From UHGV virus genome UHGV-1370141: 64,000 nt of DNA. One strand, written 5' to 3'. The DNA is from a virus. The notes under the pieces were generated by a model. It searched no databases and was not told the origin of the DNA. It worked only from the letters and a program-made list of their open reading frames with translations. How positions within the stretch are numbered: the first letter of the stretch is position 1; every line of letters starts with the position of its first letter. The position numbers and the translations under genes were made by a program. This document shows positions 1-64,000 of the stretch, one piece after another.

Positions 1-2
1 AA

Positions 3-419
3 CGTATTGGTGATAAACGCTGGTATGAGGATATAATTGCGTTACATAATCACATCTACCATTACGGTTTTCGCGAGATGTCGCTAGTTTTGGACAAAAA
101 CATGCCAAAACCGTTATCTCCCGATCACGTTATGAACTTTATTTACGGGTATTTTAGAATTCAGGAAAATATAGAAAGACTGAACTCGTCCAATCGAAGC
201 GAGTGCGCGTTTACGCTAAACGCGTTATTTGATGAACCCTGTAATACATGTAGTCGTTGTTTTCGTATCGAGTCTGACGGTGCCCAGAACCAAGTAAAAA
301 ATGTTGAAATCGTAACGCAGCATGGCTGTAGTGACTTGGCCAGAAAGGTTGGCTTAGAAGCTTACGATTATATACGACGAGTGGTAGGGGCTAAGAATAG
401 GATTCCAGCAAAATTGTGA
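3..419 (+). CDS. radical SAM enzyme paralog, C-terminal part (5' end lies before window start)
   Basis: Open frame from window start; translation RIGDKRWYEDIIALHNHIYHYGF...MPKPLSPDHVMNFIYGYFRIQENIERLN parallels C-terminus of the 2011..2949 radical SAM protein; Cys cluster CNTCSRC...C near end. Confidence 0.6.
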   Translation, partial: RIGDKRWYEDIIALHNHIYHYGFREMSLVLDKNMPKPLSPDHVMNFIYGYFRIQENIERLNSSNRSECAFTLNALFDEPCNTCSRCFRIESDGAQNQVKNVEIVTQHGCSDLARKVGLEAYDYIRRVVGAKNRIPAKL

Positions 420-480
420 TATTTTTACAGAGAATGAATTATAATGTGCCTTAGCTGGCACTGAACCAGTAGGTGTTAAA

Positions 481-879
481 ATGGCGATTGGTTTATCTTC
501 TTTAAAAGCGCGTTTGGATAATATAGATTCTTCCGCGCTAAAAAACACTGGAGCAGTACAGAACTATATTCGTGGAAAGGCTACGAATAATGTCGATCTA
601 TTTGGCGGCCAACCTAAAAACCATTACGACTGTGGCGGTAGCTGTAGCTGGACGTGCTCTAGTTGTTCTGGTGGTTGTACCGGTAATGCTTCAGGAGGTT
701 GTGGTTCCTCATGTTCAGCAAACTGTGTTTCTGGTTGTAGTTCTGGATGTTCAGGTTGCTCTAGTTCATGTTCTGGAGGCTGCACGGGGACATGTATAGG
801 CCAATGTACGACTACATGTACAGGTACATGTAGTCGTACCTGTCATGGTGGCTGTTCACAATCGTGTACGGGAAGATAA
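481..879 (+). CDS. Cys/Ser/Gly-rich small protein, putative RiPP precursor peptide A (132 aa)
   Basis: About 50-aa leader-like N-terminus then core with ~25 Cys in repeated C-S-x-x-C units; shares leader and HY(D/N)C(G/N)GGCSW(T/S)CS motif with the next ORF; sits beside radical SAM/SPASM genes. Confidence 0.55.
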   Translation: MAIGLSSLKARLDNIDSSALKNTGAVQNYIRGKATNNVDLFGGQPKNHYDCGGSCSWTCSSCSGGCTGNASGGCGSSCSANCVSGCSSGCSGCSSSCSGGCTGTCIGQCTTTCTGTCSRTCHGGCSQSCTGR

Positions 880-882
880 GAA

Positions 883-1092
883 ATGATAAGTCTTAAAAAC
901 ATACGCGACAGATTAGTAACGGCAGAAGGGTACATTACCACAGCAGGAGCAAACAACTATATTGCAAACCAAGGTACAGTGTCATCTACTAATAACCTTT
1001 CTGGTTTACCGTTGAGTCACTATAACTGTAACGGTGGGTGTAGCTGGTCCTGTAGCGGTAGTTGTAGCCGTGGTGCTGGCGGTAGTAAGTAG
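883..1092 (+). CDS. Cys-rich small protein, putative RiPP precursor peptide B (69 aa)
   Basis: Paralog of 481..879 (LSHYNCNGGCSWSCSGSCSRG); starts 4 nt after the previous stop. Confidence 0.5.
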   Translation: MISLKNIRDRLVTAEGYITTAGANNYIANQGTVSSTNNLSGLPLSHYNCNGGCSWSCSGSCSRGAGGSK

Positions 1093-1115
1093 TAGAAACG
1101 TGTCAGAGGTATTCA

Positions 1116-2003
1116 ATGAAAAACGATTTACATTTAGCATATAACACTACATTTAACCATCCTTTGCAAATCTCTTCTCCAGATTCTGTACGTTATCATT
1201 TAAGTGATGACGTTCGTTTAATTACCATGCTACCTGGCGAATGGCCGAAATTACGGGGCCGTGATATCGTCAACCGTGATAATATCTCCGTAGAAAATAC
1301 TTTTACAATTCGTGATCTGCCGGTCGAACGTGTGATTGTTTTTACAGGAGATGATGAACTTTATGGAATGATTGTTGATGGTAAATACTTCTTCAGTGAC
1401 GGGGTTTTAAATGCTGGTAGCGATTTAGAACTTTTTTTTACACCGTTTGCTGAGCTTGACGCTAAGCCTATGGTTCGCAGATGGTGGAGTCCAGATTACA
1501 TGGGGGCTTTTCCGTATTACTATACTCTTGTTGGTAAGGATGTTGAAGAGTATTCCGATAGTGAACCATACACCAACATTGAAGGTTATCAGGACCTCGG
1601 AATTGCACATTTAGCTGATTTAATGGCTTATAGCTATAAGTTCGAATGGATTCGTGAACGTTCTGTTTGGAAAGCCATTACTGACGACCATGTTATTACG
1701 AAACGTATTCGTAAACCATGGATGCAACATCTTGTTCAAATACGATTTGGCCAAAGTCCAGTAACCGAGGCTGATATTTCTAAACTTGTTAGTTTTTTAT
1801 TGTCTAAGGTTGAATTGACTGATGAAGAAGCCGAAGCTGTTAAGCCGATGCTTGATCGTATTGTGACCTTAGAAGACCTCAAAAGAATGAATAGTCGTTA
1901 TAACGATCTTAATCGGTTGCTAGAGGCGTATAATTCGACAAAGGTTTTAAAACCTGGAGTCAATTTCGACGAAGATCCGTTGTTCGCTATCGACTATAAT
2001 TAA
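1116..2003 (+). CDS. hypothetical protein (295 aa) within the radical SAM cluster
   Basis: Long ORF between precursor-like genes and radical SAM genes, same strand, tight spacing. Confidence 0.55.
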   Translation: MKNDLHLAYNTTFNHPLQISSPDSVRYHLSDDVRLITMLPGEWPKLRGRDIVNRDNISVENTFTIRDLPVERVIVFTGDDELYGMIVDGKYFFSDGVLNAGSDLELFFTPFAELDAKPMVRRWWSPDYMGAFPYYYTLVGKDVEEYSDSEPYTNIEGYQDLGIAHLADLMAYSYKFEWIRERSVWKAITDDHVITKRIRKPWMQHLVQIRFGQSPVTEADISKLVSFLLSKVELTDEEAEAVKPMLDRIVTLEDLKRMNSRYNDLNRLLEAYNSTKVLKPGVNFDEDPLFAIDYN

Positions 2004-2010
2004 ATAATTA

Positions 2011-2949
2011 ATGGAGTCACCTGCAATGGCGACCAATGCGGAACCAAAATTATCAGATCAGTTATTTGACAATCCAACAATATTAGCCGTTATTACTACA
2101 TCCAAATGTAATCTGGACTGTAGTTTCTGCGGCGGAGCCTATTACATGAATCGTGAAGATTCTTCTCGAGAGTTTCAACGTGACCGAATTATGGAGGCGT
2201 TAGAAGCTAACCCAACAATCACCGAGATTCAATGGACGGGTGGTGAGCCTTTGTTAGCCACTCGTAAAATTGAGGCGTTTGTTGACGAGTTAAAAGTAAT
2301 TCGTCCAGAGCTCAAACATCAGTTATATACCAACGGTTTAAAGATGCGTAAAACGCATCTCCCGTTGTTAAAACAATTTGATAATGTGTATGTTAGCATC
2401 GACGGGTTTGAGTTGTCTGAACGCCCTTTTAAGCGTTTTATTAACGATGGTTGCTACGAAGCTTTAGAAGTAATGCATGAGCTTGAAAATGTTCATACAT
2501 GGGCCGTTTTAACTCGAGAACAGTTGGGTAACAAACGGTGGCATGAAGACATTATTGAGCTTCATAATGCGATCTATCACTACGGTTATCGTACCATGAC
2601 GTTGCTGTTAGACGCGAATATGCCAAAACCGTTATCTCCCGATCACGTTATGAACTTTATTTACGGGTATTTTAGAATTCAGGAAAATATAGAAAGACTG
2701 AATGTTTCCAACTCGAAAAGGTGTGACTATGTCGTAAGCAAAGTTTTTGATGGTGGGTGTAACGTATGCAGCAATAGTTTATGGTTAAGAGCAGATGGAA
2801 CCGAATATCAGTTGCAAAATGCCCCGAGATTATTAGAATCGGGATGTAACCAATTAGCTTGTTCCATCGGGTTAGAAGCCTACGAGTATATTCGACGAGT
2901 GGTTATGGCCAACCGTAATAGTGGAGTATTAAATGAACCAAGAAAATAA
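2011..2949 (+). CDS. radical SAM enzyme (312 aa) with C-terminal auxiliary Cys cluster
   Basis: CxxxCxxC motif (TTSKCNLDCSFCGG) near N-terminus; C-terminal cysteines CDYVVSKVFDGGCNVCS...GCNQLAC. Confidence 0.8.
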   Translation: MESPAMATNAEPKLSDQLFDNPTILAVITTSKCNLDCSFCGGAYYMNREDSSREFQRDRIMEALEANPTITEIQWTGGEPLLATRKIEAFVDELKVIRPELKHQLYTNGLKMRKTHLPLLKQFDNVYVSIDGFELSERPFKRFINDGCYEALEVMHELENVHTWAVLTREQLGNKRWHEDIIELHNAIYHYGYRTMTLLLDANMPKPLSPDHVMNFIYGYFRIQENIERLNVSNSKRCDYVVSKVFDGGCNVCSNSLWLRADGTEYQLQNAPRLLESGCNQLACSIGLEAYEYIRRVVMANRNSGVLNEPRK

Positions 2950-4255
2950 TTACCCGAAACAGTTGACTTACCAGATTGTTACAAACTTGTCGTGTAATTT
3001 GGACTGTGAGTATTGTTACGAGCGTAAATATCCCCGCAATAACAAAGCAGCAGATATTGTAGATTTTCTTCATGCCTGTTTCGAGCGTGATAAAGATTTA
3101 CCAAACGTAGAAGTCGTCATTGACATTATCGGCGGCGAGCCGTTTATGCAGCCTAAGCTTCTAATGGCCGCTTTCGAAACAGCCGAGCAGTTGTGTGAAG
3201 AACATAAACGCCCGTTTATGTTTAGTATCTCTACTAATGGGACATTATTAGATAGGCCGTTGAACAGGGAAATTATTGAACGTTGGAAGGACAGACTTTC
3301 TATCGGGGTGTCTATTGATGGGTTACCTGAGTCGCACGATAAGTACCGTATTTTTACAACGAGTCGCGAAGGTTCTTACGAGGCCGCTGTACGTGGTTAC
3401 AATTATCTAAAAGAAGTAGGTATCGCGGAGCTTGGGGTTAAAGCGACATTTACTTTGGAAACGCTCCCACATTATGCGGCGGGTATGAAATCCCTAATCG
3501 ATTTGGCTGGAGGTGGAACCATTTCTGGTAACGTAACCTTCGAAGACATTATGCCACGGAGTATGGCTACGTCGATAGCGCTACAAATGATGGATGTAGT
3601 CGATTATTGGGTTGAAAAGGGTTTACACACCAACCCACGTAATACCCTATCACATATCATCCCGGAAGGGTTAGATTTCGACACTATCTGGGAACCGAAC
3701 TGGCGGGATCAGCTACTTTACAACGATACTGTACGTTTAAACCCGGAACGCTTGCGTCCGTTCTGCGGGACATTAACTCACATGACTTGTTTAGGGTTTG
3801 ACAGGAAGATTTTCGGTTGTAACCGTTTCATGTCGACTGTAACGTCACGTTCTGCGGTATTTGAGTTAGTCGGTCGTGAGTTTGTTAGCTTAGACGGTGG
3901 GAAACTGCTGGAAGAGATTCAGACGCAATACACCAACTATCCTGAGACGTGCTTAGGTTGTCCGATGAAACACGCTTGTGGTAGCTGTGCAGCAGCTTCC
4001 TACGAGAATGGGGAAGGGACGTTAGAAGACCGTAAAGCGTATCACGCTGAACGTCGTCAATGTGGTTGGACAACTGCAAAATTAATGGTCGCGGAATACT
4101 GGAAACAGAAGATGGGTACAACATCTGTGAAGGATTTCCACGATAATAGCATGTGTTACTGCCCTCGCTGTGTACGTGAACGTGCCCAAAAAGAAAAACA
4201 ATTGAGAGAAGCCAAAGATGAAGCCAATTCTGATCCACAATATTACGAAGCGTAA
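2933..4255 (+). CDS. radical SAM / SPASM-domain enzyme (440 aa), anSME-like maturase
   Basis: CNLDCEYC radical SAM motif; GGEP motif; C-terminal CLGCPMKHACGSC SPASM-type cluster; overlaps previous gene by 17 nt. Confidence 0.85.
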   Translation: MNQENNYPKQLTYQIVTNLSCNLDCEYCYERKYPRNNKAADIVDFLHACFERDKDLPNVEVVIDIIGGEPFMQPKLLMAAFETAEQLCEEHKRPFMFSISTNGTLLDRPLNREIIERWKDRLSIGVSIDGLPESHDKYRIFTTSREGSYEAAVRGYNYLKEVGIAELGVKATFTLETLPHYAAGMKSLIDLAGGGTISGNVTFEDIMPRSMATSIALQMMDVVDYWVEKGLHTNPRNTLSHIIPEGLDFDTIWEPNWRDQLLYNDTVRLNPERLRPFCGTLTHMTCLGFDRKIFGCNRFMSTVTSRSAVFELVGREFVSLDGGKLLEEIQTQYTNYPETCLGCPMKHACGSCAAASYENGEGTLEDRKAYHAERRQCGWTTAKLMVAEYWKQKMGTTSVKDFHDNSMCYCPRCVRERAQKEKQLREAKDEANSDPQYYEA

Positions 4256-4790
4256 ATTCCGTTTTCTGGAAAAGTTTTTAGAAACTACGAAACTGTTTGG
4301 CTGTTATGTGCAGATTAACGGCGAAGATTTCAATGACGATGTTAAGCGTTTATTAATTCGTCACGGAATCACCGTTGTTATCCCGATGTATTGTACAGAA
4401 CTTACCGAACTTTCTGTGGCCGAAATCGAGAAACAAAATCCAGGCTTTGAACAGCGCGTGCTGGAATTTCCTAAACATAAAATCGTTCTTTTACGCCGCG
4501 CTTTGCAAGAGCCGAGCGTTGAATCTGTTGCTGCTCTAGGTTTATCGTTTCCTGGTGTGACAATTTATGTCACACGAAACCCAGAGTCCACCATCGATGG
4601 TTTTTACGATGAAAGGGAAACTTTTCATAGTTTAGTTTATCCCGAGCTTACAGAAGACGAACGTCAAGGACTACATATTGACTGGGACTCAAATTTTGAT
4701 AGTAAGTTTCGTAAAATCGATTTTGATCTTCTGATCGAGCTGGGTTTAATTAAAGGAGAAGACGAATGCCTGCTCTTGACAAAAGCTTAA
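4218..4790 (+). CDS. hypothetical protein (190 aa)
   Basis: ORF overlapping upstream gene end, consistent with operon; start codon uncertain. Confidence 0.5.
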   Translation: MKPILIHNITKRKFRFLEKFLETTKLFGCYVQINGEDFNDDVKRLLIRHGITVVIPMYCTELTELSVAEIEKQNPGFEQRVLEFPKHKIVLLRRALQEPSVESVAALGLSFPGVTIYVTRNPESTIDGFYDERETFHSLVYPELTEDERQGLHIDWDSNFDSKFRKIDFDLLIELGLIKGEDECLLLTKA

Positions 4791-5440
4791 TAAACGAAGA
4801 TATTCGCGCCAGATTTTTTAGCCGACTTTCCCCAATTGATCGCCACGGAAACTTTTTGGGTCATATAGGTACTGAAGATCGCGGCAGAACGGGTTTTTGT
4901 ACAATGCTTCATTACAAACTACTCGATGGCATGTCCGATGAAGACGCGTTAGATCAAATGCGTAGTTACAATATGTCAGATATTGAAGCAAATTTCACCC
5001 TGAAAAAAGCAAAAGAGTTCATTTCAGATGTATTGGAGATAGATCTGGATGAAATTCGAAGTAACGTTCGTTCAACAGCACGATATATTTATTTAGATGT
5101 TCAAAAGATCATGAAGGCGTTGGAGTCGCGTTACGAAGCAGAACGTTACGAACCAATTCAGCTGAATGATCGTCATTTTCAGGCTGATGCAATCTCCCGA
5201 CAAATGTTAGGGCAATATATCCAATCTGAAACTGCGCCAGAATATTGGTTGGATACCGCCAATACGCGTTTAGAACCCTTTACATTAGAAGAATGTAAGG
5301 AACTATTGTCCGAGATCGTAAAACGTGATCAGAAACTGCATGGACAAATGACCGCGCAGAAAAAAGAGCTTCGCCTCTTAGCTGAACAGCGTGACTACGA
5401 CACTATCCGTGCACTTGCACTGGAAATGGGATTAGAATAA
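4766..5440 (+). CDS. hypothetical protein (224 aa)
   Basis: ORF overlapping previous gene, followed by strong terminator. Confidence 0.55.
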   Translation: MPALDKSLINEDIRARFFSRLSPIDRHGNFLGHIGTEDRGRTGFCTMLHYKLLDGMSDEDALDQMRSYNMSDIEANFTLKKAKEFISDVLEIDLDEIRSNVRSTARYIYLDVQKIMKALESRYEAERYEPIQLNDRHFQADAISRQMLGQYIQSETAPEYWLDTANTRLEPFTLEECKELLSEIVKRDQKLHGQMTAQKKELRLLAEQRDYDTIRALALEMGLE

Positions 5441-5444
5441 AAAA

Positions 5445-5487
5445 TACCTACCTCCGTAAAGGAGGTAGGTAAACTTATTATTTTTTT
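5445..5487. terminator. bidirectional rho-independent terminator between convergent gene blocks
   Basis: Perfect 11-bp inverted repeat tacctacctcc / ggaggtaggta with 5-nt loop, T-run downstream and A-run upstream. Confidence 0.75.
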
Positions 5488-5509
5488 GTTATAGTAGTTG
5501 ACTTAGCGG

Positions 5510-6040
5510 TTAAGCAGTAAAACCGTCCAATTCACCGTTGGTGGTGGCCAGGTCAATACGATTATCGACAACCTTCGGTGTAATTACGAAAGTTGCCATT
5601 ACACCCGGTTTATAACGGAGGTTCTGTTCAGTAACGGTGCACGTCACGGTACGCAGAGTGACGTTTTCATGTTCGTCTTTCTGGTCTTCGGTGCTGTACA
5701 CAACGTCACCTGGCGCGATAGCGTCGTCAGGTTTTACTTTGTTGATGTAATATTGTAACCAAGCGCGGAGTTCGTTTTCTTGAACCCAGCGAGACAGATC
5801 ATCAGTTAGTTCAATCCGTCCTACAACACCTGGCTCCAGACGATCGTAATGCAGTTCGATTGCACCTTTGAAATTCTCAGAACCTGGTAGTGCAGTCATG
5901 GTAACTTTGGTATTCTTACTTTCGCCTTCCAGCGCAGTAGGGAGACCAAAGGACACTTCTTTATCAGTAATCTGATGTGGTAGCTCAGTGTTAGCAGCAT
6001 TATAAAGCGCGACCAACATCATCTGGTTAGTAGCGGCCAT
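5510..6040 (-). CDS. hypothetical protein (176 aa), paralog of 6112..6684
   Basis: ORF; C-terminus ...GELDGFTA shared with neighbour. Confidence 0.6.
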   Translation of the reverse strand: MAATNQMMLVALYNAANTELPHQITDKEVSFGLPTALEGESKNTKVTMTALPGSENFKGAIELHYDRLEPGVVGRIELTDDLSRWVQENELRAWLQYYINKVKPDDAIAPGDVVYSTEDQKDEHENVTLRTVTCTVTEQNLRYKPGVMATFVITPKVVDNRIDLATTNGELDGFTA

Positions 6041-6111
6041 TATCTTAGGTCCTTAATAGAACAAGTTAGAGAAATATCGGGGGAGGTCACCCCCCCCCCG
6101 ATTTAACTTAC

Positions 6112-6684
6112 TTAGCCACCGACACCCGGCGCAGTGAAGCCATCAAGTTCACCTTCCAGACCGCCCAGTGCTACCTTCTCAGGAGCTGGGTTGGAATAAG
6201 TGAAAGTAGCAATAGTACCCGCCAGGAATTTAATGTGGCCATCGTTTACTTTGACAGTGTAAACTTTAGCACCGCTGTCGCCTTCGGATTTAACGATAGT
6301 GAGTTCGCTCTCTGCAAACGCGTCATCGACATAACCTTTAGTAACCATTTCTTTGTTCAGTTTGGTTACAATGGCAGAGTTTTCCAGATCGAGACTACCA
6401 GCTTGTTCGTAAGCTTTAGCACCGATCAGGTCTTGGGATGCCAGACGGATATAATGGAATTCTTTCTCGCCTTTGAAGTTCTGGCTTTCTGCCTTGGCGG
6501 TCAGTGTAATTTTGGTGTTACGACCAGCGTCTCCGCTGTGCGCTTCGACAGCACCAAAATCGACATCACCAACCGTCAGATTAGAAGCGGTTGCAGAGTT
6601 TTTAGCAATTACAGCTTCGATGAGCTGTTGTTTGAAGGCTTTAGCCATCTTTTTTACCTCGTAAGTGGTAGGGGTGGATTGCAT
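6112..6684 (-). CDS. hypothetical protein (190 aa), paralog of 5510..6040
   Basis: ORF; similar length and C-terminal GELDGFTA motif. Confidence 0.6.
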   Translation of the reverse strand: MQSTPTTYEVKKMAKAFKQQLIEAVIAKNSATASNLTVGDVDFGAVEAHSGDAGRNTKITLTAKAESQNFKGEKEFHYIRLASQDLIGAKAYEQAGSLDLENSAIVTKLNKEMVTKGYVDDAFAESELTIVKSEGDSGAKVYTVKVNDGHIKFLAGTIATFTYSNPAPEKVALGGLEGELDGFTAPGVGG

Positions 6685-6786
6685 AAGAAAGTTATTTTAG
6701 ACATTTCCTAAAATATAGATATGACGGTTGGCAGTAGGCGCTAACCTGAAAAAATAATTTTTCTTAATTTTAATAAGGGTGAGTTT

Positions 6787-7266
6787 ATGCTAAAACGCAT
6801 TCTCGTGGTCGTTGCTTTTGTAATGACGTTGGCAGGTTGTGCTATTCAGCCGAACGCAGAAGGTCAGTTCTCCACCGTACCTGTTGACCAACATGATATG
6901 GTCATTTACACCTGTACAGGTGCTTCTCAAGAATTCGTCGATTTTAAACCGGTACCGTCTAGCCTAAAACTGATGCCCCTTTCGGTGTTAGTCATGGATA
7001 CAGGGGCGAATTGGGTCGCTACATGGGACGAAGGTAAAATCGAATCTCCGCAACTTTATAAAGACCTGTTAGGTAAGGTGGACGGTAACTTAAACGTTGT
7101 TACCGGTGAGCGCTATTACCGTGTAAACGGGTTACTGTCAAAAACTCCAACGTTTGCGTATTCTACCATCAACTACAAAACAGGTGAAGGTAAAGGTGTA
7201 ACGTTCTTCAGATGTCACGAAGGTAGCATTCCGGATACCGGCACTATGCTGCACCCGGTAGAATAA
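6787..7266 (+). CDS. putative lipoprotein (159 aa)
   Basis: N-terminal signal peptide ending in lipobox LAGC; lone plus-strand gene in minus-strand block; own terminator. Confidence 0.6.
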   Translation: MLKRILVVVAFVMTLAGCAIQPNAEGQFSTVPVDQHDMVIYTCTGASQEFVDFKPVPSSLKLMPLSVLVMDTGANWVATWDEGKIESPQLYKDLLGKVDGNLNVVTGERYYRVNGLLSKTPTFAYSTINYKTGEGKGVTFFRCHEGSIPDTGTMLHPVE

Positions 7267-7270
7267 TAAA

Positions 7271-7306
7271 TACCCTCCTGCTTAGCAGGAGGGTAGGTTT
7301 ATTTTG
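7271..7306 (+). terminator. rho-independent terminator
   Basis: Inverted repeat accctcctgc / gcaggagggt followed by tttatttt. Confidence 0.7.
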
Positions 7307-7386
7307 TCCGTAGAACGCGCTAGAACGCGTTCTAAGACGGTTTATACAAAATAAGGTACAATCATCCTAAGTTTCGGTTTACGCGC

Positions 7387-7902
7387 TTAGATTTTAACTA
7401 AGGCGCTCCAATCGATAGGGCTTTGTTTCACGACTTTCGCAGTACCGCGATTCGGTGACCAGAACGTGATATTCGGTTGGTTACGAACGTCGATATGCAA
7501 CCAACTGATGTCGCATTCGATAAAGTGAATAAACGGAAACTCATCAGGATTAGCGGCAATATAATCGTGGACTTGTTTTACCGTTGAATCTAACAGTGTC
7601 GCGTCGAACGCATTACCGAACTTGTGCTGACTCCCTGAATCGGAATAGAGTTGTAACGCACGTTGTTTATAGTTACCGCCCTTAGGCTTTTCTTGATTGA
7701 TGAAAAAGTCTAAGGTTCTTAGGCCACGCTGTTGCGCAGCAGACGAGTTAATCACCATTCTGCCGAAACGGTTACGAATCTGTTGCAGCGAAATCATTAA
7801 CAACGGGTTCATAAACCGAATTGCAGAATCACCGTATTTGGCGATGTACGATTGCGGTACTAACTCTTTGAGTTTAAAGTTACTCGGATTTGGATGAAAC
7901 AT
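7387..7902 (-). CDS. peptidase M15-like cell wall hydrolase (171 aa)
   Basis: SQHKFGNAFD (SxHxxGxAxD) zinc-binding motif and later WLHID histidine, typical of M15/VanY-type peptidases. Confidence 0.5.
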   Translation of the reverse strand: MFHPNPSNFKLKELVPQSYIAKYGDSAIRFMNPLLMISLQQIRNRFGRMVINSSAAQQRGLRTLDFFINQEKPKGGNYKQRALQLYSDSGSQHKFGNAFDATLLDSTVKQVHDYIAANPDEFPFIHFIECDISWLHIDVRNQPNITFWSPNRGTAKVVKQSPIDWSALVKI

Positions 7903-8554
7903 CTTCCCTCCCAGACAGAAAAGCCCGTTTGATGTTCAGGTATTTGACATTAACGGGACAACCTGTGGTGATATCAACACGTTCGTGGTCAGGAATAGCA
8001 GGCTCCTTAAACTCACGAACGAACAAATAGTTTCGATTGTAATCTAACGTACGGTAATCGTTAGTGGTATAAGACGGCTTCGCGTTAGGGTCTACGTAAG
8101 CATCCCAACCGAACCCCGCCACGGCTTTATAAAACGTTTGGCAGATATACGGTGAGATTTCCAACGACTGCATAATACGCAGGAATGTTAAGTCAGAGAA
8201 CTCTTTATCGATAATACGCGAAACGTTACCACCCGGTGTCATGGGATAGCTACGCTCCGTGTTACATTTTTGATAGAGTAAGTCGTGAATGCAGGCCGCA
8301 GGTGCCCACGGTCCGTCAGGATGGAAAATTCCCTGGAGGTGTTCAGGAATTGACGCTAAATCGGTAACGAACCCTTTCGGTGCTGTTAACCACAGTTGCG
8401 TGTCAGGCAATACACCCGTTAAATAAACCGCACGGTCTAAGTGTACGTGGTCGTGATAAATCTCACGTAACGTAAACGGATAATGGTAATCCTCCGTTAA
8501 TACAAACCACTTATTGTCTAAACGTTTATATTGAAGCTTCTCCATTACCCACAC
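7880..8554 (-). CDS. hypothetical protein (224 aa)
   Basis: ORF. Confidence 0.5.
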   Translation of the reverse strand: MWVMEKLQYKRLDNKWFVLTEDYHYPFTLREIYHDHVHLDRAVYLTGVLPDTQLWLTAPKGFVTDLASIPEHLQGIFHPDGPWAPAACIHDLLYQKCNTERSYPMTPGGNVSRIIDKEFSDLTFLRIMQSLEISPYICQTFYKAVAGFGWDAYVDPNAKPSYTTNDYRTLDYNRNYLFVREFKEPAIPDHERVDITTGCPVNVKYLNIKRAFLSGREDVSSKSE

Positions 8555-8661
8555 CTTTCCTTACAAAAACCAGAAGAACTCTTGCCCACGCTTTTCGTCT
8601 TTACGTTTTCGACCAGACGTTAACGCTTTCCACAATAACGCTAAGAGTTTAGCAAACCAGT

Positions 8662-9252
8662 TCATTTTACTAACCCCGCTTTTACCGCATAATCTGCCAT
8701 TTCTCTGAAGACGCGGCCGTACCAACCGTAGGTGTATTTCTCGTTTCTCTTACGTTTTTCGGAGATTTCCGTGTAGTAAGTTACTTGGTGCGAGATTAAC
8801 GCAAAGATTAAAATGCTCAACCCTTCATCTTTACGATATTTCAGGTAGGCGTTCAACGCACCCAGTGTCTTAGGACCCATACCGCCGTCGGTGTCAATAT
8901 CTGCGTAAAGTTTCCCTTCGTTATTTAAAACGTTGAGAATACGTTGTAACGATTTCACACAGTTAGCACGCCCTGCGTTAATACCAAAATCAAACATCCG
9001 GTCTGCGAGTAACGGTGAGATAGCGAAAATCTCATCAAGTTTGAGCTTCTTCCACCAACCGCGATCGTAAATATCAAACGCTTGTGCACGGGTGAGGTCT
9101 TTCATTTTCCCTGTGTAGCCGTATTCGCGTGCAGTAGTTAAAGTTACACCGTGACAGGTTTCTCCACCTTTGTCGTCAGGGTCGTTGACGTACCCGCCTT
9201 CTAAATCCGTTTTGGATTCAATAATACCTTCTTTAGTCCAACGTTCAGCCAT
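8662..9252 (-). CDS. GH108-family muramidase with peptidoglycan-binding domain (endolysin-like, 196 aa)
   Basis: EGGYVNDPDDKGGETCHGVT motif typical of glycoside hydrolase family 108. Confidence 0.7.
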   Translation of the reverse strand: MAERWTKEGIIESKTDLEGGYVNDPDDKGGETCHGVTLTTAREYGYTGKMKDLTRAQAFDIYDRGWWKKLKLDEIFAISPLLADRMFDFGINAGRANCVKSLQRILNVLNNEGKLYADIDTDGGMGPKTLGALNAYLKYRKDEGLSILIFALISHQVTYYTEISEKRKRNEKYTYGWYGRVFREMADYAVKAGLVK

Positions 9253-9315
9253 TTTCGTTCAACTCCTCTTTTACACAAAAAAGAAAAGAGGGTGGGGATT
9301 ACCCCCACCCTGTAA

Positions 9316-9795
9316 TTATTTTTTCTTCTTAGCGCGTGATGGCTTAGCTGGCGGTGTTTCAACAGCCGGTTTACGTGCAACACGCACTGTAAAACCACCA
9401 ACCCAGGTCAGACACTCAGGACGGAAGAAAATACCGTGTTCGATTGCGCTACCGTCCAACGGTAACTCACCAACCTGTTCTACCCATACATCGTCTTCTG
9501 TAAGGGTTAGGCTATACTGTTCGTTAATTACGGGCAGTAGGTCAGCGGTAGTCGTTGCAGACTCCACTAACAGTTTCGGTAATACGTTCAGGAAATACAA
9601 ACCTGCGTCAATGCGGTTATACTGGAACGTTTGTTCGTTAGTGTAACCGAGATTCTTAATTGACGCAACTGTGATTTCGGTATTGTACGTACCGGTGGTT
9701 ACGACCGGGTCACCCAGCGTGACTTTGGTGGTGTCGAACTCAGCGTCTGGGTTAGCCTTTTTAATAAGGTCGAAGATAGTTTCTTGATTGGTCAT
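9316..9795 (-). CDS. hypothetical protein with lysine-rich C-terminus (159 aa)
   Basis: ORF. Confidence 0.5.
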   Translation of the reverse strand: MTNQETIFDLIKKANPDAEFDTTKVTLGDPVVTTGTYNTEITVASIKNLGYTNEQTFQYNRIDAGLYFLNVLPKLLVESATTTADLLPVINEQYSLTLTEDDVWVEQVGELPLDGSAIEHGIFFRPECLTWVGGFTVRVARKPAVETPPAKPSRAKKKK

Positions 9796-9808
9796 TACTG
9801 TAATCCTC

Positions 9809-10657
9809 TTAATCTAAGAATCCCGGTAAGACCGGATTAGTCTGCGCTAATTCAATCTTCGACTTCGGACGATCGGTGCCGTTAAAGTGGATTAACAGAT
9901 TACCGGTCAGGTTAGAACACAGCGGGCTGAGCGTCAGCACCAACACACGCGTGAACTTCGTATTTGCGCCTTCGTAACCTGCGGTTGGACCATCGTAAAT
10001 AATCTTCGCACCATACAGGTTGTTAGCCGCGTTCTTAGGTACACTTACCCATTTCTCATCAACGACGTTAGCCAGTTTAGTGGCTAACTCAGCCAGGTCG
10101 ACGGTGTCGTTGATAGTAATCGGGTCAAGGTAATCTTTTTCTGCGGTGAAATCAATCGGGTGAGAATAAACCGCAGCGTTACCTTTCTTAGTAGACGGAT
10201 ACTCTACCAGATTCTCTAATTGAGTAACTGGTAACAGTTCAGTCAGGTCAATAGGATCACGCAGCGTAAGTGTTACTACACCGCACCACTCGTAAGATTT
10301 CTCGTTAGCGGTAAGCTGATGGGTTTCACCTTCAACTTTTGCGTCAACGATATCCGAGGGTAAAATATTTAGGTTGTATTTTGCGTTAATCGCATTAAGC
10401 AAATCCGATGCGGTTACCACACTGTCGTTACCGAACACCAACTCACCGGTTAGGTAGTCAGGTAAATTACGACGGTGGTAAGTCACGGTTAAAGTAGTAG
10501 ACTCATCGCCTTTGAGTTTAGAGGTCAGAACCACCTGGGTATCAACCCCAGTACCGGTAGGTTCTCCGATATCAACATCACTGAAAGTCAACGGTGGACT
10601 AATATTGTTTTCAGTGTTGATGAGTTTTAGCAGTTTCTGTTTTGACGTAAGAGACAT
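9809..10657 (-). CDS. hypothetical protein (282 aa)
   Basis: ORF. Confidence 0.5.
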   Translation of the reverse strand: MSLTSKQKLLKLINTENNISPPLTFSDVDIGEPTGTGVDTQVVLTSKLKGDESTTLTVTYHRRNLPDYLTGELVFGNDSVVTASDLLNAINAKYNLNILPSDIVDAKVEGETHQLTANEKSYEWCGVVTLTLRDPIDLTELLPVTQLENLVEYPSTKKGNAAVYSHPIDFTAEKDYLDPITINDTVDLAELATKLANVVDEKWVSVPKNAANNLYGAKIIYDGPTAGYEGANTKFTRVLVLTLSPLCSNLTGNLLIHFNGTDRPKSKIELAQTNPVLPGFLD

Positions 10658-10823
10658 CGCGTTAACTCACAGTAAGTAAAAAGGTTTAAGAGGTCGTTTT
10701 ACATCCCTCAGCCAGCATAGGAATAGTCGGGTAGGGTGTAAGTAAAGCGGTGTCAAAATAACAAAAAAGAAAAGGGAAAGAAAATTAATTCCGCTATAGA
10801 CCGAAGCCTATAGCGGAGAGTGG

Positions 10824-11255
10824 TTAGCGAACGTTGTGTGCTAAGTACATTAGCGTACGGGTGTCGATATCACGAGAAGTTTGTGACATTTGGTTCAGTA
10901 GAGTGCTGGCAGTAGGGTCGTTGTAAACACGACTTAACCACTCGTCAACCATTTCTGGTACAGTGTCGACTAAAAGCGGATAGTTAAGATTTTCCAGTGT
11001 GTATTCAACGAATTCGTGCATCAGATTCTGGTCACGATGCATAGTGTCACCTAACTCACCTACAGGGTACTCTTCACGAGGACGTTTACCCCAGCTACAG
11101 ATGTGCATGTAGTTAGTATTCACAATTTCTTGATATTCTTCTAACTTAACTAAATCGAAGTCAGTATTTGGACGACAGAAACCTGCTAAAACGCCTAAAG
11201 CAATCGGATTGTTACGAATGTAGTTACGGATATCATCTTTTAATAGGAAAAACAT
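10824..11255 (-). CDS. hypothetical protein (143 aa), paralog of 12521..12964
   Basis: ORF; similar N-terminal pattern and Y-P-x-G-x-x-G motif to 12521..12964. Confidence 0.5.
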   Translation of the reverse strand: MFFLLKDDIRNYIRNNPIALGVLAGFCRPNTDFDLVKLEEYQEIVNTNYMHICSWGKRPREEYPVGELGDTMHRDQNLMHEFVEYTLENLNYPLLVDTVPEMVDEWLSRVYNDPTASTLLNQMSQTSRDIDTRTLMYLAHNVR

Positions 11256-11331
11256 TTTAATGCTCCTTTAGGTAAATACAATAATAGAGGGGTGGATTAC
11301 CACCCCTTGGTTGAATTTAGAACGTCGTTAA

Positions 11332-12498
11332 TTAACGACGTTTTTGACAATTAGGGCAGTTGCAACCTACGCCAGAAGATATTTCTCTAAAGTACGCGTC
11401 GAGTAAGTGCTCGTTATTATTAAGAAAACGAACTGACCACAAGTCACGCAGATGAGTTTTTAACTTTCCAATAATACCGGGTTCATAGTTGAGTAGAATG
11501 GTAAGTGCGTTGTCTGTGTAAGTCCACTGACGGACTTTCTCAGGAAACCAACGAGTGATATCACGCATAAACGTATCGGCATCTTCTTTCCCAATAGCAG
11601 TGATTGTCAGAAGACGTAGACGGTTGTTAACAAACTCATCAATGAGACTATGAATTTCTTCTTCAAAAGCAATGTTCCACCATTTCCATTTAAAGGTGAG
11701 TTTTTCGCCCTCGAGTTTGGTCTCTACCTTGGTAGAATAGAATGCTGTCAAAGTGTCATTAATCGCTTCGGCATCTGGACCAGTGTATGTAAAGGCTTTC
11801 AACACATCGGACTCTTCACGCGGTTGCTCCCCTTCTTCGAGTTGGTTAAGAAAAATTTTCTTTGTTAACTTACGCATACAGATGTTCAATTGATTAATAA
11901 CAACAGGGTCATTATCAACAATCACTGTTAAAGTATCGCCAACATAATTAGACTGGCGAATTTTCTCCTTGTGTTCGTGAACAACTATACGCATGAATTC
12001 GTCCGCTTCACCTTTTCCGATACCTTGAAACGAAATAAGACGAACGGTGTCGTTATCGATCATCTCAGCGACAGAACGTACTTCTTCCATGAGGTTACGA
12101 TCGTCTTTCTTCAATCGAACGACGAGTTTGCTGTTATCCCAGTAAATGCCTAAATCGTCGGGATAGAAGGTCTCTAACGCCTCTTTAATATCCTTAATCT
12201 TTTCGCCTTCGTACCAGAGGACGTGCGGTTCGTCTTTCTGCTGCTCTTCGACTTTCGGTTGTTCAGTCTCGGCCGTTTCTACCGGGTTGAGCAACTCACC
12301 GATTTCCACCGCGATAGTGTCGCAAAGATAATCGTTGCAGTGAGTCCAGTAGAACACGATGCTTTCATCATTGACCTGCTCTACGCGGAAATGTACACCT
12401 TTATCCAGGAATATACGATAAAGTTGATCGAGTAACTGTGCTTCAGGAACCGGACGGATTTCGGTTTTAACGAGCGGTGTAATCTCGATATTATACAT
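11332..12498 (-). CDS. hypothetical protein (388 aa) with internal duplication and C-terminal CxCxxC
   Basis: ORF; two similar ~70-aa segments; ends GVGCNCPNCQKRR. Confidence 0.55.
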   Translation of the reverse strand: MYNIEITPLVKTEIRPVPEAQLLDQLYRIFLDKGVHFRVEQVNDESIVFYWTHCNDYLCDTIAVEIGELLNPVETAETEQPKVEEQQKDEPHVLWYEGEKIKDIKEALETFYPDDLGIYWDNSKLVVRLKKDDRNLMEEVRSVAEMIDNDTVRLISFQGIGKGEADEFMRIVVHEHKEKIRQSNYVGDTLTVIVDNDPVVINQLNICMRKLTKKIFLNQLEEGEQPREESDVLKAFTYTGPDAEAINDTLTAFYSTKVETKLEGEKLTFKWKWWNIAFEEEIHSLIDEFVNNRLRLLTITAIGKEDADTFMRDITRWFPEKVRQWTYTDNALTILLNYEPGIIGKLKTHLRDLWSVRFLNNNEHLLDAYFREISSGVGCNCPNCQKRR

Positions 12499-12520
12499 GT
12501 CAATTTTCCTTTTTGGTAAA

Positions 12521-12964
12521 TTATTCGTAGTTGTGCTTAAGGAACTCTAAAGCACGTTGGTCATTGGTTAATGCTACTGCCGACATTTTCTTTAAGGCTT
12601 GACGACAGTAAGCGTCACTCACAATACGTTGTTGCCAAGCATTGACAATTTCCGTAACGGTTTCTCCTTCTACAGCCGTATTGAGTTTATCGATAAAGTG
12701 ACGTCCCATCAGATACGCAACTGCGTAGTCCGTGAACATCTCTGTACCGAAATCACCGTCTGGGTAGTCAGCACGTTTCCGCACTGACATATCGGTAACG
12801 ATTTGATACGACGACTTCACCACTTCGTGGAATTTTTCTACCGTTAAGGTGTTAAGGTCCATACCCGATAAAGAGAGTGAAGCCAGTACCGGAATACTGG
12901 CTGGGTATTTACGAATGTAATCACGCAACTCTAATTTCAGTTCTTTGCTCATTGAACTCACCAC
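12521..12964 (-). CDS. hypothetical protein (147 aa)
   Basis: ORF. Confidence 0.5.
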   Translation of the reverse strand: MVSSMSKELKLELRDYIRKYPASIPVLASLSLSGMDLNTLTVEKFHEVVKSSYQIVTDMSVRKRADYPDGDFGTEMFTDYAVAYLMGRHFIDKLNTAVEGETVTEIVNAWQQRIVSDAYCRQALKKMSAVALTNDQRALEFLKHNYE

Positions 12965-13431
12965 TTATATTCAAACAAATAGCTGGAGAAAACATCGGCG
13001 AAATTTTCTAAATCATCGGTGTCAATCAAATCCAATCCTTTATTCAGAGATCCTAGCCATGTACCGTCGTAGCAAACTGCCATTACAGAATGGCGAACTT
13101 TTAGTTTACCGTCATTAGTAAATGAACGTTCACCGTTCTCGCCCGCCTCGTAGCGTTCCCCATTGTCAGCCAAGATAACCAGTTTGTCTAACGGGATGAA
13201 AGCGTCCATTACAACAAAGTCATAACGTGCAGTGACATGATTGTCGGTTACAGTTAAACGTTCAATAATGTAAAGGTTTGAATCACGTTTCAGCTCTTTG
13301 CTTTTTCTCCATCCATTCTTAATCAGCGAAAAAGCATCGCTTCTGCCAGTAAACAGATCTTTAATTTTATAGGTTTTTTCTACTGAATGGAAAGCGGCAT
13401 GAACGTTGCTGTTGATTTCTAAGCTAAACAT
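12958..13431 (-). CDS. hypothetical protein (157 aa)
   Basis: ORF. Confidence 0.5.
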   Translation of the reverse strand: MFSLEINSNVHAAFHSVEKTYKIKDLFTGRSDAFSLIKNGWRKSKELKRDSNLYIIERLTVTDNHVTARYDFVVMDAFIPLDKLVILADNGERYEAGENGERSFTNDGKLKVRHSVMAVCYDGTWLGSLNKGLDLIDTDDLENFADVFSSYLFEYKW

Positions 13432-13479
13432 ATTCTATTCCTTATATACAAGTCGAAGAGTTAATGTGTTAATTTTCGT

Positions 13480-13974
13480 TTAGAGATGTTTTTCGATAAC
13501 TTCCGAAACTAATTCGTAAAGGTCATCGTCGCTGCACACTTCTACACTAATTCCGATATCGATACTACGACTACGGAACCCAACTTTGAGCGATTTACCG
13601 AACTCGGTTTGAAAGGCTTTATAGAGGATGTTCTTATCTTCTTCTGTGAGGCGAACAGGTAGTCTAACGGTGAACTTGTAATGTTCTTTCGAAACAAGTT
13701 CGTTGGAATAATTGAGTCGTTTGGCTCCACGCGTTCCGACAATCTGTGTTACCAGCTTAAACATTTCCTCGTCGGTATACGCTGTTGCGCTATAACCGAT
13801 ATCGATAGTGTTTCTGCGGAAACCTGCGCAGAACAAAGCACCGAACTGTTCACGGAATTCTTTGTACAGGACGTCTTTTTCTACGTCCAGTAATCCGTAA
13901 CCCAAGTCAACAGTAAATTTGTATTTTTCTTTGTCAACCAATTCATTAGTGTAATCAAGTCTAGTGAAGTTCAT
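13480..13974 (-). CDS. hypothetical protein (164 aa) built from two tandem ~80-aa repeats
   Basis: ORF; halves LDYTNELVDKEKYKFTVDL... and LNYSNELVSKEHYKFTVRL... are clearly homologous. Confidence 0.55.
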   Translation of the reverse strand: MNFTRLDYTNELVDKEKYKFTVDLGYGLLDVEKDVLYKEFREQFGALFCAGFRRNTIDIGYSATAYTDEEMFKLVTQIVGTRGAKRLNYSNELVSKEHYKFTVRLPVRLTEEDKNILYKAFQTEFGKSLKVGFRSRSIDIGISVEVCSDDDLYELVSEVIEKHL

Positions 13975-14025
13975 GGTATATGCTCCTAAAATGGTTTTAG
14001 TTAAGTGAGAGCTTTCGTACTCTCA

Positions 14026-14050
14026 CCTAAGTAATATATATCTGAAAATA
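14026..14050 (-). promoter_or_regulatory. conserved promoter-like motif (copy 1) with adjacent hairpin
   Basis: Minus-strand TCAGATATATATTACTTAGG, one of three near-identical copies; followed by hairpin 14005..14026; upstream of gene 13480..13974. Confidence 0.5.
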
Positions 14051-14056
14051 TTTTAA

Positions 14057-14395
14057 TTAAAACCCAGCAATAAAACTGCCTAATGAAAGACGCTGTAAGT
14101 ATTTTGGCTTACGTGCCAGGTAACAGTTCTTAGGATTACCTATCGCCATCTGTGCAACCGCACGTTCTAAACGCGGTGCTTCTAAGATAGCACGATAGTT
14201 CCCTTCGTAATGCATTAACCATGCACACTCTTCAACAAAACGTTTTGCTTCTCGGTATTCTAACGTACGAATACGTTTCTTACCACGATACAAAACCACA
14301 TCACCATTACTACGAAATACAACCGTTTCACGATTCATTGATTTTACCCCATAATTCTCGCCGTAAAACTTGTTTATACATATCGACCTGAGCAC
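14057..14395 (-). CDS. hypothetical protein (112 aa)
   Basis: ORF. Confidence 0.45.
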   Translation of the reverse strand: MLRSICINKFYGENYGVKSMNRETVVFRSNGDVVLYRGKKRIRTLEYREAKRFVEECAWLMHYEGNYRAILEAPRLERAVAQMAIGNPKNCYLARKPKYLQRLSLGSFIAGF

Positions 14396-14642
14396 GACAA
14401 TCTTTTGTGGCCTTCTCTAGTATTAAAAAACCAGCTTCTTTTGGCAATTTCTCCTCGCAAATGTACTCGGTAATAGCACAAAGCTTGTAATAAAGCTCTA
14501 GCTGTTCCCTGAGCGATTTTTCCTGCACTTTAATTAATTCATCTTGCTTAGCAATAACCTTTTCATTAACTTCGCAGACAGGACATTTCTTACGTTTAAA
14601 TAGCCGAATTAGTTTAAAAACCATTATCGCCACCGTTTGCAA
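14328..14642 (-). CDS. hypothetical protein (104 aa)
   Basis: ORF, overlaps neighbours; start uncertain. Confidence 0.4.
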   Translation of the reverse strand: MQTVAIMVFKLIRLFKRKKCPVCEVNEKVIAKQDELIKVQEKSLREQLELYYKLCAITEYICEEKLPKEAGFLILEKATKDCRAQVDMYKQVLRRELWGKINES

Positions 14643-14922
14643 TCCAGGTTGCTACACGAACGTGTGCACTGTGAAAGTTAGAGACTAAGAGTATTACACC
14701 ACCTAACGTACGTGGAACGCGTAAGGCTTCGAAACGACGACAGTAAGAACGTACACAATACTCAGAACCTAAGATAACGATTTCGCAGTATTCTGAACGA
14801 ATCGGCAGTAGTTGAGAAACGAGTTTATCACACGTTTCTTTGTTGTCTTCTAATAACCCGCCACTGAGAATATAGTTGACGATGTTCTCAGGTGCCGATG
14901 TGTTTGCGATTTTATTTTCCAT
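14614..14922 (-). CDS. hypothetical protein (102 aa)
   Basis: ORF. Confidence 0.4.
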   Translation of the reverse strand: MENKIANTSAPENIVNYILSGGLLEDNKETCDKLVSQLLPIRSEYCEIVILGSEYCVRSYCRRFEALRVPRTLGGVILLVSNFHSAHVRVATWIANGGDNGF

Positions 14923-14924
14923 CG

Positions 14925-15323
14925 TTAAACTCCTATAGTGATCTCCGTGATGTGCATTCTTCGCATCTCACGAGTCATTCTGTCTATTGCCCGTTGACAT
15001 TCGAATAAATTGTCGTAGTATTTCTGGGCAGTAACGTTGAATATAATCCGACCTTCTTTCAATTGTTTAGCAACGACTTTTGTAGTTTCCGATTCAAACA
15101 GCAGACCACCTTCCCTGCCAATCTTAACTAAAACGTCACGAATAGCAACGTTTATAAGCTCGCCATTTGGGGAAACCACGATTTCCGTATACCAGTCGCC
15201 CTCACTAACGATACGTTGTACCCTTTCACCGCATAGCCAGTTTTTGACTTTCCCATTGACGAATAATTGGGCCTTTAGTAACAAACGTCTTTTTAAGTAA
15301 GATAAACGCATCATGCAAATCAC
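14925..15323 (-). CDS. hypothetical protein (132 aa)
   Basis: ORF. Confidence 0.45.
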   Translation of the reverse strand: MICMMRLSYLKRRLLLKAQLFVNGKVKNWLCGERVQRIVSEGDWYTEIVVSPNGELINVAIRDVLVKIGREGGLLFESETTKVVAKQLKEGRIIFNVTAQKYYDNLFECQRAIDRMTREMRRMHITEITIGV

Positions 15324-15357
15324 CTTATCTCCCTCGGGAAAACCGAGGGAGTGCTAA

Positions 15358-15639
15358 TCACAGTTTCTCTTCTATTGTATCGATTCGAACTAACGCATCG
15401 TGACTGACTTTACGTGCGTGTCCAATCGTACTACCTAAAGCTTTTGTTGTTGGGTCTAAGGTATTCAGACGGTGATACTGATAATCGATATCTCGTATAC
15501 AACGCGCCTGTTGTTTTACCATCCGAATTAATTGTCGTTTGGTCTGACGATTGTTACTAAGTTCCTGTCGTAATCGCGTGTTTTCTTTATAAAGCTCCTG
15601 TTGACGTGTGTTAATTAAACCCAACAACCAATCTAACAT
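15358..15639 (-). CDS. hypothetical protein (93 aa)
   Basis: ORF. Confidence 0.45.
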   Translation of the reverse strand: MLDWLLGLINTRQQELYKENTRLRQELSNNRQTKRQLIRMVKQQARCIRDIDYQYHRLNTLDPTTKALGSTIGHARKVSHDALVRIDTIEEKL

Positions 15640-15641
15640 TT

Positions 15642-16157
15642 TTACCCCCTGTGCAAGAAAATGCGGTTAGTGTTTTCGAATTTCGGTTCTGTCCACTCTA
15701 GTTCCCAGTAAGCCTGGTTAATATCGCGAGACGTGAGTTTCAAATTCGAAACACCGGGGATATCGATCTGTTGCAGTAAATTAATAATCGTCACCAGCTC
15801 TTTACGAGGACGGTTCCAGATAACTTCAAGATACTCTTTCAGACGTTCTGGGTAAGCAACGGGGCGAATATAGACTAGCCCAGAAGGATACTCAATTGCT
15901 GAGGGTGTTCTTGGCACTAACCAAACCCAGTCTTTTAATAGCGGTCCTGGGTGATAATTCGAGAGTTGGGTAAGCGCGTTCGCGACGGAACAACAGCGAA
16001 AATACATGATGTCCCAGTCTTTTTCGAAACAATTACGTGCGACCAGGACCTTTAGCTTATCGATAGGTTTACCGTCAATCGTAGTAACACCTGGCTGATT
16101 AGCCAAGATTTGACGTTCACGTTTGGTATAAAGATTCATGTTGATTGTTACAGACAT
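15642..16157 (-). CDS. hypothetical protein (171 aa)
   Basis: ORF. Confidence 0.5.
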   Translation of the reverse strand: MSVTINMNLYTKRERQILANQPGVTTIDGKPIDKLKVLVARNCFEKDWDIMYFRCCSVANALTQLSNYHPGPLLKDWVWLVPRTPSAIEYPSGLVYIRPVAYPERLKEYLEVIWNRPRKELVTIINLLQQIDIPGVSNLKLTSRDINQAYWELEWTEPKFENTNRIFLHRG

Positions 16158-16199
16158 TTAATGCTCCTTTAGGTAAATAGTGGGGTAATTAAGCCTTCG

Positions 16200-17042
16200 T
16201 TATTTAAGATTCCGAACTTCTCTCATCTCGTTACAAAATCTATCAAACAGCTGGGCGTATTCGCCAACGTGAGCTTCTAGCTGTCCAAAAAAGTGGCGTG
16301 AAAGTCGTTCGCTGATTTCTTTTTCGTATTTCTTGAGAACGTGTTTAAAATATTCACCGTCTCTCTTAATTTTCTGCGCAAGGGGTTCCAGAACTTTAAG
16401 AACCCATGGTTTGTTTGGGATCAAGAGATTCAGGTTACCTTCAAGATATTTGCTTTGATAAATTATAAATAGATGGTGTTCGTGTTCATCTTTCACTGCG
16501 CGAATAAACTCGGCAGCATCGGCCTCGCTAATATCCTCAACTGTAAATAGCAGAATATTTTCTTTCTCTATGTCATTCAATAGGTTATTTAAAAAAGCGC
16601 GATAAGTAGCACCTTCATAGTTCACTTTAAGCACGTTGTTTTCAACCAGATAAGTGAATTTGTCGTTGTAAAAAAGGTATAATATCGAACCGATTTTACC
16701 TGCCTGTTTGGGGGTAAGTGGAATCTCGTCTGTGAAGTAAGCGACGTCTTTCGCAGTTGGCTTGTCTTTTAGCCTACAAGTCATTTGATCCGGAATTTCT
16801 GGATCTTTAGGCGTCTCAACAGCCCGTACTAAAATATCCATAACCGCACTAATGAGCTTGTTAGGGAAATCGACCTCGCCTTCTACCCAGAAAATGTTAA
16901 ACGCTTCTGATTTAACTTTATAGTAAAACGTGTATGTGTTTTGTAGCTCAGTGATTTCTTTAATTTGATCCTCAGTAGGGATAGGGGAAATTTTAAACTT
17001 GTTGATAACCTTTTCTTCTTCGGTGAGTTCGAACTGAAACAT
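16200..17042 (-). CDS. hypothetical protein (280 aa)
   Basis: ORF. Confidence 0.55.
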   Translation of the reverse strand: MFQFELTEEEKVINKFKISPIPTEDQIKEITELQNTYTFYYKVKSEAFNIFWVEGEVDFPNKLISAVMDILVRAVETPKDPEIPDQMTCRLKDKPTAKDVAYFTDEIPLTPKQAGKIGSILYLFYNDKFTYLVENNVLKVNYEGATYRAFLNNLLNDIEKENILLFTVEDISEADAAEFIRAVKDEHEHHLFIIYQSKYLEGNLNLLIPNKPWVLKVLEPLAQKIKRDGEYFKHVLKKYEKEISERLSRHFFGQLEAHVGEYAQLFDRFCNEMREVRNLK

Positions 17043-17053
17043 GCTACTCCTCC

Positions 17054-17497
17054 TTAAATCATTGCTGGGAATTCGAAATCAATCTTATTTACGATCCCGT
17101 AATCTTCTTTTAGTTGAATGTTTAATGTTCCCTGAAATAACTCAAGAGAACCGATGAAGAACGCTGTGTAGCAGTTTCCACGAACAGAAAAGGCAAGATC
17201 CAATCCCCTTAAACAGCGTTTTAAGGTATCGTGTTCTTCTTTACTACCGAACAACTGGAAATTGATAACGGTAATCTGTTTGTTAATGATTGCCATTAAC
17301 CAATTTTTAATTCTTTTCGTGGTTATACTCTCTTTAAAATCGTTAGCTTCTGGTAGCCAACTAACGTGAACAAACGGAGCGGCATAATCCACGCGAACCT
17401 TTTGCTGCCAACGTACTTGCATCAAACCACGAATACGATTTGCTAACGTTTCAGAATCACAAAGTAGCATAATGCCATTAGTAGTATTTGGTTTCAT
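17054..17497 (-). CDS. hypothetical protein (147 aa)
   Basis: ORF, preceded by promoter-like motif copy 2. Confidence 0.5.
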   Translation of the reverse strand: MKPNTTNGIMLLCDSETLANRIRGLMQVRWQQKVRVDYAAPFVHVSWLPEANDFKESITTKRIKNWLMAIINKQITVINFQLFGSKEEHDTLKRCLRGLDLAFSVRGNCYTAFFIGSLELFQGTLNIQLKEDYGIVNKIDFEFPAMI

Positions 17498-17568
17498 AAT
17501 TGTCCTTCCTTCTTAATGTACTCTTCAACTCAGCTATAACTAGTGGAGTGAACGTAATTTTCACTCTC

Positions 17569-17597
17569 CCCTAGGTAATATATATCTGAGAAAAAAT
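17569..17597 (-). promoter_or_regulatory. conserved promoter-like motif (copy 2) with adjacent hairpin
   Basis: Minus-strand CTCAGATATATATTACCTAGG; hairpin gagtgaa/ttcactc at 17546..17566; upstream of 17054..17497. Confidence 0.5.
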
Positions 17598-17603
17598 AAA
17601 AAA

Positions 17604-17630
17604 GGTAGTAGGGGCTAAGCCCCTACTACC
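17604..17630 (-). terminator. stem-loop terminator
   Basis: Inverted repeat ggtagtagggg / cccctactacc with ctaa loop, downstream of gene 17637..18257. Confidence 0.6.
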
Positions 17631-17636
17631 TAAAAT

Positions 17637-18257
17637 TTATTTCATTCCGTTCTGAGAAAGTGTTGTCCCTGCAAGATGCTTAATAACGATCTTGACAGGC
17701 AAATTACTATTCTCGTACTGTACTTCGGTTTCAGACAAATCGGTGATATCGACAACTTTAGAAGGTACTTTCGCTAAGACAACCCGAATGGTGTGGGTTA
17801 TCGTACTGGCTGTGGTCTTTGTATTACTAATGTAGAAGTACGCATCAATAATACCGCCGTCTTCTGCCAGATAAACCAATTTATTTTCCAACAGACACTG
17901 GGTATAAATTGACACTCCAGATAATTGCGAAATCCCCAGTCTATTATTAACGTCAACTGTTGTTTTGCAGATTACCGCACCACCTGTCAACGTTTTTTCT
18001 ACCACCATATTTCCCGATAAGGTTTTTGCATCCATTTTTGGTACAATCGGATGAGTGCCGTCAACAAACAACCCATCGCTGTTAGACTTAAGGATGTTAT
18101 TCGCCGACGGACTCACTGTAACCTCGCCACCCCCTAATTTCTCAATCGGGAGTTGGTATTCAGTTTGTTCCTTAGACGCTAAGACTACTACACCCGTGAT
18201 GTCTTCTGAAAGTGTCTCCAGTTCATGAATGCGCACCTTTCCTACCAGTTCAGCCAT
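17637..18257 (-). CDS. short tail fibre protein with shared N-terminal anchor domain (206 aa)
   Basis: N-terminus MAELVGKVRIHELETL... homologous to N-termini of 20032..24513 and 27597..28058. Confidence 0.55.
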   Translation of the reverse strand: MAELVGKVRIHELETLSEDITGVVVLASKEQTEYQLPIEKLGGGEVTVSPSANNILKSNSDGLFVDGTHPIVPKMDAKTLSGNMVVEKTLTGGAVICKTTVDVNNRLGISQLSGVSIYTQCLLENKLVYLAEDGGIIDAYFYISNTKTTASTITHTIRVVLAKVPSKVVDITDLSETEVQYENSNLPVKIVIKHLAGTTLSQNGMK

Positions 18258-18772
18258 TAGTGGCCTCCGAATGTTAAGACACGGTTATCTGCGGTAACGA
18301 TTAAATCGTTGTCTTTTACTACAGCGGCTTCTTCATCGTTACCGAAAACCAGAACGGAGAATTGGCCTTTATAACCTAACGAGTTGGGTGAAACCTGTAA
18401 CGTTACAGCGTCTTTCCCTACGGTAAATGATTCGTCGGTAAGATCGTCGGGTTGTAAATTACAACCACAAGCCGCGTTAATTCCGTCGATTAGATCGTGT
18501 GCGGTAAAGCCATTACCGGAAACCTTTACCAGAATAGGTTGCTGGTTTAACCACCGCTCTGCGGTTAAACGGTTGTAATAAATCTGTAACGTTCTGTTGT
18601 CCGGACGTTTTATCTTTACAACAGCAGTGGTGTCACGATCCATTTCGTTACTGGTCTTTACGTCGCTGACTTCAACCTCGTTCTCTTGCAGGTCGAGCTG
18701 GAGGTCATGGTTAACCAGTGAAATAACCATGTTAAGTGAAGTTAACGACAAATCTGGCGTGAATTGTTCCAC
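18257..18772 (-). CDS. hypothetical fibre-associated protein (171 aa), paralog of 28024..28587
   Basis: N-terminus MEQFTPDLSLTSLNMVISLVNHD... matches 28024..28587; start codon is GTG at 18772 with AGGAGGT RBS. Confidence 0.55.
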   Translation of the reverse strand: MEQFTPDLSLTSLNMVISLVNHDLQLDLQENEVEVSDVKTSNEMDRDTTAVVKIKRPDNRTLQIYYNRLTAERWLNQQPILVKVSGNGFTAHDLIDGINAACGCNLQPDDLTDESFTVGKDAVTLQVSPNSLGYKGQFSVLVFGNDEEAAVVKDNDLIVTADNRVLTFGGH

Positions 18773-18870
18773 GTATGGTTACCTCCTATGATTGGGGAGA
18801 CGTAAAATGTTGGCTAAAAACATTTCACCCCCCCCCGATTACGTTTTCAAGCACACTCGCTTGAAAATTA

Positions 18871-19377
18871 TTAACTGATTTTGAAATCTCTTAACGTACC
18901 AGTTGATCTCATCACGTTTTGAAAAGCAGTGCTGATGTTATTAGTCCAGTAGTAATGCTGTCCGTTAATAACCTGCTGATAGGTCAGTGCGCAAGTGTTA
19001 CCGCCTAGATTTACAGTGATGTTAGAGGCCCTGCCGCCTTGTAAGTAAACCGCTAAACTAGGCCTTGCGTTGCCAACTACCGTCGTTAACTGTAATTCGA
19101 TACCTACTAAAGTTCCCACCCCGCAGTTACCCGCGTTTTGAATGGTCCCCTGATTTTTCTGGTTTAACGGCCAATTTGGTCCTACTGCGCCCCATTTCTT
19201 ACCTAAAGAATCTCTATATGCGGCAGTTGCAATTTTACAGCCCATAGATCTTCCCACCATTTGACTCATCATAAAAGGTCTACTCAATCCTAATTTACTA
19301 CCCGCAGCGCTCATCCACTGTTCGCCCGTTTCATTCCTAGCTGAAGATCCGACCCATCCTGACGCTACCCCCCCCAT
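18871..19377 (-). CDS. glycine-rich adhesin-like protein (168 aa)
   Basis: N-terminus GWVGSSARNETGEQWMS... paralogous to 19394..20032; located just downstream of long tail fibre gene. Confidence 0.5.
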   Translation of the reverse strand: MGGVASGWVGSSARNETGEQWMSAAGSKLGLSRPFMMSQMVGRSMGCKIATAAYRDSLGKKWGAVGPNWPLNQKNQGTIQNAGNCGVGTLVGIELQLTTVVGNARPSLAVYLQGGRASNITVNLGGNTCALTYQQVINGQHYYWTNNISTAFQNVMRSTGTLRDFKIS

Positions 19378-19393
19378 CTACCCTCCTTTTTAA

Positions 19394-20032
19394 TTAAACA
19401 CGTGAACCGTATATTGCACCTACTGCGTCCCATCTTGGCGCATTACCAGTAACAGCTTTACCAGCTGCTCCGCCGTTATATTCTGTACCGTTACCATGAG
19501 TATTACATCTTCCTCCAGCAGCACCGACATTACCACCCGAACCGCCTGTATATGCACTAAGAGACCCCTCACCAACAGATCCTCTACCAGGAGCGGAAAT
19601 AGTACCAGCAGCTGCACCGGAACTCATATGAGAGGAAGACCCACCAGCACCGCCTGGCGAGTTAGAACCACCGTTGCCTCCTCTGCCGTATACTGTAACC
19701 CCAGGATTGATGATGAGTGTAATATACGAATTTGGAAGATTGCTAGGGAATTCTAAACAAGGAACCCCGCTACTATAAGACACTAAATCCCCTGTAATGG
19801 TCACAACGACAGCAGTAGAGCCTAAAGAACGTAAATAGTTAATAAGAGTATCCTTATTATAGCTATGGTTAGCACCAATAGAATAATGGACCTCTTTTGA
19901 TTTTCCCGCCAATTGCGACATCCAGCCTGGAACCGGCACACCAAGTGTGCGCATCGCGCCAGACATCCATTCGTTACCAGCTTCAGCTTTTGCTGAAGAA
20001 CCAATCCAACCACCTACGCCGACAACTGCCAC
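19394..20032 (-). CDS. glycine-rich adhesin-like protein (212 aa)
   Basis: Gly-rich segments (GGNGGSNSPGGAGGSS...) separating other sequence, reminiscent of T2-type gp38 adhesins. Confidence 0.5.
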   Translation of the reverse strand: MAVVGVGGWIGSSAKAEAGNEWMSGAMRTLGVPVPGWMSQLAGKSKEVHYSIGANHSYNKDTLINYLRSLGSTAVVVTITGDLVSYSSGVPCLEFPSNLPNSYITLIINPGVTVYGRGGNGGSNSPGGAGGSSSHMSSGAAAGTISAPGRGSVGEGSLSAYTGGSGGNVGAAGGRCNTHGNGTEYNGGAAGKAVTGNAPRWDAVGAIYGSRV

Positions 20033-23000
20033 TAGGATCTCCCTTTGATTTCGTTAACCTCTTGACGCAACGCTTTCATACCCTCTACTAACAGCGCAAT
20101 AACGCCATTGTAGTTTAGACGTAAACGTTTTTCGCCTGAAATGGCATCATCATCCTCAGACACAAGTTCAGGTAACGCTTCTAATGCGTCTTGAGCAATT
20201 AGACCTACAGAAGTTTGCCAACCGTCATCCGGATGCTGAATTTCGTACAAATAACCAGTTAGTAACTCTAACCGATCCAAAGCCTTATCCAGCTTCACCA
20301 GATTACGTTTGTTACGACGGTCAGAACGAATCTGTACGTCGTTAAACGAACCGTTACCGCTGCCAGTAACGTTATGACCAAAGGTTACTTGGCCATTAGC
20401 GTTATTAAAATACAACGGACGTAGTCCGTTCCAGGAACCCGTTGCAGCTTGTCCGGCGTCGGTTACTAAGAAATAGGTATTGGCACCATCGTTACGTAAC
20501 ATAAAGCCGTAGTTGCCGTAAGCGATTCGAAAATCAGGGTACTTAGTGACCAATTTACCGTTAACGGTTAAATCGCCACCTATAGTACCGCCCCCTGACG
20601 GTAACGCACCGATGTCACCAGCGTTAGGTTTGTTGTGTGTGCTGTAAATCAGATAGACGGTACCGTCTGTTAGTCCTGCGGGTTTATTAGCCGTATAGCT
20701 TGGCGATGTGTGAATCGTTACGTTGGCATTACTAGTGTAGTCCCACTGAATATTAACACCGGTGGCGTAATTACCTATTTCAACATAAATATCGTAAGTG
20801 TCACCAGATGTATTCACCCATGCAAAATTAGTGAAGCCGACTGAGGTCAGTCGCCATAACGCACCAGTAATACCTTTTGGATTCCCATTTCCTGCACGCA
20901 GAACCAGCTCAGAGATACCTGCTTGATGCGGGGAACCAACGTTAAACCCTGCACCACCAATCAGGCTTATGTAAACCACGGAACTGGCTTGTGGCATCGT
21001 TACAGTTGCTAGTTTGAACCATCCGGCACCACCATTAAAAGACACAGTTGTTGTGTTCGCGGCACCAACATTTCGTAAGAATTTTCTCTTATCTGGAATA
21101 TCGGCACCGTTCTGTTTCTTCTGCAATGACCCACCGGCCAATTCTACAGTTTGGCCAAGATTTAAACTTTCAGCCGTTATTTCGATGTTTTTAGTGCCGT
21201 CAAACGCAATACCGTTGATGGTTCTTGCAGTTTGCAACTTTGTTGCAGTGGCCGCGTTTCCGGTGGTCGACTGATTACCCGTTTGGTTTACTCCAGGAAG
21301 ATTAACGTCTTTCGTCCCATCGAAAACCACACCACCGATCCTACGTCCTGTTTGTAACTTGGTAGCGGTTGCTGCATTACCTGTCGTATTCTGGTTGCCT
21401 TGCTGGTTAACCCCCGGTAAATTGATATCCCCAGTACCGTCAAAGGTAACGCCGCCGATTCTGCGAGCGGTTTTCAGTTTCGTCGCGGTAGCGGCGTTGC
21501 CGGTAGTATCTTGATTACCTGTGGTATTTACGCCAGGAATACTGTCACGGGCAGTATAAACTTGTGCCCAATCTGACCACGGCGCATCTGCCGTATCACG
21601 TCGACTACGAATATAAACTGGCGCGTGCGCACCACTCGTGCCCGACCAACCAATTAACAACTCGCCTTCGCCTAGCGCAGCAGAACCACCCAAATGCAGT
21701 AAGTTACCATAAGCGGTCGGATAACCGTTATTGTAAACTTCGTACATCTGAATACCAGGCGTACCTTTGTTTGAACCAGTCAGTGCAGTAACACGTCCAC
21801 GTCCTACCAACGTGTTGATATTGATGTCTCTAGACCCATCAAATTTCACACCGTTGATGTTTCGAGCCGTTTGTAATTTGGTTGCGGTTCCCGCGTTCCC
21901 AGAGGTGTTTTGATTACCTTGTTGGTTAACACCTGGGAGGTTAACGTCGCCGCTACCGTCGAAGGCGACCCCACCAATTCTACGTGCCGTCTTTAATTTA
22001 GTGGCGGTTGAAGCATTGCCTGTTAACTCACCTGCTAACCCTTTTGCAAAGGTCTGTTTTTCTGCCCAGGTGTGCGCTGCGTTCAATACAGGCATCTGGC
22101 GTGGCGTAATTGTTCGACTACCTTTCTCACCAGCGATACGAACAGCAAAGAAGCGATAGTTGGCAGTAGACACCGTACTACGCCAAACCAACATGCTCCG
22201 ACCGGTGCCGGTGTCATCAGACGGCCCTACAAGGATGTTAACTAAGTTACCGTCAATCACACCCCAATCCATTCCCGCAGGAATATTTTTCATGGTGTTC
22301 AACGGTGACGTTAACATCTGACCGGGAACGAAGTCGTAGGTTTGCCAGTCTAACGGGTCAACCTTAGCAGCTACACCACCAATGCCTAAAACTAACGGAA
22401 GTGAATACGAGGTGAAAACCTCTCGCCACCCACTCCAAATGTTACCCGTACGGATACGTTGGAATTTACGACCTTTAGTTTCTCTACCCGTGCCGTATGT
22501 GGTATAATTCTGTTCGACCCCTGTACCGTCTAAGCGTAAGGTAACTTCACAAACGCCTACCACGGTTTCGCTAGAAGAACCGATAAGTGGACCGTTAGTT
22601 GCCTCACCAGTGACACTGAAACGACCCGGTTTAACGAGATCGTTAAAATTGGCTTTAAAGAAAGCACCGTCAGTCTGATAACCAACCTGAATCCAATCTT
22701 CCCATTGTGGGTTTGATGAATCCCACGTTGCAGTCAAACCACGGACATACATTGTGCCACGACGCGTAGTGTATCGCTGCAACCGTCCGAAAAGACCACC
22801 TTCCATTACTTCTAGTACGCCTTGCGCGTTACCGCCTTCTTCAGGGTAATGCCGGTCGAACACCGCTAACGAACTGGACGAGTTCCGCCAGTTACCCATA
22901 TGCTCAGCGCCACCCAGAGAGTTCAAGTCTATAGAGGTAGACAGTGGGCGAACACCAGTGGTTACCATTCTCCACGGTGACCAGGGTCCATTAGTTCCGT

Positions 23001-24513
23001 TCCACACACCTGACAACATACGGTTGTACACGTTACCATTACGACAGGTAAAACGTTGCGCGCCACTGTAGTTGCCCGCTTTATACACTTCCAGATAACC
23101 GACTGCACCGTCTTCTGGGAAGTGTTTTGCCATCGACGCATTGGTTGATGTCGACTTAGACCACGTTCCTGTGTAATTAGCATCTGGAGCAAATGTGTTA
23201 ATATCAGCATCTACAGGCATTTCGCCACGGAAACGCAGGTAGGTATCAGGAGATAGGCCGATGTTGCGAGCAAAAGTTTCTTTATCTGGGATATCAGCGC
23301 CGTTAGAGTTTTTCTGTAACGCACCATTCGCTTTATCGACGGTAGTTTTCAAACCCAGGAAGTTAATGATATCCGCCGTCGACCCTTTCGCTAACAAATC
23401 GCGCGCAGTCGAGGTGAAATCCGCTAATCCCACCCGATTACTACCGGTAAAGTAAGGGAGTTTGTTTGCAGCGGTGGTGACTGCGGCAATCGCTGTCAGT
23501 AACGGACTTAACGGCTGTTTACCCGCGAGTTGGTTCGTTATCGTTGTCGCAAAGTTAGGATCGTTTCCTAACGCGGCTGCAATTTCTGATAACGTATCTA
23601 ACGTCTCGGGTGAAGAGTCCACTAATTCAGCAATCGCTTGCCGTACCCATGCCGTCGTTGAGACTGTCGTGTCGTTAGAATCCGCAGCAGGAGTCGGAGC
23701 TTTTACTACGCCAGTAAACGTCGGCGAGTGACGGTTTGCTTTTAACTGCAAATCATCATTTAACTGCTTAACCGTTGACGGTGTAGCCGCTTCCGTAACC
23801 GAGTCACTGGTTAAGGTATTATTAAGTTTAACGATACCTTTACTGGACGTTGTTGCATCAACGTTACCTTTTGCAGCGATTTCCTCTGCACGCTTAGCGG
23901 CTGCCTCAGAACGCGTTGCCGCATTCTCTGCGGTTTCTTTGTCTGAGGTAACTTGCGTTGCTGTAGCCTCTACAGAGGCTTTTGACGACTCTACTGACGC
24001 GACAGCTTCGTTAACTGCCGTAAGCGACTGTTCTACTTGACCGGCTTGTGTGGCAACAGTTTCTGCTTTCTTCGTAACGGTAGTCACCGCTTGTGTGACG
24101 TTGGCCTCGCTTGCCGCTACCGCTTGTGCTTTCTCATTAACGGACACAACCTGGGTATCTACCGCCGTTTTCGCGGCTAACACTTCAGTGTGTTTTGTAC
24201 CGACCTCAGTTGCTTTTTCGGTTACAGTTTGCGCTTGTTGAGCAACCGTAGCCGCAACGGTGTCAGTTTGTTGTTTTGCTGTTTCTGCTAAATTCTTTGC
24301 TTGTGTAGCCTGAGTTGCAGCTTCTTGTGATTGTGTTGCTGCTGCTTGTGCATCAGACACCGCATTACGCACGGTGTCAATATCTGCAACGATCTCACGG
24401 ACTGGTAACTTATAATCTTTCTCATCTTTGGAGAAAAGTAAAACACCTTCACCGATATCCCCGGTGTATGGACGTAAGTCGTGTAAACGAATTTTCTTTA
24501 CCGCTTTAGCCAT
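20032..24513 (-). CDS. long tail fibre protein (1493 aa) with C-terminal S74-type intramolecular chaperone domain
   Basis: N-terminal anchor domain; multiple repeats ...GNAATATKLQTARRIGGVxFDGTxDxNLPGVNQ...; C-terminus ...SDRRNKRNLVKLDKALDRLELLTGYLYEIQ... typical of self-cleaving chaperone. Confidence 0.85.
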   Translation of the reverse strand: MAKAVKKIRLHDLRPYTGDIGEGVLLFSKDEKDYKLPVREIVADIDTVRNAVSDAQAAATQSQEAATQATQAKNLAETAKQQTDTVAATVAQQAQTVTEKATEVGTKHTEVLAAKTAVDTQVVSVNEKAQAVAASEANVTQAVTTVTKKAETVATQAGQVEQSLTAVNEAVASVESSKASVEATATQVTSDKETAENAATRSEAAAKRAEEIAAKGNVDATTSSKGIVKLNNTLTSDSVTEAATPSTVKQLNDDLQLKANRHSPTFTGVVKAPTPAADSNDTTVSTTAWVRQAIAELVDSSPETLDTLSEIAAALGNDPNFATTITNQLAGKQPLSPLLTAIAAVTTAANKLPYFTGSNRVGLADFTSTARDLLAKGSTADIINFLGLKTTVDKANGALQKNSNGADIPDKETFARNIGLSPDTYLRFRGEMPVDADINTFAPDANYTGTWSKSTSTNASMAKHFPEDGAVGYLEVYKAGNYSGAQRFTCRNGNVYNRMLSGVWNGTNGPWSPWRMVTTGVRPLSTSIDLNSLGGAEHMGNWRNSSSSLAVFDRHYPEEGGNAQGVLEVMEGGLFGRLQRYTTRRGTMYVRGLTATWDSSNPQWEDWIQVGYQTDGAFFKANFNDLVKPGRFSVTGEATNGPLIGSSSETVVGVCEVTLRLDGTGVEQNYTTYGTGRETKGRKFQRIRTGNIWSGWREVFTSYSLPLVLGIGGVAAKVDPLDWQTYDFVPGQMLTSPLNTMKNIPAGMDWGVIDGNLVNILVGPSDDTGTGRSMLVWRSTVSTANYRFFAVRIAGEKGSRTITPRQMPVLNAAHTWAEKQTFAKGLAGELTGNASTATKLKTARRIGGVAFDGSGDVNLPGVNQQGNQNTSGNAGTATKLQTARNINGVKFDGSRDININTLVGRGRVTALTGSNKGTPGIQMYEVYNNGYPTAYGNLLHLGGSAALGEGELLIGWSGTSGAHAPVYIRSRRDTADAPWSDWAQVYTARDSIPGVNTTGNQDTTGNAATATKLKTARRIGGVTFDGTGDINLPGVNQQGNQNTTGNAATATKLQTGRRIGGVVFDGTKDVNLPGVNQTGNQSTTGNAATATKLQTARTINGIAFDGTKNIEITAESLNLGQTVELAGGSLQKKQNGADIPDKRKFLRNVGAANTTTVSFNGGAGWFKLATVTMPQASSVVYISLIGGAGFNVGSPHQAGISELVLRAGNGNPKGITGALWRLTSVGFTNFAWVNTSGDTYDIYVEIGNYATGVNIQWDYTSNANVTIHTSPSYTANKPAGLTDGTVYLIYSTHNKPNAGDIGALPSGGGTIGGDLTVNGKLVTKYPDFRIAYGNYGFMLRNDGANTYFLVTDAGQAATGSWNGLRPLYFNNANGQVTFGHNVTGSGNGSFNDVQIRSDRRNKRNLVKLDKALDRLELLTGYLYEIQHPDDGWQTSVGLIAQDALEALPELVSEDDDAISGEKRLRLNYNGVIALLVEGMKALRQEVNEIKGRS

Positions 24514-24547
24514 GATATTTAATTCTCTATCGGGAGCTAAAAGATCT

Positions 24548-24569
24548 GGGGGAGGTAAGCACCTCCCCC
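24548..24569. terminator. stem-loop between spike and fibre genes
   Basis: Perfect inverted repeat gggggaggt / acctccccc with aagc loop. Confidence 0.55.
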
Positions 24570-24590
24570 AACATTTTTATAAGCGGGTTA

Positions 24591-27500
24591 TTATTGCTCC
24601 GGTTTTAATGGAACATCTTCTACCGTTAACGTAACGTCTAAGGCCGCTTGACTGTGGTCAGTAATCGCTAAGTCACGATAAATATTAGCATTGGCTCCGT
24701 AGGTTTTATAAGTAACGTAGAGACCTAACGCACGTAGCACTTCCCCAGTGTAGAACCCATAAGCCATTCCGTTATCAGAAGACTCTCGAGCGGCTGGAGA
24801 CCACGCTCCATTAATCGGCTTATTCGGAATTGAGGTAATCGTAAACCCTTCACCTAACTCCTTAATTGCCGCATTAACCACTTTATCGTAGTTCGGATTC
24901 GTTGCACCGGCGAGTAATGCCCAGCAACACCCTGCTAACCACAACCCACACATATGTGCGGTGAAGTCGTTTTCCACCCAAACAGCTTTATCCGGTGCTG
25001 TAGGGAACTCGTTAGGAGTGTGGCCATTAAACCGATCCACAAACCCACCTAGCCAATTCACCCAGTTGTCAATATAGCTTGTTAACGCCTCGGGAACGTC
25101 TTTACCTCGCAGTTTCAGTTCGTACCAACAGCGACATGCGGCATGAAACGCACGAGGCTGATACCCTGCCCAAGGATGGTCATCACCCCAATGGAACGTC
25201 GTCCAGGTATCCGCTTCTCCGTAGCTGTAGTTGTCCCAACGGTTCCAGATATAAGCTGCACAACCAGGTCCTAATTCCCCAATTTGCTGTTGGTAAGCCA
25301 ACTGCGAATCGTACAGGAATTGAATCTGGTTATCTAACCACAGCTTATACCGGTCGTCTTTGTGGATACTGTACATAAACGGATACTGATAACCCGGATA
25401 AGGCATCCCGTGCCAAGCACCTAACTGTTCCGAACCTTCTAAGTAGCTGTTCGTGAACGGTATCGTACCCGGACAGTACGCTAACGAATCCAATCGGTAA
25501 TCTACAATCGTACAATCACCCACTTTTGCATCAAACTCTGCACCACCGCGTAAGGCAATACGGAAGGTTAAAATATAACCATCGTCTTTATTAAAGACCG
25601 GTGGAACATCGTTAACACAATAGTAAGCAAAGTGCGCATGGTCAACCGTAGAGTCAGGAAGAATCGTGACCTGATCCACCTTATCGAAATTCGGTGCTGA
25701 AGGTTTAGGGTCAGCGTCTGTGTGGTCTGGCTGATAACCGGAAAGTGTGGCTTCATCTGGATTCAACGTTACCTGACGCCATTCGTTGTTTGTGTTGGGT
25801 AACATCCACCACCAACGCCAGTTATCACTGTCGACTAAACGCAAGTTAAAATCTGCGTCTGCACGGTAAACAATAGAAACGGGTTTTACCTTCTCTTCAG
25901 CGGTTAACCAAAACCCGATAATAAACCCGGCACTGTCATCAGGAAATTCAGCTTCTACCACGGTACCCGCGCGACCATCGTAAATGCTATCCTCAAAACG
26001 TTCTTCCCATGTACAACCACCATAGTCCGAACACGCACGGGCTTCAGCTATCAGGTAGTCTCCCCCTTCTGGGGTGGTAATACGGGAAAGTTGGCCTAAG
26101 TCAATATCGTACTGTTTAACGGTATTTACCGTAGACCGAGGTAAGGTTAAACCGTACCAGTTTACTTCCTCGGTATCAGCTTTCGCAGGGTTAATGTTCA
26201 CCATCGCTTTACAGTAGACAGGATCGCCATTCTTACAAACTCCACCGTACGTGACACGAAGTTTGGAGTCTTTGTTAATCCTGAATCGAACCGCTTGCTG
26301 CTCCATAAAGTGTTGTACCGCTTCAGGCGCATGGATGGTAATGTCTCCATTCTCATCACGGCCGTAGGTAACACTTACGGTGTCCGGGTAATTGAAGTCG
26401 TACGAAATGCCATCCGTAAACGGTGTTTCCGCAGCGGTAGAACGACGGAAGAATTTATCTACCGCATCAATATACGTGTACTCGTGTGCTGTGTAGAAAG
26501 CACAGTCTAACGCTTGTTTGTATTTCTCTTCACCTGTTATACGCCACAGCAAATAACAGGCGTCGATAAACCACAGTTCAGCATCAGCGGCGTTACCGTA
26601 TTGGTTTTTCGACCCTAAGAACGGTGTGTGGACCGGACGGTTGTGCCACGGCTCATTACGTTTAAATTCGTAACCGCCGTGTTCGACGGGAAGTTTTACC
26701 GCGTAGTTAATTAAATAGACACCGTTTAACTGTGTGTCTTTTAACTGTACGGTACCTTTATCAGCGTCTGCTAATCCCGTCTCAATAATTTCACTATCCT
26801 GGATTTTGTTACCCGTCCAGGCAATTATCCAGTCAACGTCGTATTTAGGAGCTTTTGTTGCAGACCCGCCCCAAAGCGGGGTGTAACCTGTAGCATTATT
26901 TAGCAGTGTTGGCCAATCGACCCAAGCGATGCTTTCGTAAGGCTTATCAGGATTAGTAATAACGTGAGTTAAAACGTCTTCCCAATTAATCGACCCTTCT
27001 TTGTCTTCCTTGATAATCTGTACATCTGCGTTAATCGCGGCCCAGGCAGGGTGGCCACGATGTGCAAACGTACAGATATCCAAATACTCTCCCCAGAAAG
27101 GTGCACCGTGCGGTATCTTACATTGGCCATTTGTAAACCTTACAGGAACACATTTATACCCGCCGTTGGTAGGTTCCGTAGGGTGAATAGGATAGTGTGC
27201 TAATACCGGTTCTTTCCCGTTTACTAACCAGTTACAAATCCGACGCTGGGGTGTTGTCGGAATAGGCTGTCCGGCGTAGAAGTACGTGTTGTACGCATCC
27301 CAGGCGTGTTTCGCAGCATCTAACCATCTTTCGTCTTTTGTTGCGATATACATGTGGCAATAACCGATAATGTGTAACGACTGACCCTCGGTCGTTGCGT
27401 CACCATTCGGTTGGTATTCCGCCATGGTATCAGCGATGAAATGACGGTTATTCGACAGAACACCTTCTTCGTTTTGAATATAGTGTTCGTTGTGCGCGTC

Positions 27501-27596
27501 GTGAGTCGTTCCCGTATTCCGGGTAACGAAGGATTGGTGTCCGTAAGCTAACGATAACGCGTAGCTAATCGCGTGACGCTGAAAATGTTTTCTCAT
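24591..27596 (-). CDS. tail spike-like protein, possible polysaccharide-degrading receptor-binding protein (1001 aa)
   Basis: Very long ORF in fibre module; Trp/Tyr-rich C-terminal region; directly preceded in-frame by anchor-domain ORF. Confidence 0.55.
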   Translation of the reverse strand: MRKHFQRHAISYALSLAYGHQSFVTRNTGTTHDAHNEHYIQNEEGVLSNNRHFIADTMAEYQPNGDATTEGQSLHIIGYCHMYIATKDERWLDAAKHAWDAYNTYFYAGQPIPTTPQRRICNWLVNGKEPVLAHYPIHPTEPTNGGYKCVPVRFTNGQCKIPHGAPFWGEYLDICTFAHRGHPAWAAINADVQIIKEDKEGSINWEDVLTHVITNPDKPYESIAWVDWPTLLNNATGYTPLWGGSATKAPKYDVDWIIAWTGNKIQDSEIIETGLADADKGTVQLKDTQLNGVYLINYAVKLPVEHGGYEFKRNEPWHNRPVHTPFLGSKNQYGNAADAELWFIDACYLLWRITGEEKYKQALDCAFYTAHEYTYIDAVDKFFRRSTAAETPFTDGISYDFNYPDTVSVTYGRDENGDITIHAPEAVQHFMEQQAVRFRINKDSKLRVTYGGVCKNGDPVYCKAMVNINPAKADTEEVNWYGLTLPRSTVNTVKQYDIDLGQLSRITTPEGGDYLIAEARACSDYGGCTWEERFEDSIYDGRAGTVVEAEFPDDSAGFIIGFWLTAEEKVKPVSIVYRADADFNLRLVDSDNWRWWWMLPNTNNEWRQVTLNPDEATLSGYQPDHTDADPKPSAPNFDKVDQVTILPDSTVDHAHFAYYCVNDVPPVFNKDDGYILTFRIALRGGAEFDAKVGDCTIVDYRLDSLAYCPGTIPFTNSYLEGSEQLGAWHGMPYPGYQYPFMYSIHKDDRYKLWLDNQIQFLYDSQLAYQQQIGELGPGCAAYIWNRWDNYSYGEADTWTTFHWGDDHPWAGYQPRAFHAACRCWYELKLRGKDVPEALTSYIDNWVNWLGGFVDRFNGHTPNEFPTAPDKAVWVENDFTAHMCGLWLAGCCWALLAGATNPNYDKVVNAAIKELGEGFTITSIPNKPINGAWSPAARESSDNGMAYGFYTGEVLRALGLYVTYKTYGANANIYRDLAITDHSQAALDVTLTVEDVPLKPEQ

Positions 27597-28058
27597 TTAG
27601 TAACCCGCTGCAAGAAGAGAACCTTTCCAGGTGGCACCCCCATCAAGGGTATAAAGCGACAGAGTGTCTTCCGCATTTGCCGCGTAGGATAAAACCGGTT
27701 GTGCACCGTGAGGCCATTTAACGTTTTCAGGCCAGGTTACTTTATTCGCCCCTGTTCCTTGCTTAATCGTTAGCATTACTTCGAAACGGGTATTTTCTGC
27801 AACGTTGGTAAGGGCTGCGAACGTCACTGTAGTGTTAGGATCGTTTAACACCAGAATAATGTCAGTGCTGGTATTGAAATCCAACGTGGCGGCATTATTC
27901 GAACCGTTAACCGTGGTGACTGTCGCAACCGGGGCTAACTTATCAACATCAATTTTATATTCTTTATTGTCTTTGCTATACAGCAGTACCCCGCCTTGGG
28001 GTGTGCCTGCGTAGCTTTCGAGCTCATGGAGTCTCGTCTTCTTCAGTGCTGTCGCCAT
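27597..28058 (-). CDS. tail fibre N-terminal anchor-domain protein (154 aa from MATALKK start)
   Basis: MATALKKTRLHELESYAG... homologous to N-termini of 20032..24513 and 17637..18257; stop TAA is immediately followed in frame by ATG of 24591..27596. Confidence 0.55.
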   Translation of the reverse strand: MATALKKTRLHELESYAGTPQGGVLLYSKDNKEYKIDVDKLAPVATVTTVNGSNNAATLDFNTSTDIILVLNDPNTTVTFAALTNVAENTRFEVMLTIKQGTGANKVTWPENVKWPHGAQPVLSYAANAEDTLSLYTLDGGATWKGSLLAAGY

Positions 28059-28587
28059 CTGGAACCTCAAATGTAAGAACGGCATCGTCACCAATACAGA
28101 AGATTGCATCTTCTTCGTTTGCTAATGCCCGTTCGGTTGTATCAAACAACGTCACCATAAACGCGTTCATCCACGCAGGAGAATCGTCGGCAACGTTAAC
28201 GGAAATGGGATCGTTACCTAAAGTGATATCTGAAGCACGTAAATCCTCGGGTTGTAAGTTCGTTCCGCAGAATTCATTTACAACACTAAGAATGTCACGA
28301 ACGTTGTCTTCAGTACCGTCTAACGAAATCAGAATGGGTTCATACGTTAATACTTCATCTGCGTCGAGTCTGTCGTAGTAAACCACAACAGACGCGCCAT
28401 CCGGTTTTCTGATTTTACTGATTTCGGTAATGGTGTTACGACGCGAAGTTGTTGGGGATGGGTTTGTTACAGTTCCGCTAATACGGATTTCGTTTAGTGT
28501 AAGCTGTAACCCGTTATCATGATTGATTAAAGCGACCACTAGCTCTGCTGAGGTCAGACTCAAATCAGGTACGTATGGTGTGGCCAC
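28024..28587 (-). CDS. hypothetical fibre-associated protein (187 aa), paralog of 18257..18772
   Basis: MATPYVPDLSLTSAELVVALINHD... ; overlaps start of 27597..28058. Confidence 0.5.
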   Translation of the reverse strand: MATPYVPDLSLTSAELVVALINHDNGLQLTLNEIRISGTVTNPSPTTSRRNTITEISKIRKPDGASVVVYYDRLDADEVLTYEPILISLDGTEDNVRDILSVVNEFCGTNLQPEDLRASDITLGNDPISVNVADDSPAWMNAFMVTLFDTTERALANEEDAIFCIGDDAVLTFEVPDGDSTEEDETP

Positions 28588-28713
28588 TTAACCCTCCGAG
28601 ATCAAAAAAAATAAAACACCTACCGCCCATAGAATCGGGCGGTAGGAGACTATTCTGTAGTTAAAAATCAAGAACGATTAGTGATTTTTTTCGGAAGATT
28701 TCGATAGAATTTT

Positions 28714-29088
28714 TTATTCGGTTAATTCTCCACACAACACAACGTCGATACCAAACATCATTCCCACTTCTTGAAGTTTGTTCGCCAGTAAGTGACGATG
28801 ACAAAACTTACCTGCGGGACAATAACACATCAAAACCAAATCATCGTGTCTGAGTAATGACACTAAAACTTCGGCGTTGGTATCTAACAGTCGTTCGAGC
28901 TTATATAAATACTTTATCGTGTACTCACGTTCAGCGACAGTGTCCTTGGCAGAGTTTTTATACGCCATTAAGAAATCCCAGTCTGGGGCGAGTTCCTTTC
29001 TCCCCGATTTGACTGTAATATCCACTGCGTGAAATCCTTTCTGCTTAGCTAACCGCCACTTAGCGAGTTGTAACGTCCAGATACGCAT
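28714..29088 (-). CDS. hypothetical protein (124 aa), possibly DUF488-like
   Basis: ORF; CYCPAGKFCHRH motif. Confidence 0.4.
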   Translation of the reverse strand: MRIWTLQLAKWRLAKQKGFHAVDITVKSGRKELAPDWDFLMAYKNSAKDTVAEREYTIKYLYKLERLLDTNAEVLVSLLRHDDLVLMCYCPAGKFCHRHLLANKLQEVGMMFGIDVVLCGELTE

Positions 29089-29285
29089 TAGGAACGGGTC
29101 TGCGATTCAGCCATCAGCGCACAACTTTTCACAGCCTGTGCATGAAGTTCTGTACCCGGTGTGTAATCCTTTATACAATCCTGATACAATTCGCTTTTCT
29201 TTTCTAAAACACGATTGTCACACTCGGCACTTGCTAGTGCCCCTGCGATAAGGATAAAAACTAGAATCGGCAACCAAATTTTCAT
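29088..29285 (-). CDS. small secreted/membrane protein (65 aa)
   Basis: N-terminal hydrophobic segment; paralog of next small ORF (shared Y-x-x-C ... V-x-x-C pattern). Confidence 0.4.
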   Translation of the reverse strand: MKIWLPILVFILIAGALASAECDNRVLEKKSELYQDCIKDYTPGTELHAQAVKSCALMAESQTRS

Positions 29286-29494
29286 TGCCCACCTCCCATT
29301 CGTTTAGCGTATTCCGTACATGCCATTACTAATTCAGCATAACGTGGGTTATCGACAGTGGTACCTGACATACATTCACGATAAAGGGACTCTTTACGCG
29401 ATTCGTCAGACGTCTTAACGTAGAACATCAGCATCGTTACAATCAGCGCAGTTGAAACAATTGCTGAGATGATATATCCGTCATTTATTTTCAT
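29282..29494 (-). CDS. small membrane protein (70 aa)
   Basis: N-terminal transmembrane segment; paralog of 29088..29285. Confidence 0.4.
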   Translation of the reverse strand: MKINDGYIISAIVSTALIVTMLMFYVKTSDESRKESLYRECMSGTTVDNPRYAELVMACTEYAKRMGGGQ

Positions 29495-30011
29495 CTATAA
29501 AGCACCAAGGTTCTGGATAAAACTCTGTAAGTAAATCAACGTAAAAGCAGTTTAGGTGGGTTAATTTTATAACACAACCCAACAGATCGTGTTCCCTCCA
29601 ATGGTAGATTACCACGGACGTTTCTGATAATCGCTTAACGTTCGTATATCCCGCATCTTTAATCGTACGATAAAATTGACCGAAATCGATTTGACCAGTA
29701 ACGTCCTTGTCGTCTGCGGTGAGATAACGTATTCGTGGAGCCTCGTTATTTACTAACGAAAGAAATTTCTCCACACTTTCAGCATGGATTCGTTCCATAA
29801 GGGATAAATGTGGGAACACTTCTTTACGTAATGCACCACTTGAAATCTTAGCAAAAACCTGACGTTCCGTTAAGCGCATTAACTCGCCTAATCTTTTCAA
29901 GTCTTTGTTATATCCCAAAAAAAGAGCCACTTTCTCGTCATGCGTAATAGGCGGCCATTCGACCGCCTTTGCCCGACGTTGCTTAAACCAACTCGCAAGT
30001 CGCGCTATCAC
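29481..30011 (-). CDS. hypothetical protein (176 aa)
   Basis: ORF. Confidence 0.5.
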   Translation of the reverse strand: MIARLASWFKQRRAKAVEWPPITHDEKVALFLGYNKDLKRLGELMRLTERQVFAKISSGALRKEVFPHLSLMERIHAESVEKFLSLVNNEAPRIRYLTADDKDVTGQIDFGQFYRTIKDAGYTNVKRLSETSVVIYHWREHDLLGCVIKLTHLNCFYVDLLTEFYPEPWCFIDENK

Positions 30012-30013
30012 GT

Positions 30014-30706
30014 TTAGTAATCCTCTTCCTGATTGACTACCGATTGGATACGGGTTGCGACTTCGCTGGTGTCCAGGTCAGTTTCGTCTACCTTATCCAC
30101 GAGTTTCTGTACTTTACGTACATGAGATTCGGTAATATCAAAACGACCACGATCGGCTAACAACAACGTTACCATATCCTTACGCGTAACCATCAGTTCT
30201 TCTTCAGGTAAGTGTAAGGATTTGTCTAACAGACCCGAATGCATGAAGTTTTCCAGTAAGCGTTCTTCTCCCTGGTCGAAATCATAACGTTCGTTAGGTG
30301 CAGCAACGAAAGCGTAACCGAAGTAGTTTTCTTCCGTCTCACGTAGCGACTTGATGATTTTATCACCATGCTGACAGAAATCACTTAACGTGTAGTCGTC
30401 AAGCGTTGCAACGATGGTTTCTGCTTGTACACCATTATCTGTTTCGTACAGATGTGCAACCCAAAGTTTCCAGTTACGCGGTTCGTCAAACAAACCACCG
30501 ATTAACATGTCGGTGGCTGCCATGCGCATACGCGGTGACGTTGTAAACTGGAAACCACGACCTGCATACGGACCGATAGGACGAATAGAGCTACCGACGA
30601 AAGTAATGCGGTTTAGCGCATTTTCAGCAATGGTGTGTGCAGTACGGTTAGCAGCCGCTTTCGGGTTATACTTTTTGTTACGAGGTTTCTTTTGTTTGGT
30701 AGCCAT
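30014..30706 (-). CDS. hypothetical protein (230 aa)
   Basis: ORF. Confidence 0.55.
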   Translation of the reverse strand: MATKQKKPRNKKYNPKAAANRTAHTIAENALNRITFVGSSIRPIGPYAGRGFQFTTSPRMRMAATDMLIGGLFDEPRNWKLWVAHLYETDNGVQAETIVATLDDYTLSDFCQHGDKIIKSLRETEENYFGYAFVAAPNERYDFDQGEERLLENFMHSGLLDKSLHLPEEELMVTRKDMVTLLLADRGRFDITESHVRKVQKLVDKVDETDLDTSEVATRIQSVVNQEEDY

Positions 30707-31188
30707 TATTTATTCTCAACTAATACTGTGTGAAATGCTTTATAAAGAGCTTGACGTGTCTCAATTAACACAGGGCGATTAATCAAGCACATATATCCGA
30801 TTTTCCAAGACCAGTAAGACGTGTCGTCGGTATTTAACCCGTAATCGGGTTCAAGATATACCAAATCCGTGTATGAATCTGGTATATAAAGACGACACAA
30901 ACTAAGATTCCAAAAATTAGGTAAATCCGATTTTGCAAGTTCGGACATAACCTGCATTGGAAGCCAGCTTCCAATGGCATCTGTTGCAAAAACAATGTGC
31001 AGATTTCCAGGCGACTTAGAATACATACCGTGACCTTCACAGCTCCACATTGTCGCCAAGTGCGGATGGTCGTTGATTAGTTTACAAGTATCACGAACAC
31101 CTTTCTCAATGTAACCGTTTTTGATTGCAGACTGAGCACGCTCTTTAAACGACGCCAATCTTTCTGCGTCAACAGAAAATTGAATCAT
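30706..31188 (-). CDS. hypothetical protein (160 aa)
   Basis: ORF. Confidence 0.5.
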   Translation of the reverse strand: MIQFSVDAERLASFKERAQSAIKNGYIEKGVRDTCKLINDHPHLATMWSCEGHGMYSKSPGNLHIVFATDAIGSWLPMQVMSELAKSDLPNFWNLSLCRLYIPDSYTDLVYLEPDYGLNTDDTSYWSWKIGYMCLINRPVLIETRQALYKAFHTVLVENK

Positions 31189-31691
31189 GACGGATTCTTC
31201 CCTAAAATTATCTCGCGCATTTCCAGGTAGGTGTCAAACGGCACCACGGTGTCTTTGTAACGCAACGTTACGTAGGTTACGAAATGCTGGGGTGCCAGGA
31301 AAGCACGTTTTGGCGACCCGTCGTGGTTGTAATACTGTTTCGGACGATAGTTGTTGAAAATGTCTTCACGCGGGAACAACGATTTCTGAATAACCACTTC
31401 CCAGCGATGCGGCGTTTCCAAAAGCGCGATACGGTTCAGTATGTCATCTACCCAACGTTCCTTATTTTCAGTTAACACGAAACTCACGTGATGGTGTTGG
31501 ACTTCTGCTAATGCGATTTCGGGTTCTTTATCCAGTTTCAACAATACCGCAAACAGAGGACGATAATCAGAATCGTACAGGTCACGGAAAGCGGTTTTCT
31601 CACGCTGTTTAAACAACTCAACAATTTCTTTAGATTCGAAGCAATTCATTTTGAAATCCCCAATTCGTAAGTAACCAAATCGAACAAACAC
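31185..31691 (-). CDS. hypothetical protein (168 aa)
   Basis: ORF. Confidence 0.5.
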   Translation of the reverse strand: MFVRFGYLRIGDFKMNCFESKEIVELFKQREKTAFRDLYDSDYRPLFAVLLKLDKEPEIALAEVQHHHVSFVLTENKERWVDDILNRIALLETPHRWEVVIQKSLFPREDIFNNYRPKQYYNHDGSPKRAFLAPQHFVTYVTLRYKDTVVPFDTYLEMREIILGKNPS

Positions 31692-32041
31692 ATTTCCAGC
31701 ATCGCTTGATACAACGTGTGTTCCCCATTACCCACAAAACCGTTGGTCAACATTTTATACGTATCTGCCCCAAACATCGTCTTTATGTCTATAGGACGTT
31801 TTTCGATAATACGTAATAGCGATATTTCCATTACAATCCAATAAGCAGGCTCAACCCTAATTCTAAATAACGGATTGATTTTACTTATTGTTTTATCCCA
31901 AATCCTAAACCAGCGAACCCATTCTGTGCTATTCTGGGGTTTACGCAATCTAAGACGCGTATACGGTGAGTTGTTATATTGGTCAATAAATGTCTCAATG
32001 ACATCAGCTTTTCTTGACATTATACCTAATATTGCGGTCAT
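31646..32041 (-). CDS. hypothetical protein (131 aa)
   Basis: ORF. Confidence 0.45.
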   Translation of the reverse strand: MTAILGIMSRKADVIETFIDQYNNSPYTRLRLRKPQNSTEWVRWFRIWDKTISKINPLFRIRVEPAYWIVMEISLLRIIEKRPIDIKTMFGADTYKMLTNGFVGNGEHTLYQAMLEMCLFDLVTYELGISK

Positions 32042-32087
32042 CTCTATATTCTCCTAATCATTAAAATAGCCGCAGTTGTAAAAAAGA

Positions 32088-32609
32088 CTACGGGTTAAAA
32101 GGTAGCGGTTTGCAATCCCGCTTTTTCAACTCTTCTACTAACTCAGGTAATGTACACCAACGTTTAAATTTGTTGTTGGCTTTAAAGTGACTAAGAATTT
32201 CCTCTACGCGTTCAATAGACCACTTCCCTTTACCCACGTTATCTAAATCTTTACGTACCGAGAGCGTCTCAATGGTAAACGCTAATTCTGAAGTGTCCGA
32301 GTGGTCGTACAGCAGTCTTACTGGTGTAGATTGGTGTAGCGTAACACGCCACCCTGACTCTTTAGCCCAGTAGACGTCTTTAATTCGACCACTGACATCA
32401 ATTACGGAACTGATATAGCACCACTCCTTTTCTAGTTTGTTCTCTTCAGCAGTTAATGCTTCTTCTAATCTTAAAGAATTAGGGGACGGAATCCACCAAC
32501 CGTACTTACCGTAATAATCGTCTATTACAGTAATACCTTCGTAATACAGATATTGAGTTTTTGTATTAACGAATATTTCATCGCCAATTAAGACAGCGTT
32601 TATCTTCAT
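32088..32609 (-). CDS. hypothetical protein (173 aa)
   Basis: ORF. Confidence 0.5.
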   Translation of the reverse strand: MKINAVLIGDEIFVNTKTQYLYYEGITVIDDYYGKYGWWIPSPNSLRLEEALTAEENKLEKEWCYISSVIDVSGRIKDVYWAKESGWRVTLHQSTPVRLLYDHSDTSELAFTIETLSVRKDLDNVGKGKWSIERVEEILSHFKANNKFKRWCTLPELVEELKKRDCKPLPFNP

Positions 32610-33094
32610 CGTAAGTGCTTCCTGTAAAATAAGTCATACGCCTCCGATGTGGCGGTATCAATAGATCCTACTAAGGGAATAATATTCTTTTCGCTTATAC
32701 CTGATGCCCAGGCCGCACGAGCAAAACCTTGACCCGAACCCGTTGCCCAAACCGTGTTTTTATTCAGTACACGGGATTCAAATTTACCCTCTAGCAGCCC
32801 GAGCCAGTGTGTTTCCTCAGCTGTGTAAATGATAATCTGATCGTAAAACTGTTCTTTTTCAATAAGATCTTTAAATAACCCTTCGATCTTGGCTCGCTTT
32901 TCTTCAATCAAATATTTTTCTGCTGCGACCATTATCGTCTTTTTCCAGAGATCCGAGTCCAATACGCGTTCCCCAGTATAAACAACGAATTTGTTTTTGT
33001 ACTTGTGTAATTTAGGTGCCGCTTTAACTGTACCGCCGTAGTCAACCAACCGATCGGCTAAAATGTAATCGTTTGTTACTAAAACTGTTGTCAT
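32606..33094 (-). CDS. HslV/proteasome beta-like Ntn-hydrolase candidate (162 aa from MTT start)
   Basis: Starts MTTVLVTNDY (HslV begins MTTIVSV); later ATGSGQGFARAAWASG resembles HslV GSGGPYAQAAARAL; longer ORF start at 33208 rejected because it runs through a terminator hairpin. Confidence 0.4.
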   Translation of the reverse strand: MTTVLVTNDYILADRLVDYGGTVKAAPKLHKYKNKFVVYTGERVLDSDLWKKTIMVAAEKYLIEEKRAKIEGLFKDLIEKEQFYDQIIIYTAEETHWLGLLEGKFESRVLNKNTVWATGSGQGFARAAWASGISEKNIIPLVGSIDTATSEAYDLFYRKHLR

Positions 33095-33121
33095 CACACA
33101 CCTCGAAGAAAAATAAAAGTA

Positions 33122-33145
33122 CCCTCTCTCCAAACGGAGAGAGGG
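33122..33145 (-). terminator. stem-loop terminator (identical copy at 33909..33932)
   Basis: ccctctctcc aaac ggagagaggg perfect inverted repeat. Confidence 0.6.
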
Positions 33146-33152
33146 GCACTGC

Positions 33153-33422
33153 TTAAATCTTACGACTGCTACCGTAGCAGCCACGACCTGCTGTCGTTTT
33201 CGCAGCACTGACAGGTGCTAACGCAGCCATCGTACCATCGGCCTTAACAATGTGTAAATTACCTGCGCGAACCAGACCTTTAAAGGTAATCTTCACACCT
33301 TTGCGTAAACTCTTCACTTCATACCCGTCGAGTTTGAGTGTTTTAACTTTTTCAGGTTTACCTTCTTCGTAATAGGAAAGAACATTACCCGCACGTTTCT
33401 CAACAATGTAAATCTTAGCCAT
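33153..33422 (-). CDS. hypothetical protein (89 aa)
   Basis: ORF ending just before hairpin. Confidence 0.4.
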   Translation of the reverse strand: MAKIYIVEKRAGNVLSYYEEGKPEKVKTLKLDGYEVKSLRKGVKITFKGLVRAGNLHIVKADGTMAALAPVSAAKTTAGRGCYGSSRKI

Positions 33423-33523
33423 TTTAGATTACTCCATTTAGTTAAGTGAGAATTCTCACATAGATGAAATATATCTTAAATTTTTTAGACCGTTAACAAC
33501 ACAATGCTGAAGCCATATCGAAA

Positions 33524-33856
33524 TTAGTGTGGCTCGGGTTCGACATAAATTTCCCCAAACACGTATGCGGTTCCGGCTTCATTTGTCGGTTTAGCAACAC
33601 ACCACATCCATTCTTTAGTTTCTTGGTTTTGCCAGGACAACAAAAGAACACCGTCACAAATTTCAGAAGTATCCACTTCTGGATGATACAACATAAATTC
33701 GTTGTCATTATCATCCATTACAACAAACTGCCCTTCTTCGATTCTTTCGAATTTCGCGACGCCTACCGCAATCGCGGGCTCCTCAACAGTAAACGACACG
33801 TCACGTTTTGGCAAATCACGGTGAATAGCACTTAACCACATCAGATTGTTCCTCAA
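33524..33856 (-). CDS. hypothetical protein (110 aa)
   Basis: ORF. Confidence 0.45.
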   Translation of the reverse strand: MRNNLMWLSAIHRDLPKRDVSFTVEEPAIAVGVAKFERIEEGQFVVMDDNDNEFMLYHPEVDTSEICDGVLLLSWQNQETKEWMWCVAKPTNEAGTAYVFGEIYVEPEPH

Positions 33857-33908
33857 TTAATTTTGTTTACTTGTGCATAACTACGGCTATACGCGTAAAA
33901 TAAATACA

Positions 33909-33932
33909 CCCTCTCTCCAAACGGAGAGAGGG
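33909..33932 (-). terminator. stem-loop terminator (second copy)
   Basis: 28 nt identical to 33121..33148. Confidence 0.6.
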
Positions 33933-33937
33933 GCAGC

Positions 33938-34444
33938 TTACAGCAGATTCTCTTCGCGATCATCTACCAAGATAGACGTAATAACATAACGCGCTAAGCG
34001 ACTACGCGCTTCTTCAGTTTCTTCGTCGGACGGTAATTGCTCACCTGCTGGCGCACACAGCGTCAGTCCTGATTCACGAAGCTGTTCCGTGTATTCTTCT
34101 ACGGCAGTTTCAAACGTACCACGAATACCTGCGACAGTGTCCATAATCTCATCAGTTGGGATAATGGATTCTTTCAACACAGCATGGGCATCAGTAGGTT
34201 CGACGGAGTCTAAGTTCAGTTCGACCAGCAACGCTTTCTTCGCCAGACAGTCAGTGATAAAACACGACAGAACTTTTTCAAACTCATCTAAACTGAATTC
34301 GGTGTCGTCAGAGGCACCGGTGATGAGCTGACCGTAACGGTTAAACAGCTCTTTACAACGTGTTTCATAATCAGCATCGATATCACGAACACCGAGGTCG
34401 AAATCGTGTTGTTCGAGCTGATTAAAATCCAGAGTCTCACTCAT
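33938..34444 (-). CDS. acidic hypothetical protein (168 aa)
   Basis: ORF. Confidence 0.5.
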   Translation of the reverse strand: MSETLDFNQLEQHDFDLGVRDIDADYETRCKELFNRYGQLITGASDDTEFSLDEFEKVLSCFITDCLAKKALLVELNLDSVEPTDAHAVLKESIIPTDEIMDTVAGIRGTFETAVEEYTEQLRESGLTLCAPAGEQLPSDEETEEARSRLARYVITSILVDDREENLL

Positions 34445-34483
34445 TATTAAAGTCTCCAGTTAAGAGGTCATATTACCTGCTGA

Positions 34484-34711
34484 CTAGAGGGCCAGCGTTA
34501 ACCCCGTGTGGGTTTGTACTGAACCAACACCGTCACGCGCTTTCGCTTTTGCGATAAGTTTGTCAATCACACGTTGGTGACTGCGCGTAATAACTTTACC
34601 CGGATAACCGATAATGAGCGCATTTTCGCTGTTGATTACCGCCGAGAATTCGTTATCACCTGCGACGTAAACAATCTGTTTGTTTTTGGTTACAATACGT
34701 TTAATTTCCAT
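34484..34711 (-). CDS. hypothetical protein (75 aa)
   Basis: ORF. Confidence 0.4.
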   Translation of the reverse strand: MEIKRIVTKNKQIVYVAGDNEFSAVINSENALIIGYPGKVITRSHQRVIDKLIAKAKARDGVGSVQTHTGLTLAL

Positions 34712-34720
34712 TCATCATCC

Positions 34721-35494
34721 TTAAAAGATAAAGTGGCCTGTTAATGGTTCTACCTCAACTCCGCCCATAGACGGTGGAGCTGTGTATGGAAACGTGAGGC
34801 GTACAGTTGCGCCTTTCAGATAAGCAATACGGAAATACGTGGTTAGTAGTGCGTTTCCGTAAGTACAGTCGTTATAGAAAAAACCTTCGGTGGCAAACGT
34901 CTTTTCGTTGATTTTCGAATAGACTAAGATACCTTCAACCTTACCATCTTTACGACAACACAACCCTTCTGCTGCACCTACGGCTAACAACCCTAAACAG
35001 TGCGTGTCCAGGTTGACATTAACAACCTTAGGAATCGTAAACGTCTCTTCCAACGTTAGGGATTCAACGTCGAACACGTCAGGTAAGTCAGTGCGTACTT
35101 CCGGCTTTTCAGTAATCGTAAGGTCATAATCGATAGACGTTGGTTGCATACCTAAAAACGACATTAACTGATCACGACGTTTTAGGTCGTTAGCAGGGTA
35201 CGTGACATCGAACATCTTCACGTTTAACAGACGTTTGAGTTGGGCGAAGTTGATGTTCTTCTTCGCAAACACAACGATTGCGGACATATAGAAAATCTTA
35301 CCGTCTGCACGCCCTGAAAAGATGCCCTGTAACTGGTTAGTATTCGAAAGGATGATAAAGGTAGGGTCTTCAGATTCCCGAATGATTTCTTTTTCCATTA
35401 ACCCTTTGCGTACACGGGTTAACGAAACCATTTTACCTTCTACACCAATCGCTAAATGATCATTACGATAATCGTGGATATCCACTATACGCAT
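34721..35494 (-). CDS. hypothetical protein (257 aa)
   Basis: ORF. Confidence 0.5.
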   Translation of the reverse strand: MRIVDIHDYRNDHLAIGVEGKMVSLTRVRKGLMEKEIIRESEDPTFIILSNTNQLQGIFSGRADGKIFYMSAIVVFAKKNINFAQLKRLLNVKMFDVTYPANDLKRRDQLMSFLGMQPTSIDYDLTITEKPEVRTDLPDVFDVESLTLEETFTIPKVVNVNLDTHCLGLLAVGAAEGLCCRKDGKVEGILVYSKINEKTFATEGFFYNDCTYGNALLTTYFRIAYLKGATVRLTFPYTAPPSMGGVEVEPLTGHFIF

Positions 35495-36309
35495 TAGAGC
35501 ACTCCTAACAATTCCGTTACCGTTTTACGAGCAGCACCTGACGCACCCATGTAACGCCCTACTTCTACAGAACGCCATTCGAACCCGTAATAAATCTCAC
35601 GCGTTAGTAACGTATCTGCATTGGACAACACAACGCTATTCCCCTTCTCAACCTGCTTAAACAGCGCTCTGGCGAGTTCCCGATGGTCAGCCTGGGAAAA
35701 CTCTTTCCGATGGTATTGCGCGTGTTTAGCGGTCTCTGAAAGCGGTATATAAGGTGGGTCCGCGTAAATCACGCTGTCTTCCGGTGTACGCTCTAAAACT
35801 GTTCGGAAATCTTCACAAACAATTTCTAAGTATTCCGGCTCTTGACAACGTTTAGCCCAACCACGAATTTCGTCTAACGGGTAATACACACCGTTAGGAT
35901 AGCGGCCGAATGGAACGTTAAAGCCACCACTGCCATTGTAACGACACATCCCGTTAAAACCGTGACGCATTAAATACAAGAACATCGCTGCCCGGTCTAA
36001 CGGAGCCATATCCGTTTCACGATTAAACAGTTCTCGTCTCTCCATATACTTAATACAATCGTTACCGTCTTCGAATAGCGGTTTCGACTTTAAGATAAGT
36101 TCTTCAGGTTGGTCTTTCGCCACGTTCAGCAACTGTATTAAATCGGGGTTAGAGTCAGCAAGAATGTAACGTTTATAACGTGTGTTCAAAAACACCGACC
36201 CTGCACCAACAAACGGTTCAACGAAAGTGGTACGTTCAGGTAAGACTTGTAGTAAGGTGTCGATAATCCGCGATTTGCCACCCATCCACTTTATAATTGG
36301 TTTATGCAT
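35494..36309 (-). CDS. dam: DNA adenine methyltransferase, Dam family (271 aa)
   Basis: N-terminal KWMGGK motif and catalytic DPPY motif. Confidence 0.8.
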   Translation of the reverse strand: MHKPIIKWMGGKSRIIDTLLQVLPERTTFVEPFVGAGSVFLNTRYKRYILADSNPDLIQLLNVAKDQPEELILKSKPLFEDGNDCIKYMERRELFNRETDMAPLDRAAMFLYLMRHGFNGMCRYNGSGGFNVPFGRYPNGVYYPLDEIRGWAKRCQEPEYLEIVCEDFRTVLERTPEDSVIYADPPYIPLSETAKHAQYHRKEFSQADHRELARALFKQVEKGNSVVLSNADTLLTREIYYGFEWRSVEVGRYMGASGAARKTVTELLGVL

Positions 36310-37288
36310 TAATTCCGCCTTGTAACGATGACATTTCGTCGCCTAACACTAACTCGACGCGGTTTTTCCGACGCTCCCAACTGACGACATCGTCGTCGCG
36401 CACTAAAACAAATTCGTACTCGTAGGGACGGAATTTAAACAAATCTACAGCCAGATGTCTAAATGCTGGGTTGTTATTGTAACACCCTATTTCTAATGGT
36501 GCCGCTGTTGTCGATGCAATCTGTAAAGCACGATACAGCAACGCACGCCCAATCCCACGGCCCCGGTGTGATTCACTTACCGCAATGGCTTTTAGTTCGC
36601 ATTCGCTAAGATTACGTGATTTAACTTGCACCACACCCACAACGTCATTACCTTCCATCCAAACGTAAGTGTAGTGATTGATGTGTCGCACTAACTCCAC
36701 CAATGTTTCAACTTGCGGCATTATTTGTCGAGAACGCGTTACAGGGTCAGCATTGATGTTTTCAACGATGCTAGTGCCAAACAACATCATGAGCTGTTCA
36801 CGTTGTGCTCCGGTTAAGTCTTTATAGAAGTCGCCGGAGACGTTCTTCACGTTCGTCGGTAAAGTGACATCCGATAGCGTACGTGTACCTAAACGATATG
36901 CTGTGTGGGTGTGTCTAAACCCTAAATCGTTAAGCTCAGCAATTTCTTCCACACCTCTGGCAATTCGGTTAAGGTACGTAAAACCCGTATAGTCAAGTAC
37001 CAATAGAAGACTCAGTTTGTTCAAACACCCTGGTACAATTTCGTGCATATACAAGCAGTGTAACGTTGGATCACCGTAAATGTGTTTTGTGATGATAAAC
37101 CCTTGGATTGTTTTTCCTTTTTGTAAAGAGAACGTATTCAGCTCGGTATTACACAGTGCCTCACGAATCACCGCACCGTTAGGGCCCGTTAAACATGCCT
37201 GAAGTTGAGGATTACGAATATCTCTACGGGCTAAGCGTCCTACTGTCAAATCAGAAGAGGTTCTTTCTATCGTTTTACGATATACCAT
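36302..37288 (-). CDS. GNAT-family acetyltransferase domain protein (328 aa)
   Basis: HRGRGIGRALL acetyl-CoA binding motif in C-terminal part. Confidence 0.55.
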   Translation of the reverse strand: MVYRKTIERTSSDLTVGRLARRDIRNPQLQACLTGPNGAVIREALCNTELNTFSLQKGKTIQGFIITKHIYGDPTLHCLYMHEIVPGCLNKLSLLLVLDYTGFTYLNRIARGVEEIAELNDLGFRHTHTAYRLGTRTLSDVTLPTNVKNVSGDFYKDLTGAQREQLMMLFGTSIVENINADPVTRSRQIMPQVETLVELVRHINHYTYVWMEGNDVVGVVQVKSRNLSECELKAIAVSESHRGRGIGRALLYRALQIASTTAAPLEIGCYNNNPAFRHLAVDLFKFRPYEYEFVLVRDDDVVSWERRKNRVELVLGDEMSSLQGGINA

Positions 37289-37374
37289 TTTAATACTCCT
37301 TATCGGCTTTCCTCACAACAAAAGAAAAAGTTGTAAAAAGAAAAAGGGAGCCGAAGCTCCCTGTTTGTTACAAA

Positions 37375-38058
37375 CTACCAAAGCTTAGAACTAGTGAATG
37401 CTGCACTAGAATCTGGAACCTTGCCTCTTAATTTATCGCGCAGAAGTTCAAAGAACATGCGATGATAAGCGTAATATTTTTCCAACCGTTGGTATTCGAT
37501 CAGGTTTTCTAACGCCGGATGAAAGCGAAGATGTTTGTTAGGACTGGTAAGGGAAAACGGAACGACTTCTTCATTAAGCAAGATAGGATACTTAACACTA
37601 TCGCCCATTTCAGCATACAACATTTTGGTGTCGAAAACGAAATAAGCCGTTGGGTGAAAGCCTAACCACGTTGAAGCCTCAACAAAGAAGTCAGTCAATT
37701 TACTAGCAATCTGGCTGATCATCTTATCGTCTGATTTAAACATCAAGCGCAGGAAAATCTCGCTAATGACTGAACCCGTAAGCAGTTTTTCTTTGTGGAT
37801 ACCTGGAACGACTGCCAGTATCTCGTCGTCGAGTCGACAGACAAGCGTGTACAGATCGAATACCGGGTAATGGTAAATATCGATCGTTAAACTCGCGCGT
37901 GGAGTGTAACTTAAGATTTTATCCCCGTGTATTTCTGTGGCAGGCGGCATAAGCGCAAGCTTCTTGCTAGGCTCAGTCTGCTTAACTTCTGCTTCCTTAG
38001 TTTCAATCGGTTTTTCTACAGTTTCTTTAACTTCGGTTTTCTTAGTTCTCGGTGCCAT
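37375..38058 (-). CDS. hypothetical protein (227 aa)
   Basis: ORF, terminator hairpin 37353..37370 downstream. Confidence 0.5.
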   Translation of the reverse strand: MAPRTKKTEVKETVEKPIETKEAEVKQTEPSKKLALMPPATEIHGDKILSYTPRASLTIDIYHYPVFDLYTLVCRLDDEILAVVPGIHKEKLLTGSVISEIFLRLMFKSDDKMISQIASKLTDFFVEASTWLGFHPTAYFVFDTKMLYAEMGDSVKYPILLNEEVVPFSLTSPNKHLRFHPALENLIEYQRLEKYYAYHRMFFELLRDKLRGKVPDSSAAFTSSKLW

Positions 38059-38079
38059 GATAATACTCCTTTAGGTTGA

Positions 38080-38439
38080 TTAGTGTGTTGCGGTGTTAGT
38101 AACAAAACGAATATTCTTCGCGGTACGTTTAAGGGACGTATTTGCAACGTAGTCCAACGCAGACTCTACGTGAACCGTTACTGAGCAACGCCCTTTAACG
38201 GAGTTAAACGTAATCTGATATTTCAGGCGAATTGCATCAGCAACCTTCATCATTATCGGTAGACTCAGGCGTTCGCTACGATCGTTCTTAATAGATGAAA
38301 TAACCGGTTGTGAAACTTTCGCAAGCTGGGCAAGTTCACGCTGTGTAATGTCTTTCGCTGTCAAATGACGAATCACGTAAGAAAGATGAAGACCGAATTT
38401 ACGTTTTGCTAAAACAATAGAGTTGTGATTATAAGCCAT
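38080..38439 (-). CDS. helix-turn-helix transcriptional regulator (119 aa from MAYNHN start)
   Basis: ITQRELAQLAKVSQPVISSIKN HTH-like segment; longer ORF start at 38577 rejected since it crosses promoter motif and hairpin. Confidence 0.5.
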   Translation of the reverse strand: MAYNHNSIVLAKRKFGLHLSYVIRHLTAKDITQRELAQLAKVSQPVISSIKNDRSERLSLPIMMKVADAIRLKYQITFNSVKGRCSVTVHVESALDYVANTSLKRTAKNIRFVTNTATH

Positions 38440-38493
38440 GGTAATTAATCCTAATCTGTAGAACAAGTCGTAAAAGAGATTACGATGTAATCT

Positions 38494-38523
38494 CACTAAG
38501 GTAATATATATCTGAGAAAAAAT
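38494..38523 (-). promoter_or_regulatory. conserved promoter-like motif (copy 3) with adjacent hairpin
   Basis: Minus-strand CTCAGATATATATTACCTTAGTG; hairpin gagattac/gtaatctc 38476..38494; upstream of HTH gene. Confidence 0.5.
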
Positions 38524-38530
38524 TAAATAA

Positions 38531-38550
38531 CCCCTACCCGAAGGTAGGGG
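38531..38550 (-). terminator. stem-loop terminator
   Basis: cccctacc cgaa ggtagggg downstream of kinase gene. Confidence 0.6.
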
Positions 38551-38558
38551 GTATGTGA

Positions 38559-39182
38559 TTAATTCTCTAAAATACAAGCAACGATTTCAGCCGCTTTTAA
38601 ACGGTAATCGTCGTCTTGCTTCACGGGTAATAAATGGTGTAGACAACCGCCTTCAGTGAGAATGTGGTGGGCGAAACGGTAGTGGTCACGTAACGCTTCC
38701 CAGCTTTGGTTGTCTTTTAAATACTTAACGGTAAGAACCTCATCGTCCCAATTCTTACCTTGTTCTTCTACCCGTTTCTTAAAGCGTGCTACTGCGCCGT
38801 CGTAATCCACATCTGTCCAAACGTACAAATCTGGTGCGTTGAAATGACGCGTTAGCTTACGTCGGAAAACTTCGTCTTTACCATCGACGCCCTGGTAAAC
38901 GACTGTAGAGGGACAGAACCTGTCGAAAATAACAACATCGTAATCGTCAACAACGTGGTCTAACGTGTGAAGGAAATCGTCGCACATCGCTTCGGCAATT
39001 TTTGCTTTTGCTGCGGACTGAATGACTAAACTGCGTGCGCGGATACCCGCTTCGGTCTCCGTCGTAGGGTGATTACGGATGCAGACCTTTAACCCCGCAG
39101 ATTCCAGCATACCTTTTACTATTTTGCACAACGTCGATTTCCCAGAAAAGTCAGGGCCATCAATAGACACTGTCTTAAGCAT
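38559..39182 (-). CDS. tmk: thymidylate (dNMP) kinase (207 aa from MLKTV start)
   Basis: P-loop IDGPDFSGKST and DRFCPSTVVYQG motif typical of Tmk. Confidence 0.7.
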   Translation of the reverse strand: MLKTVSIDGPDFSGKSTLCKIVKGMLESAGLKVCIRNHPTTETEAGIRARSLVIQSAAKAKIAEAMCDDFLHTLDHVVDDYDVVIFDRFCPSTVVYQGVDGKDEVFRRKLTRHFNAPDLYVWTDVDYDGAVARFKKRVEEQGKNWDDEVLTVKYLKDNQSWEALRDHYRFAHHILTEGGCLHHLLPVKQDDDYRLKAAEIVACILEN

Positions 39183-39243
39183 TATTGTTTTACCTTTACG
39201 CACTTTTAGATAAAAGGGGCGTAAAAACACCCCTTAATTTTAC

Positions 39244-39858
39244 TTACAATTCAAAATATGTGGAAATTAAACTCTCAAGGTTACGTTCTTCGTACACTTC
39301 CTTACTCGTAGGGTAGCCAACGGTATGGTATTTCGCTGTAAAAGAAATGGCCTTGTTTGCAATAACGTACCGGTCACCGACATTCACCTTTTCAGGATAT
39401 TTGAGGTTGAGCGTGACGGTGCGTATATGGGTCACCTCAAAATCTTTGATGATAACGCGATCTCTATGTCGTGAGATAACAATATTGCATCTGCCCGCTT
39501 CAAACTCTTCATAACCCCCTACCAGTTTAAGAGCTGCTAAACATGCGGTATAAGCAGGGTATTTATCAGCCAATAGTTGCTCTTTTGTTACAAAGAGTTT
39601 ATAGTCTTCCTCATCGCGAAGGTATCTCAACAATAACTGGGAACGGAATTTTGACAACAGTCTTTCGTACTGCGATTCCCAGAGTTTTCCATTTTCAGTG
39701 AAGAGATGACCGACAGTATACTTTAGTTTCTCACCTTCATAAATCAAAAGCGAATTTTTCGAGACAAAGCCCGCATCCTTTCTATTTTCGCTAATTTCAT
39801 TTTCAGCAACTTCAACTAAAGTGTAGTTGTTAGGAAGTTCAAAGCGTTTAATTTCCAT
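39244..39858 (-). CDS. hypothetical protein (204 aa)
   Basis: ORF. Confidence 0.5.
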   Translation of the reverse strand: MEIKRFELPNNYTLVEVAENEISENRKDAGFVSKNSLLIYEGEKLKYTVGHLFTENGKLWESQYERLLSKFRSQLLLRYLRDEEDYKLFVTKEQLLADKYPAYTACLAALKLVGGYEEFEAGRCNIVISRHRDRVIIKDFEVTHIRTVTLNLKYPEKVNVGDRYVIANKAISFTAKYHTVGYPTSKEVYEERNLESLISTYFEL

Positions 39859-39987
39859 AATTTATCTCTCTTTTCTAAATTGGTGAGTTACCGACTCACT
39901 ACGGTTGTCACATTGATAATATCAGTCTGTAATAAATTTTAGGATAAAAAAAGAAACCCGCCCCTACCGTTAGGTAGGGGTAAGGTT

Positions 39988-40596
39988 TTATTGATGGTCA
40001 ACAATCGGACCACTCCACACTTCTGACGTTTCCGGTGCGGTGAGATTAGCAGCCTGTGCAGACGGTACACACAGTATAACTAACCCTTGCTTAGCAAGAT
40101 AGTGCTGCATTCTTGCGGCCTGTACTGCGGTGTCCACAATAACGAGCTCAGCGCCTCGTAGAAGCGCTAAAGCCGCTTGGCCTTCTTGCGGTGTGGTAAA
40201 CGCGTCTGAGTCGTCCAGAATGCGTTTGAGGCGGTTATACGCAAGTCCTGTAACGTTACAGTGTTCGGTACGTAAATCAACAACCATTTCGTTATAGACC
40301 CCCACAACCTGTTGCGTAGAGTTTGGATAAAAGCGAAACGAGGCACGACGACGCGCACGACGGACTTCAGAAATCGCACGTTGGAGTACCACTAATACGT
40401 ATTTCGGTGCTGCGTCTGACGTCGGTCTACGCATCTTCGCTAACCGCGCTGCCAAATCGAGAACTTTCGTTAACGGGTAGCGGTGCTTAAACCCCTCCCG
40501 TTCAATCGTCACCCCACGCTTTGGTAGCTTACCGGTTTTGTTGATATACGCCACCGTAATCAGCAGTAATGAGTCGAGAATCATCTCTGACATCAC
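39988..40596 (-). CDS. hypothetical protein (202 aa)
   Basis: ORF. Confidence 0.5.
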   Translation of the reverse strand: MMSEMILDSLLLITVAYINKTGKLPKRGVTIEREGFKHRYPLTKVLDLAARLAKMRRPTSDAAPKYVLVVLQRAISEVRRARRRASFRFYPNSTQQVVGVYNEMVVDLRTEHCNVTGLAYNRLKRILDDSDAFTTPQEGQAALALLRGAELVIVDTAVQAARMQHYLAKQGLVILCVPSAQAANLTAPETSEVWSGPIVDHQ

Positions 40597-40606
40597 AATA
40601 CCCTCT

Positions 40607-40978
40607 TTAGAACCCCTCGAGAACAGCTTTCACAAATTCATAAACCGTGCGTCGGTGTTCTTCAAGTGGATAAACAAACTTAGAATAATCGTTGTTCCAG
40701 ACAACCGGATAGAGGTCACCGTCACAACTTAAATAGCTCTTACGAACCATGTAATAATCTAAACCTACACGGAAGTTTAACGACAGACTGCCGTGTTTAC
40801 TACAAACGTGTAGCTGGAGCGATTTCACACCGTCGCGGGTTGGCGTTTCAATCGTTTCCGCATACAATACATCCGAACACTGTTCTATAACGCTAACGAC
40901 ATCTCTGAGGTTGTTGTGAGCATCGATGGTCGCTTTTCGGAGAGCGTCGGTGTATTGCTGAAGTTCTCGATAGAACAT
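40607..40978 (-). CDS. hypothetical protein (123 aa)
   Basis: ORF. Confidence 0.45.
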   Translation of the reverse strand: MFYRELQQYTDALRKATIDAHNNLRDVVSVIEQCSDVLYAETIETPTRDGVKSLQLHVCSKHGSLSLNFRVGLDYYMVRKSYLSCDGDLYPVVWNNDYSKFVYPLEEHRRTVYEFVKAVLEGF

Positions 40979-41517
40979 CCTGCTAATCTCCTGTCTCTAC
41001 CGTAAGGCAGAGGAAATGCTTTGTGTTCGTATTCTGCAACGACGTAGGCAGGATAGAACAAAAGGTATTTATAGAACGTGGCTAATGTAACGTCTTTCGG
41101 GGTAGCCAGAAAATAATTAAGGTCAGGGTTATCCGGGAACGCAAAATGTAACCCAGTGTACACCTGACCGTGATATTCACCGTTAAAGGGCGTGACGGCA
41201 CAACGGGGATGTGTTGGCTCAACGTGTAACCAACGACTCCCTACGTGATAAACACCACGTACCGTCGCGTTTCGTGTTTTACCCAAATAACGGCAACGAA
41301 TATTCTTTTCCCACGCAGCACGTTGCGTGGGAGAACCCAGAGAAACAAACCGCGTTAAAGCTTCAGGTGTAAAGTAATCAAAAATGCCGGTCGGTAAACA
41401 CCAACACGCTTTATCGATTCGTACCACTCTCCAACCAGGACGAAAACCCACAGCGTAACGCTCTACACCAAAAGTATATCTAGACCCGTCGTGAAACGGT
41501 ACGAATCTTGCAGCCAT
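40885..41517 (-). CDS. hypothetical protein (210 aa)
   Basis: ORF; 94-nt overlap with next gene suggests a start uncertainty. Confidence 0.45.
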   Translation of the reverse strand: MAARFVPFHDGSRYTFGVERYAVGFRPGWRVVRIDKACWCLPTGIFDYFTPEALTRFVSLGSPTQRAAWEKNIRCRYLGKTRNATVRGVYHVGSRWLHVEPTHPRCAVTPFNGEYHGQVYTGLHFAFPDNPDLNYFLATPKDVTLATFYKYLLFYPAYVVAEYEHKAFPLPYGRDRRLAGCSIENFSNTPTLSEKRPSMLTTTSEMSLAL

Positions 41518-41518
41518 T

Positions 41519-41986
41519 TTAGATTTCCTTTATCATTTCCCTGCATTCGGTACGGAATCCCATTTTCTCATACAAGGAGATAGCTTTAACGTTGTTGTCT
41601 AACACATCCAGACTCATCCAACCACAACCTTTGGACTTTCCGTATTCACGGACTTTGTCCATAAGCGCACGCCCTACCCCTTGAGAACGTGCTTCAGGAA
41701 TCACATAGTAATTCCCGATGTAAACAAACGTGTCTTTTGAGCAAGAACCCAATGAGAACGTCATAAATCCCAGAAGCTGTTCGTTGTCACCCACCGCACA
41801 CGCACAGAGATAGTCTTGAGGCCAAATCTCTTCTAAACGCTCGATGGGGTTGAACGTGTCACGTCCAGTTAACTGACTAATACGCACTTTCTCTTCTGCG
41901 AACAACATGTTGTGCAGTTTGAGTACCTGGTCGCCGTATAACTTTCCGTATTTACTGTCGGGTTTGAGAATAATAGTGATACGCAT
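41519..41986 (-). CDS. GNAT-family N-acetyltransferase (155 aa)
   Basis: EARSQGVGRALMDKV...ISLYEKMGFR motifs. Confidence 0.7.
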   Translation of the reverse strand: MRITIILKPDSKYGKLYGDQVLKLHNMLFAEEKVRISQLTGRDTFNPIERLEEIWPQDYLCACAVGDNEQLLGFMTFSLGSCSKDTFVYIGNYYVIPEARSQGVGRALMDKVREYGKSKGCGWMSLDVLDNNVKAISLYEKMGFRTECREMIKEI

Positions 41987-43119
41987 TATTTAACCTCAAT
42001 CAGCGACAACCTGCACCATTCCAGTAAGCCTTCCGCAACACGCACTAACGAGGTAGTAAACGCATCTTCTAAACGCAGTGCGTTCTTATACCGAACGGTA
42101 GCGTCACGTAACTCACGACCGTCTAACGATTTCAGCTCTTTTTTCATTCGCTGAATTTCATCGTAAATACCGGTATAACCAACGCTACGTCGCTTCGTAC
42201 CACGCTGACGTAAAGCTCGGATAATTTTTTCAACGGCTTCGAGAGCTGAACCGATTTCGTGTAAGTTCAGAGATTTGATTGTGTGGCCAAAATCACCATC
42301 ACGGGCAATCGCCCACTCAATCTTACCGCTGTCGTGTTCAACGACCACCACGTTACCTGGCCACGGATACGCTTTCACCGTTTTAAACGGATCGATAATA
42401 CCGAACAGCCCTGCACTACGTTTAATCGCCCAGTTCGTTGAGCGGCCTACTTTCTCCAAGCCACTCTCAGTAACTTTCTTGCTCTTACCAATAATGGTGC
42501 GCGTTTTAACGGTATACTCGTTGACCATCGCATCCAATGCGTTCAGGTTCTTACTGAACTCAATACACGCTTTTACATTAGGTTTGTCTTCTAAACAAAC
42601 TTTGGTCGTCCAGCTTCCCGTGTCGCAGTCAACCGGTTTTAAGGTGTCTTTGTCACCGATTAAACTTAGACGGGCATTTAACTTTTGCAGTTTGCGCTCT
42701 AAGGTCGTCGCTTTAGACGTCGCTTCTTTTAATTCCTTAATGACTTCTTTACCCGCAGCTTCGGCAAAATCCACAAAACGTAAAGCAAGTTGTTTGGAAT
42801 GTTTACCTGCAAAGTTCGCTGACGCTTTTGCACCTGCACTGGCAGCACGTCCTGCTACCCGACTTACGCCACGAACCGCACGTCCGGTGAGTCGCGCCGC
42901 CGCTTTGCCTATCCCTTTATCAGGTTCCGTGTCTGACAAAAACTGTGCACGGTGCATCATGGCCGCAGACTCTGACGCAACAACCACATCATCCAAAAGC
43001 CAACGTTTACGGATAGCAACGATAGCCGGATAATTGTCTTTTACTCCAATGGATTCTAACGCTACGAGTCGGTCGTAATCGTCACAAAGCACTTCTAAGT
43101 CGCTATCTAACGTTGACAT
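41986..43119 (-). CDS. hypothetical protein (377 aa), paralog of 43126..44010
   Basis: C-terminal half aligns with neighbour (YTGIYDEIQRMKKEL... vs YSGIYQEAEKIKDKM...). Confidence 0.55.
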   Translation of the reverse strand: MSTLDSDLEVLCDDYDRLVALESIGVKDNYPAIVAIRKRWLLDDVVVASESAAMMHRAQFLSDTEPDKGIGKAAARLTGRAVRGVSRVAGRAASAGAKASANFAGKHSKQLALRFVDFAEAAGKEVIKELKEATSKATTLERKLQKLNARLSLIGDKDTLKPVDCDTGSWTTKVCLEDKPNVKACIEFSKNLNALDAMVNEYTVKTRTIIGKSKKVTESGLEKVGRSTNWAIKRSAGLFGIIDPFKTVKAYPWPGNVVVVEHDSGKIEWAIARDGDFGHTIKSLNLHEIGSALEAVEKIIRALRQRGTKRRSVGYTGIYDEIQRMKKELKSLDGRELRDATVRYKNALRLEDAFTTSLVRVAEGLLEWCRLSLIEVK

Positions 43120-43125
43120 GATAAT

Positions 43126-44010
43126 TTACTCGTTTGCTTTGATCGTCGCTTTCACCCAGGCTAACAACCCATCCGCTACTCGGTCGAGTGCAGTGGTCAC
43201 CGCGTCTTCCAACTTAATAACGTTTTTGTAAGCGCGTTTAACCTCGGAGATTTCATCCCGATCGACTTTGTACATTTTATCTTTAATCTTTTCAGCTTCT
43301 TGGTAAATACCGCTGTAGCCAAAAAGTCCGTTTTTCGCGTTGCGAGATTCCATGATGTCTGCAATCTTACGCACCGCTTTTAATGCCTGGTGACATTCAC
43401 GCTCGGTGAGTGCGGCAATAGTGTCTTTATACATCCCGCCGTTACCGATACCGAACGTAGTCTTACTTTTACCCAGTTCACCCTGCGTAACGACGTAGAC
43501 GTTTCCTGCTAACGGATACGCAGTAACTTCCGTGCCCATCAAATTAGGGATATACCCCATCGCACGATGAATCGCTGAACTACTGGAGTAGCTCAATTCT
43601 TTTAACATCCCGTCTTCAACTTTACGGTGAACTTCTTTAGGACCGATAGCCATCGGGTTAGTCACAACCAGGAATTTCTTCGCAGCCGCCTCGAACCCGT
43701 TTACGGAATCGACTAACTTAAGACATTCTTTTAAATCAGGAACGTCTTCGTAACACACGCGCGCACACCAGGTGCCCGCAGGAACCACTTTGGCAGAAAA
43801 CGTTTTGACGTCTTTCAACCGATCTTCTAATCGGTCAGCGTCTTCTTTCATCGTTTTCATTTTGCCGGTGACGACACGCTTAGCATCGTGTAATCGGTTG
43901 TTCACTAAACCGATAATTTCCAAATAGACCTGGTGGCCATACGAGGCAGAAGAGTCGGTGCGATCGCGAGACTCCTGTCCCACCTGTTGGCCAATCCAAC
44001 TACGACGCAT
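43126..44010 (-). CDS. hypothetical protein (294 aa), paralog of 41986..43119
   Basis: ORF; tandem paralogy. Confidence 0.55.
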   Translation of the reverse strand: MRRSWIGQQVGQESRDRTDSSASYGHQVYLEIIGLVNNRLHDAKRVVTGKMKTMKEDADRLEDRLKDVKTFSAKVVPAGTWCARVCYEDVPDLKECLKLVDSVNGFEAAAKKFLVVTNPMAIGPKEVHRKVEDGMLKELSYSSSSAIHRAMGYIPNLMGTEVTAYPLAGNVYVVTQGELGKSKTTFGIGNGGMYKDTIAALTERECHQALKAVRKIADIMESRNAKNGLFGYSGIYQEAEKIKDKMYKVDRDEISEVKRAYKNVIKLEDAVTTALDRVADGLLAWVKATIKANE

Positions 44011-44046
44011 ATCGAGATTTCCTTTGTAAAACGGTTAAAGTCAAGT

Positions 44047-44613
44047 TCATAATAAACGAAGACTTTCCAACCACTTATCTCGATCGGCGGTATGGTAGTA
44101 ACAAGGAACGTCGATTGACTTCGCATATTTTACACCCATCGCAGTACCACCTTTTGCGTTTCCGTGTTTGTCGTGGTCGCTGAAATAATAGACTGCGTCT
44201 ACCGGTTCGTCTAAGCGGTCACCTGCGATGATGTTCAGATTACGGCCGTGTAACGCCCAGGCAATCGGTGAGAGCTTATCTGGGTTTGGGTGGAGTGAAG
44301 CAACAACTGCTCGGTACTGAACGTCTTGTGGGATATAACGAAACTCTACCTTAGGGTGTATTTTCCCTAACCACATTTTCTTTTCATCCGGCAGATAACA
44401 AACGCTCTTAACGTCCTCGGTACGTGCTATCATAAACTGAAGTTGGTCTGGGCCTTTATAACATCCTCCAGAACGGGTGGTAATCGTGTAGCCTTTCTTT
44501 CGTAAGATTCGAAACCCTTCCCGTAACGTGTCTAACATTTCCTCCATAACGTCTTCCGGTGTTTCTCGAGACCCGATAATCGCGATTTTATATTCTTTCA
44601 TGGTCACCTCCAT
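44047..44613 (-). CDS. Rossmann-like SLOG/DprA-like protein candidate (188 aa)
   Basis: KIAIIGSRE motif near N-terminus. Confidence 0.35.
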   Translation of the reverse strand: MEVTMKEYKIAIIGSRETPEDVMEEMLDTLREGFRILRKKGYTITTRSGGCYKGPDQLQFMIARTEDVKSVCYLPDEKKMWLGKIHPKVEFRYIPQDVQYRAVVASLHPNPDKLSPIAWALHGRNLNIIAGDRLDEPVDAVYYFSDHDKHGNAKGGTAMGVKYAKSIDVPCYYHTADRDKWLESLRLL

Positions 44614-44682
44614 AAAGACCGTCGATAATGAAAAAAAGAAAAGTAGAGAGAGCCCGAAAGCTCTCTCTACCCACCGTTACTA

Positions 44683-45345
44683 TTACATTTCCAGGCCGCT
44701 TAAGACGACTGTCTCAACCAACGCCTGGCCCATCCACACTTCTAACTCACCGTCCAAATCCGCCAATGGTTTCTTGTTCAGTTCGTTATTGTAATTAAGA
44801 CCGTCTAATGTCGTGTCGTTAATCACCTGCCCTAAGTGTAGAGGTAAGATGAATCGGTTTCTCGCACTATAAATAAAAGAGTCGCACTCGTAAACAACCA
44901 CATAGCGTTCGATAGACTCGTCAAACTCAATGTGACACTGTGAACCGGTGTCCCAAGCGCGCGATATCACCATACCTCGGTCTTGGCACATTTTCTCTAC
45001 AGCGACTTTAGCGGAAGCTGCCCACGTATCGTAGTTCTTAGGTTGACCGTTTTCGAAATCAAACCAATCCAGATACTTGGCAGGAATCTCAAGGAAGTCG
45101 TTCAGTTGAAGCTTTGTGTAGGTAATCAGTACCGCATCGTTTATGTCGTTACGGTTCGTTAACTTTACCTTATAGCGTCCTTCCGGTGTTGGGGCACCGA
45201 CGAGCGTAACGTCTACCTTTTCAGCCGAAAGCTTTTTCCGTACACTGTCGCTGTTACAATAACTAACGAGATTAAGTAAGTTCTGTCTGTGGCCAACGTC
45301 GAAATCAATTACAAAAGACATACGAACTCCGTGGGGGCTAATCAC
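44683..45345 (-). CDS. hypothetical protein (220 aa)
   Basis: ORF. Confidence 0.5.
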   Translation of the reverse strand: MISPHGVRMSFVIDFDVGHRQNLLNLVSYCNSDSVRKKLSAEKVDVTLVGAPTPEGRYKVKLTNRNDINDAVLITYTKLQLNDFLEIPAKYLDWFDFENGQPKNYDTWAASAKVAVEKMCQDRGMVISRAWDTGSQCHIEFDESIERYVVVYECDSFIYSARNRFILPLHLGQVINDTTLDGLNYNNELNKKPLADLDGELEVWMGQALVETVVLSGLEM

Positions 45346-45734
45346 TAATACCCGTATAACGGATAACGTGCTGTGATTTCATCACCCGCATAAAAGGTTA
45401 AACGTTGTATATTAATGTTTTTATTCGTGTAAGGTACGGTTTCTAACGTCACCTTAACCATTGCAGAGCAGCTACCCGGATCAACAAACTGATAAGTTCG
45501 ACGTTTGATGTTCACCAGATAAAATCCACCCGCAGGGCATAAGTCCGTTTTGCCGTAATTCACCACTGCAAACTCATCGTTTTGAACCGCAGTGACGGGT
45601 TGGTCATCTGCTTTAAACACAACCGGTTTATCGCCAGGGACAGCGGGTTCGTAACGACTGATATCGTACGGTTTAAAATCCGCTAATACAGAAAACGAAA
45701 GTAACATTAGAAATGGAGTAATAAAACGTTTCAT
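45345..45734 (-). CDS. secreted hypothetical protein (129 aa)
   Basis: N-terminal signal peptide MKRFITPFLMLLSFSVLA. Confidence 0.5.
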   Translation of the reverse strand: MKRFITPFLMLLSFSVLADFKPYDISRYEPAVPGDKPVVFKADDQPVTAVQNDEFAVVNYGKTDLCPAGGFYLVNIKRRTYQFVDPGSCSAMVKVTLETVPYTNKNINIQRLTFYAGDEITARYPLYGY

Positions 45735-46210
45735 CAGTTTACCTCATCGAGATAAACACGAAGCCAAGGCATTGACTCTAAACGCGGCATCATATTCCGG
45801 GTGTTCGGAGACCAACGCAATGACTCGTGGTATTTCTTTTTGAAACGTTCCCAGTGATACGAGAACGGTTTGGGTTGAAAACCACGCTCTTTAAGCACTT
45901 CTTCCCAAACCAGGTCTTTAATGAAATCGTCGACTAACATTAAAACCAACACCTTCCATTTACTCCGGCGATAGTGTCGTTGAAAACACTTACGGAGTTC
46001 TGAAAAGTCTTCTCGTTTACTGGAACGTACTACTGGGACAGCTTTCTCTTTATATTGCGAACAATGGCTGTGTTGTACGATCTTAACCGGAACGCCCCGA
46101 ACCTTACCAGCTTGAATATCCAGTTCGTGTTCGGGGACGATTTCAACACAACGTAATGCTTTTGCTCGATTGTCTTCTAAGCACCGCGTCTCATATTCGA
46201 CACGTATCAT
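45734..46210 (-). CDS. hypothetical protein (158 aa)
   Basis: ORF. Confidence 0.5.
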   Translation of the reverse strand: MIRVEYETRCLEDNRAKALRCVEIVPEHELDIQAGKVRGVPVKIVQHSHCSQYKEKAVPVVRSSKREDFSELRKCFQRHYRRSKWKVLVLMLVDDFIKDLVWEEVLKERGFQPKPFSYHWERFKKKYHESLRWSPNTRNMMPRLESMPWLRVYLDEVN

Positions 46211-46226
46211 TTTAGACTCTCAACGG

Positions 46227-46703
46227 TTAATAAATTTTATCCGCAACAGAGAGAAAGATGGGCGTGTTTTCGATAAAATCCACCAAATATCCTTCTTCCG
46301 GCGGGGCGTATGACGAAACAACGTTACCGTTCGTCATACGAAAATACCGACGAGAGTCGCTGGCGATATACCAACGGTCAATCTGGTAGCCTTTTTTCGA
46401 AAAGAAACACAGGCCGTCAATGTTCGAAGGGTGGACACGACACGTCACCATTTGGCGATCGGAATTCAGTTGAACGTACTGCAATAAGAACGAACCCACA
46501 CCGAAACGTCGAGAGCCTTCCGCTACCACCAGATAGATAAGATTACCCGGTTCCCAAATCGCGATACCGTGCGTAATGTCGTCTTCTATCGCTAACGTAA
46601 TACGAACAGGTGTTTCGCGTATCGAGTTTAAGTCCTTGATATATTCGCGTAATTGTGGAAATTTAGCGGAGATTTTGTCTTCAGTAATATCTAACTGCTG
46701 CAT
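46227..46703 (-). CDS. GNAT-like acetyltransferase candidate (158 aa)
   Basis: RRFGVGSFLL and FFSKKGYQ resemble GNAT motifs A/B. Confidence 0.4.
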   Translation of the reverse strand: MQQLDITEDKISAKFPQLREYIKDLNSIRETPVRITLAIEDDITHGIAIWEPGNLIYLVVAEGSRRFGVGSFLLQYVQLNSDRQMVTCRVHPSNIDGLCFFSKKGYQIDRWYIASDSRRYFRMTNGNVVSSYAPPEEGYLVDFIENTPIFLSVADKIY

Positions 46704-47356
46704 TATTGTTCCCCAATTGACATAACGTTATTAACGAATTCAGCCCACGTAGTGTTCTCGCCGGAAGTAAATAAACTGCTAAGCGGAACGTTTCGGTGTT
46801 TTGGAATAATCGTATCGAGTTTATTTACTGGAACTTCGCTCCATAGCGCCCAGCCGTACAACCCCTCCACCGTTTTTCTCTCACCGTGCAATACCGGCAC
46901 CCACCACGCAAACTGTACGAATCTTTTACCGCGACAAGTTTTGAGAGTTGTGGTAAAACCGTGGTCTAACATGCGTACGTCATCAACCTTACAGTTAATT
47001 GAGAAAAGACCGTAGCGGGTGAGTAATTTTCTTATCTGAAACGTCAGTTCGATCTGATAACTCTTCAGTTTATCGGTGTCCAAATAAACCCGACCTTTCC
47101 CAACCCCGATTCCTTTCTGTTCTAAATACTCTGCGATTAACGCAGACGTACTCCCTTCTACGCCAGGGCAATCTAATCCGCCCGACAAAGGTACTGCATT
47201 ATAATAATGATGCAGCGTCTCCTGGAAAGCCGTCAACACAAATTCTTCGTCTTTAATGAAATCAATGACCTCCCCATTAGAGGCAGGCAATGGGGCAAGC
47301 TTCAATTCCCAGATAGGAATCAGTAGCGTTCTGGTCATTAAACGTAGTGGTTCCAT
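46703..47356 (-). CDS. hypothetical protein (217 aa)
   Basis: ORF. Confidence 0.5.
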   Translation of the reverse strand: MEPLRLMTRTLLIPIWELKLAPLPASNGEVIDFIKDEEFVLTAFQETLHHYYNAVPLSGGLDCPGVEGSTSALIAEYLEQKGIGVGKGRVYLDTDKLKSYQIELTFQIRKLLTRYGLFSINCKVDDVRMLDHGFTTTLKTCRGKRFVQFAWWVPVLHGERKTVEGLYGWALWSEVPVNKLDTIIPKHRNVPLSSLFTSGENTTWAEFVNNVMSIGEQ

Positions 47357-47444
47357 GATAAGTCTCCTTGTTCAAGTCTCACAGTATGATCAAAAATTGT
47401 AAAATAAAAAGAAGAAAACCTCTACCCGAAGGTAGAGGTTGGTT

Positions 47445-48023
47445 TTATTTCGTTGTCTTTGTTTCCGTCTTCGCGACGACCTGACCTGATTTCTCAAGTT
47501 TCTTCTCGACAACTTTGGTAGCAATCTCCAACGACTTGTAAGCCAATGTTTTAATCGGCCACGTTGCAAATACTACCAGTCCGAACAGCGGAAGTAAGGA
47601 TACAAACAACACTTCCATGCTGTCTTTTGGAAAGTTCTGATGCGTGTCGTACGCTAAGAAGCCTGTCACGACCACAGTGGCGAGAGCAAGCAGAACAATA
47701 ATGAACTTCTGTGCACCGGCAAGTTTCGGCCACAGCGTCAACATCGTTTCTTTGCTTACTTCGTCACCTAAACTCTCTACAGCGTTTGTGGCTTGCTGCT
47801 GAAAGTTTTCCGCCATCTTTCCAATGTTCTCAAGAAGCGTTGGGCGTAACTCCGACAGAATCTTTGTACCCGACCGCGTTACGTCTACAGAGACTTCGTC
47901 ACCGAAGTTGTCTTTGAGAATCTTAGACAGTTCTTCGGACTGCTCTTTACTTAACTTTCTGTTTCCTGCTTGGATAAGAATGTCAAGAATTGCGGCTGAC
48001 ACGTCTTGTGTTGGTTGCGACAT
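47445..48023 (-). CDS. membrane protein (192 aa)
   Basis: Two hydrophobic helices in C-terminal third. Confidence 0.5.
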   Translation of the reverse strand: MSQPTQDVSAAILDILIQAGNRKLSKEQSEELSKILKDNFGDEVSVDVTRSGTKILSELRPTLLENIGKMAENFQQQATNAVESLGDEVSKETMLTLWPKLAGAQKFIIVLLALATVVVTGFLAYDTHQNFPKDSMEVLFVSLLPLFGLVVFATWPIKTLAYKSLEIATKVVEKKLEKSGQVVAKTETKTTK

Positions 48024-48025
48024 CG

Positions 48026-48670
48026 CTATTTCCTCCGACGTCTTCTCCGCCGTTTTGCCGTCTTAGCAGACTTTTGTTTTGGCGGTAGGAGACTATTCAA
48101 GTTTAACAGGTTTACCCTGACAAAGATATTCCCCACCGCCACGGCATCGATACTGTGCTCATCCAACGTTGTAATATCAAACAACGCGTGGTCGCGATAC
48201 AACTTCGTTACGGCACGAAACATATCTGTTTTGTCCGTTCCTTTCGCTTCCACACCGACGAATGATTTTACAATAATCGGATTGAACCCGTGTAGCACCT
48301 TCTCTGGAAACACGTCCCATAACGCACGTCTTAACATCAGCTGTAACTCTACGCCAGATTCGTACGCGGAGAGTTTTGCCCGCCGCATAAACGGCGTTTC
48401 TGTTGCAACAAACGTCGGACGCGCAATCCGAAGAAACTCACGGTAGCACGCTTCGAGTTTTACTAAGCGATCGTCGCGTTTACCGACACACTCTGCAAAC
48501 GCACTTGGATGTGTTGGGTCTAATACGTGCATGGTATCAGCCCACACCACTTCGGCTTGGTCGCTGCCATATTCCCAATCCAGCACCGCCATCCCGAGAT
48601 GGCTCGTACCGGGGTCTATCGCCGCGATCCTGACCATTTTATCGGGAAGTCTCGGCTCAGGAATCAACAT
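48026..48670 (-). CDS. RuvC-like Holliday junction resolvase (214 aa)
   Basis: RIAAIDPGTSHLGMAVLD N-terminal motif like RuvC GIDPG; polybasic C-terminus. Confidence 0.6.
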   Translation of the reverse strand: MLIPEPRLPDKMVRIAAIDPGTSHLGMAVLDWEYGSDQAEVVWADTMHVLDPTHPSAFAECVGKRDDRLVKLEACYREFLRIARPTFVATETPFMRRAKLSAYESGVELQLMLRRALWDVFPEKVLHGFNPIIVKSFVGVEAKGTDKTDMFRAVTKLYRDHALFDITTLDEHSIDAVAVGNIFVRVNLLNLNSLLPPKQKSAKTAKRRRRRRRK

Positions 48671-49557
48671 TAATTCGCTGTCCCTAAGAAGAACGGTGCA
48701 GGTTGACCGATACGGATCGTCAGTGACAGTTTATCGTTCGTCTGCGCCAGGTTAGTAAACATCGAAATGTAATACAGGGCTTGTACACCGATAGCTTCAG
48801 TGTAGCTGAACTTCGAACCTGTGGCAGAGTCACCAGACGTTACCTGGTCTAAACCGGAGCACAGTGCCAGTTCAGAGATAATCGAACTACGAGGGCTACC
48901 GCGCATAATGCTGGTTACGTTCATGTACTCCTGAACGTCGAAGTCCGTCCATGGGATAACCAGGTCTGCACCTGACTCCACATAACGGCCGTCAGGAATT
49001 GCAACGGTACCGTCGTCGTCGTAATCGTAATCCGGCAACACTTTCGGTACCGGGTTCAGTTCAGTATCTGTATAAACAAAGTCTTCTACAGTTTCAACAC
49101 CGTTCTCACGCTTAATGTCGTAGTCGGTGGTTTTTACTGCACGCATGTCAATGCGTTTTAAGTAGTACGCCCAATATTCACGTTTGTTGATGGTTTCCAG
49201 AGTACGGAAAGCGTAGTTCTTACGCTGTTCATCAGACAAATCGTTGTCTTTAGTACGCAGGACAAACGGAACGCGTGAAAACATCCCGGACGCGATAGGT
49301 TCTTTAGCTACAGGAACAACATCAGCAACAACATCTGATGTGTCGACCATGTGGCCACGGTTACCAATCGCCATGTACTGCAAATGGGGACGTGCTTTAC
49401 CGTCCGGCACTGGGGTTTGCATGAGCTTATAAAACTCATTCAGTGTGGACTTCTGTGGGTATTGCACATCGGCACCGGTAATTAATGCGGTAGCCAGACG
49501 CATCGCATTAAGTGTTACCGTCGAGAGTTTACCGTCGTAAACTTTGACATTAGACAT
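48670..49557 (-). CDS. hypothetical virion-region protein (295 aa)
   Basis: ORF. Confidence 0.55.
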   Translation of the reverse strand: MSNVKVYDGKLSTVTLNAMRLATALITGADVQYPQKSTLNEFYKLMQTPVPDGKARPHLQYMAIGNRGHMVDTSDVVADVVPVAKEPIASGMFSRVPFVLRTKDNDLSDEQRKNYAFRTLETINKREYWAYYLKRIDMRAVKTTDYDIKRENGVETVEDFVYTDTELNPVPKVLPDYDYDDDGTVAIPDGRYVESGADLVIPWTDFDVQEYMNVTSIMRGSPRSSIISELALCSGLDQVTSGDSATGSKFSYTEAIGVQALYYISMFTNLAQTNDKLSLTIRIGQPAPFFLGTAN

Positions 49558-50104
49558 TGATTAATTCTCCAGGGCGGAACCCGTCCAGCGCAAGTTTCGT
49601 CACGAGAGACGCCAACGTACGTGGTGTGGGGTCAGTAAATACGACCGGAATCGTTCCTTTAAAAGATAAGTGATTCGGGACTAAGCGAACATCATAAGAA
49701 TCGAGTTCCTCACTGATAGGCTCGATCATAATGTCGTCTTCAGTCAAATCAATACCGGTCTGGGCAACGATATAGTCTGCTAGTTCTTGGCTGCTGGTTA
49801 CTTCGCCTTTCGGTACTGTAACCGGTTCGTCAGCTAAGAACGTTGCCAGGTCAACACGGGTTAAGATGAATTCCTGGTTCCCTGTAACACCGTTTTTAAA
49901 GTCGGCCGCCACTTTCGATTCCAGTCCGTAACGACGGGCTTCGTCTTTCGTCAGCGGTTGCACACCTTTATCGTTAAAATCGATGTTATCAGTGGTATAG
50001 GATACCCCGAAAACGTAGTTAATACGATCTACCAGAATTTGTTTCGGAGTTTTCGTTAAGTCGACGCGATATGCCATGGTTTTCTCACTTAGGTAGCTGG
50101 TCAA
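49550..50104 (-). CDS. hypothetical protein (184 aa)
   Basis: ORF. Confidence 0.5.
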   Translation of the reverse strand: MTSYLSEKTMAYRVDLTKTPKQILVDRINYVFGVSYTTDNIDFNDKGVQPLTKDEARRYGLESKVAADFKNGVTGNQEFILTRVDLATFLADEPVTVPKGEVTSSQELADYIVAQTGIDLTEDDIMIEPISEELDSYDVRLVPNHLSFKGTIPVVFTDPTPRTLASLVTKLALDGFRPGELINV

Positions 50105-52268
50105 GCGTGAAGCCGTCCAGATCGTTAATTTTCACCTGTTCGTTTAACGTCCAATCGTCAAGCGAAGATTTCACTTTAACAACCCCGGTAGTCGGCTCGT
50201 TAATATCCACCACAACCTGCTGTGTTACTTTCACTCGGATGCCCATGTAAATGTTCATCCTGAGTTTGATGTGCTGCGGCATCGACAGTTCTTTAATAAC
50301 AGGCGCTGCCGGTAACACAGTGTCGGTAGACATATACTGGTGACGCGTAACTTGCTGTACGCCTAAGAGGGGTTCAATAATTGTAATTGTCCCCTCCCCA
50401 CTCATAGGGATATCCCCTAAGATGGGACAGAGCGGGTCCATAACGTCGTAAGAATCTGACCCCATTCGCGCAGCAAAATGTACGGTGTAGGATGACAACT
50501 TCGTCATCAGTCGTACCATCGCACGCTGAATCTCAGACTGTGAAATCGTTGCACGGGTTTCCAGGTTAGTCGCGGTGTTAAACGCATCAATAGCAATGTC
50601 TTGCCACGTCTCCGCCGAAACCAACGTATAATCTAACCCGAACGTTTTAAAGAACTCATCGTAGTTACGGTAGTTCAGTTTTAAATCGCAGCGATAATCA
50701 CGATAATGGTAGTTAAACAGCATCAAGCCCGCAGCGCGGTCAGGAATCTTCCGACGGTTTTGGCTATAACGCCAACGACGACGTTTCTGGGTAATGATTT
50801 CATTAACCGTGTCGTAAAGCTCATCAGCACTAAGAATCGTTCCGACGACTTCTGTGTGCGTATCGGTATAATAGTTAATCAACGCATTGAAACGGTTTTC
50901 CCAGCTCGGGATTAAATGTTGTTCCATTTCGTCGAACGAAACCCAACGTTTGATTAACACCCCGAACACGTTGAACACAGGAATCTCTTCTAACGCAACG
51001 TCAGAATATCCTTTATACGCCGCATACAAGAACAGCGCCAATAACTCTTTTGAGCTAAGCTTTAAGGTATCCCCGTTTGTTGGGTTAAGAATCTCGTGGT
51101 AGATATTGTACTTCCCTTTCGCGACGAGATGTACCCATTCGTTAAAGAGGTTATGCAGATACTCAAAGCGCTCAATCGCTTCTGGGTCGACTGCTGTCAC
51201 TTCAATGAGTTTGGTTTTCAGGTTAGGGTATTGCGTTAAACTTAAACGGGTATCTAAGTCTTCCTGATACTCCGGTTCGTACGCCGGGTTATTGTACGCT
51301 AACGCGACTTCCTTCTGGATAATGTCCGTCGTCGTTACAATGTCAAGGTCTCGACCAGAATCCTTTTCTGTGTAATTAAGCGATTGCTGGTAACCGATCG
51401 GTAACGGAGTTAACGTGGAATCGTCATCATCCTTCGGCTCGTGTATTTGCTGCGCAACATTATACCCAACCGCAGGCATCCCCCAACCTGTCAGTAGCGC
51501 ATCAATCTGCCAGTCGAAAATCTCCTCTTTCCCTGAGTTACGTTCCCAGTAACGAATATTCCGATAAAGAATGAATTTCTGTTTCTGGGTCAGATACGGC
51601 ATAAACTCGTGAAGTTCTTGGTGTGATGCTAAGAACTCTGTCACGTAAAACGAGTGTGTTTCCGTGGTATGCTGTAAAGAAGAACGGATGTAACCAATAA
51701 TGCCGGGTAGCTGCGGATACAGAATACAGTAGAACGCTAACACGAACGCATCGTTGTGAACTTTCCACCCTTCTGACATATAGCGAACGTGAGCTGCCCT
51801 TATTCTGTCTTCCAATCTCGACATCAGCGACGTCTCTTGCGACTCCACTAATGAACTGTCGTAATAGAGAATAGAACAATCAGCCACACGGATGGCGTAG
51901 TTTATATCCACCGGATTAAACACACCTCGGATATAAATCGCGTAGTCAGGATACGTTCTGATCAGCTCCTCAACGTACTCGCCGTTCGAACGAAATACGT
52001 TTGAGGTCTTTTTATGACGGGACAGGTTGGCTGTCGTTAATTCTATCTGCTCTTGCGTGTCGAGCGACGTTATGTAAATAGGCTTATCCCATTCGTGACG
52101 TTGTCCTGCTAAATGCAGGTAGTATCGCCACGTACTTCGGTTATCGGAAACGAAACCGCCGTTCTCGGTTATTGCCAGATTCATCTGTTGTGCGATTGAT
52201 TCTGATTTAATAATCAGTGATTTCGCCAACGCGATGTTCTGTTCACGAAATATGTTAAATCTCTGCAT
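50085..52268 (-). CDS. large hypothetical virion-region protein (about 727 aa from ATG at 52268)
   Basis: Long ORF; track start at 52280 is TTG, first ATG at 52268. Confidence 0.6.
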   Translation of the reverse strand: MQRFNIFREQNIALAKSLIIKSESIAQQMNLAITENGGFVSDNRSTWRYYLHLAGQRHEWDKPIYITSLDTQEQIELTTANLSRHKKTSNVFRSNGEYVEELIRTYPDYAIYIRGVFNPVDINYAIRVADCSILYYDSSLVESQETSLMSRLEDRIRAAHVRYMSEGWKVHNDAFVLAFYCILYPQLPGIIGYIRSSLQHTTETHSFYVTEFLASHQELHEFMPYLTQKQKFILYRNIRYWERNSGKEEIFDWQIDALLTGWGMPAVGYNVAQQIHEPKDDDDSTLTPLPIGYQQSLNYTEKDSGRDLDIVTTTDIIQKEVALAYNNPAYEPEYQEDLDTRLSLTQYPNLKTKLIEVTAVDPEAIERFEYLHNLFNEWVHLVAKGKYNIYHEILNPTNGDTLKLSSKELLALFLYAAYKGYSDVALEEIPVFNVFGVLIKRWVSFDEMEQHLIPSWENRFNALINYYTDTHTEVVGTILSADELYDTVNEIITQKRRRWRYSQNRRKIPDRAAGLMLFNYHYRDYRCDLKLNYRNYDEFFKTFGLDYTLVSAETWQDIAIDAFNTATNLETRATISQSEIQRAMVRLMTKLSSYTVHFAARMGSDSYDVMDPLCPILGDIPMSGEGTITIIEPLLGVQQVTRHQYMSTDTVLPAAPVIKELSMPQHIKLRMNIYMGIRVKVTQQVVVDINEPTTGVVKVKSSLDDWTLNEQVKINDLDGFTLDQLPK

Positions 52269-52279
52269 CGGAGACCCCA

Positions 52280-54997
52280 ATGGACGATATTAGTAAATTA
52301 ACGGGCGACCCCGCCGTAGCTGCAATTCTTCGTAAAACTACGGGCCCAGCACCTCAGCAACAACGCGGTACGCGTAGCGAGGGTGGTTCTACGCCAACAC
52401 GTCAAGAACTCACGGCAATTGCGAGTTCACGTATTCGTACTATCAAAAATGCGGAACGTATCTTTGATGCGTTACCTGAACTCGAAACAATCGTTACTAT
52501 TGCAACTTCGAGCCTGCTATCAACAAAAGACTTAATCAACACGACGTTGATTTACGACAACGTCGCGGACATCCCCATTGATCTGCGTAACGCACTACTG
52601 ACACCGACCCGTGATTATCACGATAACATTCGTCAGCTACCTAAGAAATTATATCAGTGGATTTACGATGCGTTAAAAACCAAAGGCGCAAGTCCAGTGA
52701 TGATAATCTCGGATACCGGCTTCGACCAATTATTCGGTCTGAATACAAAGGTCGCTACTGAATCTGTTCGTCGTTCCCAAACGGCGTTCTTCGAACAGCA
52801 GCTTGGTATTCTCGGGCCTATTAATGCGCCGAAAGAAGGGCAGCGTGTTGGTGTGGAATCAATTCTCAACCGTTTACACGGAGCCGTTACTGGTCCACAG
52901 ACGTTGAAAATCGATTTCGGTAAGCACGATTCGATGTTCTCGGATAAATTCCAGATGGAAATCACGATTACCGATAACCCGCGCATTACCATGCTGCCAG
53001 ATTTGTATCGTCGTATTGCGCATGAGAACGCACGTACGGGATTGTACGGGCAATTAGAGCAAGCCGCATATGAAAAGCCGTCTACACCAAACGGTGGCAG
53101 TCCGTTCGACCCTAACCAATCTTTCGATGACCGTCAGCGTGACGCTGCTGAAAAAGGGTTCATTAACTTGGGTGATTTAAACGAAGCGTATAAGTCAACA
53201 CCGAAAACACAAACGTACGGTGATATTCCTATTATCTCAATGGATGAGAATAACAAAATCGAATACATCGAACGTTTACTGCCCGCAGAGTCAACGCTGC
53301 CACTGGTAATTGGCGATGACGTTCGTAACCCTATCGGTTATCTGACTATCGTAGATGACATGGGTAACTTCATCAATGCTCGCTCCTCGCTGTACGGCGA
53401 TGCGAACTTTATGAACTACCTGAATAACGACGGGATGACGGACAGCATCATTAACCGTTCTAATCTGGGCCTAGGGAACACTTCTCGTATTACCCCGGAA
53501 ATCGCCAACCGTTTAAGTGCACGTTGCGGTGAAATCGCTGAAAACGAATTTGCACGCGCATTAAGTCAGGCACTAGGTGGCGCAGAAATCAGCATGAATA
53601 TTACCGAAACATTCGGTCGTATTCTGTTAGCGCGTCATCTCGCAAAACGTCATACTCAGGTGGTTTACATTCCGGTTAATAACCTATGCTATTTTGCAAC
53701 GGACTTTAACGAAGACGGTATCGGGGTTTCTATTACTGAACGCTCCTTTATTATCTCTACTGTCAGGATGGCGCTGCTGTTCGCAACGATGAACTCATCT
53801 GTACTGAACTCGGCTCGTCACATGCAGTACGACATTGAGCTGTCACCAGATGATGCAAACGGTCAAAAAACCGTTGACCAAGTTAAATCAGATATCCTTA
53901 ATTCCTACAATCGTCGCCTGCCGATGTGGGGCGATATCAACGACGCCTGGTCAATGGGGGCTAACGCGGGGATTGCCTTTAACGTAACGGGTAACGATTA
54001 CTACGCCAGTCACAAAGTGTCTGTGTCTGATACCACGCCGGAGTATAAAGTTCCTGATCAACAAATTGACGAGAACCTGTTACGCCGTACATGTCACATC
54101 GCGTGTGTTGATCCTGACCTTGTACTTACCCCGGAGAACCTGGAGTTTGCTTCTCAGATTTATTCTAAATCGCTGTTGGTCACTCAACAGATTGTGAAGA
54201 AACAGGAAATCCTCTCAACCCCGCTTACGCGCTACGTTACAAACAGTCTGCAAGCTTCACCGAAACTGCAAGCAGAACTCATCCGTATTATCGTTGAGTA
54301 TATCCGTGAGCAGAATCCGGATGTATCTAGCGAAGAGATGACAAAACAAACGTCAGAGTATATGGCGAAGTTTATCAACGGTATGAAGGTCACCTTGCCA
54401 CCGCCTGATACTTCTGCAACAGCATCTCAAGCTGATCTCTTCGATAAACGCTATGAATTTATCGAGAAACTTGCAGATCTGGTGGTCACGGATGACATTG
54501 CTAATATGCTTCAGAACGAAGGTATTGAAATGTCACCTGATGACCTCAAGACGATGGTTAAGACCTTCTACGCGCGCAACTGGCTACGTAATCAGGGCAT
54601 TGAGAACGATATGTTCGACCTGATTTACGATGAAGAGAAACGCGGTGAAAATGTGAAGATGATCTCTGACGAAATTGCTTCTGCGTCTAAGACATTGATT
54701 CAGTTAGCAAAACGTGTAACAGGGAAAGTCGAAACATTAGCAAAAGCAGCCGATCTGAATCCTGAAGACGCCAATAACTTCGGCGGTGGTAGCGACTTTG
54801 GTGGCGGCACTGAAGATGACGGTGGCTTAGGAGGCGATGAGGACTTAGGGGGTGACGATCTGGGCGGTGATGAAGACTTGGACATGACCGATGATGAAAC
54901 GACGGAAACCGATACGACAACGGAAGAAGACGTTTCAACTGAAGGCACGGACGAGACGGATACCGGTACAGACGACAACACCGATGAAACTCTCTAA
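52280..54997 (+). CDS. large hypothetical protein with acidic Gly/Asp/Thr-rich C-terminal tail (905 aa)
   Basis: Long ORF followed by strong terminator; C-terminus GGGSDFGGGTEDDGGLGGDEDLGGDDLGGDEDLD... Confidence 0.65.
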   Translation: MDDISKLTGDPAVAAILRKTTGPAPQQQRGTRSEGGSTPTRQELTAIASSRIRTIKNAERIFDALPELETIVTIATSSLLSTKDLINTTLIYDNVADIPIDLRNALLTPTRDYHDNIRQLPKKLYQWIYDALKTKGASPVMIISDTGFDQLFGLNTKVATESVRRSQTAFFEQQLGILGPINAPKEGQRVGVESILNRLHGAVTGPQTLKIDFGKHDSMFSDKFQMEITITDNPRITMLPDLYRRIAHENARTGLYGQLEQAAYEKPSTPNGGSPFDPNQSFDDRQRDAAEKGFINLGDLNEAYKSTPKTQTYGDIPIISMDENNKIEYIERLLPAESTLPLVIGDDVRNPIGYLTIVDDMGNFINARSSLYGDANFMNYLNNDGMTDSIINRSNLGLGNTSRITPEIANRLSARCGEIAENEFARALSQALGGAEISMNITETFGRILLARHLAKRHTQVVYIPVNNLCYFATDFNEDGIGVSITERSFIISTVRMALLFATMNSSVLNSARHMQYDIELSPDDANGQKTVDQVKSDILNSYNRRLPMWGDINDAWSMGANAGIAFNVTGNDYYASHKVSVSDTTPEYKVPDQQIDENLLRRTCHIACVDPDLVLTPENLEFASQIYSKSLLVTQQIVKKQEILSTPLTRYVTNSLQASPKLQAELIRIIVEYIREQNPDVSSEEMTKQTSEYMAKFINGMKVTLPPPDTSATASQADLFDKRYEFIEKLADLVVTDDIANMLQNEGIEMSPDDLKTMVKTFYARNWLRNQGIENDMFDLIYDEEKRGENVKMISDEIASASKTLIQLAKRVTGKVETLAKAADLNPEDANNFGGGSDFGGGTEDDGGLGGDEDLGGDDLGGDEDLDMTDDETTETDTTTEEDVSTEGTDETDTGTDDNTDETL

Positions 54998-55011
54998 ATA
55001 GCAAAAAAAAT

Positions 55012-55054
55012 AATTCGAGCTTACTCCGACCCTTCTGGGGTCGGAGTAGCTTTC
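55012..55054 (+). terminator. rho-independent terminator
   Basis: tactccgaccc ttct gggtcggagta followed by T-run of ~13. Confidence 0.8.
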
Positions 55055-55063
55055 TTTTTTTTT

Positions 55064-55363
55064 TCACCACGCTATTTCGTCTTTGTTGATAGCAAGGTCT
55101 AACATAATTCCTATTGCTAAAGGATCGTTATCAAACGCCATCAGTTTCGCTAACAGTTCTGACTGACCTGATTTCTTGACGGCTTTCAGTAACTCATTAC
55201 GGGCATTATAGTAGATAAGCCAGTATCTACCGTGATTGACTTTGGTGTTTGAATGTTCTAACAGGTAACGATTAAACTCCATGGTTGCATTGGTTTCAGG
55301 TAATTCGAAGCGAAAACGTGGACTACGTTCGTAGTTTACATTAATAACAACATATTTAATCAT
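55064..55363 (-). CDS. hypothetical protein (99 aa)
   Basis: ORF. Confidence 0.45.
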   Translation of the reverse strand: MIKYVVINVNYERSPRFRFELPETNATMEFNRYLLEHSNTKVNHGRYWLIYYNARNELLKAVKKSGQSELLAKLMAFDNDPLAIGIMLDLAINKDEIAW

Positions 55364-55451
55364 TTCCTCATTCCCTCACTATAGTGGGCAGCTATAATAA
55401 ATTGGGGAATAAAAATAAAGGAGGAGAGCCGAAGCTCTCCTTGTGTGGTGA

Positions 55452-55706
55452 TTAACCAATAGCAGCGATACGTTCTTCGAGTAACAGTTTCTCTGCGGCC
55501 ATAACTTCTAACTCCGCAGTGATAAGTTTTACCTGCTTCTCGTCGATAAATAATGGACGTTTCTCAATAAGTTGTTCACGCTCGTGAATACGGACGCGAA
55601 GTTGATATAACTCCAAAGAAAGTTGTTGCTTTAAACGCTCTACGGTATCAATTACGTTTAGCTCTATCTTGGCTTTACTGTAATCAACATAAGCGGCCAT
55701 ACGCAC
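55452..55706 (-). CDS. coiled-coil small protein (84 aa)
   Basis: ORF, heptad-like charged sequence. Confidence 0.4.
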   Translation of the reverse strand: MRMAAYVDYSKAKIELNVIDTVERLKQQLSLELYQLRVRIHEREQLIEKRPLFIDEKQVKLITAELEVMAAEKLLLEERIAAIG

Positions 55707-55744
55707 TCCTTAAAAATGGGGATGTTTCCACCCCCAATCCAAAC

Positions 55745-57355
55745 TTAATAACGAACTGGTGCAGTAACGTCACCTGTGCTCAGTAGCGAATAAACATGAG
55801 ACGGGGTCTTAAGTTTAATGAACGCTTCTGGTGCTTTCTGGTTAATGACTTCGTAGATTGAAACAATCGGTTCGAAGCTGTTACCAAACGATGAGATTTC
55901 CACGATATGGCGATCGTTAGCGGATTGATAATCTGCTTGCAGAGAAATCGTGTACGTTACCTGAGACAGTTCAATAGCTTTATTATCGCAGGTCAGACGA
56001 ATGTGCAGCTTACGCAGAGAACGCGCGATCAGCAGGAACATTTCACGGAAATAATCCGCAGACTTGCTCACACCATTTTCACCGATGGTACGACCATACA
56101 CTGTCTCTTTAAAGTAGGTCATGTCATCCAGGCAGCATTCCAACTGTACGAATTTCGTACCCGGAACGTCTTTACCGTAAGCAGATGCCACGGAGATGGC
56201 GTTGTGAACCAGCACAGTTAATGTTGCAATGAAACGACGAGTAAACATTGAACATTCGCTACGATACGTTTCATTCTCATCAGATTTGGTGAGGAAGTAC
56301 ATTAACAAACGTTGTGCAAGGTCACGCAGTCTGAAGACGTCATTAGAAACACGCTCCATCAGCTTTTCAATATCGTCAATATCACGTACGGTATCGAGAT
56401 CGTCGATAATCTGGCGAACCGAACTATAAAACTCCTGGAGATACACCGCAGAAGTTTCAGTCTGTGCCATCGGATACAGACGATATTCGCTTTCGACTTT
56501 CACCATGATACCCGCATCGTCATACGAGCAATATTGTTTGTCGTTATCTTCAACCAGTTCACTAACCTTATCACCCCAGTCACGATGTTCTGCATACACA
56601 GAATTCTTGACGCGTGTATTAGCTTCTTTCGGCGAAACAACGTTTTGCTGAATCTTTTCTTTCAGCTCGTGATCTAAATAGTCTTCCACAATTTCTACCC
56701 GCAAAATGTCATGGTGAGGACGGTTAGCACGTTGAATGATATCATCCATCGTTTCCTTATTCATATCCACAGGCTTGCTTTTGTTCATCACTTCCTGCGG
56801 AACAGTCGGCTGAATAATAGCAGGCTGCGTTTGCGGCTGAGGTTGAGGTTGCGGAGTACCGCCGAATACCGGAGCGGGTTGTACAGGTTGCACTGTTACA
56901 CCTGCCGGAGTATAGCTGGCCATCGGTACAGAAGAACCCTGAATCGGTGCAGTTGATTGCGCATTCTGTGAATTCTGAATACCGAAGTTAACCGGTTCAG
57001 TACGTACACCGAAACCACCCTGCCCGGCACGACGGGCTTCTTCTGCAAGTTGATTTGCCAGCACAAACGCTTTCTCTAACGCGCTATGAATTTCCGGCTG
57101 CAACGGCGTCAGACCTAAACCTAACAGACGGCTATACAGCGTTGCCTTAAAGGTTTCGATAACCGCAACGTTAGTCTGGTCGTTAGGACGACGGTTTTGC
57201 AGATACCAGTTACCCACAATGCACGCTGCATTAACAAACGGATCTTCTTTTATCCCCTTCGCGTTCATCGCGTCGACGAGATAGTTCAACAGCTGATCCT
57301 GTTTAGCCATAAAAACTTTCAAGATAAATTCACGAGTTTCGCTGTAGCTTGCCAT
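55745..57355 (-). CDS. hypothetical virion-region protein (536 aa) with Pro/Gln-rich linker
   Basis: Long ORF; internal PQPQPQTQP low-complexity segment. Confidence 0.6.
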   Translation of the reverse strand: MASYSETREFILKVFMAKQDQLLNYLVDAMNAKGIKEDPFVNAACIVGNWYLQNRRPNDQTNVAVIETFKATLYSRLLGLGLTPLQPEIHSALEKAFVLANQLAEEARRAGQGGFGVRTEPVNFGIQNSQNAQSTAPIQGSSVPMASYTPAGVTVQPVQPAPVFGGTPQPQPQPQTQPAIIQPTVPQEVMNKSKPVDMNKETMDDIIQRANRPHHDILRVEIVEDYLDHELKEKIQQNVVSPKEANTRVKNSVYAEHRDWGDKVSELVEDNDKQYCSYDDAGIMVKVESEYRLYPMAQTETSAVYLQEFYSSVRQIIDDLDTVRDIDDIEKLMERVSNDVFRLRDLAQRLLMYFLTKSDENETYRSECSMFTRRFIATLTVLVHNAISVASAYGKDVPGTKFVQLECCLDDMTYFKETVYGRTIGENGVSKSADYFREMFLLIARSLRKLHIRLTCDNKAIELSQVTYTISLQADYQSANDRHIVEISSFGNSFEPIVSIYEVINQKAPEAFIKLKTPSHVYSLLSTGDVTAPVRY

Positions 57356-57394
57356 TCTTAATTCTCCTAATAGGTCTTAATACGTCTTTCGTGG

Positions 57395-59170
57395 TTAACG
57401 GCCAATCTTCGCAATATCTTCTTCGGTTGCTTGGATTAACTCGTCAAGTTTTGGATTACGAACCATCACTAACTGACGGTTAGTTTTCATGTACGGGTTA
57501 AGGACACCCCATTTGAACGGGGACGATTTCGGAATGTAATAAACGTTACCGCACTCCAGATGCGATGCAGAAGCGTGTTTCGTACGGTCGTTAAGGTTAA
57601 CCGTTTTACCGCCTTTGCTGTTACGTTTAGATTCCGTTTCAGTTTGACTAATCGCGTGTGTGGATACTCCTAACACCATGGACTCTGTTGATGCGTTGAA
57701 ATAACTTACACCGCCGTTACCAGTGATATTACGCAACACCAGACTCGTGACAATTTCTTTATTGAGTGCGCTACGAATCATATTCGCGCAGGATTCTGGC
57801 GAACGATTCTCCGTTTGTCCCAGATGGAAACGAATAGCCGCTACCGTTGGTGTAAACCCACGGTCACCTAACAGTAAGTAGTCAGTCACGGTTAAACGTT
57901 TTCCGTACATCGACGGAATGTCACCCTGTTTAGTCAAACGGGTACGTACCATCAGTTTCGTTGCATACCAGAAGAAATCAAACATATCCATGTCGTCTGG
58001 AATGTCAGGATCGGTCATCTTCAGTTCTGCACGGAACGTTGAGTTAACGTAGCGATCGCATTCGGTATAATGTTTCGCCATACTGTGTGCTAACTCAATA
58101 TCGGAAGGTTTTAGTCCTACGATACTTCTTCCCAGAATCTCACGCCAAATCGGAGCAGAGTTCAGGTTAGCAATATCGTCTTCCATCGCTAACTCGTTAA
58201 TTGCAGTAAACAGCGGCGGGAGCGGCGTGACGTTACCGTTCTTAATGGATTGTTTACTGCAATAGTAGTGAGCGGCTTTGAAGAACGCAGCAATTGCGGC
58301 CAGCAACAAATGCTCGTTTTGATCCCAACCAACTTTATCCACGTTCGGCAATGCTTCTGCGGGTACGACAACCGCGTACATTATCGAACGGTTATATTTC
58401 GATTCACCGGAACTGATTACAACTTTCTCGTTGAGATCGAGTTCTGGGATCTTAAACGATGGATAAATTTCTACGTCAACACCAGTATAGCGTTTAATCG
58501 CTTCTTTAAATCCATAACGTCCGAACAACCAATACATTAACGGTTTCTCGTCGGTATCAGGATGTGTTGCGTTCTTCGCTTTGAACAGGTTTTTGGTTCC
58601 TGGTAAGAATAGCTCCTCTTTTTTACCGTTGACTAACACACGGACAGGTTGCTTACAGAATTTCAACGAGGCTTTACGTTTAAAGTCAAAGTTAACAAAT
58701 ACCCCACCGTGTTCGCGACAGATACCTGGCTGGTGAATAACCGGTGCAACATGATACGTCGTACCGTAATAGTTCATTAAACCACCACGACGGATAAAGG
58801 GTAAGTTAATCGGTCTTGAGATCGGTCGAGAATCTCCTGGAATACGGAATGTTGACATGACCATATACGCATCGGTATTCGCAATGGACATCACACCACG
58901 ACGTCTATCCATTCTGCTGCTCTCAGAACGAGACAGCTTATAGATGAACGTTTCAAACGGTGACATTAACCGTACACCTAATACAGCCAGCCCTTCAGGA
59001 ACACGCGGATTATCAACAGGATGATAATCCAGCTCACGTTTCAAGATAATCTGAACACGCTCGTGTATACCGTCTTTGGCCTGTGTATAACCGACACCTT
59101 CCGCAATCGCTCGGTTAAAGGGTACTATTTTGCCATCCTCTTTAAGCTTTCTGATTGCATCTTTAAACAC
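57395..59170 (-). CDS. hypothetical virion-region protein (591 aa)
   Basis: Long ORF. Confidence 0.6.
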   Translation of the reverse strand: MFKDAIRKLKEDGKIVPFNRAIAEGVGYTQAKDGIHERVQIILKRELDYHPVDNPRVPEGLAVLGVRLMSPFETFIYKLSRSESSRMDRRRGVMSIANTDAYMVMSTFRIPGDSRPISRPINLPFIRRGGLMNYYGTTYHVAPVIHQPGICREHGGVFVNFDFKRKASLKFCKQPVRVLVNGKKEELFLPGTKNLFKAKNATHPDTDEKPLMYWLFGRYGFKEAIKRYTGVDVEIYPSFKIPELDLNEKVVISSGESKYNRSIMYAVVVPAEALPNVDKVGWDQNEHLLLAAIAAFFKAAHYYCSKQSIKNGNVTPLPPLFTAINELAMEDDIANLNSAPIWREILGRSIVGLKPSDIELAHSMAKHYTECDRYVNSTFRAELKMTDPDIPDDMDMFDFFWYATKLMVRTRLTKQGDIPSMYGKRLTVTDYLLLGDRGFTPTVAAIRFHLGQTENRSPESCANMIRSALNKEIVTSLVLRNITGNGGVSYFNASTESMVLGVSTHAISQTETESKRNSKGGKTVNLNDRTKHASASHLECGNVYYIPKSSPFKWGVLNPYMKTNRQLVMVRNPKLDELIQATEEDIAKIGR

Positions 59171-59180
59171 GCCACGCTCC

Positions 59181-60191
59181 TTATTTTAGCATCCCTATAA
59201 ATGCGACACCCGCCGCCAGATACGCAGGGACTGATTTAAATAGGTCTGACCCATCTTTACGAATGTAAGAACGAGTCTCGTAGAATTCTTTTCGTGCCTC
59301 TGCCCGAGACTTTGCTTCTAGTTCTTGTTGTTTATACGCTAGAGTCAAACGCTCCTTTTCCAAAGCCAAATTCTGTAGTTGTTTTTTGTGTTCTATTTCC
59401 AGTTTGTCTTTTGCCGAATCCAAACTTTCTAATTTTTCTCTGTATTGACTTTCCAGCTTTTCCTTTATCTCGTGAATATCCGGTAACGTTTCTTGCCATC
59501 GAAACGCAGTGGCTGTTTCTTTATCTTTAAAAACACGGAACGGTGACAATAAGTCATCGAACTCGAAGTGAATCATCCTGCTCCCTTCTACTTTGTCTCC
59601 ACCTCCGATTACCATATACACACCCGGTTCGTAATACCGTGATAGTACCGGTTGTACTTCCATGCGCGTTCCGTAGAATCTAATCCAACGATATAGTTCG
59701 GGATCGTCGTAACGCTGCACAACAATAACACCTAATGTAAATTCAGTTCTCTCACCTCCTGGTCTTACGCTCGGTGGCGTACTTTCTAATCGAACTGGTG
59801 TAATTGAAAATGCGAATCCTAGCTGCTTCAATACAACCAAGTCCCCACGTAATAAAGCACCGATATCGTCAACCACGTATCGGAGTGTGACCTCTCCTTT
59901 CTCCTTTAAATCTGCACAAAATTTAGTGAATTGTTTTTCTGGTAAGACTTCTGCAAACCCGTTCAGGTTAGCCAGATTTCCGAACGATTGATACGTTACA
60001 TAAACAACAACCCCATGCTCATCAGCCGGGCTTTTGGACGGAGTTAAAATAAAGCTACCGCCACTGGTTTCAGTGACGTAAATTGGCACACCAGTATTAT
60101 TCTCAAAAGTGATGAGTTTTTGTAGTCCTGACTTTTGATACAACGAACGGTCAGTAATACTGGGTACCACATCAATATCAAGACGGTTCAT
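59181..60191 (-). CDS. hypothetical protein with coiled-coil C-terminal region and terminal hydrophobic segment (336 aa)
   Basis: ORF. Confidence 0.55.
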   Translation of the reverse strand: MNRLDIDVVPSITDRSLYQKSGLQKLITFENNTGVPIYVTETSGGSFILTPSKSPADEHGVVVYVTYQSFGNLANLNGFAEVLPEKQFTKFCADLKEKGEVTLRYVVDDIGALLRGDLVVLKQLGFAFSITPVRLESTPPSVRPGGERTEFTLGVIVVQRYDDPELYRWIRFYGTRMEVQPVLSRYYEPGVYMVIGGGDKVEGSRMIHFEFDDLLSPFRVFKDKETATAFRWQETLPDIHEIKEKLESQYREKLESLDSAKDKLEIEHKKQLQNLALEKERLTLAYKQQELEAKSRAEARKEFYETRSYIRKDGSDLFKSVPAYLAAGVAFIGMLK

Positions 60192-60332
60192 GTAGGGGCC
60201 AGATTAAGTTTTAATAATGGTACATATCTTTAGTCTTAAATGTATTTTTTCCATAAAGTCTCCTTTAAACCAACTGACAGTCTCCCTTTGATAATATCTA
60301 TCCAAAAAATAATAGAAAGAAAAAAATAAAAG

Positions 60333-60356
60333 GTCTAAGCCCCGAAGGGCTTAGAC
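60333..60356 (-). terminator. stem-loop terminator after the 761-aa gene
   Basis: gtctaagccc cgaa gggcttagac; A-rich plus-strand flank gives T-run on minus strand. Confidence 0.65.
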
Positions 60357-60371
60357 ACTTTTTATTCGGTA

Positions 60372-62657
60372 TTATTTACCAGCTTTGTCTTTACCGTCGC
60401 CAGCAACATTACCTGCTACACCACCTTCGGTTTGTTTCTGGCCGTTCTGTTCTACAGAAACGTTGTAAGCCAGTTTTTCTTCAACCAGTTTAGTGATGCC
60501 TTTAACCCAAATCAGACCAGTGATCGGGCAGTGGCAGATATGCGCGTTACGCGGCTGTACAGCCAGTTCTTTAGAAGTAGAACTGTTACGCTGGATGTTG
60601 ATGTTGGTAACCATGATCGGAGACCAGAAGTGGTTACCCCAGTTCAGTACGCAGTAGGAACCATCGTCCGCAGTCGGAACTTTCAGGAACCATTGCAGAC
60701 GACGAGTCCAGGAATCGTCAGCTGCGTTGTAGATACGCCAGCGGTCATCGTTGGTGGTAACGACTTCGTATTCATAACGGTCGCCCAGCAGACGTTGGTC
60801 GCCCTGAACCAGCAGCAGCATGGATGCAGTCGGTTCGTCAGTTGCGATAATAACTTTCGGCAGAATGTCCGGATCAGCGGTCAGCAGGCGCAGTGCAGGA
60901 ATGAAACGAGAATCCTGGATAGCCTGAGTTACCTGGCTACCGATACGCTGCAACAGACCCTGACGAGCGTTGATCAGCGCTTCTTTGGTATCCAGAGACT
61001 GAACAACTTCATCGACTTTGTAGTCAGACTCTTTGAACCACGGAGCAACCCAGTGACGGCCCAGACCACGGATAGCCGGTTTGTCCCACGGAGTGATCAT
61101 CGCAGCGGCTGCGTTACGTACTGCTTCGGTGTAAGACAGCGTCTGAGTAATAGCCAGCTGTTCGTTACGGATGTTCACCGCAGAGATCAGGTCGTCCAGA
61201 CGTTCAGTGTCGTCGTATTCAACACCAACCGGAGACTTGGTCAGAATCGGAGAACCGTATTGCAGTTTGTAGTTTTCCTGTTCCCAAATTGGGTCAAGCA
61301 GCAGACCCTGGGTACGACGGTTTTCGTTGGTACGAGTACCATCGAAGCGCCAGCCCATCAGCTCGAGCTTCAGGCCGTCCAGGATAACTTTACCGGTACC
61401 AGACTTGGTATCAACTTTGTTACCAGTTGCATCGTACAGACCTTCGATTTCCAGTTTGTGGCCGGAAATGTCTACTTTACCACCGAACTGGCCGCTGGTG
61501 AACAGGGACATGGTGATGGTGATAACGTAGCGCAGGGTGTAGGAGTTCTGGCCCAGTGCTTGCAGAGCCGGAATAGCTGCACCAGTCCAGTCGGTAGTTT
61601 TCGCATTCAGAGAGAACGCGGTACGACGGAATTGCAGAACCAGTTCACGGCCGTCACCTTCAGCAGGACGCTGGAAGGTTGCGAACTGCATGTCACGAAC
61701 GTGCAGTTTGATGAATTTACCCGCTTTCGCTTCTTCGGTCGGTTTACGTACAGAAATCAGCAGGCTGCCCAGAGCACAACCCGGTGCGATTTCATCAGTT
61801 TCATCGTAACCTTCCTGAACGATACCCGGATGCGCAGACAGCTGGAACAGGTTCAGCGTGTCGTTTGCAAAGCTCAGGTAGTTAGTCGGATACGGAGGTA
61901 CACGACCCAGGCGAACGGTTTCGTTCGGAACCAGTTCTTCGCTTACGAAGTATTCCTGGTTTTCACCGGTTTCCATTACGTAAGGAACGATGTTGATCGC
62001 TTCGTCCTGGAGAACGGTGTGGTCAGTCAGTGCGTTGTGCAGCGGACGACGATGGTCTTCAACCACGTCTTTGCTCAGCAGCGCGTTCATGATACCGCGA
62101 GAAACGGTAGTCACTTTAGTACGTACGGTAATACCAACATCGTTGGTGTCAACGGTAATGGTCGGGAACAGCGTTTCAGCAAACTTGGACTGAGTTTCCA
62201 GAGCACGTACGTTCAGGGTCCAGGTCAGGCCCAGGTTTTTGTCGTAGTCTTTGTTGCTGTAGTATTCCTGAGCAACAACCATGCGCTCACGACCCCAGTC
62301 ACCACCTTGCGCACCAGGGATACCAATATCCAGGTTATACTTGCTGTGGAATTCCGGCTTAGCGTATTCCTGGGCAACACGTTCTTGCAGGTCTTTACCG
62401 TGGTTAGCTGCGCCCAGAATCATTGCGGAGGCGACAGTCGCAGCATGAGACATTTTCTTGCCACCAAAAGCGTTGGCATAGTGCTGTGATGCTTCGTCAC
62501 GCAGAGCGCCAAACACTTTTGCGTTGCTACGTACGGACTCGCCTGCAACAATCGTGTTCCACATTTCGCTGGCGGTGTTGTTGCCGATGACGTTTTGGGC
62601 CAGACTAGTACCGGCTTCTACGAGTTTCTCTAAATTAGAGATTCGGGTATCTTTCAT
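60372..62657 (-). CDS. major virion structural protein (761 aa), candidate major capsid protein (or tail sheath)
   Basis: Strong bias to CTG/CGT/GGT/ACC/GAA/AAA codons unlike neighbours, indicating very high expression; own terminator; size fits phiKZ-like major capsid proteins. Confidence 0.65.
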   Translation of the reverse strand: MKDTRISNLEKLVEAGTSLAQNVIGNNTASEMWNTIVAGESVRSNAKVFGALRDEASQHYANAFGGKKMSHAATVASAMILGAANHGKDLQERVAQEYAKPEFHSKYNLDIGIPGAQGGDWGRERMVVAQEYYSNKDYDKNLGLTWTLNVRALETQSKFAETLFPTITVDTNDVGITVRTKVTTVSRGIMNALLSKDVVEDHRRPLHNALTDHTVLQDEAINIVPYVMETGENQEYFVSEELVPNETVRLGRVPPYPTNYLSFANDTLNLFQLSAHPGIVQEGYDETDEIAPGCALGSLLISVRKPTEEAKAGKFIKLHVRDMQFATFQRPAEGDGRELVLQFRRTAFSLNAKTTDWTGAAIPALQALGQNSYTLRYVITITMSLFTSGQFGGKVDISGHKLEIEGLYDATGNKVDTKSGTGKVILDGLKLELMGWRFDGTRTNENRRTQGLLLDPIWEQENYKLQYGSPILTKSPVGVEYDDTERLDDLISAVNIRNEQLAITQTLSYTEAVRNAAAAMITPWDKPAIRGLGRHWVAPWFKESDYKVDEVVQSLDTKEALINARQGLLQRIGSQVTQAIQDSRFIPALRLLTADPDILPKVIIATDEPTASMLLLVQGDQRLLGDRYEYEVVTTNDDRWRIYNAADDSWTRRLQWFLKVPTADDGSYCVLNWGNHFWSPIMVTNINIQRNSSTSKELAVQPRNAHICHCPITGLIWVKGITKLVEEKLAYNVSVEQNGQKQTEGGVAGNVAGDGKDKAGK

Positions 62658-62669
62658 TTGTTTAATACC

Positions 62670-63194
62670 TTAATGAGATAAATGACATGCGTATAATTGC
62701 GTCAGCACTTCGTTAGCGGCAAACTGCGTTGAGGTACTGAAGCAGTCATCCACGACGCGAGTCTTGGTACGCATATATTTAAAAAGTTCTGCGCAGAACA
62801 TCTTTTTCGCAGCGTGGTCTTCACCCGAAGAAAAACCCGAACCGGACTTCGCTTCTGCAAATGACGCCACAATCGTATCACCACGTTGGGTAAAGACCCA
62901 GCGTAAGCGACAAGGAATTGTTTCCCCATATAAATCGTCAAGGGAAACCTTTTCGCCTGATTCGACCAGACGTAACACCTGATCATAATATTTACCTGGA
63001 AGTACAGGCGGAGCCATTAACGCTTTATAAATAGCAGAACGACTTACTTCAGGTATAATGATAGAACTGAAACCATTCGGACAGTCATATAACCAGTTAA
63101 AGAACCCTGCCTGGAGCAATTCTACACTTTTAACGGCAGCGCCTTTATCTATGTTAGGCTGAACTTCCCACGGTGGACTAAAACGAATTTGCAT
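62670..63194 (-). CDS. hypothetical protein (174 aa)
   Basis: ORF; start uncertain. Confidence 0.45.
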   Translation of the reverse strand: MQIRFSPPWEVQPNIDKGAAVKSVELLQAGFFNWLYDCPNGFSSIIIPEVSRSAIYKALMAPPVLPGKYYDQVLRLVESGEKVSLDDLYGETIPCRLRWVFTQRGDTIVASFAEAKSGSGFSSGEDHAAKKMFCAELFKYMRTKTRVVDDCFSTSTQFAANEVLTQLYACHLSH

Positions 63195-63207
63195 TTAAGG
63201 ATGCTCC

Positions 63208-64000
63208 ATGAATAACAAAATGATGTTGATAACCGCATTAGCCACACTATACACTGAAAGTTTGCTGACCGACCCTGAGAAGGATCACGAGGTCATAAGA
63301 AAAGTGCTGTTAGAGGCTAAGCTTCCTGATTACGTAGAGGAAGGTGACGAACGTGCCGCCCTCGTCGAAATCAAGGATATCATCACATCCATCATAGACG
63401 GCGGTATGCCTTACGACCACACAAACGTCATGAAACGCTTGAAGTTGGCCACTACGCAAATACGTCCTCTATACGATACGATTACCAAATTCCTGGAAGA
63501 TGATATTCCAGAAGAACCAGAAGCACGCATCGAGCATCTTAACCGTCAAGTAGCACAATACTACTTCCAATTACGTCAAGCTATTCAAGGCGTACAACTG
63601 AAACAAAAATTAGGTCGTACGTTAGGCGCACTGAACGGAACCGAAACGCGCGTTGATTTACAAACGGCGCTCAACGACCTCAGAGATAGTCTCTCTACGT
63701 TCAGTGAACGCTCTCATAATAAGATTCCCTCACTAGTTGGTGAGCTTATTACGGATAACCGTGCACCATTCGTACATGTCTTCGACTCAATCAGTAAGAA
63801 AGCAGCGGGTAACGGTTTACGTACCGGATGGAAAGCCATTAACCAGATGCTGGGTTGTAACAAAGGGATTACCGAAGAACTTTGGCTAATGCCTGCACTG
63901 CCCTTTAACTGTAAATCGCTTTTTAGTCTGTTGTTGTCTATCAGTATTCCGGTATTCAATACACCTGAAAAAGTAATGGAAAACGTTAAAGGGGATTTGC
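63208..64000 (+). CDS. hypothetical protein, 5' part (3' end beyond window)
   Basis: ATG at 63208 with upstream AAGGA, then 264 codons without stop to window end; not in supplied ORF track because it lacks a stop. Confidence 0.5.
   Translation, partial: MNNKMMLITALATLYTESLLTDPEKDHEVIRKVLLEAKLPDYVEEGDERAALVEIKDIITSIIDGGMPYDHTNVMKRLKLATTQIRPLYDTITKFLEDDIPEEPEARIEHLNRQVAQYYFQLRQAIQGVQLKQKLGRTLGALNGTETRVDLQTALNDLRDSLSTFSERSHNKIPSLVGELITDNRAPFVHVFDSISKKAAGNGLRTGWKAINQMLGCNKGITEELWLMPALPFNCKSLFSLLLSISIPVFNTPEKVMENVKGDL

Follow-up and report, generated by a model that had tools for sequence, protein, structure and literature searches.

Gene block at positions 1-5487

The window, a 64,000-nucleotide stretch of the virus genome UHGV-1370141, is 100% identical to the IMG/VR contig UViG_3300045988_078609 of an SPN3US-like jumbo phage; a Salmonella-type giant phage is the carrier of the Cys-repeat proteins and adjoining radical SAM (rSAM) enzymes described here. 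Positions 1-5487 encode two paralogous Cys-repeat proteins, three unknown proteins and three rSAM genes, the first of which is truncated at the window edge. A sequence-only reading of this DNA had pointed out the block, and all eight ORFs exist at their listed coordinates:

3..419, + strand: partial extra small radical SAM enzyme, C-terminal 138 aa, 61% identity to the 312-aa rSAM
481..879, + strand: CysB, 132 aa; N-terminal segment, CSWTC junction and CX3-repeat domain, 20 Cys
883..1092, + strand: CysC, 69 aa; N-terminal segment and junction HYNCNGGCSWSCSGSC as in CysB, 4 Cys
1116..2003, + strand: 295-aa partner protein, orphan fold; SPN3US gp165 family, phrog_8030
2011..2949, + strand: small radical SAM enzyme, 312 aa, SPN3US gp164; PF04055
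2933..4255, + strand: putative radical SAM/SPASM maturase, 440 aa, SPN3US gp163; PF04055, TIGR04115, PapB, CteB 5WGG
4218..4790, + strand: 190-aa unknown protein, SPN3US gp162; phrog_7988
4766..5440, + strand: 224-aa DUF4376 protein, SPN3US gp161, last gene of the co-oriented block; PF14301, phrog_8169
5445..5471, no strand: 11-bp-stem hairpin between the convergent + block and a minus-strand DUF7941 gene

The identical contig supplies the full gene order: a gp168-like fibre/baseplate protein, a gp167-like neighbour matching a virion structural protein (E 1.6e-103), CysA (130 aa), the extra small rSAM, CysB, CysC, the 295-aa partner, the small, putatively Twitch-type rSAM, the rSAM/SPASM enzyme, the 190-aa protein and the DUF4376 protein. 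Positions 1-5487 are best explained as the distal half of a gene block that is expressed late and linked to the tail fibres. The hairpin does mark the end of this block, but the strong terminator that had been proposed there sits between convergent genes and has a T-run after the stem on the minus strand only.

CysA, CysB and CysC have in common an N-terminal segment of ~50 aa and an invariant C-x3-C-S-(W/F)-(S/T)-C junction, and the two small ORFs of the window are indeed paralogs with a shared M-x-I...R...HY(D/N)C(G/N)G(S/G)CSW(T/S)CS. The N-terminal ~50 aa of CysB are helical and lead into the CSWTC junction and then the CX3-repeat domain. CysA and CysB carry a fixed-length array of ~20 cysteines, one per fourth residue; the count for CysB is 20 rather than the initially reported ~25, with a spacing of 4 in 15/19 Cys-Cys intervals, and CysC has 4. 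An alignment of 17 sequences from two paralog groups revealed 20 invariant Cys columns with variable residues between them, and the phage cores are made of C, S, G and T, essentially without Asp or Glu. Cys accounts for 20/82 core residues in CysB versus 1.3% of residues in long ORFs, and of the window's 648 ORF segments (six frames, >=40 aa) a single one contains at least six consecutive C-x2-3 repeats. Differences from SPN3US at codon positions 1/2/3 number 37/36/94 in the 132-aa ORF and 10/5/32 in the 69-aa ORF, and this third-position excess indicates that the frame given here for the Cys ORFs is under purifying selection, though other frames are open. Conservation among the three paralogs is highest in CysC (91% identity to SPN3US versus 69% for CysB). 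Both match phrog_6085 (E 8.3e-39 for CysB and 1.5e-24 for CysC), while CysB matches TIGR04114 weakly (E 0.004, 17.6 bits versus a cut-off of 20). An AF2 model of the repeat region showed no fold (pLDDT 41).

Radical SAM enzymes and their pairing with Cys-repeat proteins

The 440-aa and 312-aa enzymes exceed the Pfam cut-off for PF04055 (56.0 and 52.8 bits, respectively, versus 29.5), and the motifs CNLDCSFC, CNLDCEYC and CLGCPMKHACGSC noted previously are all present. The 440-aa enzyme has a CX3CX2C motif (CNLDCEYC) and seven invariant SPASM cysteines, with CLGCPMKHACGSC within the SPASM motif; C21, C25, C28, C278, C296, C340, C343, C349, C352 and C377 are invariant in an alignment of 18 homologs. 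PF13186 gave nothing at E<=0.1, and the SPASM assignment is borne out instead by the seven cysteines and by full-length alignments to NCBIfam SPASM maturase models. TIGR04115 (CXXX-repeat) was the top model (E 1.8e-34, 119.8 bits, model positions 3-344 of 359), followed by the PapB ranthipeptide model NF047865 (E 1.5e-32, 113.1 bits, from model position 8), and CteB (5WGG, E 3.6e-11) was the sole solved structure found by sequence; all of these scores miss the family cut-offs (350 bits for TIGR04115, 340 for PapB and 425 for TIGR03974). No non-RiPP family (QueE, NrdG, MoaA, anSME) matched better. These comparisons support both enzymes as radical SAM proteins whose nearest families, all matched below cut-off, are Cys-directed peptide maturases. 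No N-terminal RRE was found in the 440-aa enzyme, whose rSAM motif starts at residue 21.

In the 312-aa enzyme, the one with CNLDCSFC, C33, C37, C40, C250 and C279 are invariant and C253 is conserved at >=90% in the alignment, and the three conserved C-terminal cysteines suggest one auxiliary cluster in a Twitch-like arrangement. It is homologous to a 263-aa protein of the Deferribacter prophage L007 (E 1e-14). The ORF at 3..419 proved to be the partial paralog it had been taken for, aligning with residues 171-300 of the 312-aa rSAM at 61% identity (E 1e-60). The full gene encodes 303 aa, starts upstream of the window and is complete in L005 (6576..7487) and L016, whereas SPN3US, L009 and the other genera compared lack it. 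This lineage-specific copy of 2011..2949 has been inserted between CysA and CysB.

The 295-aa partner is found together with the two-rSAM form of the module, and the second (small) rSAM was seen only alongside the aromatic CSW junction, a link that is confined to one clade and may reflect phylogenetic inertia. It is uncertain whether the last two proteins of the block belong to the system: the 190-aa protein is conserved in SPN3US-like phages only, with no homolog found in L007, L019-L086 or L169, and the DUF4376 protein matches PF14301 (E 9.7e-7, 29.7 bits, cut-off 25) and, weakly, 'tail fiber protein' and 'virion structural protein' PHROGs (E 0.005-0.008). No protease, exporter or immunity gene was detected in the cluster. 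The bacterial CX3 cluster L095, with its ABC exporters, is a contrast case of a classical exported CX3 RiPP cluster.

Across phages, the Cys-repeat proteins travel with the rSAM enzymes. A co-oriented CX2-3-repeat ORF lies in the flanks of 79/86 phage loci with a homologous enzyme, compared to 12/80 heterogeneous generic rSAM/SPASM genome loci, those 12 being among the better matches; two phage loci (L020 and L021) have the rSAM pair and no Cys ORF within 7-kb flanks. Enzyme-substrate pairing of the rSAM/SPASM enzyme and the Cys-repeat proteins is strongly supported, and CysB is the presumed substrate. Thirteen SPN3US-like loci, drawn from several genera, keep CysA, CysB, CysC, the 295-aa protein, both rSAMs, the 190-aa protein and the 224-aa protein in synteny, and tblastn placed the cluster in 62 phage records and also in the model phage SPN3US. 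The supposed novelty of the cluster shrinks with its retention in these sequenced phages, where the rSAM genes are annotated, and with the CXXX-repeat/rSAM pair being an existing in-silico NCBIfam; the connection to tail fibres and the true Cys ORFs seem not to have been described before, and our literature search returned no paper on this system.

The CXXX-repeat system (TIGR04114, TIGR04117, TIGR04115) likewise has an rSAM/SPASM enzyme adjoining a protein with Cys at every fourth residue, and gut-phage enzymes come near the TIGR04115 cut-off (309/350 bits), their Cys proteins passing TIGR04114 (41.9 bits, cut-off 20). By contrast, the window enzyme scores 119.8 bits against 350 and is 24-28% identical to that clade; a second small rSAM, a gp165-like partner and the aromatic CSW junction are extra features on the window side. 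To our knowledge, and in the literature searched, the CXXX-repeat family has been defined only in silico, with no reported connection to tail fibres. The PapB/freyrasin system shares an rSAM/SPASM enzyme acting repeatedly on Cys spaced along a peptide; its model is the best one for the Deferribacter homolog (162.9 bits), and the window enzyme aligns from model position 8, with no long N-terminal extension. PapB links Cys to Asp or Glu of CxxxD/E motifs and its products are small peptides, whereas the phage cores are nearly devoid of both residues. CteB, the SCIFF maturase (TIGR03974), forms Cys thioethers and resembles the phage enzyme in its SPASM domain and two auxiliary clusters, but TIGR03974 gives 55 bits versus 425, the CteB N-terminal RRE has no counterpart in the phage enzyme (20 residues before the rSAM motif), which aligns only from CteB residue 105 onwards, and SCIFF precursors are ~45 aa with six Cys. 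HxsB/HxsC (TIGR03978/TIGR03977) offer a larger and a smaller rSAM paired with a short-period repeat peptide, HxsC being the top match of the Deferribacter small rSAM (E 4e-13) and HxsB among the top matches of the large enzymes, but scores are far below cut-offs, the substrate repeat is His-Xaa-Ser rather than CX3, and a phage context is lacking.

Tail-fibre context of the module

The supposed leader (the N-terminal 50 aa) and the CSW(S/T)C junction have homologs in long tail-fibre proteins of unrelated prophages, in the segment ahead of the repeats that joins a bona fide tail-fibre protein to a CX3 domain at its C-terminus; the junction could be aligned across three lineages. In other phages, junction and CX3 array make up a C-terminal or central portion of long tail-fibre/adhesin-like proteins at the tail-fibre position, and at least five phage lineages have the module within a baseplate or tail-fibre gene block. 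In L007, a GpJ-like tail protein precedes a 302-aa protein whose fibre-type HxHDDRYYTE repeats lead into the junction NADQLGGQAGSYYRCSDCSWTC and a CX3 domain; next come a gp165-like protein, a small rSAM and a SPASM enzyme (40% identity). The lambda-like prophage L169 has tape measure, M-like, K-like and J-like genes and a 475-aa fibre-CX3 protein, then a small rSAM, a gp165-like protein, a SPASM enzyme (35% identity, E 4e-67), endolysin and holin. In the gut myovirus L024, a baseplate wedge and a tail fibre are followed by a 340-aa Cys-rich protein and a SPASM enzyme with a TIGR04115 score of 309 bits, then by a second tail fibre and a DGR-type reverse transcriptase. The 213-kb phage L019 has a baseplate wedge, a 568-aa Cys-rich protein and two rSAMs. 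All fusion proteins match phrog_6085, pre-Cys part included, and two of them match a tail collar fiber PHROG (P0163, 4.7e-9) and a minor tail protein PHROG (P0132, 2.9e-7); several fusion-partner assignments to tail fibres come from weak or sub-threshold matches (PF12789 at E 0.008; F5/8-type-C and CBM_4_9 below cut-off) together with gene order.

The SPN3US module comes after gp167-170, which like gp160 are virion proteins, gp168 being a tail/baseplate-periphery protein (PMC5694885, PMC5105663). SPN3US virion proteomics did not list the Cys proteins; the annotation searched was without the correct ORFs, and their mis-annotation made them invisible to that experiment.

A proposed stapled virion part and competing explanations

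We hypothesize that the Cys module is a tail-fibre-associated structural part, putatively stapled covalently by phage rSAM enzymes, a reading to which we give about an even chance. The Cys proteins would be translated in the reducing cytoplasm before modification. The SPASM enzyme, using SAM-derived 5'-deoxyadenosyl radicals and two auxiliary clusters, could then convert the CX3-array thiols into covalent cross-links, which, if PapB and CteB are a guide, would most likely be thioethers to neighbouring Ser/Thr/Gly carbons. This chemistry is assumed from relatives, the enzyme scoring below every family cut-off and the core having none of PapB's Asp/Glu acceptors. The small rSAM might add a second modification, possibly at the aromatic CSW junction, and the 295-aa orphan-fold protein may aid substrate presentation or assembly. 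The product would be a rigid stalk or tip, resistant to reduction and proteases, that joins, or docks onto, the baseplate or the tail fibres (gp167-170).

On the other hand, the Cys proteins of SPN3US-like phages are small free-standing ORFs rather than fusions, and could be released products or assembly factors. As a classical viral RiPP pathway, CysA/B/C would be leader-bearing precursors that receive thioether rings from the rSAMs and, upon leader removal, yield a bioactive peptide (toxin, antimicrobial or anti-defence factor) freed at lysis. The top enzyme matches are indeed RiPP maturases, bacterial relatives (L095, L096 and L105) are true short precursors with exporters, the jumbo-phage proteins have an N-terminal helix and then a core, and a lytic phage needs no exporter. 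We nevertheless consider this unlikely: the 'leader' has its homologs inside long fibre proteins, tail-fibre/baseplate blocks house the module in five lineages, no protease, immunity gene or RRE was detected, the core syntenic block is strictly kept in all SPN3US-like genera whereas weapon genes usually vary, and the fixed ~20 Cys suggest a defined architecture. From the sequence-only reading we retain peptide-maturase-like rSAM enzymes paired with Cys-repeat proteins; the leader and core of a SCIFF-like secreted peptide are not supported, and a hardened piece of the virion is a likelier identity for the module than an antibiotic peptide for secretion.

That the modified proteins act as a fibre chaperone or scaffold in the Tfa position, aiding folding or trimerisation of gp167-170 and not being retained in the particle, strikes us as improbable. 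The module of L169 and L024 does lie where lambda/P2-type phages encode Tfa, the adjoining DUF4376 protein has its weak tail-fibre PHROG matches, and gp161-166 were not found in SPN3US virions. This non-detection says nothing, however, since the real ORFs were missing from the proteomics database, while the CX3 domain resides within a fibre polypeptide in L007, L169, L019 and many representatives and could belong to a discarded chaperone only if cleaved off; moreover, one or two rSAM enzymes seem costly for a transient chaperone. Alternatively, unmodified CX3 arrays might bind Zn, Fe or Cu, metallothionein-like or as an axial metal ladder of the sort known from other fibre tips, with the rSAMs acting on another substrate. 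Cys at every fourth residue amid small side chains fits metal clusters, as does the failure of AF2 to see a fold without ligands, but the near-obligate adjacency of enzyme and CX3 ORF (79/86 loci) argues for an enzyme-substrate pair, as do the curated NCBIfam pairing of TIGR04114 with TIGR04115 and the action of all closest characterised relatives on Cys-containing peptides, making metal binding highly improbable.

Virion parts are known to be stabilised by other means, as in the isopeptide chainmail of the HK97 capsid and the His-coordinated iron in the tip of the T4 long tail fibre. If the structural reading is true, the Cys module would resemble these in giving covalent or metal-like rigidity to a virion part assembled in a reducing cytoplasm, but it shares no homology with them and would employ dedicated radical enzymes instead of autocatalytic or metal-based chemistry. 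It would provide covalent rigidity where disulfides fail, inside the cell.

The Cys-repeat gene block and its reading frame

IMG/VR contig UViG_3300045988_078609 (L016; 224,831 bp), an SPN3US-like (Seoulvirus-type) jumbo phage, matches the window at 100% identity and carries, upstream of it, genes for a 1,727-aa gp168-like protein, a 401-aa gp167-like virion protein, a third Cys paralog, CysA (130 aa), and a 303-aa extra radical SAM (rSAM) protein. The fragment at 3..419 is the tail of this extra rSAM protein and, as the sequence-only reading had held, a partial paralog of the 312-aa small rSAM encoded at 2011..2949 (61% identity to its C-terminus); all other ORFs named in that reading were likewise recovered. 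The order CysA, CysB, CysC, 295-aa protein, small rSAM, rSAM/SPASM enzyme, 190-aa protein and DUF4376 protein is kept in the 13 loci compared, which include SPN3US, Erwinia phages, Cronobacter CR5 and other relatives, and the extra rSAM is limited to the window lineage among them. This duplicate sits between CysA and CysB and was seen only in the window phage and a 93%-identical relative (L005), not in L009, SPN3US or the Erwinia phages; at the DNA level the small rSAM (2089..2717) and the upstream copy are 75% similar.

CysB (481..879, 132 aa) and CysC (883..1092, 69 aa) are indeed paralogs, having in common an N-terminal segment and the junction HY[DN]C[GN]G[SG]CSW[TS]CS. The previous estimate of about 25 cysteines in CysB must be lowered to 20; CysC has 4. 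In CysB, 15 of the 19 Cys-Cys spacings are exactly four residues, the core consists almost only of C, S, G and T, and it lacks Asp and Glu, with a single D50 immediately ahead of the first Cys. A CX2-3 repeat of this kind is found in only 1 of 648 six-frame ORF segments of the window. Although the other frames over the CysB repeat are likewise open, differences from SPN3US fall preferentially at third codon positions (37/36/94 for CysB and 10/5/32 for CysC, by codon position), which argues that the Cys frame is the one under selection. An artefact or non-coding low complexity is ruled out for the Cys ORFs by this bias together with the invariant Cys columns. The CXXX-repeat model TIGR04114 scores CysB at 17.6 bits (E 0.004), below its cut-off of 20, and does not match CysC; the sole PHROG match of CysA, CysB and CysC is phrog_6085 (function unknown). 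AF2 gave no fold for the Cys-repeat region (pLDDT 41), and only an N-terminal helix was predicted.

The Cys-protein N-terminus was recovered by tblastn from 62 phage records. In SPN3US, gp166 (RefSeq gp100) is called in the wrong frame and the real Cys ORFs are missing, while genes 267 and 268 of Erwinia phage pEa_SNUABM_29 are called on the strand opposite to the real Cys ORFs. Because of such mis-called or missing ORFs, the published SPN3US virion proteomics could not detect the real proteins.

Cys ORFs in SPN3US and in locus L001
4094..4486, reverse strand: Cys ORF, SPN3US (L002, NC_027402)
4497..4901, reverse strand: Cys ORF, SPN3US (L002, NC_027402)
4917..5123, reverse strand: Cys ORF, SPN3US (L002, NC_027402)
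4098..4490: Cys ORF, L001
4500..4901: Cys ORF, L001
4914..5120: Cys ORF, L001

At the other end of the block, the hairpin previously taken for a strong terminator is present (5445..5471), but the genes on either side of it converge, and its T-run is on the minus strand. Beyond it, two paralogous DUF7941 proteins with the C-terminal motif ELDGFTA (5510..6040 and 6112..6684, both minus strand) are separated by a hairpin (6076..6102, minus strand) that resembles a terminator and includes about ten consecutive G. Both proteins are homologous to SPN3US gp160 (paralog family B), a virion protein reported to be very abundant, at over 300 copies, and further paralogs occur later in the window. Lysis and tail genes are interleaved just downstream (7387..9252, minus strand).

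Lysis and tail genes downstream of the block
7387..7902, minus strand: endolysin-like gene
7880..8554, minus strand: DUF1353 "tail assembly chaperone"
8662..9252, minus strand: GH108 endolysin

Radical SAM enzymes and their pairing with Cys-repeat proteins

On the basis of gathering scores and the CX3CX2C motif, both complete enzymes are assigned to the radical SAM superfamily: with PF04055 (cut-off 29.5) the 312-aa enzyme scores 52.8 bits (CNLDCSFC) and the 440-aa enzyme encoded at 2933..4255 scores 56.0 bits (CNLDCEYC). No non-peptide family scores better, so that the confident non-RiPP match by which the sequence-only reading would have been refuted did not appear; the non-RiPP rSAM families tried (QueE, NrdG, MoaA, viperin, anSME) gave weak matches over the rSAM core only, with 56.2 bits for the anaerobic sulfatase-maturating enzyme model TIGR03942 (cut-off 349). 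The proposed SPASM type of the 440-aa enzyme finds backing in seven cysteines (C278, C296, C340, C343, C349, C352 and C377) that stay invariant across 18 homologs with identities as low as 30%, and in alignments along the full length of SPASM maturase models, but not in PF13186 (SPASM), which gave no match at E<=0.1. Past the SPASM domain, residues 407-415 (CYCPRC) add a further C-x-C-x2-C to the C-terminal tail, with the counterparts CNCYQC, CGCFNC and CNCAKC in the SPN3US-like clade only; shorter homologs are without it. As to the small enzyme, three conserved C-terminal cysteines (C250 and C279 invariant, C253 in at least 90%) suggest a single auxiliary cluster.

For the 440-aa enzyme, the best-matching maturase models are TIGR04115 (119.8 bits, E 1.8e-34, nearly full length, below the cut-off of 350) and PapB (NF047865, 113.1 bits, below the cut-off of 340), and the next NCBIfam matches are other Cys-peptide maturases, all far under their curated cut-offs. 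As in the TIGR04115 system, the window enzyme adjoins a putative CX3-repeat target protein (CX3, Cys at every fourth residue), whereas the CxxxD/E acceptor motifs of PapB-type substrates are absent from the CysB core. CteB, a thioether-forming enzyme, is the sole solved structure related by sequence to the 440-aa enzyme. The SCIFF-like cluster that the sequence-only reading had envisaged could nonetheless not be upheld: the SCIFF/CteB model TIGR03974 scores 55.2 bits against a cut-off of 425, no window ORF matches the SCIFF-precursor model, and the enzyme differs from CteB in having no N-terminal RRE. The latter follows from the late start of the alignments, since RRE-bearing family models enter at about position 85-105 (in the CteB alignment, query residue 19 pairs with model position 105) and in the phage enzyme the cluster motif is preceded by only 20 residues.

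We scanned IMG/VR by pattern and tblastn with the SPASM-enzyme alignment as query, which returned 79 loci (drawn from the best 80 of 192 viral candidates), and combined these with loci fetched earlier into a set of 86. At least six consecutive C-x2-3 repeats in a co-oriented ORF near the enzyme gene were found in 79 of the 86 phage loci. The seven exceptions comprise truncated loci, one locus lying in the opposite orientation, a jumbo phage that has only the rSAM pair, and two loci with Cys repeats of other types. In bacterial genomes, where the scan recovered mostly generic rSAM/SPASM loci (22-38% partial matches) and serves as a control rather than a host survey, such an ORF accompanied 12 of 80 loci (the best 80 of 418), all among the better matches. 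On the basis of this pairing, the Cys proteins are very probably substrates of the rSAM enzymes, and modification of the core by the neighbouring enzyme is predicted. The enzyme of a gut-phage relative (L024, a gut myovirus) reaches 309.4 bits on TIGR04115 (cut-off 350) and gut-phage Cys proteins exceed the TIGR04114 cut-off, so that the window system is placed as a distant branch of the CXXX-repeat/rSAM family defined in silico.

All 16 junction-bearing loci carry at least two rSAM genes, and none of 63 single-rSAM loci has the junction; 15 of the 16 were tallied by script and the Deferribacter prophage L007 by inspection, as its C-x2-C-SWTC escaped the script's pattern. We offer as an idea that the CS(W/F)(S/T)C junction might track the second rSAM, the junction being limited to one clade. 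The AF2 model of the 295-aa partner (1116..2003) is confident (pLDDT 86.7) and has no structural neighbours in PDB or BFVD, so that the protein is, judged from this model, an orphan fold; it accompanies the two-rSAM form of the module. BLAST found neither the 190-aa (4218..4790) nor the 224-aa DUF4376 protein (4766..5440) outside SPN3US-like phages, which renders their membership in the system uncertain.

Two phage contigs depart from the common arrangement. In a 279-kb jumbo phage contig (L020/L021), a homologous rSAM/SPASM and small rSAM pair (6992..9071) lies beside a large helicase-like ORF, and no Cys-repeat ORF was found in its 7-kb flanks; the two enzymes may act on a substrate whose gene lies elsewhere, or on a different target. 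In a 136-kb contig (L085), two tandem proteins with 31-35 Cys each and the repeat CNCNY[AS]CTC (3517..4736) are surrounded by six rSAM-like genes (1195..11234), which may represent a separate multi-enzyme Cys-repeat system.

Placement in tail-fibre and baseplate modules

The Cys module is encoded within the tail-fibre/baseplate module in the window phage and in L007, L169, L024 and L019. In the window phage the block lies directly downstream of the gp168-like and gp167-like genes, the latter matching a virion structural protein (E 1.6e-103). In SPN3US itself, gp167-170 belong to the virion, gp168 being a protein of the tail or the baseplate periphery (PMC5694885, PMC5105663). The nearest non-jumbo homolog of the SPASM enzyme (40% identity), that of L007, is encoded downstream of a GpJ-like tail protein. 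Between this tail protein and the enzyme, a 302-aa protein with fibre-type HxHDDRYYTE repeats ends in "...NADQLGGQAGSYYRCSDCSWTCSSSC" followed by about 100 residues of CX3 repeats; the genes after it encode a gp165-like protein (E 4e-10) and a small rSAM (E 1e-14). PF12789 matches this fibre-CX3 protein weakly (E 0.008 only), and tblastn of its N-terminus against phages gave three weak archaeal-virus matches only. In the lambda-like prophage L169, the 475-aa protein P0153 directly follows the tape-measure, M-like, K-like and J-like genes and precedes a small rSAM, a gp165-like protein, the SPASM enzyme (35% identity, E 4e-67), an endolysin and a holin. L024 encodes its Cys-rich protein and enzyme between two tail-fibre genes, after a baseplate wedge, and in the 213-kb phage L019 the Cys-rich protein likewise follows a baseplate wedge. 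In L024 the rSAM/SPASM gene, a tail-fibre gene and a gene for a DGR-type reverse transcriptase (phrog_1423, E 4e-108; 10592..11713) come one after another, a placement that puts fibre diversification and Cys-repeat maturation side by side.

The junction G-x7-C-x3-CSW-x-C-x2-3-C is invariant in the jumbo-phage proteins, L007 and L019. A profile of the junction region retrieved 303 representative clusters among 1.84 billion proteins, ranging from 60 to 1,803 aa, often with the match at the C-terminus of proteins of 200-560 aa. The matches inspected carry collagen-like, coiled-coil or repeated fibre motifs ahead of the junction, two have tail PHROG matches (P0163, tail collar fiber, 4.7e-9; P0132, minor tail protein, 2.9e-7), and the inspected fusion proteins all match phrog_6085, the CysB/CysC family, with the pre-Cys part included. 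In longer relatives the CX3 array stands between or after putative carbohydrate-binding domains (Pfam F5/8-type-C and CBM_4_9, sub-threshold only). A 937-aa protein in L023 (2994..5813), which Pfam does not match, has an N-terminal jelly-roll-like region, a central 180-aa CX3 array and, C-terminal to it, "WKNYDGTGTGTGPF" repeats; its layout resembles that of a multi-domain adhesin, the Cys array serving as stalk.

A candidate stapled fibre module and its alternatives

We propose that the SPASM enzyme would convert the thiols, which recur at regular intervals, into covalent cross-links, most likely thioethers of the kind that PapB and CteB form; that the small rSAM would add a second change, perhaps at the aromatic junction; and that the product would either dock onto fibres or itself serve as a rigid stalk or tip. 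As we infer it, the rationale is that virions assemble in a reducing cytoplasm where disulfides would be unavailable. This scheme draws on the CX3/rSAM-SPASM pairing, on the homology of the "leader" to segments of putative fibre proteins and on the fibre-module location. We consider it somewhat probable that the Cys proteins belong to the virion or the fibres, whereas our judgement is evenly balanced on whether the cross-links would be thioethers, as the analogy implies. The broader proposition, that several unrelated phage lineages (SPN3US-like jumbo phages, lambda-like and P2-like prophages, gut myoviruses) might build tail-fibre parts from an rSAM/SPASM-stapled CX3 module whose second (Twitch-type) rSAM targets the junction, is tentative.

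A released bioactive RiPP would agree with the occurrence of the same repeat in a classical exported RiPP cluster, that of Ruminococcaceae UMGS1858 (L095, 6404..16897). There, three tandem 59-70-aa CX3 peptides and a 738-aa rSAM are encoded with two AMP-binding enzymes and two ABC exporters, whereas the phage loci lack such machinery, and searches of the 8 window ORFs gave no protease, exporter or RRE. The missing exporter argues only weakly against a RiPP, because a lytic phage needs none. The segment ahead of the repeat, once read as the leader of a secreted peptide, is instead homologous to segments of putative fibre proteins, and the block lies in a fibre module; we regard a released product as unlikely. 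Location in a fibre module would also suit a factor that assists fibre assembly without entering the virion, but the fusion of the Cys array to fibre motifs in single polypeptides speaks for a structural part, and we rate such a factor as distinctly unlikely. Regularly spaced thiols might, finally, serve in a metal-binding protein to which the rSAM enzymes are unrelated, a reading that, given the recurrent co-orientation of both genes, we hold to be very improbable.

GenBank already annotates the rSAM genes of SPN3US-like phages, and NCBIfam has models for CXXX-repeat/rSAM pairs; our incomplete search found no literature on the chemistry of the system, the true Cys ORFs or a connection between rSAM enzymes and tail fibres. 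There is a substantial chance that fibre stapling represents a new class of modification of virion proteins. As three conserved genes are absent from, or wrongly called in, the annotation of SPN3US and many of its relatives, proteomic and structural data merit re-reading with the corrected ORFs. The uncharacterised CXXX-repeat/rSAM family would gain a testable role in a tractable phage, SPN3US, for which amber mutants and virion proteomics exist. CysC, with its 69 aa, provides a minimal substrate for the chemistry, and thioether-stapled repeat scaffolds may interest peptide engineers. If the structural reading is true, it would introduce a new enzymatic post-translational chemistry into virion assembly, and the stapled fibre module would be the first radical-SAM-matured virion structural protein, its cross-links yielding fibre parts that withstand reduction, proteases and harsh environments. 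The phage form of the "CXXX-repeat RiPP" family would then be a fibre-hardening system, which would account for the core-gene status of rSAM genes throughout an entire group of jumbo phages.

Follow-up and report, generated by a model that had tools for sequence, protein, structure and literature searches.

Short-tract gene conversion as the very probable source of an 83-nt identity between two diverged radical SAM genes of an SPN3US-like jumbo phage

How do two radical SAM (rSAM) genes come to share one long tract without a single mismatch, outside of which they are 63% identical in nucleotides and 56% in amino acids? The 64-kb stretch of phage DNA considered here (the window) raises this question within its first 3 kb, where positions 102-184 are identical to positions 2620-2702. 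The preliminary description had reported a perfect 83-bp identity between clearly diverged flanks, and both observations held. The run was exact over 83 nt and maximal, with no extension possible in either direction, whilst the two copies in the window, when aligned by codons, were 65.7% (nucleotide) and 66.7% (amino acid) identical in the 5' flank, and 51.7% and 37.7%, respectively, in the 3' flank. Both copies encode MPKPLSPDHVMNFIYGYFRIQENIERL, and the run ends two bases into a codon for Asn, AAC in one copy and AAT in the other; as either codon specifies Asn, 28 residues are identical. The pair represents the sole long direct repeat of the window (family D1). We regard the identity as very probably a gene-conversion tract between two old small rSAM paralogues, here designated rSAM-A and rSAM-B. 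The features of the locus are as follows.

1..419, plus strand: 3' part of rSAM-A (last 138 codons and stop), open from the window edge, aligning to a 303-aa gene at 7494-8405 of the related contig L003
102..184, plus strand: identity island 3, rSAM-A copy, an exact 83-nt match to 2620-2702
481..879, plus strand: P2, precursor-like, 132 aa, an ORF matching PHROG 6085 (E = 8e-39)
883..1092, plus strand: P3, precursor-like, 69 aa, an ORF matching PHROG 6085 (E = 1.5e-24), with a single CSWSCSGSCS motif
1116..2003, plus strand: conserved 295-aa protein between the precursors and rSAM-B, an ORF matching PHROG 8030 (E = 6e-136)
2026..2949, plus strand: rSAM-B, ancestral small rSAM, 307 aa, PF04055 at 52.8 bits (cut-off 29.5), with CxxxCxxC
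2089..2148, plus strand: identity island 1, rSAM-B copy, at the CxxxCxxC cluster-binding motif, VITTSKCNLDCSFCGGAYYM; rSAM-A partner outside the window
2326..2372, plus strand: identity island 2, rSAM-B copy, LYTNGLKMRKTHLPLLK; rSAM-A partner outside the window
2620..2702, plus strand: identity island 3, rSAM-B copy, residues 199-226, an exact match to 102-184
2933..4255, plus strand: rSAM-C, 440 aa, PF04055 at 56 bits (cut-off 29.5)

The region upstream of the window was read from two relatives, L003 (96% nucleotide identity) and L016 (93%), the latter from ENA entry ERZ27275844. rSAM-A is a lineage-specific second small rSAM copy of approximately 303 aa that lies 2.5 kb upstream of rSAM-B, where it is inserted between the precursor genes P1 and P2; its 5' 495 nt lie beyond the window, position 1 of which corresponds to L003 7987. 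The rSAM-A fragment in the window is without the CxxxCxxC motif, and a full-length representative of the A-type cluster (P0001) carries precomputed Pfam assignments to PF04055 and PF13353. This cluster comprises 25 protein variants, encoded on dozens of contigs of approximately 225 kb, and the A protein is also present in an assembly of Shigella flexneri. Since two precursor genes and the 295-aa gene separate the copies, the term ‘tandem’, which had been applied to them, is not strictly appropriate. An expectation of iterated modules further upstream was borne out only weakly, in that L003 and L016 supply the 5' end of rSAM-A and a Cys-rich precursor, P1, but no further rSAM/precursor module; beyond P1 stand tail-fibre-like genes of 401 and 1727 aa.

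The start of rSAM-B was listed at 2011 among the ORFs, but a GGAG precedes the ATG at 2026, where its relatives start. L004, L005, Erwinia phage pEa_SNUABM_29 and SPN3US each have an orthologue at this position, and the cluster-motif cysteines C28, C32 and C35 are invariant. The best matches to its AlphaFold2 model (pLDDT 83) were SuiB and CteB, which are peptide-modifying rSAM enzymes, followed by DesII, anSME and viperin. P2 combines a leader-like N-terminal region with a CxxxC-rich repeat tail. P2 and P3 scored 17.6 and 11.5 bits against the TIGR04114 target profile, below its cut-off of 20, and a Pfam-A search of the two returned no match at E values up to 10. A precomputed gene table lists a ‘faint’ PF27846 match. 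No match to the 295-aa protein was found in Pfam and NCBIfam searches. rSAM-C, which takes no part in the identities described below, is related to the TIGR04115 family of CXXX-repeat-target maturases, its best NCBIfam match, at a score (119.8 bits against a cut-off of 350) that does not allow membership to be assigned; the PapB family followed at 113 bits.

The 83-nt identity is the third of three such islands. In related genomes with the whole of rSAM-A, the two genes share runs of exact identity of approximately 60, 47 and 84 nt, the remainder being approximately 57-63% identical, and the longest exact run apart from these is 11 nt. The partners of islands 1 and 2 lie upstream of the window, together with the 5' part of rSAM-A, hence these two islands are read here from the relatives that are 93-96% identical. 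Island 1 is a 60-nt run at gene columns 64-123 in both L003 and L016, whilst island 2 is a 47-nt run (columns 301-347) in L003, is split into runs of 24 and 20 nt in L016, and measures 38 nt in lineage 2. Island 3 spans 84 nt in L003, L016 and L021-L030 alike, and 95 nt in L009 and L010. Islands recur in all of the related genomes that carry both rSAM-A and rSAM-B, and synonymous sites of the two genes are saturated everywhere except within the three islands. The three longest of the conserved peptide motifs fall at these same places, namely the CxxxCxxC loop, YTNGLKMRK.HLPLLK and MPKPLSPDHVMNF...ERLN, a coincidence that is partly circular in that long identical peptide runs could themselves result in part from conversion. 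In the rSAM-B model, island 3 comprises the loop and long helix (H205-229) after the last core strand (E190-195), just N-terminal of the Cys-bearing C-terminal domain. Across the family, its residues D206, N210 and G214 do not vary, and M199, K201, P202, L203, F211 and Y213 scarcely vary.

Tests against chance were conducted with the complete A/B pair of L003. Against the 84 nt observed, the longest exact run in 20,000 site shuffles reached 37 nt, or 41 nt in shuffles that preserved codon position. Outside of the tract, identical codons were used at only 53% of the identical residues, whilst within it all 26 degenerate codons were identical; at the outside rate, a match of 26 in 26 has a probability of 8e-8. 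Other conserved peptides had accumulated nucleotide differences between A and B, with seven in GGEPLLA, five in TWAVLTRE and three in YIRRVV. Furthermore, rSAM-B orthologues from phages without rSAM-A differed at 15-20 of the 84 tract positions, mostly synonymously (76-82% nucleotide identity). Constraint at the level of codons thus does not explain the islands.

Where island sites differ between genomes, A is always equal to B within any one genome. At columns 303, 309, 312 and 336 of island 2, both copies of L003 carry C, T, C and A, and both copies of L016 carry T, C, T and C; the rSAM-B of the window has the L016 state at these four co-varying sites. At column 660 of island 3, the two copies both have A in lineage 1 and both have G in lineage 2 (all 12 genomes); at column 99 of island 1, both have T in lineage 1 versus C in lineage 2, and a non-synonymous change from RKTHL to RKSHL is common to both copies. 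The existence of the islands and their co-variation within genomes are direct observations, and the pattern is that of concerted evolution through recurrent short-tract gene conversion. The earlier proposal of gene conversion or recombination between the rSAM paralogues is therefore strongly supported, by the free synonymous sites, the recurrence and the within-genome co-variation alike.

The transfer ran at least partly from rSAM-A to rSAM-B, a direction shown for the lineage-2 extensions only. In lineage 2, rSAM-B has the A-type DKN and YYMHRED, where every B orthologue from genomes without rSAM-A has DA. and N or D; lineage 2b additionally has three substitutions in rSAM-B at the 3' edge of the tract. 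Between lineages 1 and 2, rSAM-B is 75% identical overall, yet matches without interruption over 65 nt of island 3. Relative to the rSAM-B of L004, the tract is 82% identical and the window's rSAM-B 77% overall, a comparison that does not separate the two directions in lineage 1.

rSAM-B is the ancestral copy, present in all relatives, and rSAM-A an extra one found in this clade only, in which alone conversion islands are possible. rSAM-A is an old paralogue rather than a fresh duplicate. It is at most 55.8% identical in amino acids to any GenBank phage protein. No flanking repeats or homology that would explain its insertion were found, and the spacer that follows it is without significant match elsewhere in the locus. 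Its origin could be either an old duplication or acquisition from another phage.

The enzymology of the exchange and the cause of the short tracts we infer as follows. Each island would be a patch of non-reciprocal homologous recombination between rSAM-A and rSAM-B. During phage DNA replication and recombination, a strand of one copy would pair with the other copy where similarity suffices, and would be copied or repaired across a few dozen bases. Spread of the patch would be blocked by the 35-50% divergence of the flanks, and selection would remove chimeric enzymes made by longer patches. As conversion restores perfect identity, the next conversion would be made easier, which may keep the islands in place.

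The islands could alternatively be, in the main, points of reciprocal crossover, leading to deletion, duplication or domain swaps, that are maintained as useful shuffling. Several short contigs are of the form expected, with P1, an A::B fusion and rSAM-C in five samples, one contig carrying the 295-aa gene, a B::A fusion and P2, and another an A-B-A mosaic; all breakpoints of these contigs (L013-L015, L017-L020) fall within islands 1 or 3. We nonetheless consider this account improbable. The contigs are all short (1.3-8.4 kb) and free of private mutations, and their arms match different complete wild-type genomes from the same study at 100% identity (L029 for the left arm of L017, L027 for that of L019), as would be expected from mis-joins via a collapsed repeat in low-coverage assemblies, and the data give no sign of a benefit from shuffling. 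The short A::B fusions may be real deletions or assembler mis-joins. Apparent private SNPs had suggested that they derive from a single clonal deletion lineage, an idea that was rejected, as the SNPs also occur in wild-type lineage-2b genomes and the arms exactly match different wild-type haplotypes. We would entertain, with considerable doubt, a further possibility, in which the islands serve as preferred crossovers by which natural phage populations repeatedly exchange catalytic core and C-terminal, probably substrate-facing domain between the two maturases, and by which the 2.5-3 kb cassette of P2, P3 and the 295-aa gene is deleted or duplicated; the chimeric contigs of seven metagenome samples would then be recurrent real recombinants on different haplotypes. 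The seven entries are ERZ28564663, ERZ28644798, ERZ28645661, ERZ28649361, ERZ28647436, ERZ28641892 and ERZ27236844.

Selection on the nucleotide sequence itself, through an RNA structure, a regulatory site, or a signal for protein binding or packaging that both genes need, could also hold the tract identical. Such selection would account for the single difference in 84 nt between the tracts of lineages 1 and 2, set against overall identities of 90% for rSAM-A and 75% for rSAM-B. It is, however, highly improbable, given the mostly synonymous variation of the tract in phages without rSAM-A and the same behaviour of three separate islands of different sequence. Moreover, the predicted folding energy of the tract (MFE -10.3 kcal/mol) was weaker than that of shuffled sequences (z = +1.55), and no promoter- or terminator-like sites were found in the tract, with counts equal to those of shuffles. 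Under gene conversion, the strong conservation of the rSAM-B tract between lineages follows from its being overwritten from the better-conserved rSAM-A.

An artefact of assembly, by collapse or cross-copying of a near-repeat or by a chimeric join of the window, was a concern from the outset, and assemblers do struggle at this locus. At 83-95 nt, the repeats are longer than the k-mers in common use, three near-complete contigs (225-230 kb) break off inside island 3 of rSAM-B, and the short chimeric contigs pass through the tract. However, long contigs that differ in sample, source and assembler, more than 15 in all, carry the islands with lineage-consistent states; besides the window, the carriers include a contig from IMG/VR, an assembly from NCBI, and ENA contigs of approximately 225 kb in MEGAHIT and SPAdes style. 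Judging from their positions, the four co-varying sites of island 2 are too near to the diverged flank to form a bubble that would be popped at the usual k. In addition, the two ends of a raw-read unitig (L002, Logan, k = 31) each lie exactly 30 nt inside a repeat: its start precedes the divergence of A and B past island 3 by this distance, and its end follows their convergence at island 1 by the same. Such ends, k-1 bases into both repeats, are the hallmark of a genuine branch in the read graph. The concern over mis-assembly is thereby largely refuted, and an artefact of this kind is scarcely credible, although the perfect identity of the islands rests on consensus assemblies, in which smoothing of a single real mismatch in the tract could have occurred. 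Hardly more credible are untouched remnants of a recent duplication, the rest of which diverged fast by diversifying selection or targeted hypermutation: the C-terminal domain is indeed the most diverged part of the pair (38% amino acid identity) and could be specificity-determining, but synonymous sites outside of the islands are saturated with 53% codon identity, rSAM-A is stable between lineages (90% nucleotide identity), which argues against ongoing hypermutation, outside the tract it is no nearer to the B of its own genome (56.4% amino acid identity) than to that of L004 (58.2%), and the co-variation within genomes requires later copying events.

The tufA and tufB genes of Salmonella and Escherichia coli are the textbook case of interlocus gene conversion with concerted evolution. 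As in conversion of that type, paralogues in one genome here swap short patches through homologous recombination, patch sequences match within a genome but vary from one genome to another, and the direct repeats make deletion of the intervening DNA possible. Unlike tufA and tufB, which are homogenized over the whole gene, rSAM-A and rSAM-B are otherwise very diverged, their homogenization is limited to three islands of 40-95 nt at catalytic and structural motifs, and they reside in the genome of a lytic jumbo phage.

The ‘putative radical SAM superfamily proteins 1 and 2’ of SPN3US are orthologous to rSAM-B and rSAM-C of the window, rSAM-B being approximately 64% identical in amino acids to the SPN3US group, and orthologues are also found in Seoulvirus and related jumbo phages of Erwinia, Salmonella, Escherichia, Cronobacter and Proteus. 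The gene order is common to the group, with the precursors followed by the 295-aa gene, rSAM-B, rSAM-C, a 190-aa gene and a DUF4376 gene. A single B-type copy was found in each of the 62 GenBank records matched (62/62), to which the clade of the window adds rSAM-A between P1 and P2. The surrounding cluster, which is the setting of the identity rather than part of it, also resembles CXXX-repeat systems (maturase TIGR04115; targets TIGR04114 and TIGR04117), in which C-x-x-x-C repeat proteins are encoded beside an rSAM enzyme. It differs from these in the scores of its enzyme and target, which are below the cut-offs as given above, and in being phage-encoded, beside tail-fibre-like genes, with one or two extra small rSAM enzymes and the 295-aa protein. 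In the literature on phage rSAM clusters and on gene conversion between phage paralogues, nothing specific to this system was found.

The mechanism is an ordinary one, of which the locus is a clean new example, and no new mechanism is revealed. It provides a well-replicated natural case of short-tract concerted evolution between strongly diverged paralogues of a lytic jumbo phage, and shows that islands of only 40-95 nt can be substrates of homologous exchange in these genomes. There are practical consequences, in that the repeat breaks or misroutes metagenome assemblies of the clade, such that contigs end there and chimeric rSAM genes enter protein databases, and in that the islands distort phylogenies or dN/dS estimates of these rSAM genes. 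The direct repeat also predicts a specific deletion of 2.5-3 kb by which the two enzymes would be fused. More unusual in biological terms is the surrounding cluster, in which a phage encodes Cys-rich peptides and two or three rSAM enzymes beside its tail-fibre genes.

The stretch belongs to an SPN3US-like jumbo phage, its closest GenBank record being that of Erwinia phage pEa_SNUABM_29 (genus Seoulvirus), with approximately 72% nucleotide identity over a gene cluster that comprises the following features in the window:

1-419: 3' end of rSAM-A, a small radical-SAM gene
481-879: P2, a CxxxC-rich protein of 132 aa
883-1092: P3, 69 aa
1116-2003: conserved 295-aa protein
2026-2949: rSAM-B, 307 aa
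2933-4255: rSAM-C, 440 aa, with a top NCBIfam match, under cut-off, to TIGR04115 (CXXX-repeat maturase)

This RiPP-like cluster is kept across SPN3US-like jumbo phages, directly 3' of tail-fibre-like genes (window 481-4255; 7077-12242 in the IMG/VR contig L003; 7098-11291 in L001, the pEa_SNUABM_29 record MW812339). It contains three Cys-rich CxxxC-repeat proteins with a common CGG.CSW.CS motif (PHROG 6085), the 295-aa protein (PHROG 8030), a small rSAM and a larger rSAM enzyme, and literature searches retrieved no paper on the conserved Cys-rich/rSAM cluster of these phages. Two long Cys-rich precursor genes of MW812339 (7098-7490 and 7500-7901, + strand) are without annotation; annotated instead are opposite-strand hypothetical proteins (7196-7408 and 7643-7915, - strand), likely a mis-annotation arising from repetitive GC-rich codons.

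The claim in the preliminary description of an 83-bp identity with diverged flanks was confirmed. The segments 102-184 and 2620-2702 share an exact identity of 83 nt that extends no further on either side, and form the sole long direct repeat within the 64-kb window, both copies encoding MPKPLSPDHVMNFIYGYFRIQENIERLN. When the two genes of the window were aligned by codon, identity was 65.7% (nt) and 66.7% (aa) in the 5' flank, and 51.7% and 37.7%, respectively, in the 3' flank.

The complete rSAM-A (303 aa) was seen in L003, which shares 96% identity with the window and extends 8 kb further upstream. rSAM-A is absent from the relatives L004, L005 and pEa_SNUABM_29, in which the precursor-like gene P1 directly adjoins P2, and all 62 matching GenBank phage records, including SPN3US, encode one B-type copy each, hence rSAM-A is an additional copy specific to this clade. 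Outside the tract, A and B share 56% aa and 63% nt identity; A is no closer to the B of its own genome than to that of another phage, and reaches at most 55.8% aa identity to any GenBank phage protein. By these sequence comparisons, rSAM-A is an old paralogue rather than a recent duplicate. Upstream of it, L003 encodes P1 (130 aa) and then two tail-fibre-like genes (401 and 1727 aa), such that the iterated modules earlier envisaged upstream of the window amount to one extra precursor gene and nothing beyond.

Three stretches of exact A/B identity were evident in L003: island 1 (60 nt, gene columns 64-123), covering the CxxxCxxC motif, island 2 (47 nt, 301-347) and island 3 (84 nt, 595-678), the tract described first; the fourth-longest run was 11 nt. 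Across 20,000 site shuffles the longest run was 37 nt, or 41 nt with codon position kept. Identical residues outside the tract use the same codon in only 53% of cases, given which the probability of the 26/26 matching codons within it is 8e-8, and other conserved A/B motifs have numerous synonymous differences (seven in GGEPLLA, five in TWAVLTRE and three in YIRRVV). Protein conservation by itself therefore does not yield nucleotide identity. As for constraint at the nucleotide level, B orthologues from genomes lacking an A copy are 76-82% identical to the tract, with 15-20 of 84 positions changed, mostly synonymously; the tract RNA has less structure than shuffled sequences, and a search of the tract for promoter- or terminator-like sites found none.

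With rSAM-A as the query of a protein search, A-type genes were identified on numerous 222-230 kb contigs. Three lineage-1 genomes (the window, L003 and L016) and twelve of lineage 2 (L009, L010 and L021-L030), all with A and B, were compared, and all showed three islands, islands 1 and 2 of the window being predicted from its relatives. These measured 60, 24+20 and 84 nt in L016, 51, 38 and 95 nt in L009 and L010, and 54, 38 and 84 nt in eight of the ten genomes L021-L030, with island 1 shortened to 41 nt in L025 and an island 2 of 41 nt in L027. The split island in L016 results from an AAA to TTT replacement in rSAM-B (10325-10327; columns 325-327), changing Lys to Phe in RKTHL, which reflects an unusual multi-nucleotide change or else an assembly error.

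Island sites vary between genomes, with A and B the same inside any one genome. Columns 303/309/312/336 of island 2 read C,T,C,A in both genes of L003 and T,C,T,C in both of L016; column 660 of island 3 is A/A in lineage 1 and G/G in lineage 2, column 99 of island 1 is T/T versus C/C, and the Thr/Ser codon of RK(T/S)HL changes jointly in A and B. Such co-variation is what marks repeated gene conversion, part of which postdates the split of genomes 93-96% identical. Lineage-2 B has the A-type states DKN and YYMH; in genomes lacking A, B orthologues invariably show DA. and N or D at these positions. Between lineages, A is 90% identical and B 75% overall, yet B contains a 65-nt exact run inside island 3, which fits overwriting by the better-conserved A; the lineage-2 evidence thus points to a direction that is at least partly A-to-B. 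Short-patch homologous exchange between the two genes would create the islands, with patch length limited by flank divergence and also by selection against chimeric enzymes. This is a standard mechanism, and the A/B islands are a new, well-supported instance of a known process. The proposed gene conversion or recombination between rSAM copies is accordingly borne out by co-variation, free synonymous sites and recurrence across genomes, though the picture, with three islands and recurrent conversion, is richer than a single tract.

Assembly collapse was also considered in the preliminary description. The islands were found in IMG/VR, NCBI and ENA contigs whose names (k141_, NODE_ and scaffold_) point to different assemblers, and three near-complete contigs (L011, L012 and L030) stop within island 3 of B. 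The nearest approach to a read-level test was L002, a Logan unitig from the k=31 graph of run SRR32320471, which starts exactly 30 nt (k-1) before A/B divergence past island 3 and ends exactly 30 nt past A/B convergence at island 1. The raw-read graph thus branches exactly at the island edges, making it very unlikely that the window is collapsed or chimeric.

In an AlphaFold2 model of rSAM-B (pLDDT 83), tract residues 199-226 form a loop and long helix after the last core strand, immediately before the C-terminal Cys-bearing domain, in which A and B diverge most and C245, C248 and C274 are invariant. The nearest solved folds were the peptide-modifying rSAM enzymes SuiB and CteB, followed by DesII, anSME and viperin.

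Several other features of the region were observed. The 62-nt rSAM-A/P2 spacer contains a hairpin (GTGCC-TTAGCT-GGCAC, window 446-461) just downstream of a TATAAT-like box; in lineage 2 the site reads GTGTCC-TAGG-GGACAC, both stem sides having changed such that the stem is kept, and the hairpin may act in transcript processing or stability. Lineage-2 genomes (L009 about 11600-12042; also L010 and L021-L030) have approximately 450 additional bp in the P3/295-aa interval, with an ORF missing from the window and L003 that gene callers split variably among genomes. Elsewhere, four copies of the intergenic motif TCTCACCTAAGTAATATATATCTGAGAAAA (window 14017-14060, 17561-17604, 33450-33493 and 38487-38530) are probably a phage promoter family, and several GC-rich hairpins with A/T runs before or after them (e.g. 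33110-33148, 33897-33935 and 38518-38550) resemble terminators. Genomes otherwise 90-99% identical differ in the middle of the 1727-aa tail-fibre-like gene (L017 1120-3346 versus L009 4735-6986), which is swapped or strongly diverged, the usual receptor-binding mosaicism. The lineage-2 rSAM-B N-terminus is nearer to that of L004 than to the window's, a likeness that suggests phage-phage recombination in the tail-fibre/rSAM region.

Chimeric A/B rSAM sequences are present in public protein collections (protein clusters P0002, P0051, P0003 and P0004; contigs L013-L015 and L017-L020), with breakpoints at the identity islands. The short contigs with breakpoints inside islands are of three kinds. 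Five (L013 and L017-L020) carry P1, an A::B fusion and rSAM-C, the expected product of an island-3 crossover deleting P2, P3 and the 295-aa gene; one (L015) runs from the end of the 295-aa gene through B::A to P2; and one (L014) carries A with a B segment in place of the island 1-3 interval. They may represent recurrent real recombinants or assembler mis-joins through a collapsed repeat. Different complete wild-type genomes from the same study match their arms at 100% identity, the contigs are without private mutations and all are 1.3-8.4 kb in length; we lean slightly towards mis-joins. In practice, the islands affect assembly and phylogenetic analysis of this phage clade and, if the contigs are mis-joins, the chimeric rSAM clusters would be database contaminants that mimic domain-swapped enzymes.

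Follow-up and report, generated by a model that had tools for sequence, protein, structure and literature searches.

The window analysed here is a stretch of 64,000 nt from the virus genome UHGV-1370141. Near its start lies a block of plus-strand genes that encodes two Cys-rich proteins (A and B) and radical-SAM enzymes. The features of this block are the following:

78..419, + strand: extra small radical-SAM paralogue, C-terminal 113 aa, cut by the window start
481..879, + strand: gene A, ATG start, 132 aa, with an N-terminal segment of ~50 aa and an 82-aa Cys-repeat tail (20 Cys)
572..799, + strand: alternative ORF in the +1 frame, 75 aa and rich in Val; results from composition and is not a gene
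624..785, − strand: alternative ORF on the opposite strand, 53 aa, open
625..666, + strand: junction motif Y-D-C-G-G-S-C-S-W-T-C-S-S-C, residues 49–62 of A
631..867, + strand: Cys-repeat core of gene A, (C-[S/T]-G-[S/G/T])n, residues 51–129
883..1092, + strand: gene B, ATG start, 69 aa, short paralogue with the N-terminal segment, the junction motif and 4 Cys
1116..2003, + strand: accessory protein, 295 aa, homologue of SPN3US gp165, module-specific
2011..2949, + strand: small radical-SAM enzyme, 312 aa, with the cluster motif CNLDCSFC and C-terminal Cys residues
2933..4255, + strand: radical-SAM/SPASM enzyme, 440 aa, PF04055, probable maturase of the Cys-repeat proteins
4218..4790, + strand: conserved neighbour, 190 aa, homologue of SPN3US gp162, phrog_7988; module membership uncertain
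4766..5440, + strand: DUF4376 protein, homologue of SPN3US gp161, last gene of the plus-strand block; module membership uncertain
5445..5471: hairpin after the DUF4376 gene

Apart from this hairpin, the scan for promoters and terminators gave nothing above shuffled sequences, and the Rfam scan of 1..6000 gave no match.

A Cys-dense, low-complexity core in 481..879 had been described in the first-pass annotation, and the description holds. All 20 Cys of A are confined to residues 51–129, and 16 of the 19 spacings between them are of 4 residues, while two are of 3 and one is of 8. When the core was shuffled 100,000 times, spacing-4 intervals averaged 2.06 with a maximum of 10, and no shuffle reached the observed 16. 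The 82 aa of the core consist of C (20), S (20), G (19), T (11) and 12 other residues; D, E, K and P are all absent. Cys makes up 24% of the core as compared to 1.2% in the long ORFs of the window. The consensus of the repeat unit, taken from the orthologues of A and of its paralogue A0 (see below), is C-[S/T]-G-[S/G/T]. The junction motif at the start of the tail is the most conserved element of the clade, with Y49, C51, C55, W57, C59 and C62 invariant in alignment A3. It recurs in relatives fused to tail fibres (L010, L100) and in P0172–P0178. Both A and B match phrog_6085 (E 8e-39 and 1.5e-24, respectively), and relatives of A bear the precomputed tag PF27846 tSAM_targ_Cxxx_rpt. Modelling of A with AF2 yielded no confident structure (pLDDT 42). 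We also note that A (some 130 aa) has no obvious virion-attachment domain.

The same DNA is open in other frames, and public records annotate the +1 frame or the opposite strand by mistake; the +1 equivalent is SPN3US_0166 / ACQ60_gp100. In the public records of SPN3US, SPAsTU and pEa_SNUABM_29, the ORFs of A, A0 and B are either lacking or given in a wrong frame. Open reading frames and existing annotation could thus be taken to mean that the Cys frame is an untranslated artefact and that the gene is in another frame or strand, e.g. 572..799. The substitutions argue strongly against this. Between the window and the near-identical contig L004, 12 of 13 differences fall at third codon positions of the Cys frame. 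In 10 orthologues of A all 20 Cys columns are invariant although every one of them varies between TGT and TGC, and dN/dS in the core is ~0.09–0.15 with dS at least 1.6 or saturated. The N-terminal protein sequence is kept at 58–74% identity in 73 phage records. The +1 frame has only 0–1 stops in each orthologue, because the codon set used here seldom makes stops. The first-pass annotation had considered the open alternative frames a side effect of composition, and third-position changes together with Cys invariance back it on this point. It had also named conservation of 572..799 as a finding that would overturn its reading; selection acts on the Cys frame instead (dN/dS 0.09–0.15). From this pattern of substitution we conclude that 481..879 is the coding frame and that the gene is under purifying selection, and we regard an artefact as next to impossible.

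B has its Cys at residues 49, 53, 57 and 61, in agreement with the earlier statement that this 69-aa paralogue keeps only the first few units. A third paralogue, A0, lies directly upstream of the window start, as seen in contig L004. It is a second long form (130 aa, 21 Cys). Between A0 and A stands the extra radical-SAM paralogue, which is found in the lineage of the window and L004 only; its full-length form in L004 (4392..5303) has 303 aa. It is 63% identical to the product of 2011..2949, including an identical stretch of 29 aa.

The difference in length between A and B had been read in the first-pass annotation as expansion of a repeat unit in one copy. Periodicity of the protein and the greater length of A would fit a recently expanded, copy-number-variable low-complexity repeat within one paralogue, but neither the DNA nor the orthologues do. 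Tandem-repeat and dot-plot-type searches of the A region found only weak period-12 matches (2.4–3.3 copies) and palindromes that stem from TGTAC(A) codon pairs. There is no tandem array and no recent duplication in the nucleotide self-comparison that the annotation had suggested; therefore the repeat of A is a degenerate periodicity at the level of protein. The 10 orthologues of A all have 20 Cys and 130–134 aa, though the neighbouring protein is only 58–100% identical and synonymous sites are saturated. Orthologues of A0 have 21 Cys in 9 of 9 cases, and those of B are 68–69 aa long in SPN3US, SPAsTU, pEa_SNUABM_29 and L004, with 4 Cys in all loci read. The distant phage L174 also has a trio of two long members and one short (69 aa, 2 Cys). 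With lengths and Cys counts fixed in this way, and with A0 as a second long form, the comparison of homologous phages, likewise suggested earlier, gives no copy-number variation among SPN3US-like phages. Recent expansion is therefore very improbable.

Genes A and B lie 2 kb upstream of the gene for the SPASM maturase and on the same strand. The top NCBIfam match of this enzyme is TIGR04115 'CXXX-repeat target family' (1.8e-34, 119.8 bits, cut-off 350), followed by PapB (1.5e-32, 113.1 bits, NF047865 cut-off 340) and then by QhpD, CcpM, SCIFF and CefB. Its sole sequence match in the PDB is the SCIFF maturase CteB (5wgg). Judged by these matches, all of the curated families closest to the enzyme have Cys-rich peptides as substrates. 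Since the scores are far under the TIGR04115 and PapB cut-offs, the chemistry cannot be transferred with confidence. The CX3CX2C motif (C21/C25/C28) and C278, C296, C340, C343, C349, C352 and C377 are invariant in 17 sequences. The SPASM signature, i.e. the SAM-cluster motif plus seven Cys, is thus present, with the last spacing being CX2C where CX3C is canonical. The small radical-SAM enzyme matches PF04055 (7e-14) and several radical-SAM families only weakly, including HxsC (1.3e-10). In the 295-aa accessory protein neither an RRE nor a chaperone fold was recognisable, and its predicted model has no winged-helix match. As to the two genes of uncertain membership, the gp162-homologous neighbour is present only in SPN3US-like loci among the loci compared, and the DUF4376 protein matches PF14301 (9.7e-07) and, weakly, a tail-fibre PHROG (E 0.008). 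The block was also considered as a known defence system. PADLOC matched only the generic viperin-like radical-SAM core, so it is not one.

Relatives of the SPASM enzyme and Cys-repeat proteins are found together in most cases. A Cys-repeat ORF of the form (C-x2-4)n lies within 7 kb of the enzyme relative in 77 of 80 IMG/VR viral loci. The profile search of genome contigs with the enzyme alignment was dominated by generic radical-SAM/SPASM proteins, and the informative part is the top ~14 loci. Phage relatives L110, L157 and L101 pass the TIGR04115 cut-off with 434–455 bits, and such true TIGR04115 members in IMG/VR phage contigs adjoin Cys-repeat proteins within tail-fibre blocks. A four-part module, consisting of a Cys-tail protein, the accessory protein, the small radical-SAM enzyme and the SPASM enzyme, recurs on unrelated phage backbones. 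In a P2-like Campylobacter prophage it comes after baseplate J, tail protein I and the tail fibre and before the sheath; in a Deferribacter locus it follows a GpJ-like protein. It is also present in L098–L100 and in L174, and in L099 the small and large radical-SAM enzymes are fused. The lambda-like tail block of L175 has only a Cys-rich protein and the small radical-SAM enzyme after GpJ, and the contig ends soon after.

The link to tail fibres is visible in the proteins as well. In L011 a tail-fibre protein with Pfam Phage_tail_fib has the Cys tail as its C-terminus, and in L098 and L099 it ends a tail-fibre protein that matches tail-fibre PHROGs at 1e-32 to 1e-40. These fibre proteins of relatives are 300–480 aa long. 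The fibre C-terminus of L099 and the fibre-like protein of L010 match phrog_6085, the family of A and B. Ahead of the repeat, A, A0 and B can be aligned, though only weakly and over a short length, to the fibre-repeat segment found in front of the Cys tail of these fibres. In SPN3US, the Cys-repeat genes are directly downstream of gp168 and gp167, the former being a 'baseplate/fiber protein' of the virion (PMC5105663). The gp167 homologue belongs to phrog_2163; in gut phages, the fibre gene that lies upstream of the genes for Cys-rich proteins falls into this PHROG too. In general, the upstream neighbours of the module are of tail-fibre, tail or baseplate families. With a segment homologous to one in fibre proteins and a location in fibre/baseplate blocks, the Cys-repeat proteins qualify, as far as their sequences tell, as candidate components of tail fibres.

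These data bear on whether A, A0 and B are leader–core precursors of a classical phage RiPP, crosslinked by radical-SAM enzymes and freed of their leader to give a small Cys-rich peptide. Such a peptide would be released at lysis and could have an antimicrobial, signalling or anti-defence role. The short ORFs do adjoin radical-SAM/SPASM maturases, their N-terminal ~50 aa are conserved while the tails vary, and bacterial relatives of the enzyme (L017, L019, L023, L026) adjoin short Cys-repeat peptides of 60–94 aa. Searches of the block's 7 proteins against Pfam, NCBIfam, PHROG and PADLOC, however, found no gene for a leader peptidase, an exporter or immunity and no recognisable RRE. Moreover, the module is always within tail-fibre/baseplate blocks, across phage backbones, and the Cys tail with its junction motif forms the C-terminus of 300–480-aa tail-fibre proteins. 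Due to this fusion, the term precursors in the first-pass annotation is questionable in its leader/core sense. We consider a classical RiPP unlikely.

Metal coordination, which had been put forward with metallothionein as the model, is in our opinion equally doubtful. In this case free thiols would bind Zn, Fe, Cu or Fe–S along the chain or trimer axis, and the radical-SAM enzymes would do something else or make a minor modification only. A core with 24% Cys and without acidic or hydrophobic residues, for which AF2 finds no intrinsic fold, would be compatible with this, and metal-stabilised fibre tips are known from T4 gp37 and gp12. A strict spacing of 4 differs from metallothionein: only spacings of 3, 4 and 8 occur in A, CC and CxC are absent, and neither a metallothionein family nor any Pfam family was matched by A. 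In addition, the near-obligate co-occurrence (77/80 loci) with a radical-SAM/SPASM enzyme of the group that matures Cys peptides argues that the cysteines are reaction sites.

We are therefore inclined to believe, somewhat beyond even chances, that A, B and A0 are substrates of the phage radical-SAM pair, and that they are crosslinked, probably by thioethers, and associated with tail fibres. The relation of enzyme and substrate, the thioether chemistry and the incorporation into the virion are what we infer from the gene block. The ~50-aa N-terminal segment resembles a single tail-fibre shaft repeat and would not be a disposable RiPP leader. Y-x-C-x3-C-S-W-x-C would open a tail with Cys at each fourth residue, C-[S/T]-G-[S/G/T]. 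The cytoplasm is reducing and disulfides would not be expected to form there. The proteins would be modified by the small radical-SAM enzyme (2011..2949) and the SPASM enzyme (2933..4255), aided by the 295-aa accessory protein. The SPASM enzyme may take hydrogen atoms off residues beside the cysteines, after which Cys sulfur would be bonded to carbon, giving sacti- or ranthi-type thioethers. In this way covalent lacing could make a floppy Cys/Ser/Gly tail resistant to reduction and proteases. The laced element would then join or cap the baseplate/tail-fibre apparatus encoded directly upstream (homologues of SPN3US gp168 and gp167). Among the chemistries proposed in the first-pass annotation, thioether rungs are the one best backed by homology of the enzyme. 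A PapB-type link between Cys and Asp is ruled out, as Asp and Glu are both missing from the 82-aa core.

A more speculative possibility concerns many phages, with P2-like and lambda-like prophages at one end of the range and 240-kb jumbo phages at the other: their dedicated radical-SAM enzymes might lace the tail of regularly spaced Cys with thioethers and so build a 'vulcanised' fibre tip or cap. It would be the first case of a radical crosslink placed by an enzyme in a structural protein of the virion. The A0, A and B of jumbo phages might then form a heterotrimer via the N-terminal segment and Y-x-C-x3-C-S-W-x-C. We offer this tentatively and hold it to be less likely than not. We know of no radical-SAM-installed crosslink in a virion protein. 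In the literature searched there was no account of CXXX-repeat chemistry, of radical-SAM genes in SPN3US-like phages or of radical-SAM-modified tail fibres. No proteomic record of modification or virion presence of A, A0 or B was found either. Most public annotations are without the correct ORFs: reference genomes either leave these genes out or give them in a wrong frame or on the wrong strand. For this reason they have so far been invisible to proteomic and genetic studies.

Taken together, A is a real and strongly conserved jumbo-phage gene, and its product is an apparent substrate of two neighbouring radical-SAM enzymes. It is part of a widespread phage module linked to tail fibres and does not look like an ordinary secreted peptide. 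The two-enzyme variant is in all 73 matching records of SPN3US-like jumbo phages, which infect Salmonella, Erwinia, Escherichia, Cronobacter and Proteus and some of which are studied for therapy and biocontrol. If the preferred reading is true, the CXXX-repeat radical-SAM system, so far named computationally, gets a biological setting in phage tail fibres. Radical-SAM crosslinking would join the ways in which viruses stabilise particles assembled in a reducing cytoplasm. A new factor would also be indicated that governs adsorption, host range or the robustness of particles. Chemists would gain a large natural set of substrates for a Cys-based reaction, ranging from 4 to over 100 Cys units.

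Of known systems, the CXXX-repeat system (TIGR04115, with TIGR04114/TIGR04117 and PF27846 targets) resembles the window in having a radical-SAM/SPASM enzyme beside a protein with Cys at every fourth position and S/T/G between. As far as we found, this family is defined only computationally; TIGR04114 and TIGR04115 reportedly go back to Haft and Basu in 2011. The repeat of A (16 of 19 spacings being 4) and the adjacency of target and maturase agree with it. The window enzyme is under the TIGR04115 cut-off (119.8 vs 350 bits). The sole family matches of A are weak ones of ~17 bits to TIGR04114 and TIGR04117, with 17.6 for TIGR04114 against a cut-off of 20. While TIGR04115 loci have a ~100-aa protein, the clade of the window has a second, small radical-SAM enzyme and an accessory protein of 250–300 aa, and it has a junction motif of its own.

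In the SCIFF system, Cys likewise recurs in the peptide cores at intervals of 4 residues with intervening S/T, and a Cys–Thr thioether is formed. Its maturase CteB (5wgg; TIGR03974) is the only solved structure that is reached by sequence from the window enzyme, which scores 55.2 bits against a TIGR03974 cut-off of 425. SCIFF precursors are ~45 aa long with 6 Cys and come from Clostridia, whereas A has 132 aa and 20 Cys. The SCIFF maturase has an N-terminal RRE; the phage enzyme has none, since its radical-SAM motif begins at residue 21.

PapB, the second-best enzyme family (1.5e-32), likewise works on a repeated substrate with a Cys spacing of 4. The SPASM enzyme of the PapB/freyrasin system makes several small thioether rings in it (PMC10739248). 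PapB joins Cys to Asp in CX3D, while the core of A lacks Asp and Glu and the enzyme reaches 113.1 bits vs 340. The HXS system (HxsA–D; PMC13128918) is alike in its four parts: a SPASM-type radical-SAM enzyme, a smaller one, an accessory protein and a substrate that is a repeat protein instead of a small peptide. The HxsB-like match is at 1.2e-21 (77 bits vs 370) and the HxsC-like match at 1.3e-10 (40.6 bits vs 267.9). HXS has His-x-Ser repeats and acts in bacterial defence with a periplasmic effector, whereas the genes of the window are phage-encoded in a tail-fibre block. HxS repeats are absent from the core of A, which contains a single His, and only the four-component architecture agrees.

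Virion structures locked by extra bonds are known from the metal sites of T4 gp37 and gp12 and from the isopeptide chainmail of the HK97 capsid. The likeness is in the idea of additional bonds that are independent of cytoplasmic redox conditions. In T4 and HK97 the bonds are metal coordination or autocatalytic isopeptides, unlike the radical-SAM crosslink proposed here.

The genes and open frames considered here are the following.

481..879, + strand: A, cysteine-repeat protein, 132 aa
572..799, + strand: alternative ORF, open frame
624..785, − strand: alternative ORF, open frame
883..1092, + strand: B, short paralogue adjacent to A, 69 aa
1116..2003, + strand: accessory protein of 295 aa (phrog_8030), without known domain
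2011..2949, + strand: small radical-SAM enzyme, 312 aa
2933..4255, + strand: radical-SAM/SPASM enzyme, 440 aa
4218..4790, + strand: conserved neighbour, 190 aa
4766..5440, + strand: DUF4376 protein, 224 aa

The 20 cysteines of A lie between residues 51 and 129, and their 19 intervals are of length 4 (16 cases), 3 (two) and 8 (one). The 82-residue core is made up of C20 S20 G19 T11 and 12 other residues; in the composition count it contains no Asp, Glu, Lys or Pro. Cys content is 24% in the core as compared to 1.2% in the long ORFs of the window. In 100,000 shuffles of the core the number of spacing-4 intervals had a mean of 2.06 and never exceeded 10, so the Cys-dense core described in the first-pass annotation is real and far beyond chance. 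The repeat unit has the consensus C-[S/T]-G-[S/G/T], where Gly at +2 is the best conserved non-Cys position. B keeps four Cys, in line with the earlier remark that it retains only a few units. The Cys periodicity is a protein-level feature, because the DNA of the A region lacks a tandem array and has only weak period-12 matches (2.4–3.3 copies) and TGTAC codon-pair palindromes. Note that a perfect 16-nt inverted repeat (806–821/824–839; region 804..843) lies within the A coding sequence. It arises from TGT-ACx (Cys-Thr) codon pairs, which contain GTAC, and is probably a by-product; an mRNA hairpin could form from it. The AF2 model of A (pLDDT 42) was of no help.

A is a conserved coding gene, and the cysteines are its conserved feature. 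In tblastn the N-terminal 50 residues of A matched 73 jumbo-phage records (Salmonella SPN3US-like, Erwinia, Escherichia, Cronobacter, Proteus), with 58–74% identity in the 40 listed. Ten orthologues were taken from GenBank and IMG/VR loci in which the neighbouring 295-aa protein is 58–100% identical to that of the window. Every one is 130–134 aa long, and the Cys count is 20 in each; the codon alignment shows Cys without exception in these 20 columns, with TGT/TGC variation at each. Of the 13 differences that set the window apart from its closest relative, 12 are at third positions, and dN/dS of the core is 0.09–0.15, with dS from 1.6 to saturation. These results confirm the Cys frame as the coding one. 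The +1 frame over A has 0–1 stops in every orthologue, so that its openness is compositional, as had been proposed for the alternative frames. Reference records miss the Cys-repeat genes. SPN3US (NC_027402) carries a Val-rich +1 frame over A at 6074..6409 (SPN3US_0166/ACQ60_gp100), pEa_SNUABM_29 has two minus-strand 'PEQPEQ' CDSs (4196..4408 and 4643..4915) over A and the long paralogue A0 just upstream of the window, and in SPAsTU (5600..6621) A0, A and B are all left without annotation.

To the first-pass annotation A looked like a repeat expansion in one copy. No variation in copy number is seen among the A, A0 and B orthologues compared. A0 has 127–131 aa and 21 Cys in 9/9 orthologues and is seen in the near-identical contig L004 and all SPN3US-like loci, while B has 68–69 aa and 4 Cys in all loci read. 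A distant phage (L174, Logan SRR26596527 contig, 36.9 kb, 6621..10567) has the same trio followed by a 300-aa accessory protein and two radical-SAM genes; the long forms have 122 and 119 aa, and the short form, of 69 aa, has only 2 Cys and keeps just "YYDCGGSCSW". Since lengths and Cys counts are constant and the trio recurs in this phage, the long form is ancient and of fixed length. Together with the missing DNA array this rejects expansion in one copy; the short form B is a paralogue conserved as such and does not represent an unexpanded state. The conserved trio of two long forms and one short suggests a hetero-oligomer. The distant phage further encodes GroEL and an Acb2/Tad1-hairpin protein.

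A is tied to a radical-SAM/SPASM enzyme of the Cys-peptide-maturase group, a second radical-SAM enzyme and the accessory protein. The 440-aa enzyme has a CX3CX2C motif and the seven invariant C-terminal cysteines of the SPASM domain. Among curated families it scores best with TIGR04115, "radical SAM peptide maturase, CXXX-repeat target family" (119.8 bits, below the cut-off of 350; E 1.8e-34), followed by PapB (1.5e-32) and then the Cys-peptide maturases QhpD, CcpM, SCIFF and CefB. The SCIFF maturase CteB was the sole solved structure found by sequence. A itself matches the target families TIGR04114 and TIGR04117 weakly. The Pfam scan of A and its relatives gave no family because PF27846 (tSAM_targ_Cxxx_rpt) is missing from the Pfam copy used; relatives P0171 and P0175–P0177 carry this tag precomputed. 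The window opens with ORF 78..419, the C-terminal end of an additional small radical-SAM copy, located between A0 and A in this lineage only and absent from SPN3US and locus L007. Its full form (L004 4392..5303, 303 aa) is 63% identical to 2011..2949, with one 29-aa identical stretch (NMPKPLSPDHVMNFIYGYFRIQENIERLN). Downstream, a hairpin at 5445..5471 with an 11-bp stem and a minus-strand T-run separates two convergent genes, whose ends are at 5440 (+) and 5510 (−), and is likely a bidirectional terminator closing the module operon. Just past the module are two adjacent paralogous minus-strand ORFs of the same cluster, 5510..6040 (176 aa) and 6112..6684 (190 aa), conserved in SPN3US-like loci. 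Searches with PADLOC and Rfam and a promoter scan yielded no specific result.

Related genes are found beyond this group. An IMG/VR scan with the enzyme alignment gave 80 loci, 77 of which have a C/S/G/T-rich (C-x2-4)n ORF within 7 kb, usually just upstream of the enzyme; the encoded products have 65–490 aa, and the repeat is C-terminal. Three of these enzymes exceed the TIGR04115 cut-off (434–455 bits) and others score 290–300. The window's clade (L010, L011, L099, L100) scores 144–188 bits, and about equally well with PapB, which makes the clade of the window's enzyme a sister to TIGR04115. On clustering, the accessory proteins from ten loci form a single family. Bacterial genome matches to the enzyme (23–29% identity) have Cys-repeat ORFs alongside, among them short peptides and ~670-aa proteins with 112–122 Cys. 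The latter, with 4-residue spacing, stand beside related radical-SAM/SPASM enzymes in Margulisiibacteriota/Termititenax MAG contigs (L013–L016; e.g. L014 4387..6402).

Several unrelated phage backbones carry the module within their blocks of tail-fibre genes. In the large protein database, SPN3US-like orthologues reach down to about 45% identity, and below these are proteins at 31–40%, two of which were looked up. In a P2-like prophage of Campylobacter pinnipediorum, baseplate J and tail protein I are followed by a 384-aa Phage_tail_fib protein, a 250-aa protein, the large and then the small radical-SAM enzyme, and the sheath; the C-terminus of the fibre protein reads "...GCNGCSGSCSGSCSSGCTACSGCSGSCSGK...". 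In Deferribacter abyssi a GpJ-like protein is followed by a fibre-like protein of 302 aa, which ends with "YYRCSDCSWTCSSSC" and about 95 aa of Cys repeat, by a 250-aa homologue (E 4e-10) of the 295-aa protein in the window, and by the small and large radical-SAM enzymes. In a lambda-like tail block, a Cys-rich relative comes directly after the M-L-K-I-J genes and precedes a small radical-SAM gene. Two Cys-tailed proteins, of 482 aa in L098 and 451 aa in L099, match tail-fibre PHROGs (1e-32 to 1e-40), and the L099 C-terminus and a fibre-like L010 protein also match phrog_6085, to which A and B belong. In L099 (IMGVR_UViG_3300028886_000034, 284 kb; 6131..8191) the fibre protein and an accessory-family protein adjoin a 686-aa ORF in which the small and large radical-SAM enzymes are fused. 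Gut-phage loci show the order baseplate wedge, fibre protein (phrog_2163/phrog_7037), Cys-rich protein, ~100-aa protein and enzyme. Among 24 dereplicated upstream neighbours, the named ones are all of tail-fibre, tail, baseplate or central-fibre-J families. Directly upstream of A0 is a homologue of SPN3US gp167 in phrog_2163, the family shared with the gut-phage fibre gene; in SPN3US the preceding gene codes for gp168, a "baseplate/fiber protein" of the virion (PMC5105663). Ahead of their first Cys, A, A0 and B have 50 residues that can be aligned with a fibre-repeat segment (A-x-K-L-x-T-x-R-x-I ... F-D-G-S ...) located in front of the Cys tail of the fused fibres, and the junction Y-x-C-x3-C-S-W-x-C is invariant throughout the clade. 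From these short alignments and the gene order, free-standing A0, A and B may be read as modules detached from fibre ends and not as peptides of the leader-core type.

It is likely that the module enzymes act on the Cys tail of A. Among the earlier suggestions for the cysteines, thioether rungs are the best supported, by analogy: the nearest characterised relatives of the enzyme, PapB, SCIFF/CteB and QhpD, perform thioether crosslinking, and the reaction here would likewise join Cys-S to carbon. The product would be a covalently laced, reduction-insensitive element at or on the fibre. A bond of this kind would suit particles that are put together in a reducing cytoplasm, in which disulfides cannot form. 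Cys-Asp links of the PapB type are excluded, as the core has no acidic residue. Gly at +2 would fit tight packing or a Gly Cα acceptor, although this is speculation.

In the searchable literature, which is incomplete, we found no description of CXXX-repeat target chemistry, nor any report of this system from phages. What makes the feature valuable is its link to virion structure, so far unreported, and its chemistry; both can be tested directly. The feature is a divergent variant, with two enzymes, of the CXXX-repeat radical-SAM target system, which has been defined computationally. An SPN3US-like jumbo phage encodes it, and fusion and gene order link it to tail fibres. The architecture of the module has a precedent in the HXS defence system, and the window's enzymes show weak HxsB and HxsC matches.
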